NCBI GenBank assembly: GCA_964565125.1
Contig: CAZMCX010000049.1
Location: forward strand, 1 to 5,976
DNA: 5,976 nucleotides
DNA from: an uncultured archaeon
Lineage (GTDB): Archaea; Iainarchaeota; Iainarchaeia; Iainarchaeales; 0-14-0-20-30-16
Direction: 5' to 3'
Shown here: positions 1-5,976 of the stretch, one piece after another
Numbering within the stretch: position 1 is the stretch's first letter
Layout of the letters: every line of letters begins with the position of its first letter
Notes under the pieces: generated by a model
What the model was told of the DNA's origin: nothing
Seen by the model: the letters and a program-made list of their open reading frames with translations, nothing else
The model's database searches: none
Program-made: the position numbers and the translations under genes

Positions 1-29
1 AGGGAAACTGAAAAAGAAATATTTATGTT

Positions 30-296
30 ATGTATTTAAAGGTTACTTCACTAAAATATAATATGGATTTTGAGATTATAATCAACAAGGATCTAGTAAA
101 AACGGAAAGTGTAAATTTTGTAATGGGGCCAAGTTATATGTCTCCTTTTATATCGGGGGCCCTATTATTACAATTTGATAAAAATCTATCTAAATTATTA
201 ATTGCTAATGATCTTGCTTGCAACAAATTTACACCAATCAATGACCCGTTATTCTTAGATACAAAGTCATTAGATGAAAATAAGAAACAAGGGTAG
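30..296 (+). CDS. hypothetical small protein (88 aa)
   Basis: ORF-track ORF with ATG at 30, an alternative in-frame ATG at 63, and a TAG stop at 294-296. It converges on the amidohydrolase gene with 8 nt between the stops. I recognise no motif and see no clear SD. A frame-1 reading of 1..39 (..EKEIFMLCI*) could be the tail of an upstream gene overlapping this start by 10 nt. Confidence 0.35.
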   Translation: MYLKVTSLKYNMDFEIIINKDLVKTESVNFVMGPSYMSPFISGALLLQFDKNLSKLLIANDLACNKFTPINDPLFLDTKSLDENKKQG

Positions 297-304
297 AAAA
301 AATT

Positions 305-1285
305 TTAAATATTAAGGACTTTTATTGCATTCCAATAAAAAATTTTTTCTAAATCCTTTTTTTTAATATCTAAATTTTTAAATACAGCTCCCATTACATC
401 TAATTGATGATATAATAAAAAAGTTAATTCGGGCTTATTATTCAAATACCATTTTCTATCGTCCCTTTTAGTCCAAGGAAATCTTTTTTCCGTAATAAAT
501 TTATTTTGTATTTCACCGGGGGCGGCCATTATTTTTCCTTTTGTAAATGTATATGGAGAATCAGATCCATACAAGATATGTTCGGTTCCAAAACGAATTA
601 TAGCTTCTTCAAAAACATCTGGAGAAGAAACGGTTGATGTTTCTAAAAAAATGTTGCCAGATTGTTTTAATTTTCTAGATGCATTAACTACATCCATTTT
701 TGTTTGACATCCTCCCATATGTGCAAGAATTATCCTAATTTTTGGAAATTTTTCAAAGATATAGTTTAATTCAGAAATATTTTTATAATCATCGACCGGG
801 CTAATTTTAACATGAAGCATTACGGGTTTGAATGATTTATTTAATTCGTACAGAAAAGTTTCTGGTAAAAAATCTAAGATACTTATTTTCGTGTAATCTT
901 TTTTTATAAAATCATGATAAACTTTAAGGCCCTTTACTCTTGAAATTCTTAACAACTCACTTGTCTCTTTAGGATTATCTAAATTTCCTAAAACAAACGG
1001 GTTTTCACACTTCAAAGCATAATTATTGGCTTCTTTAATCTTTGTTTCTATAAATGGAAATGGAAAGGCCACATAATTTAGTTTTATTCCTGGAAGAAGC
1101 AATTTGAATATTTTTTCTAATTTTCCAATAGCCTGACTATATGCTATAGACACCCCAATACAAGATCTCTTTCTTTCAGCAGTAAGAATGCTATGATGCC
1201 TTGGCAGCCCAACATGATTATGCATATCAAAAATTTGTTTTGGTATCCAATCTAAAATTCTTTTTTGATATTCTAAATCCAACAT
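305..1285 (-). CDS. amidohydrolase-2 (PF04909-like) TIM-barrel metal-dependent hydrolase, 326 aa
   Basis: N-terminal D20-M-H22-N-H24 (DxHxH; nt 1214..1222) is followed by MLH158V, ILAH189MGG and LYGSD242SPY, with a C-terminal IFYWNAIKVL helix. The order and spacing of these metal-ligand motifs is typical of the amidohydrolase_2 family. It is the third gene on the same strand, 59 nt downstream of rSAM B. Confidence 0.8.
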   Translation of the reverse strand: MLDLEYQKRILDWIPKQIFDMHNHVGLPRHHSILTAERKRSCIGVSIAYSQAIGKLEKIFKLLLPGIKLNYVAFPFPFIETKIKEANNYALKCENPFVLGNLDNPKETSELLRISRVKGLKVYHDFIKKDYTKISILDFLPETFLYELNKSFKPVMLHVKISPVDDYKNISELNYIFEKFPKIRIILAHMGGCQTKMDVVNASRKLKQSGNIFLETSTVSSPDVFEEAIIRFGTEHILYGSDSPYTFTKGKIMAAPGEIQNKFITEKRFPWTKRDDRKWYLNNKPELTFLLYHQLDVMGAVFKNLDIKKKDLEKIFYWNAIKVLNI

Positions 1286-1333
1286 ATTTAGTTTTATTTT
1301 ACATCACCAATATTTTTATTAATTTAAAATAAC

Positions 1334-1348
1334 AAGCCAAACAGTTAT
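1334..1348. repeat. 15-nt exact direct repeat, copy 1 (aagccaaacagttat)
   Basis: Identical 15-mer to 1407..1421. This copy spans the TAA stop of rSAM B (1345-1347) and the first nucleotides of the B-C spacer. Confidence 0.7.
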
Positions 1349-2457
1349 TTTCTACAAATGTAACTTAGATTTTTATTTAACTTATTACAAATACAAGGCC
1401 TAAAAAAAGCCAAACAGTTATATTTAAATTTACAATTTTGACAAGTTGTCGACATGGCACAAAATTTTATTCTTTTTGCTTTTTGCGATAGCCATATTTT
1501 TTTTATTGATTCTTTAGTTATGTTTCCCAAACTTACGTCATGTAATGCACAGCCTTTAATCTGGCCATTAGGTTCAACATATAAATAGTTTTGTTTTTCT
1601 TGACAAATATAATGCGGCGGATTTTTTATACTGTGTAAGAATAAAGAGTCTATTTTTATGGGCATTGTTAACTTCTCTTTTTTAAAATTCTTTGCCATGT
1701 TCTTTGCTTTTTTTAAATAGTCCAAATAATTTAAATTTTTGAAAAGTTTTTTGGCATTACCAAAATTAACTAAAGAAATCAAAGTCCACGACTTTAGGTT
1801 AGTTAGTTTTAGTTTCTTAAGTTCTTTATATATATTATTTAAATTTTTTGCTGTTTTAAAATCAATCGTAGTCCTTATAACTATTGGAATATTATTTTTA
1901 TCCAAATTTTTTATGCCGTTTATTACTTTAAAATATGTCAACTTTTTACCACGCAGACGGTCATGCTTCTCTGCGACATCATCAAGACTTACAACTATTC
2001 TATTAATACAATATTTGGCTAGCTTTTTTGCAATTGTTTTAGTTATTTTTGTACCATTAGTTGAAATATCAATTCCAAGCCCAAGGCTATCTGCAAACGC
2101 AATAATGTCTAGAAAATCCGCCCTAATAAATGGTTCACCACCTGTAAAATTTACTGATAATACCCCTATATCATAAGCATCTTTTAAAATTGTTTTTATT
2201 TTTCTAAGGGACATACACTTTTTTTGGCCACCCGAAAAATTGTAACAATGCCAACAATTTAAATTACAATTAGAAGTAATACACAATCCGATTCTCTCTA
2301 AAGGCAAAAAATTAGTTTCTCTAAATGCATAGTTTTTCATAATTGATTTTTGTTTGTTTTTATCTATAATCTGATAAGCAGTATACGTTAACCTATTAAA
2401 TATAAAAAAATTTCGCTCTTTTTTGTAGTTAACTATTTGATAAAGGTTATTTAACAT
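1345..2457 (-). CDS. radical SAM / SPASM-domain enzyme B (370 aa)
   Basis: C64-NLN-C68-WH-C71 (CxxxCxxC; nt 2245..2268) and FTGGEPF (SAM-binding GGE motif). The C-terminal Cys-rich domain has C285..NG-QIKG-C303 (Gx4C) and C339-QN-C342-KFKYN-C348-LAFFRP-C355-I-C357, plus C368. Only about 60 aa precede the cluster-binding loop. Confidence 0.9.
   Translation of the reverse strand: MLNNLYQIVNYKKERNFFIFNRLTYTAYQIIDKNKQKSIMKNYAFRETNFLPLERIGLCITSNCNLNCWHCYNFSGGQKKCMSLRKIKTILKDAYDIGVLSVNFTGGEPFIRADFLDIIAFADSLGLGIDISTNGTKITKTIAKKLAKYCINRIVVSLDDVAEKHDRLRGKKLTYFKVINGIKNLDKNNIPIVIRTTIDFKTAKNLNNIYKELKKLKLTNLKSWTLISLVNFGNAKKLFKNLNYLDYLKKAKNMAKNFKKEKLTMPIKIDSLFLHSIKNPPHYICQEKQNYLYVEPNGQIKGCALHDVSLGNITKESIKKIWLSQKAKRIKFCAMSTTCQNCKFKYNCLAFFRPCICNKLNKNLSYICRK
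1407..1421. repeat. 15-nt exact direct repeat, copy 2 (aagccaaacagttat)
   Basis: Identical to 1334..1348 and offset by 73 nt. It lies inside rSAM B and encodes N347-C-L-A-F of the SPASM Cys motif. Confidence 0.7.
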
Positions 2458-3790
2458 TATTTTCCCCCCTTGTTAACCCTTTTTCTAATTCTGTTATTTC
2501 GTCCATAATACCTGATTTATACAAAAGACAAATTTCCTTATCATAATTTTCATAAATGCCATCAATGTGTAATGCATTGGCTCTACAACCAGTACCACAA
2601 AATCTAAGATATTTACAATTTTTACAATTTATATTTTTTTTAACTATGTCACAAATTTTTAGGTTTTTATATTTTTGCATTTTTTCAGATTCCCAAATTT
2701 CTTTTAATGATTGGTTTTTTATATTACCTACCGCATATTCTTTTGGCATTAATGCACAAGAAGTCACTGCCCCGTCATGCCAAATTGTAACATTATGTAA
2801 ATTATAATCACAACATAGGTCTTGAGGGGTATATTTTACGTTATAAACTTTTTTATAAAGATATCTAAACATATGGCCACATTCTAAGTCATAAGGTCTA
2901 TTATCTTTATCCCAACAAGAGATATATTTTTTATAAGCGGTTAATTCTTCATCAGATGAAACCCCTAAAGCATCTTTTGATTTTAACCACCCCCCCAATC
3001 TAAAGCCCGCATCAATTCTTACTCTAATTACATTATCATAATTTTGTATTATTTCATGTATTTTTGAAATGTTATTTAAGTTTAATTTGTTTAAAGATAT
3101 ATTTATTACTACGTTAAAATCCAAATTATTTAATGTTTCTATACCTGCCAAGGCAGATTTAAAAGCAGTTTTATTCTTACGGAAACTGTTGTGTTCATTT
3201 TCTAAGCCATCTAAAGATACATAAAATAGCGGTTTTCCCAGTTCTTTTATTTTTTTCAGAGTTTTTATTTTTTTTGACAATAATGTTCCATTGGTAAATA
3301 TATTCTCAATACGTATTTCTCTTCTATAAAAATAATTAAATACTTCTATAAGGTCTTTTCTAAGAAATGGCTCCCCCCCAGTAATAGTAATATTTAATGC
3401 AGACATATTTTGCATATCTTTTGCAAGTGTGTTTATTACTGTTTTTCCTAACTGATTTTGTTTACTATATGGTTTTATATAACAATGATAACAATTTAAA
3501 TTACATTTGGGGGTAATATGTAAAGTTGCTCGATACAAAAAGGGCCCTTTATATTTGATTATTTTGGGGGGTTGCTTTTTGTTTTCTAAGAAGCCCACAT
3601 CAACAAGATAATCTACTGTATCCAATTGATTTTTTGTCAGTTTTATTTTTTTTTTGTGTTCAAGAATAGCAACTAATTTAGTAGCAAAGGGGGAATTTAG
3701 CTCTTGTTTTTTTCCAGAATAGTAATTAAACAAATAAGTCTTATTTTTTGACATTTTTAAAGAAACATTTTTTGCCAAACAAAAATCCAT
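2447..3790 (-). CDS. radical SAM / SPASM-domain enzyme A with N-terminal RRE-like domain (447 aa)
   Basis: C96-NLN-C100-YH-C103 (nt 3482..3505) and ITGGEPF. The SPASM signature is canonical: C326/C327..HDG-AVTS-C345 (Gx4C), C389-KN-C392-KYLRF-C398-GTG-C402 (Cx2Cx5Cx3C) and downstream C421. About 95 aa precede the rSAM core. No other canonical start codon exists in frame upstream (in-frame TGA 79-81 nt upstream of the ATG). Confidence 0.9.
   Translation of the reverse strand: MDFCLAKNVSLKMSKNKTYLFNYYSGKKQELNSPFATKLVAILEHKKKIKLTKNQLDTVDYLVDVGFLENKKQPPKIIKYKGPFLYRATLHITPKCNLNCYHCYIKPYSKQNQLGKTVINTLAKDMQNMSALNITITGGEPFLRKDLIEVFNYFYRREIRIENIFTNGTLLSKKIKTLKKIKELGKPLFYVSLDGLENEHNSFRKNKTAFKSALAGIETLNNLDFNVVINISLNKLNLNNISKIHEIIQNYDNVIRVRIDAGFRLGGWLKSKDALGVSSDEELTAYKKYISCWDKDNRPYDLECGHMFRYLYKKVYNVKYTPQDLCCDYNLHNVTIWHDGAVTSCALMPKEYAVGNIKNQSLKEIWESEKMQKYKNLKICDIVKKNINCKNCKYLRFCGTGCRANALHIDGIYENYDKEICLLYKSGIMDEITELEKGLTRGENNVK
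2464..2471 (-). promoter_or_regulatory. Shine-Dalgarno-like element for rSAM B, embedded in the 3' end of rSAM A
   Basis: The minus strand reads AAGGGGGG-AAAATA-ATG, a purine/G-rich block 6 nt before B's ATG (2455..2457). Confidence 0.5.
3584..3769 (-). other. PqqD-like RiPP recognition element (RRE) domain within rSAM A (about residues 8-69)
   Basis: NVSLKMSKNKTYLFNYYSGKKQELNSPFATKLVAILEHKK...LDTVDYLVDVGFLE follows the pattern strand-strand-(S/T)G-x-x-x-x-LN-x-x-A-x-x-(I/L)-x-x-L, then a helix ending in a hydrophobic-G-hydrophobic motif. This is the pattern of PqqD/RRE winged-helix domains fused to peptide-modifying rSAM enzymes. The call rests on the pattern alone. Confidence 0.5.
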
Positions 3791-3857
3791 AATAATTAAG
3801 GGAAAGAAAGGTTTAAATAAGGTTTGTAAACAATATATAATTATAGAGGTGGAATTG
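3791..3857. promoter_or_regulatory. 67-nt divergent control region between rSAM A and the small ORF
   Basis: Contains the palindromic TTTAAA at 3812..3817, centred about 25 nt from A's ATG. TATAAT is on the + strand at 3836..3841 and TATAAT on the - strand at 3840..3845. No -35 partner is convincing on either strand. AT-rich background makes chance matches likely. Confidence 0.3.
3846..3851 (+). promoter_or_regulatory. Shine-Dalgarno (GAGGTG) for the 41-codon ORF
   Basis: aGAGGTGgaattgATG is a six-base match to the AGGAGGTG consensus, with 6 nt of spacing to the ATG at 3858. It is the clearest SD in the window. Confidence 0.55.
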
Positions 3858-3983
3858 ATGGCAAAGAATCAAGACTTTGAGCAAAAAGAAGAAAAAAAGG
3901 AATTACAAGAAAGGTTTGGGTTAAAATCAAATGAAATAATTGTTTCAAAAAAAGCATCAATGAACTCAAGCCCAGAATATTGA
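3858..3983 (+). CDS. unannotated small ORF, 41 aa: MAKNQDFEQKEEKKELQERFGLKSNEIIVSKKASMNSSPEY; candidate rSAM precursor peptide
   Basis: Hand-translated: ATG at 3858 and TGA at 3981-3983, followed immediately by an in-frame TAA. It has a strong, well-spaced SD. The + strand is purine-rich, as expected of a sense strand in AT-rich genomes. An open stretch of 41 codons is uncommon in intergenic DNA this rich in stop triplets. It sits divergent to and 67 nt from an RRE-bearing rSAM enzyme. There are no Cys, Trp or His residues. Confidence 0.45.
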   Translation: MAKNQDFEQKEEKKELQERFGLKSNEIIVSKKASMNSSPEY

Positions 3984-4019
3984 TAATTTTTTATTTTAAA
4001 AGTAAAAAACTGATTTTTT

Positions 4020-5621
4020 ATGAAATATGTCATTACTGGCGCGTTGCCTTATGTTAATTATGATTTACATTTTGGCCATGTAGTTTCTTGTTTACTTAGG
4101 CCAGACATATATAGTCGATTTCTAAGATTAAAAGGCGAACAAGTAATTTCAATTTGTGGGTCCGACGAATATGGTACCCCAATATTAGTTGCCTCAGAAC
4201 TGGAAAAAGTGACCCCCCAGGATTTATGCAATAAATATCACAAAATACAAAAAGAATGCATAACTAAATTAAACATTAATTTTGATATTTTTTCTAGAAC
4301 TACTTCTTTAGAACACAGTTTTGTTGTACAAGCATTTTATACTACTTTAAAAAATAATGGCTACATATATAAAAAAAACATAAACCAATTATTTTGTAAA
4401 AACTGTAATCGTTCTTTACCAGACAGATATGTTGAAGGAAATTGTCCTCATTGCGGGGGGCTGACAAGGGGAGATCAATGTGACTTTTGTAGTCAGTTAT
4501 TAGAACCTCACGAATTAATAGAAAACCATTGTATTGTGTGTAAAAACAAACCGGTTATAAAAACAAGCCAACACATTTTTTTTAAATTGTCGTCATTAGA
4601 TAAAAAACTAAAAAACTGGTTACTGGAAAAAAATGATTGGCCCAGTAATGCAAGAAATTATGCACTAAATTTAATAAAAACTGGGTTAAAAGATAAGGAT
4701 ATTTCTCGTGATTTATCCTGGGGAATTCCGATTCCAGACGAAGAAAATAAGGTTTTTTATGTTTGGTTTGATGCCCCAATAGGGTATATTACATTTGCTA
4801 AACAATTAGGCAAAGAAAATTGGTGGTTAGAAAAAGATACAAAAATAATTCAATTTATTGGAAAAGACAATATTCCATTTCATACAATATATTTCCCTGG
4901 AATGCTTTTGGCCCAAGGAAAATATAAATTGCCAAACATTATCTCGGCGTGTGAATTTCTTAATTATATGGGGCGTAAATTTTCAAAGAGTAAAAAAGTA
5001 GGTATTTTTTTAACTGATGCCCTTACTCTTTTCCCTGCAGATTATTGGCGTTACTATTTAGCAACAATACTACCTGAAACAAGTGATAGCTCTTTTGACT
5101 GGAAAGATTTTCAAACAATTGTAAACTGTGACTTAAATGACACAATCGGTAATTTCATAAACAGAACTATGGTTTTGGCAAAAAAATATTTTAGTTGCAA
5201 TGTAAAAAAACCACAACTTAGCGAAAATGATTTTGAATTATTAAATTTAATTTCAACAACTGTAGATTTATCTTCCACACAATTACATTCTATTAAAATA
5301 AAAAAGGCATTAACAACAATTGTGAATTTAATTAGGGCGGGAAATCAATATATAAATAAAGAAGAGCCTTGGAAAAATGACTTAAGAAGACAAAATGTAA
5401 TTTATGTTTGTTTACAGATTATAAAAGCAGCATCAATATTACTTCAACCATATATTCCAGACTCTACAAAAAAGATGCAAAAATATTTAAATCTAGATTG
5501 TAGATCTTGGGATGACGCAAAGAAACTGGAAAATTCTTTTGAATTTGACTCCAATTTTTCTATTTTATTTGATAAAATTGAGGATAAAAAAATTGAAACT
5601 TTAATTAATAACTTTACATAA
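4020..5621 (+). CDS. metG: methionyl-tRNA synthetase, core-only form (533 aa)
   Basis: HIGH motif H17-F-G-H20 (nt 4068..4079) and a KMSKS-type K320-F-S-K-S324 (nt 4977..4991). YVWFDAPIGY and GKDNIPFH match the E. coli MetRS blocks YVWLDAPIGY and GKDIVYFH. Four CxxC pairs (C126/129, C142/145, C154/157, C171/174) form the zinc-knuckle connective-peptide insertion. There is no C-terminal Trbp111/EMAPII-like appended domain and no SD before the ATG. Confidence 0.95.
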   Translation: MKYVITGALPYVNYDLHFGHVVSCLLRPDIYSRFLRLKGEQVISICGSDEYGTPILVASELEKVTPQDLCNKYHKIQKECITKLNINFDIFSRTTSLEHSFVVQAFYTTLKNNGYIYKKNINQLFCKNCNRSLPDRYVEGNCPHCGGLTRGDQCDFCSQLLEPHELIENHCIVCKNKPVIKTSQHIFFKLSSLDKKLKNWLLEKNDWPSNARNYALNLIKTGLKDKDISRDLSWGIPIPDEENKVFYVWFDAPIGYITFAKQLGKENWWLEKDTKIIQFIGKDNIPFHTIYFPGMLLAQGKYKLPNIISACEFLNYMGRKFSKSKKVGIFLTDALTLFPADYWRYYLATILPETSDSSFDWKDFQTIVNCDLNDTIGNFINRTMVLAKKYFSCNVKKPQLSENDFELLNLISTTVDLSSTQLHSIKIKKALTTIVNLIRAGNQYINKEEPWKNDLRRQNVIYVCLQIIKAASILLQPYIPDSTKKMQKYLNLDCRSWDDAKKLENSFEFDSNFSILFDKIEDKKIETLINNFT

Positions 5622-5644
5622 ATATATATTACAAACAAAAAAAA

Positions 5645-5881
5645 TTGACCAAATTACCGCATGAAGTTGAAGAAGCGTTGTTTGATTTATTGTGTGCAAT
5701 GTTTGATAGTGAAAAGAAAAAGGATTATAAAAAAATTATTGCACAAGATATCGCAAACAGAGATGGATATCACAAAAAATATATTTATGAAATATACAAA
5801 ATGATAAAACCTATTCTTGACGGAAAAGAAGACTTAGTTTGGAAATATATTGATTGGGGAAAATTAAAAAAGATAAAATAA
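5645..5881 (+). CDS. hypothetical small protein (78 aa from a TTG start; 60 aa if started at the first in-frame ATG, 5699)
   Basis: ORF-track ORF, but the codon at 5645 is TTG, not ATG, and has no SD. It starts 23 nt after the metG stop. The product is charged and Lys/Tyr-rich, with no recognisable motif. Confidence 0.35.
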   Translation: MTKLPHEVEEALFDLLCAMFDSEKKKDYKKIIAQDIANRDGYHKKYIYEIYKMIKPILDGKEDLVWKYIDWGKLKKIK

Positions 5882-5893
5882 GCTATTATTCTT

Positions 5894-5976
5894 ATGAAGT
5901 TGAATATTAAATATGGTATAAATTATGAATTAAAAAGAGTGGTTTGGACATTAAATCAATTAGATTGGTATTATAA
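5894..5976 (+). CDS. 5' end of an ORF running off the window (MKLNIKYGINYELKRVVWTLNQLDWYY...)
   Basis: ATG at 5894, 12 nt after the previous stop, stays open for 27 codons to the window edge. It is not in the ORF track, presumably because it has no stop. No function can be assigned. Confidence 0.25.
   Translation, partial: MKLNIKYGINYELKRVVWTLNQLDWYY

What the first reader, a model, noticed from the sequence alone, without database searches (positions are those of the whole stretch)
305..3983. Candidate undescribed peptide-modification locus: RRE-rSAM/SPASM, a second rSAM/SPASM, an amidohydrolase, and a divergent Cys-free 41-aa peptide
Seen in sequence: two tandem, translationally coupled rSAM enzymes each carry CxxxCxxC plus a C-terminal SPASM Cys array, and a DxHxH amidohydrolase-2 protein follows on the same strand. 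An SD-led 41-codon ORF lies 67 nt upstream on the opposite strand. Established knowledge: SPASM-domain rSAM enzymes fused to PqqD-like RRE domains are the hallmark maturases of RiPPs and peptide-derived cofactors such as PQQ, mycofactocin, sactipeptides, ranthipeptides, streptide and triceptides. Inference: the candidate substrate has no Cys, which rules out sacti- or ranthipeptide thioether chemistry, and no Trp, which rules out streptide- or darobactin-type links. Any modification would therefore have to be C-C or C-O crosslinking, epimerisation or C-terminal chemistry. I do not recognise the pairing of two SPASM enzymes with an amidohydrolase-2 hydrolase from any named RiPP class. If the host is a reduced-genome CPR or DPANN organism, a dedicated three-enzyme peptide pathway would be notable.
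Basis: partly seen in the sequence, partly recalled or inferred. Interest (0 to 1): 0.85.

Follow-up and report, generated by a model that had tools for sequence, protein, structure and literature searches.

The report
Radical SAM peptide-maturation cassette, DPANN archaeon
A tiny uncultured archaeon carries a compact gene set that most likely makes a chemically modified peptide with two iron-sulfur radical enzymes, and a key residue of that peptide matches the tRNA-charging enzyme encoded next door, which hints at an antibiotic-and-immunity pair.

Summary
A (2447-3790) and B (1345-2457) are radical SAM/SPASM enzymes, C (305-1285) is an Amidohydro_2 hydrolase, and a 41-codon ORF with a ribosome-binding site lies 67 nt upstream of A on the other strand.

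The peptide-modification reading holds for A plus the small ORF:
- A has an N-terminal domain homologous to PqqD-type RREs. Its predicted fold best matches the RiPP maturases SkfB, SuiB, CteB and TigE.
- No curated family cut-off is reached, including AhbC/AhbD/NirJ.
- A's homologues in three other uncultured lineages also have a small Cys-free ORF beside them. These ORFs share the C-terminal motif K-x-S-[M/I]-N with pep41.

B has no RRE of its own. C is not a conserved partner: its orthologues elsewhere are not next to SPASM enzymes, and the other A-type loci lack it.

New lead: A-type loci sit beside class I aminoacyl-tRNA synthetases. The motif residue matches the synthetase in all three cases (M with MetRS twice, I with IleRS once). 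This parallels the published tiarin rule for synthetase-inhibitor RiPPs.

The five genes lie exactly between two halves of a disrupted gene, inside a roughly 20 kb island with six radical SAM genes. MetRS homology and the public record label point to a DPANN archaeon. Chemistry and target are untested.

The parts
2447..3790 (-). A: RRE-like domain + radical SAM + SPASM peptide maturase (447 aa)
   Evidence: Pfam Radical_SAM and SPASM hits. AlphaFold model with pLDDT 90.8. Top Foldseek matches are SkfB, SuiB, CteB and TigE. All NCBIfam scores are far below cut-off.
3581..3790 (-). N-terminal RRE-like domain of A (about residues 1-70): three strands and two helices, one helix shorter than typical PqqD
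   Evidence: DSSP on the model gives strands 9-13, 18-22, 28-30 and helices 33-43, 53-64. hhalign of the A-type N-terminal profile against the N-termini of PqqD-positive homologues gives probability 97.2%, E 3.6e-11. The Pfam PqqD HMM does not hit A itself but hits 16 of 35 aligned homologues.
3482..3505 (-). CxxxCxxC radical SAM cluster motif of A (C96, C100, C103)
   Evidence: These columns are invariant in alignment A1.
2528..2812 (-). SPASM region of A with seven conserved Cys (C327, C345, C389, C392, C398, C402, C421)
   Evidence: Pfam SPASM covers residues 327-393. The Cys columns are invariant or nearly invariant.
1345..2457 (-). B: second radical SAM/SPASM enzyme (370 aa), overlaps the end of A by 11 nt, no RRE
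   Evidence: Pfam hits. In the model the N-terminal 50 residues have pLDDT about 50 and show no RRE topology. Among the A-type enzymes and neighbouring radical SAM proteins compared, its best full-length matches are A-type enzymes: 31% to P0010 and 29% to P0011. It is not an orthologue of the accessory radical SAM genes of the other loci.
305..1285 (-). C: Amidohydro_2 (PF04909) metal-dependent TIM-barrel hydrolase (326 aa); membership in the pathway unresolved
   Evidence: Pfam hit. DxHxH, H158, H189 and D242 are invariant. Orthologues elsewhere lie next to class I LysRS, Peptidase_S66 or NUDIX genes, not next to SPASM enzymes. C does lie inside the same bounded 5.3-kb segment.
3791..3857 (.). 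67-nt divergent intergenic region with TTTAAATA (3812-3819) and the GAGGTGG ribosome-binding site (3846-3852) of the small ORF
   Evidence: Read directly from the sequence. The promoter role is inferred. The sigma-70 scan was uninformative.
3858..3983 (+). pep41: 41-aa Cys-free candidate precursor peptide MAKNQDFEQKEEKKELQERFGLKSNEIIVSKKASMNSSPEY
   Evidence: Gene-like codon score. Homologous small ORFs lie beside A-type enzymes in L047, L048 and L001-L004. Pairwise shuffle p is 0.003-0.05 in 5 of 6 pairs.
3951..3965 (+). Conserved core motif K32-A-S-M-N36 (family pattern K-x-S-[M/I]-N)
   Evidence: The motif aligns in register in four loci. Its background rate is 1 in 2197 and 2 in 6475 small ORFs.
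4020..5621 (+). Methionyl-tRNA synthetase (533 aa), 36 nt downstream of pep41 and inside the same bounded segment
   Evidence: NF001100 scores 593 bits against a cut-off of 587. The closest relatives are DPANN MetRS at 59% identity, and those carry an extra C-terminal tRNA_bind domain.
63..227 (+). Left boundary: N-terminal fragment (aa 1-55) of a paralogue of the 266-aa HExxH gene
   Evidence: tblastn with the intact paralogue L044 4768-5568 gives 45% identity. DNA identity is 79-88%.
5624..5881 (+). Right boundary: C-terminal fragment (aa 182-266) of the same 266-aa gene family, starting 2 nt after the MetRS stop codon
   Evidence: 88% amino-acid and 89% DNA identity to L044 5317-5577.

Best explanation
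Window 305-5621 is a five-gene cassette of a DPANN archaeon, read outward from one 67-nt divergent region: A-B-C on the minus strand and pep41-MetRS on the plus strand.

The core is a RiPP-type pair. A binds the Lys/Glu-rich leader of pep41 through its shortened PqqD-like RRE. It then uses 5'-deoxyadenosyl radical chemistry, with two auxiliary SPASM clusters, on the conserved C-terminal pentad K-x-S-M-N.

The family's peptides contain no Cys, so the product cannot be a thioether. The most likely outcome is a C-C, C-O or C-N crosslink, or an epimerisation, inside or next to that pentad.

B is an RRE-less enzyme most similar to A-type enzymes. It probably installs a second modification on the peptide that A has recruited.

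C is an intact metal-dependent hydrolase that travelled with the cassette, but it is not a conserved family partner. If it takes part, it does so as a trimming or detoxifying hydrolase.

Shown here: domain content, fold, RRE homology, conservation of the peptide family, gene order and cassette boundaries. Inferred: the enzyme-substrate pairing, the site of modification and the type of chemistry.
For: Enzyme A:
- Pfam domains.
- A high-confidence model of A with a beta-beta-beta-alpha-alpha N-terminal domain.
- Full-length Foldseek matches to the RRE-bearing RiPP maturases SuiB, CteB and TigE, plus SkfB.
- hhalign probability 97.2% between the A-type N-terminal domain and PqqD-positive N-termini.

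Peptide family:
- Small Cys-free ORFs with K-x-S-[M/I]-N lie beside A-type enzymes that are 31-39% identical to A. These are L047 5044-5157, L048 402-521 and L001 8762-8854. The L001 ORF has a strong SD and a hairpin after it.
- Alignments are collinear, with composition-preserving shuffle p of 0.003-0.05 in 5 of 6 pairs.
- The motif is nearly absent from 8,672 control small ORFs.
- pep41's codon score exceeds the 95th percentile of spurious ORFs.
- pep41 is absent upstream of MetRS in the two relatives examined. It therefore goes with A, not with MetRS housekeeping.

Cassette:
- The A/B overlap and the SD-like run before B.
- The five genes lie exactly between two halves of a disrupted 266-aa-type gene.
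Against:
- pep41 is on the opposite strand from A, whereas the homologous peptides in the other three loci are on the enzyme's strand.
- A's RRE lacks about 16 residues, one helix, and the Pfam PqqD model does not detect it.
- The pep41-L048 peptide pair is not significant on its own, p 0.36.
- A single-sequence search of 1.84 billion representatives found no pep41 relatives.
- The P0002 locus shows no upstream peptide, and the contig ends before the position where the P0003 locus keeps its peptide.
- The island contains other small peptides that could be alternative substrates.
Confidence: 0.65

Rival explanations
1. Synthetase-directed RiPP with an immunity copy. The modified S-X-N core is a warhead in which side chain X directs the processed peptide to the cognate aminoacyl-tRNA synthetase. 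The adjacent MetRS (IleRS in another lineage) is the resistant or immunity copy. Hydrolases such as C or Peptidase_S66 process or detoxify the compound. This would be a radical-SAM counterpart of tiarins and microcin C.
For: - A-type loci are immediately beside a class I synthetase in 3 of 4 independent contexts: the window (MetRS), L047 (MetRS) and L048 (IleRS, 11 nt downstream).
- None of 28 control SPASM loci has one.
- X is M, M and I respectively, a 3 of 3 match.
- In L048 a remnant IleRS N-terminus lies upstream of peptide-rSAM-IleRS, so the synthetase arrived together with the cassette.
- In the window MetRS lies inside the bounded inserted segment.
- A Peptidase_S66 gene (the Pfam family recalled to hold the microcin C immunity protein MccF) and a NUDIX gene precede the L047 peptide.
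- C is next to S66 in L036 and is flanked by two LysRS paralogues in L035/L041.
- Published precedent: in tiarins the residue before a conserved Gln equals the specificity of the cluster-encoded synthetase.
Against: - There are only three data points.
- Reduced genomes are dense in translation genes, and the control loci come from other taxa.
- No second MetRS of the source genome could be identified.
- The two MetRS are only 38.5% identical, so they did not co-transfer with A-type genes.
- The L001 locus (X = I) has no synthetase within 10 kb.
- Peptidase_S66 scores far below the curated cut-off for muramoyltetrapeptide carboxypeptidase and could simply be housekeeping.
- No transporter or export gene was seen.
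Confidence: 0.25
2. One reading: A, B and C form one obligatory three-enzyme pathway, in which the amidohydrolase is a dedicated step such as leader or follower removal, or C-terminal chemistry on Tyr41.
For: - C is on the same strand, 59 nt after B.
- C lies inside the same bounded 5.3-kb segment as A, B, pep41 and MetRS.
- C's catalytic residues are intact.
- The family peptides carry short tails of 2-5 residues after the conserved Asn that would need trimming.
Against: - C orthologues at 41-54% identity in L035, L036, L037-40 and L041-42 have no SPASM neighbour.
- The A-type loci L001-4, L047 and L048 have no C.
- The B-C gap contains an A/T-rich TATA-like stretch, so C may have its own promoter.
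Confidence: 0.15
3. pep41 is not the substrate. It is a spurious ORF or an upstream ORF of MetRS. A and B act instead on another peptide of the island, such as the Cx5C peptides, or on a protein.
For: - pep41 is co-directional with MetRS, 36 nt upstream of it, and divergent from A.
- The island encodes several other small peptides beside other radical SAM genes.
- A 41-codon ORF can arise by chance.
Against: - Homologous peptides sit beside A-type enzymes in other lineages and not upstream of the synthetase there.
- The two MetRS relatives examined have no such ORF.
- The other island peptides show no similarity to the family and have their own adjacent enzymes.
Confidence: 0.08
4. A and B are cofactor or tetrapyrrole-type SPASM enzymes (AhbC/AhbD/NirJ-like, sulfatase maturase, MoaA-like) with no peptide substrate.
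For: The lowest-E-value NCBIfam hits for A and B include NirJ1, NirJ2, AhbC and AhbD, with E values of 1e-27 to 1e-35.
Against: - Scores of 96-121 bits are far below the cut-offs of 500-650 bits, and peptide maturases (WgkB, ScmE) score equally well.
- A has an RRE-type domain that those enzymes lack by architecture.
- The best structural matches are peptide maturases.
- A conserved peptide is present.
- No tetrapyrrole or sulfatase genes lie nearby.
Confidence: 0.03

Closest known systems
RRE-fused radical SAM/SPASM RiPP maturases (SuiB of streptide, CteB and SkfB of sactipeptides, TigE)
   Same: The three-part architecture is the same: an N-terminal PqqD-like domain, a CxxxCxxC radical SAM barrel, and a SPASM domain with seven Cys for two auxiliary clusters. 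These are the best structural matches to the A model. A small precursor gene lies next to the enzyme.
   Different: - Sequence identity is only 12-19% in the structural alignments.
- No curated family cut-off is reached.
- The RRE lacks one helix.
- The substrate family has no Cys and no Trp, so thioether and Lys-Trp chemistry are excluded.
- The conserved core K-x-S-[M/I]-N matched no NCBIfam or Pfam peptide model.
Tiarins (trifolitoxin-like synthetase inhibitors; bioRxiv 10.64898/2025.12.02.691738)
   Same: Both are RiPP loci enriched for adjacent aminoacyl-tRNA synthetase genes. In both, the residue just before a conserved amide residue in the core (Gln in tiarins, Asn here) equals the specificity of the neighbouring synthetase.
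   Different: [quoted passage not shown] The paper does not mention radical SAM enzymes.
- Pfam and NCBIfam scans of the window's proteins returned no dehydrogenase or nitroreductase family.
- The synthetase duplication shown for tiarins could not be tested here.
Microcin C-type peptidyl-nucleotide Trojan horses (from background knowledge; ThiF-type RiPP review PMC12250964 was listed but not read)
   Same: An Asn-containing short core is conceptually linked to a synthetase target. An S66 (MccF-family) peptidase gene lies next to the L047 member.
   Different: - Pfam and NCBIfam scans of the window's proteins returned no ThiF/MccB adenylyltransferase family.
- The Asn is not C-terminal.
- The enzymology is radical SAM.
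Mycofactocin (MftA/MftB/MftC/MftE) and PQQ (PqqA/D/E)
   Same: Both are Cys-independent SPASM chemistry on a small peptide with an RRE. In mycofactocin a hydrolase releases the product from the peptide's C-terminus. pep41 ends in Tyr.
   Different: - TIGR03962 scores 77.5 bits (A) and 88.0 bits (B) against a cut-off of 265. PqqE scores 80.9 bits (B) against 381.
- The C-terminal Tyr is not conserved in the peptide family, whose tails are DNQ, IAD and LN.
- There is no Val-Tyr or E-x3-Y motif.
- C belongs to PF04909, whereas MftE is recalled to be creatininase-type.
AhbC/AhbD/NirJ heme-pathway SPASM enzymes
   Same: They have the lowest E-values among NCBIfam hits, and they share the radical SAM and SPASM core.
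   Different: - Scores are about one fifth of the curated cut-offs.
- These enzymes have no RRE.
- No tetrapyrrole genes lie in the window or on the two overlapping contigs.

Membership tests
Radical SAM superfamily (PF04055) | CxxxCxxC cluster motif and a Pfam score above the gathering threshold | tested here: met
   A scores 72.1 bits and B 87.8 bits against 29.5. A has C96/C100/C103 and B has C64/C68/C71, conserved in the alignments.
SPASM subgroup (PF13186) | C-terminal Cys array for two auxiliary 4Fe-4S clusters (Cx9-15Gx4C ... CxxCx5Cx3C ... C) | tested here: met
   A scores 43.7 bits and B 40.8 bits against 21.5. A has seven conserved Cys, including CKNCKYLRFCGTGC. B has the variant spacing CQNCKFKYNCLAFFRPCIC, and that region is modelled with low confidence.
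PqqD-like RiPP recognition element (RRE) | Winged-helix domain with three strands and three helices, homologous to PqqD (PF05402) | tested here: inconclusive
   For A, profile-profile homology to PqqD-positive N-termini is strong: hhalign probability 97.2%, E 3.6e-11. The model shows three strands and two helices. However, the Pfam PqqD HMM gives no hit on A, and about 16 residues (one helix) are deleted. Peptide binding was not tested. For B, no RRE was predicted.
AhbC / AhbD / NirJ (alternative heme and heme d1 synthesis) | NCBIfam equivalog score above the curated cut-off | tested here: not met
   A scores 121.4 against 650 (NirJ1), 116.0 against 650 (AhbC) and 114.4 against 500 (AhbD). B scores 116.6 against 500 (NirJ2) and 112.1 against 500 (AhbD).
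Anaerobic sulfatase maturase | TIGR03942 score above cut-off | tested here: not met
   A scores 69.5 and B 66.3 against 349.45.
Sactipeptide / ranthipeptide systems | Cys residues in the precursor core as thioether donors | tested here: not met
   pep41 and its three homologues contain no Cys. AlbA, StsB, PapB and SkfB models are all far below cut-off.
Mycofactocin | MftC equivalog score; precursor ending in Val-Tyr; MftB/D/E partners | tested here: not met
   TIGR03962 scores 77.5 (A) and 88.0 (B) against 265. pep41 ends in Glu-Tyr, and the Tyr is not conserved in the family. No NCBIfam family for the other Mft proteins was returned for any window protein.
PQQ (PqqE/PqqA) | PqqE equivalog score; E-x3-Y in the precursor | tested here: not met
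   TIGR02109 scores 80.9 (B) against 381. pep41 has no E-x3-Y motif.
Tiarins | TfxB/TfxC FMN-dependent dehydrogenase pair with RRE; conserved Gln in the core | tested here: not met
   No FMN-dependent dehydrogenase or nitroreductase family was returned for any window protein. The conserved core residue is Asn, not Gln. Only the synthetase-matching rule is shared: 3 of 3 loci.
Tiarin-like or microcin C-like immunity logic | A second, housekeeping copy of the same synthetase elsewhere in the genome | not testable with these tools
   Only 6-10 kb contigs of the source organism are available. None of seven similar MetRS records checked carries an accession of the PIU series seen for this organism's C protein, PIU02728.1.
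Amidohydro_2 (PF04909) metal-dependent hydrolases/decarboxylases | Pfam score above threshold; HxH, His, His and Asp metal ligands | tested here: met
   C scores 49.5 bits against 26.4. D20, H22, H24, H158, H189 and D242 are invariant in seven family members. The closest solved sequence is 3cjp, an uncharacterised amidohydrolase, at E 6e-6. No NCBIfam family matched.
New K-x-S-[M/I]-N precursor family (proposed here) | A 30-41 aa Cys-free ORF beside an A-type enzyme, with a [LI]xxR[LF]-like mid-region and K-x-S-[M/I]-N 2-5 residues from the C-terminus | tested here: met
   pep41 matches, as do L047 5044-5157, L048 402-521 and L001 8762-8854. The motif background is 3 in 8,672 control small ORFs.

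The most novel reading that the evidence does not exclude
A-type radical SAM/SPASM enzymes and K-x-S-X-N peptides define a new class of synthetase-directed RiPPs in ultra-small archaea and bacteria. Residue X (Met here, Ile elsewhere) programmes the target synthetase. The cassette carries its own MetRS or IleRS as immunity, and it moves as a unit. This would be a radical-SAM counterpart of the tiarin rule, used by episymbionts with reduced genomes.
Probability: 0.25. Interest if true: 0.9.

Novelty: new variant of a known kind. Interest (0 to 1): 0.7.

Why it matters
Radical SAM/SPASM RiPP clusters have been predicted in archaea, including DPANN, but that paper reports experimental validation only for archaeal lanthipeptides (PMC12144867). 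DPANN genomes are reported to encode very few biosynthetic clusters (bioRxiv 10.64898/2026.04.17.719132).

This locus gives three concrete things:
- An enzyme family with no curated model.
- A matching precursor family with a defined five-residue core, conserved across at least four uncultured lineages from both domains.
- A small, directly testable construct: one peptide and two or three enzymes.

If the correlation between the core residue and the neighbouring synthetase holds, a sequence rule would predict the target of a new antibiotic scaffold. It would also show that organisms with minimal genomes invest in targeted chemical warfare or defence around translation. If it does not hold, the locus is still a new Cys-independent SPASM chemistry to solve.

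Tried and rejected
- **Species-representative genomes.** A scan with A found only relatives at 28% identity or less.
- **Viral contigs.** Scans with A, with MetRS and with an A-type alignment found nothing closer than 28% identity over an extended match (36% over only about 50 residues). Those loci served only as controls.
- **Plasmids.** No match.
- **Rfam and tRNA scans** of the window and of L018 found nothing.
- **The sigma-70 promoter/terminator scan** did not exceed shuffled expectation and does not suit an archaeon.
- **The Pfam PqqD model** on the isolated N-termini of A, B and the island enzymes gave no hit. This was resolved by structure prediction and profile-profile comparison instead.
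- **phmmer of pep41** against 1.84 billion representatives found only itself.
- **The 28-aa ORF overlapping the start of P0003** (L001 6934-7020, 'EMNIN') was considered as a family member and dropped. It is not significantly similar and is not conserved in the 56%-identical P0002 locus. The real member in that locus is the 30-aa ORF after the cupin gene.
- **The 66-aa Cys-rich ORF divergent from P0003** is unrelated to pep41.
- **Synteny of MetRS relatives** was checked for an empty site. Their context (helicase, VTT, MetRS) has no C, A, B or pep41, but at 53-59% identity they are too distant to define an insertion site.
- **Co-transfer of MetRS with A-type genes** was rejected, because the window and L047 MetRS are 38.5% identical.
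- **A second MetRS from the same genome** could not be found by accession series.
- **Strain variants** of pep41, A and B are more than 97% identical and carry no information on selection.

Full report
**1. What is in the window**

The 5,976-base window has 25-31% GC. On the minus strand it encodes three genes in a row:
- A: 2447-3790, 447 aa.
- B: 1345-2457, 370 aa.
- C: 305-1285, 326 aa.

On the plus strand it encodes:
- A 41-codon ORF, pep41 (3858-3983).
- A methionyl-tRNA synthetase (4020-5621).
- Two short ORFs at the edges (30-296 and 5645-5881).

Pfam confirms Radical_SAM plus SPASM in both A and B, and Amidohydro_2 in C. All scores are above the gathering thresholds.

- B's ATG lies 11 nt inside the end of A, behind a G-rich ribosome-binding-like run.
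- pep41 has GAGGTGG 5 nt before its ATG, and that ATG lies 67 nt from A's start codon.
- C carries DxHxH, two further His and an Asp. All are invariant among its seven known relatives.

**2. Where it comes from**

The window is a 5,976-bp public contig. A truncated copy of C in a public record is labelled Candidatus Diapherotrites archaeon. The MetRS is closest to Micrarchaeota and Diapherotrites enzymes, at 59% identity or less. The host is therefore a deep-branching DPANN archaeon.

Two overlapping assemblies extend the window:
- L018 extends it 2.7 kb to the left.
- L044 extends it 9.7 kb to the right.

**3. A is a peptide maturase by architecture, in no known family**

- All 64 NCBIfam hits of A and all 60 of B lie far below their curated cut-offs. 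The best are NirJ1, AhbC, AhbD and the peptide maturase WgkB, at 110-121 bits against cut-offs of 500-650.
- AlphaFold with a 35-sequence alignment gives a confident model of A (pLDDT 90.8). Its N-terminal domain has three strands and two helices.
- The best Foldseek matches in the PDB are SkfB, SuiB, CteB and TigE. The alignments to SuiB, CteB and TigE span 454-484 columns, the whole protein including the RRE.
- The Pfam PqqD model does not hit A directly, but it hits 16 of 35 aligned homologues in the equivalent region.
- A profile of the N-termini of A and its eight closest relatives aligns with a profile of PqqD-positive N-termini at 97.2% probability, E 3.6e-11.
- In A itself about 16 residues, one helix, are missing.

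B's model is confident only in the core. Its first 50 residues show no RRE. Among the A-type enzymes and neighbouring radical SAM proteins compared, B's best full-length matches are A-type enzymes, at 29-31% identity. It looks like an RRE-less paralogue.

**4. The small ORF is conserved with the enzyme**

A's nearest relatives are only 29-39% identical, so no close syntenic locus exists. Three of the more distant loci are informative.
- In L047 (P0011) a 37-aa ORF lies 25 nt upstream of the enzyme.
- In L048/L049 (P0010) a 39-aa ORF lies directly upstream.
- In L001-L004 (P0003) a 30-aa ORF follows the cupin gene next to the enzyme. It was called as a gene, has AAGGAGGTGA before its ATG, and has a hairpin after it.

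The four peptides are:

| Locus | Sequence |
|---|---|
| window (pep41) | MAKNQDFEQKEEKKELQERFGLKSNEIIVS**KKASMN**SSPEY |
| L047 | MKKRNQTKQGAQKRNLEARLKHRKEPFN**LKTSMN**DNQ |
| L048 | MKKVKNKLSSSKSKKKIRNSSLHSAKKSVN**LKSSIN**IAD |
| L001 | MKNVKKKRDVHKEIKAERLTIS**TKSSIN**LN |

- All four are Cys-free and Lys-rich.
- They align collinearly and end in K-x-S-[M/I]-N followed by 2-5 residues.
- Composition-preserving shuffles give p of 0.003-0.05 in five of six pairs.
- The motif as a regular expression matches 1 unrelated ORF among 2,197 small ORFs of the first 49 loci, and 2 among 6,475 in 80 control loci.
- pep41 also has gene-like codon usage.
- pep41 is absent upstream of MetRS in the two relatives examined.

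One caveat remains: pep41 is divergent from A, whereas the other three peptides share the enzyme's strand.

**5. C and B are not conserved partners**

C has only six detectable relatives at 41-66% identity, plus one truncated identical copy. In the four contexts that could be read, C's relatives sit next to the following:
- Class I LysRS genes (L035, L041/42). These are one lineage, because their LysRS are 68% identical.
- A Peptidase_S66 gene and a His-phosphatase/NUDIX fusion (L036).
- An ATP-grasp gene (L037).

None is next to a SPASM enzyme. Conversely, the other A-type loci carry no C.

L001/2 and L047 do share a different accessory set. It consists of two non-SPASM radical SAM genes (57% and 50% identical between the two loci) and a methyltransferase. 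B is not their orthologue. So the conserved core is A-type enzyme plus peptide, and the tailoring genes vary by lineage.

C remains ambiguous for one reason, covered in section 6.

**6. The five genes form a bounded unit inside a radical SAM island**

The two edge ORFs of the window are the N-terminal part (aa 1-55, 45% identity) and the C-terminal part (aa 182-266, 88% identity) of a paralogue of an intact 266-aa HExxH gene. That intact gene lies 4.4 kb further right.
- C, B, A, pep41 and MetRS lie exactly between the two halves.
- The right-hand homology starts 2 nt after the MetRS stop codon.
- This MetRS lacks the C-terminal tRNA-binding domain that its closest relatives have.

The simplest reading is that a 5.3-kb segment, synthetase included, was inserted into that gene. 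This is inference: two independent assemblies each confirm one junction.

Around the segment lie four more radical SAM genes. Three have SPASM hits. They come with their own small peptides, among them two with a C-terminal Cx5C, and with several HExxH proteins.

**7. The synthetase lead**

A-type genes sit immediately beside class I synthetases in three of four independent contexts:
- The window: MetRS, divergent, with pep41 in between.
- L047: MetRS, convergent, 29 nt away.
- L048: IleRS, 11 nt downstream on the same strand.

No MetRS, IleRS or class I LysRS was found in 28 control loci (278 kb) around unrelated SPASM genes. That contrast works out by hand to roughly 1 in 1,000. It is only a rough figure, because the control loci come from other taxa.

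The variable residue of the motif is M, M and I respectively, matching the synthetase each time.

In L048 a 43-aa ORF upstream of the peptide is a remnant IleRS N-terminus, 48% identical to residues 3-29 of the full IleRS downstream. The peptide-enzyme-IleRS block therefore appears to have arrived together and displaced a resident gene.

L047 also has NUDIX and Peptidase_S66 genes just upstream of the peptide. S66 is recalled, from background knowledge, to be the family of the microcin C immunity protein MccF. C's relative in L036 is next to an S66 gene.

A 2025 preprint on tiarins describes the same logic for a different enzymology. There the residue before a conserved Gln equals the specificity of the cluster-encoded synthetase, which acts as the resistant copy. 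The paper does not mention radical SAM enzymes.

I rate this reading at about 0.25, for four reasons:
- There are only three matches.
- Reduced genomes are dense in translation genes.
- One family locus has no synthetase within 10 kb.
- Synthetase duplication could not be tested.

**8. Mechanism proposed**

A recruits pep41 through its RRE-like domain and carries out hydrogen-atom abstraction on the K-x-S-M-N pentad. B adds a second radical modification. The peptides have no Cys, so a thioether is excluded. A C-C, C-O or C-N crosslink or an epimerisation is expected. The non-conserved tail, including Tyr41, is probably removed.

Which bond forms is unknown. The role of C as a trimming or detoxifying hydrolase is a guess.

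**9. Comparison and novelty**

By architecture this is an RRE/radical SAM/SPASM RiPP system, which is a known kind. Several things place it outside every family tested here:
- The enzyme subfamily.
- The precursor family and its core motif.
- The tandem RRE-plus/RRE-minus enzyme pair.
- The placement in a DPANN archaeon.
- The synthetase association.

Neither Pfam nor NCBIfam recognises any of the four peptides. Literature searches found only generic predictions of rSAM RiPP clusters in archaea, and that paper reports experimental validation only for archaeal lanthipeptides.

I classify it as a new variant of a known kind and score interest at 0.7.

Noticed in passing
window 63-227 (+) and 5624-5881 (+); intact paralogue at L044 4768-5568: The two edge ORFs of the window are the N- and C-terminal parts of a gene homologous to an intact 266-aa HExxH protein nearby. 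The middle (aa 56-181) is replaced by the 5.3-kb block C-B-A-pep41-MetRS. The N-terminal piece is much more diverged (45% aa identity) than the C-terminal piece (88%).
   Followed up: partly
window 4020-5621 (+): The MetRS is 533 aa and lacks the C-terminal tRNA_bind (PF01588) domain that its closest relatives (654-658 aa, 53-59% identity) have. Its stop codon is 2 nt from the junction with the 266-aa gene fragment, so it may have been truncated by the rearrangement. Other archaeal MetRS of about 535 aa do exist.
   Followed up: partly
L018 5104-5294; L044 4522-4711; partial copy L044 10154-10202: A roughly 190-nt module, 89% identical between copies, contains a 41/42-aa ORF (MTKFDNSTQR...). 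It sits directly in front of different peptide-plus-radical-SAM cassettes. Nine of 41 residues differ at 89% nucleotide identity, so it may be a conserved regulatory or recombination module rather than a protein.
   Followed up: partly
L018 5307-7163 (left of the window); L044 1124-8643 (right of the window): The surrounding roughly 20 kb holds four more radical SAM genes (348, 361, 618 and 677 aa). Two candidate precursors end in Cx5C: MKLLNYVGQTREVDLKKLSSRKLVKQCPDSKGCAK and MKKFVFKIKKIKKSTPSEYTCQRPGACGTP. Each is followed by an unknown 263/296-aa protein and a SPASM enzyme. A 39-aa peptide and a 107-aa PEP-utilizers-domain protein are also present.
   Followed up: partly
L048 274-405 and 2000-4852: A 43-aa ORF upstream of the peptide/A-type gene is a remnant IleRS N-terminus, 48% identical to residues 3-29 of the complete IleRS that follows the radical SAM gene. 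It looks as if the incoming block displaced a resident IleRS.
   Followed up: partly
L035 8632-12598; L041 3-3294; L036 5722-7155: Relatives of C are flanked by two class I LysRS paralogues: a divergent 462-aa one that overlaps its start, and a canonical convergent one. In another lineage a Peptidase_S66 gene follows directly. L035 carries SecA and RecO, so this hydrolase family is shared between ultra-small bacteria and a DPANN archaeon.
   Followed up: partly
L044 537-1055, 4768-5568, 8713-9213: Three unannotated proteins of the island (172, 266 and 166 aa) each contain an HExxH motif (HEIVH, HEVLH, HEITH) and have no Pfam match. They could be small metalloproteases for leader removal.
   Followed up: no
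L001 8395-8757 (also L002-L004): In the P0003 lineage a 120-aa Cupin_2 protein sits between the A-type enzyme and the family peptide on all four contigs. Nucleoside-metabolism genes (PNP_UDP_1, PRK) and an ABC-F-like ATPase lie upstream.
   Followed up: no
window 3812-3819: TTTAAATA lies in the middle of the 67-nt divergent region, about 26 nt from A's ATG, and A has no ribosome-binding site. This is compatible with a shared archaeal TATA box and a leaderless A transcript. It rests purely on reading the sequence.
   Followed up: no

What the first reader, a model, noticed from the sequence alone, without database searches (positions are those of the whole stretch)
3858..3983. Untracked 41-codon ORF with the clearest SD in the window; C-terminus ...SSPEY recalls Tyr-based peptide-cofactor precursors
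Seen: GAGGTG lies 6 nt before the ATG, and the frame is open for 41 codons in stop-rich AT DNA. The sense strand is purine-biased, and the TGA-TAA stops are tandem. The peptide splits into a charged, helix-prone N-terminal part (NQDFEQKEEKKELQERF), a short beta-prone stretch (NEIIVS) and a small polar C-terminal tail (ASMNSSPEY). That leader-plus-core layout is what RRE-dependent precursors show. Established: MftA ends in Val-Tyr and MftC acts on the C-terminal Tyr, while PqqE crosslinks a Glu to a Tyr in PqqA. Inference only: the terminal Glu-Tyr pair is an obvious candidate reaction site. F20-G-L and F7-E-Q are alternative aromatic-x-x (cyclophane-type) sites.
Basis: partly seen in the sequence, partly recalled or inferred. 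Interest (0 to 1): 0.7.

Follow-up and report, generated by a model that had tools for sequence, protein, structure and literature searches.

The report
Precursor peptide of a new radical-SAM family

Summary
In detail: ATG at 3858, GAGGTG 6 nt upstream, 41 codons, tandem TGA-TAA, 68% purine.

The host is probably a DPANN archaeon, judged from MetRS (59% identity to Micrarchaeota).

The peptide has no detectable homologue in 1.84 billion representative proteins. However, small ORFs beside four independent homologues of rSAM A (28-35% identical) share an ungapped 15-residue C-terminal block: (L/I)(K/H)x5-Φ-(S/N)-x-K-(A/S/T)-S-(M/I)-N. In leave-one-out scoring, each peptide ranks first of about 301,000 candidate ORF ends.

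rSAM A models confidently (pLDDT 94) as RRE + radical-SAM + SPASM. Its closest solved folds are the peptide maturases SkfB, SuiB and CteB. So the precursor reading is supported.

The proposed chemistry is not. The tail after the block is variable (SSPEY / DNQ / LN / IAD), so the Glu-Tyr site is not conserved, and the MftC, PqqE and cyclophane criteria fail.

One unexpected pattern emerged. Three of the four loci lie directly beside a class-I tRNA synthetase whose specificity matches the residue before the conserved Asn: SMN with MetRS twice, SIN with IleRS once. This parallels the logic reported for tiarin aaRS inhibitors. With n=3 it remains a hypothesis.

The parts
3858..3983 (+). orf41: a 41-aa precursor peptide gene, stop TGA included, with TAA following at 3984-3986
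   Evidence: ORF and translation are. Codon score is 0.423 bit/codon, above all 76 spurious open runs. It was called as a gene on six contigs. It ranks first of 301,239 candidates in the leave-one-out family profile.
3846..3851 (+). Shine-Dalgarno-like GAGGTG, 6 nt before the ATG
   Evidence: This is the only GAGGTG in the window. The only other copy in contig L001 sits 6 nt before the ATG of a second small ORF. Complementarity to the 16S rRNA 3' end rests on general knowledge, not on a test here.
3858..3920 (+). Leader region, residues 1-21 (MAKNQDFEQKEEKKELQERFG): Lys/Glu-rich, with no conserved positions beyond a basic patch
   Evidence: Alignment of the four peptides. The leader role is inferred from its position before the conserved block.
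3921..3965 (+). Conserved 15-residue block LKSNEIIVSKKASMN (residues 22-36). It includes the core motif K32-A-S-M-N36 at 3951-3965.
   Evidence: The motif lies in a small ORF beside the rSAM in 4 of 4 loci. The chance expectation is about 0.001 per locus, and 0 of 80 control loci have it. The ungapped block ranks first in every leave-one-out test.
3966..3980 (+).
   Evidence: It is not conserved. The relatives have DNQ, LN and IAD at this position.
3812..3819 (.). TTTAAATA, a TATA-box-like element in the 67-nt divergent spacer. It is placed about 26 nt from the rSAM A start codon on the - strand and about 26 nt before position ~3842 on the + strand.
   Evidence: Read directly from the sequence. 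Promoter function is inferred from general knowledge of archaeal promoters and was not tested.
3984..4019 (+). 36-nt T-rich spacer (TAATTTTTTATTTTAAAAG...TTTTTT) between orf41 and metG. It could be an archaeal oligo-T terminator, the metG promoter, or both.
   Evidence: Sequence. No hairpin terminator was found. Function is inferred.
2447..3790 (-). rSAM A: an N-terminal RRE-like domain (about residues 1-80, nt ~3551-3790), a radical-SAM core (CxxxCxxC at C96/C100/C103) and a SPASM domain. This is the proposed maturase of orf41.
   Evidence: Pfam Radical_SAM and SPASM. AF2 model with pLDDT 94 and β-β-β-α-α over residues 9-64. The top solved folds are SkfB, SuiB, CteB and TigE.
1345..2457 (-). 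rSAM B: a second radical-SAM/SPASM enzyme whose start overlaps the end of A by 11 nt. Probable tailoring enzyme.
   Evidence: Pfam and NCBIfam. A-then-B synteny is kept in the closest relative, L105.
305..1285 (-). Amidohydro_2-family metal hydrolase, the last gene of the A-B-hydrolase operon. Possibly a tailoring or leader-removal step.
   Evidence: Pfam PF04909, E = 6e-13. The role is inferred.
4020..5621 (+). metG (MetRS, 533 aa, lacking the C-terminal tRNA-binding domain), 36 nt downstream of orf41. Its specificity matches Met35 of the core motif.
   Evidence: NF001100 scores 593 against a cut-off of 587. Matching aaRS adjacency is seen in L019 (MetRS with SMN) and L021 (IleRS with SIN).

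Best explanation
orf41 is a translated gene for the precursor peptide of a previously undescribed radical-SAM RiPP family.

The Lys/Glu-rich N-terminal part, together with the first half of the conserved block (L22-K23 ... V29-S30), acts as the leader. It is recognised by the RRE domain at the N-terminus of rSAM A. That positions the conserved core K32-A-S-M-N36 in A's radical-SAM/SPASM active site, where H-atom abstraction starts a modification within the Ser-Met-Asn triad. rSAM B and the Amidohydro_2 hydrolase then tailor or trim the product. The variable tail SSPEY is not the reaction site.

Shown here:
- the ORF's coding signal;
- its membership of a peptide family that co-occurs with the rSAM A clade;
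- A's architecture of RRE + rSAM + SPASM.

Inferred only:
- binding of the leader to the RRE;
- which residue is modified;
- the nature of the chemistry;
- the roles of B and the hydrolase.

A weaker, separable inference is that the product is directed at the cognate tRNA synthetase. Because the Met/Ile position co-varies with an adjacent MetRS/IleRS gene, the linked synthetase could be the self-protecting copy (see the section on the most novel reading).
For: **Coding signal.**
- The codon score of 0.423 bit/codon exceeds all 76 spurious open runs. Only 0.9% of open composition-matched shuffles reach it.
- The only GAGGTG in the window lies at the optimal 6-nt spacing.

**Family membership.**
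- Small ORFs beside rSAM A homologues share K[AST]S[MI]N within 12 residues of the C-terminus. These are L019/L020 (37 aa, 25 nt upstream), L021/L022 (39 aa, GTG start, 22 nt upstream) and L007-L010 (30 aa, after a cupin gene).
- Second-order Markov simulations of the flanks give about 0.001 per locus. The motif is seen in 4 of 4 family loci and 0 of 80 control rSAM/SPASM loci, which total 837 kb.
- A leave-one-out profile over the ungapped 15-residue block ranks the omitted peptide first of about 301,000 candidate ORF ends. This holds for each of the four peptides.
- A fifth locus, L103, has a divergent version (LEKAKRRYQLKVAIH) 75 nt upstream of its rSAM. It ranks 62 of 300,870.

**The enzyme.**
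- AF2 gives pLDDT 94 with an N-terminal β-β-β-α-α domain.
- The best Foldseek PDB hits are the RiPP maturases SkfB, SuiB (full-length alignment including its RRE, TM 0.66), CteB and TigE.
- More distant homologues carry a Pfam PqqD domain.
Against: - No sequence-level homologue was found by phmmer against 1.84 billion representatives or by the 5.8-billion-protein word search.
- Leave-one-out HMMER profiles do not recover the omitted member significantly (E about 4-5). The family therefore rests on a short block that I defined after seeing the sequences.
- orf41 is divergent from the rSAM operon and co-directional with metG. In the other three loci the peptide is on the rSAM strand.
- Purifying selection cannot be measured. 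The only variant is a single non-synonymous change (Q9K) on a contig with 1.3x coverage.
- Three further family contigs (L006, L104, L105) show no clear candidate. Each has at most about 450 bp on the relevant side.
- No binding prediction or modification assay was possible.
Confidence: 0.75

Rival explanations
1. orf41 is a genuine small gene but is unrelated to the rSAM enzymes. It could be an upstream ORF or leader of metG whose Met codon couples translation to MetRS expression, or an independent small protein.
For: - It lies on the metG strand, 36 nt upstream, with no hairpin terminator between them.
- metG has no visible SD of its own.
- In L021 the peptide also lies upstream of the aaRS on the same strand.
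Against: - The conserved partner across loci is the rSAM (4 of 4), not the aaRS (3 of 4).
- In L019 the MetRS is on the opposite strand, beyond the rSAM gene. A cis-acting leader cannot explain that family member.
- The peptide has only one internal Met codon.
- Related Micrarchaeota metG loci have unrelated genes upstream (170-aa and 63-aa membrane proteins) and nothing resembling orf41.
- The oligo-T tract after the stop could terminate archaeal transcription (inference).
Confidence: 0.1
2. orf41 is a Tyr-based cofactor precursor resembling MftA or PqqA, with the C-terminal Glu-Tyr as the reaction site, or a cyclophane precursor using F20-G-L or F7-E-Q.
For: - The peptide ends in Glu-Tyr.
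- MftC and PqqE appear among the weaker NCBIfam hits of A and B.
- PqqE is a structural neighbour, at rank 16.
Against: - The tail after the conserved Asn is variable and lacks Tyr in the other members (DNQ, LN, IAD).
- F20 aligns with L or is absent in the relatives, and F7 is not conserved.
- A and B score 77.5 and 88 against the MftC cut-off of 265. B scores 80.9 against the PqqE cut-off of 381.35, and PqqE is not among A's 25 listed families.
- No mftB/D/E/F or pqqB/C/D genes are on the contig.
Confidence: 0.04
3. The ORF is a chance open frame in a purine-rich promoter or 5' region and is not translated.
For: - A 41-codon ATG-ORF arises in 6.8% of shuffled spacers.
- The same region is open in two antisense frames.
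- The peptide is an orphan by sequence search.
- The flanking 67-nt spacer is equally purine-rich.
Against: - The codon score lies beyond every spurious open run and beyond 99.1% of open shuffles.
- The unique GAGGTG is at the optimal spacing.
- It ranks first of 301,239 candidates against a profile built only from peptides of other organisms.
Confidence: 0.04
4. The substrate of A and B is a different peptide, and orf41 has another role. Candidates are the 35-aa Cys-containing ORF just outside the window (L001:5307-5414) or the 77-aa ORF at window 63-296.
For: - The 35-aa ORF has the same GAGGTG-N6-ATG signal and a Cys-containing C-terminus, CPDSKGCAK.
- The 77-aa ORF abuts the end of the operon.
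Against: - The 35-aa ORF is translationally coupled (TAATG) to its own 263-aa gene and a third rSAM/SPASM. It is 700 bp and one opposing gene away from the A-B operon.
- Neither ORF carries the family block.
- Block-bearing peptides travel with A homologues that lack those other genes.
Confidence: 0.07

Closest known systems
RRE-dependent radical-SAM/SPASM RiPP maturases with a separate small precursor: SuiB/SuiA (streptide), CteB/CteA (sactipeptide), SkfB/SkfA
   Same: - The enzyme has the same architecture: an N-terminal RRE, a radical-SAM core and a SPASM domain. These enzymes are the best solved-structure matches.
- The precursor is a 30-41 aa peptide with a leader and a short conserved C-terminal core, encoded next to the enzyme.
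   Different: - The core has no Cys, so sactionine or ranthionine links are excluded, and no Trp or other conserved aromatic residue, so a streptide or cyclophane link is excluded.
- Enzyme identity to these proteins is only 14-18%, and no NCBIfam model reaches its cut-off.
- The host is probably a DPANN archaeon.
Tiarins (trifolitoxin-like RiPP inhibitors of aminoacyl-tRNA synthetases; bioRxiv 10.64898/2025.12.02.691738)
   Same: The genomic logic is the same. In tiarin clusters the residue just before a conserved amide residue (Gln) matches the specificity of an aaRS gene in the cluster, which the authors read as an immunity copy. Here the residue before a conserved Asn is Met beside MetRS (twice) and Ile beside IleRS (once). 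As in tiarins, the precursors show little overall similarity apart from two short motifs, and the accessory enzymes vary.
   Different: - Tiarins are defined by the FMN-dependent TfxB/TfxC pair. None is present here, and the enzyme is a radical-SAM/SPASM protein.
- The conserved residue is Asn, not Gln.
- A second, housekeeping aaRS copy, found in every tiarin genome, could not be looked for on these short contigs.
- No activity data exist.
Mycofactocin (MftA/MftB/MftC) and PQQ (PqqA/PqqD/PqqE)
   Same: Each has a small precursor, an rSAM/SPASM enzyme and RRE-type recognition. orf41 ends in Glu-Tyr, which superficially recalls the Val-Tyr of MftA and the Glu...Tyr of PqqA.
   Different: - The terminal Tyr is not conserved in the family.
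- Enzyme scores are far below the family cut-offs.
- No other mft or pqq genes are present.
- The RRE is fused to the enzyme rather than being a separate MftB or PqqD.
Radical-SAM cyclopropyl synthases TvgB/TigE (PMC10878394)
   Same: These are rSAM/SPASM enzymes that act on an aliphatic residue (Val or Ile) inside a short Ser/Thr-rich motif (TIGSVS). TigE is the 6th-best structural neighbour. This shows that an Ile or Met side chain in such a core can itself be the rSAM target.
   Different: - The family-defining GYW motif, whose Tyr ligates the auxiliary cluster, is absent from all nine clade members. A has GGW.
- The core here occurs once, whereas those precursors carry repeats.
Microcin C (MccA/MccB) Trojan-horse aspartyl-adenylate mimic
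   Same: A very small ribosomal precursor in which an Asn is the chemically converted residue, giving a product that targets an aaRS.
   Different: - In MccA the Asn is C-terminal and is adenylated by a ThiF-like MccB. No such enzyme is present here.
- The Asn here is followed by 2-5 further residues.

Membership tests
RRE-dependent rSAM/SPASM RiPP system (generic class) | Radical-SAM enzyme with a CxxxCxxC motif and a SPASM auxiliary-cluster domain | tested here: met
   For A, Pfam Radical_SAM has E = 8e-20 and SPASM E = 3e-11. C96, C100 and C103 and seven further Cys are invariant in the clade.
RRE-dependent rSAM/SPASM RiPP system (generic class) | RiPP recognition element (PqqD-like β3-α3 domain) fused to the enzyme or encoded beside it | tested here: met
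   The AF2 model (pLDDT 87-97 over residues 1-80) has strands at 9-13, 18-22 and 28-30 and helices at 33-45 and 53-64. It aligns over its full length with the RRE-bearing SuiB and CteB. Pfam PqqD itself is not detected in A, only in more distant homologues.
RRE-dependent rSAM/SPASM RiPP system (generic class) | Small precursor gene adjacent to the enzyme, with a core conserved among loci that carry orthologous enzymes | tested here: met
   The 15-residue block is shared in 4 loci, with a divergent fifth. Each peptide ranks first in the leave-one-out test, and 0 of 80 control loci carry the motif.
RRE-dependent rSAM/SPASM RiPP system (generic class) | The enzyme modifies the peptide (mass change, 5'-deoxyadenosine formation) | not testable with these tools
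   This needs co-expression or in vitro reconstitution.
Mycofactocin | MftC-type maturase (TIGR03962) and a precursor ending in ...GVY | tested here: not met
   TIGR03962 scores 77.5 for A and 88 for B against a cut-off of 265. The peptide ends in SSPEY and its relatives have no Tyr.
PQQ | PqqE (TIGR02109) plus a PqqA with a conserved E-x3-Y, and the pqqB/C/D genes | tested here: not met
   TIGR02109 scores 80.9 for B against a cut-off of 381.35 and is not among the 25 families listed for A. No pqqB/C/D domains are on the contigs. Glu and Tyr are not conserved.
Sactipeptide / ranthipeptide | Cys residues in the core as thioether donors | tested here: not met
   orf41 and the three clear relatives contain no Cys.
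Triceptide / cyclophane (3-CyFE), streptide, darobactin-type | A conserved aromatic residue in the core (Ω-x-x or K...W) | tested here: not met
   No aromatic position is conserved in the block. Position 8 is V, F, I or V, and F20 and F7 of orf41 have no counterpart.
rSAM cyclopropyl synthases (TvgB/TigE) | GYW motif ligating auxiliary cluster I, and a repeated core motif | tested here: not met
   GYW is absent from all nine clade members. The core occurs once.
Tiarins | TfxB/TfxC FMN-dependent dehydrogenase pair and a conserved Gln in the core | tested here: not met
   No such domains occur in any gene of the window or L001. The conserved residue is Asn.
Tiarins (logic only) | The residue before the conserved amide residue matches the cluster-encoded aaRS | tested here: met
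   Window: S-M-N with MetRS (NF001100, 593 against 587). L019: S-M-N with MetRS (637 against 587). L021: S-I-N with IleRS (TIGR00392, 901 against 621). L007 (S-I-N) has no aaRS within its 10 kb. The sample is n = 3.
Tiarins (logic only) | A second, housekeeping copy of the same aaRS elsewhere in the genome | not testable with these tools
   Only contigs of 3-10 kb are available. The scans of the species-representative genome collection returned no close relative of the MetRS or of rSAM A.

The most novel reading that the evidence does not exclude
The rSAM A clade and its peptides make aaRS-directed molecules, either Trojan-horse inhibitors or toxic Met/Ile analogues.

In this reading, the residue preceding the conserved Asn (Met in this window) programmes the target. 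The adjacent synthetase, here the archaeon's MetRS, would be the self-protecting copy. This would be a radical-SAM counterpart of the tiarins or of microcin C, found in ultra-small DPANN archaea and in low-GC bacteria.

Evidence for this reading:
- Three of four block-bearing loci abut a class-I aaRS of matching specificity.
- The two Met/MetRS loci lie in different subclades of the enzyme tree. The nearest relative of one of them is the Ile/IleRS locus.
- In L021 a 27-residue remnant of a different IleRS N-terminus lies just upstream of the peptide-rSAM-IleRS unit. This suggests the unit arrived together with its own ileS.
- Among 80 control rSAM/SPASM loci, only 5 (two lineages) have any class-I aaRS within 6 kb.

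Evidence against:
- The sample is n = 3.
- L007 and L103 show no aaRS on their contigs.
- The window MetRS shows no unusual substitutions at conserved sites.
- Its best matches are Micrarchaeota MetRS, as expected for a vertically inherited housekeeping gene.
Probability: 0.3. Interest if true: 0.85.

Novelty: new variant of a known kind. Interest (0 to 1): 0.66.

Why it matters
RiPP biosynthesis in DPANN archaea and other ultra-small episymbionts has hardly been explored. My literature searches found no description of this enzyme clade or peptide motif.

The peptide defines a radical-SAM RiPP family whose conserved core, K-x-S-(M/I)-N, has neither Cys nor an aromatic residue. The chemistry is therefore unlikely to be any of the established thioether or cyclophane cross-links.

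If the co-variation between the Met/Ile position and the neighbouring MetRS/IleRS holds in a larger sample, two things follow:
- It would give a sequence rule for predicting the target of a new class of synthetase-directed natural products.
- It would be, to my knowledge, the first natural-product lead against MetRS.

It would also show organisms with minimal genomes investing in chemical warfare or host manipulation.

Tried and rejected
1. **Direct homology.** The word-indexed search of 5.8 billion proteins and phmmer against 1.84 billion representatives returned only the peptide's own 98%-identical variant.
2. **dN/dS.** The six contigs are 99.3-100% identical. The only change inside the ORF is Q9K, on a contig with 1.3x coverage, so this is uninformative.
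3. **Synteny with related genomes.**
   - A MetRS scan of the species-representative genome collection found no relative.
   - Micrarchaeota metG loci have a 170-aa or 63-aa membrane-protein gene upstream.
   - I tested whether orf41 is a remnant of that gene and rejected the idea. There was no similarity in any frame.
4. **Non-coding RNA or T-box leader of metG.** There was no Rfam hit and the fold z-score was 0.04.
5. **Leave-one-out HMMER profiles of the peptides.** These were not significant (E about 4-5). Only the ungapped block profile discriminates.
6. **Wider scans with the rSAM A clade alignment.** Scans of genome contigs and viral contigs picked a generic CxxxCxxC pattern and returned only rSAM/SPASM proteins at 19-38% identity over the best segment. 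I used the 80 genome loci as the negative controls for the motif and aaRS tests, and all 160 loci as background for the block profile. The rSAM B scan of metagenome contigs gave only the same contig and one unrelated locus.
7. **MetRS N-terminal remnant** flanking the island, by analogy with the IleRS remnant in L021. None was found in L001 or L019.
8. **Resistance-type substitutions in MetRS.** The window MetRS deviates at 3 of 86 highly conserved columns, against a 90th percentile of 4 among homologues. L019 deviates at 9, but it belongs to another lineage. This is inconclusive.
9. **AF2 on a peptide-linker-rSAM A fusion** to test leader binding.
10. **PADLOC.** Hits to viperin models reflect only the shared radical-SAM core.
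11. **Candidate peptides on the short contigs L104, L105 and L006.** None was convincing. The L105 ORF ...RLRFSAQNSSQTYSN runs off the contig end.
Full report
**1. The observation**

The window has ATG at 3858, GAGGTG at 3846-3851 (6-nt spacer), 41 sense codons and a TGA at 3981-3983 followed at once by TAA. The sense strand is 68% purine, against 52-57% in the six long genes of the locus.

Length alone is weak evidence. Shuffled versions of the 229-nt spacer contain an ATG-ORF of at least 41 codons in 6.8% of trials. Two antisense ORFs of 42 and 54 aa overlap the same region.

The coding signal is strong.
- I trained a codon log-odds model on six long genes of the contig. The ORF scores 0.423 bit/codon, above the mean of real-gene chunks (0.327).
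- That score is above all 76 spurious stop-free runs of at least 30 codons (maximum 0.251). Among composition-matched shuffles that stay open, only 0.9% reach it.
- GAGGTG occurs once in the window and twice in the 7.7-kb contig L001. Both L001 copies lie 6 nt before the ATG of a small ORF.
- Gene callers called the ORF on all six public contigs that carry it.
- No Rfam family matches, and the RNA folds no better than shuffles (z = 0.04).

**2. Context**

On the minus strand lie rSAM/SPASM A (2447-3790), rSAM/SPASM B (1345-2457, overlapping A by 11 nt) and an Amidohydro_2 hydrolase (305-1285). On the plus strand lie orf41, then metG 36 nt later (4020-5621), then a 78-aa ORF. orf41 is therefore divergent from the rSAM operon, with 67 nt between the two start codons, and co-directional with metG.

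The best named relatives of the MetRS are from Candidatus Micrarchaeota (59% identity), followed by other DPANN archaea. The host is thus probably a DPANN archaeon with 28% GC, not a bacterium. This rests on one gene.

GAGGTG is complementary to the conserved 3' end of 16S rRNA, so the SD reading survives; that is general knowledge, not tested here. The spacer contains TTTAAATA (3812-3819). Its position would allow a leaderless rSAM A transcript on one strand and an orf41 transcript starting near 3842 on the other. An oligo-T tract follows the stop codons. These promoter and terminator readings are inferences from the sequence.

Contig L001 extends beyond the start of the window. It shows a second cassette: a 35-aa ORF with the same GAGGTG-N6-ATG signal, a 263-aa protein and a third rSAM/SPASM.

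**3. Homology of the peptide**

The peptide is an orphan by standard searches. The only hit is a 98%-identical variant (Q9K). The available contigs are 99.3-100% identical, so dN/dS is impossible.

Micrarchaeota metG loci keep a different upstream gene, a 170-aa or 63-aa membrane protein. They contain nothing resembling orf41 or the rSAM genes. I tested whether orf41 is a remnant of that upstream gene and rejected the idea.

**4. What the relatives of rSAM A show**

The closest homologues of A are only 28-39% identical. I fetched their contigs. Small ORFs next to four independent members share a C-terminal motif:

| Locus | Peptide end | Position relative to the rSAM |
|---|---|---|
| window | ...LKSNEIIVSKKASMN-SSPEY | divergent, 67 nt between the start codons |
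| L019/L020 | ...LKHRKEPFNLKTSMN-DNQ (37 aa) | 25 nt upstream |
| L021/L022 | ...LHSAKKSVNLKSSIN-IAD (39 aa, GTG start, not called by the gene callers) | 22 nt upstream |
| L007-L010 | ...IKAERLTISTKSSIN-LN (30 aa) | downstream, after a cupin gene |

The four align without gaps over 15 residues: (L/I)(K/H)x5-Φ-(S/N)-x-K-(A/S/T)-S-(M/I)-N.

Statistical support:
- I defined a qualifying ORF as 20-60 aa with K[AST]S[MI]N within 12 residues of its end, lying within 700 bp of the rSAM gene. It arises in about 0.1% of second-order Markov simulations of each locus's flanks.
- It is present in 4 of 4 family loci and in 0 of 80 control rSAM/SPASM loci totalling 837 kb.
- I chose the motif after seeing the sequences, so I ran a leave-one-out test. 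A BLOSUM-averaged profile of three blocks was scored against every 15-mer lying 0-6 residues from the end of every six-frame ORF of at least 20 aa in 172 loci. The omitted peptide ranked first of about 301,000, for each of the four.
- Leave-one-out HMMER profiles were not significant. The signal therefore lies in the block, not in the leaders.
- A fifth locus, L103, has a divergent version (LEKAKRRYQLKVAIH-PVDE) 75 nt upstream of its rSAM. It ranks 62 of 300,870.
- Three further contigs are too short to judge. One of them, L105, keeps the A-then-B gene order.

**5. The enzyme**

With a 62-sequence alignment, AlphaFold2 models A at pLDDT 94. The model has an N-terminal β-β-β-α-α domain (residues 9-64) ahead of the radical-SAM barrel and the SPASM domain.

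The best Foldseek matches in the PDB are peptide maturases. They are SkfB, SuiB (aligned over its full length, including its RRE, TM 0.66), CteB and TigE, followed by anSME and PqqE. More distant sequence homologues carry a Pfam PqqD domain. No NCBIfam model comes near its cut-off.

**6. Best explanation**

orf41 is the precursor of a new radical-SAM RiPP family. Its leader docks on A's RRE, and A acts within the K-A-S-M-N core. B and the hydrolase are tailoring enzymes.

The coding signal, the family membership and the enzyme architecture are shown here. The binding, the modified residue and the chemistry are inferred. I give this a confidence of about 0.75.

**7.

The tail after the conserved Asn varies (SSPEY, DNQ, LN, IAD), so Glu-Tyr is not the conserved site. 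F20 and F7 have no counterparts in the relatives. There is no Cys.

A and B score 77.5 and 88 against the MftC cut-off of 265. B scores 80.9 against the PqqE cut-off of 381.35, and PqqE is not among A's 25 listed families. The GYW motif of cyclopropyl synthases is absent (PMC10878394).

**8. An unexpected pattern**

- The window (S-M-N) lies next to MetRS.
- L019 (S-M-N) has a true MetRS 28 nt beyond the rSAM stop codon, in convergent orientation.
- L021 (S-I-N) has a true IleRS 10 nt after the rSAM gene on the same strand.
- L007 (S-I-N) and L103 show no aaRS on their contigs.

Among the 80 control loci, only 5, from two lineages, have any class-I aaRS within 6 kb.

In a neighbour-joining tree of the enzymes, the two Met/MetRS loci fall in different subclades. 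The nearest relatives of L019 are the Ile-type loci.

In L021 the called 43-aa gene just upstream of the peptide is a remnant of a different IleRS N-terminus. This suggests the peptide-rSAM-ileS unit displaced the resident gene.

This mirrors the rule reported for tiarins. There, the residue before a conserved Gln matches a cluster-encoded aaRS, which the authors read as an immunity copy (bioRxiv 10.64898/2025.12.02.691738).

Several points argue for caution:
- The sample is n = 3.
- The window MetRS looks like an ordinary Micrarchaeota enzyme.
- It shows no exceptional substitutions at conserved sites.
- A second aaRS copy cannot be sought on such short contigs.

I rate the aaRS-directed reading at about 0.3.

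**9. Novelty**

My literature searches found no description of this clade, this motif or an aaRS-linked radical-SAM RiPP. It is a new variant of a known kind: an rSAM/SPASM RiPP system with a new core, a new host range and a possible new target logic.

Noticed in passing
L001:5295-7163 (just beyond window position 1, opposite orientation): A second RiPP-like cassette sits here. It has a 35-aa ORF (MKLLNYVGQTREVDLKKLSSRKLVKQCPDSKGCAK) with the same GAGGTG-N6-ATG signal. That ORF is translationally coupled (TAATG) to a 263-aa protein with no Pfam hit, which is followed by a third rSAM/SPASM enzyme.
   Followed up: partly
L021:274-405: The called 43-aa gene is a remnant of an IleRS N-terminus (MNIPEIEEKILAFWQKNKIFEKSLKGR...). 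It differs from the N-terminus of the intact IleRS at 2000-4852. Its stop codon overlaps the GTG start of the precursor. This suggests the peptide-rSAM-ileS unit was inserted into, or replaced, the resident ileS.
   Followed up: partly
L019:3333-4867: A NUDIX hydrolase and a Peptidase_S66 (LD-carboxypeptidase/MccF family) gene lie directly upstream of the precursor in the L019 MetRS-linked locus. MccF is the microcin C immunity peptidase, but the match here is only at family level (105 bits against a cut-off of 378).
   Followed up: no
window 1-55: All six differences between the window and contigs L001-L003 cluster in the first 51 bases, and the window contig ends there while L001 continues. 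This looks like a strain-level breakpoint at the edge of the rSAM island.
   Followed up: no
window 63-296 (+): A 77-aa ORF (88 aa from an upstream ATG) converges on the hydrolase gene. It has no family hit, and its codon score of 0.26 is in the range of real genes. Function unknown.
   Followed up: no
window 5645-5881 (+): A 78-aa ORF with a TTG start follows metG. Its codon score is high (0.48) and it has no family hit. Related Micrarchaeota have an unrelated 71-78 aa membrane-anchored protein at this position.
   Followed up: partly
window 4020-5621: The MetRS lacks the C-terminal tRNA-binding domain (PF01588). In relatives L015 and L017 that domain is a separate gene right after metG, and in L014 it is fused. 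No such gene follows metG in the window.
   Followed up: no
L105:1-80 (- strand): In the closest relative of rSAM A (P0002, which keeps A-B synteny), a divergent ORF preceded by GGAGG reads ...MVIGRLRFSAQNSSQTYSN and runs off the contig end. SAQNSSQTY resembles ASMNSSPEY of orf41, but the similarity is not significant and the Lys of the motif is missing.
   Followed up: partly
L007:4030-5676: An ABC-F type ATPase gene (548 aa, two ABC domains) lies about 1.3 kb upstream of the rSAM A homologue in the one S-I-N locus that has no aaRS on its contig. The relevance is unknown.
   Followed up: no
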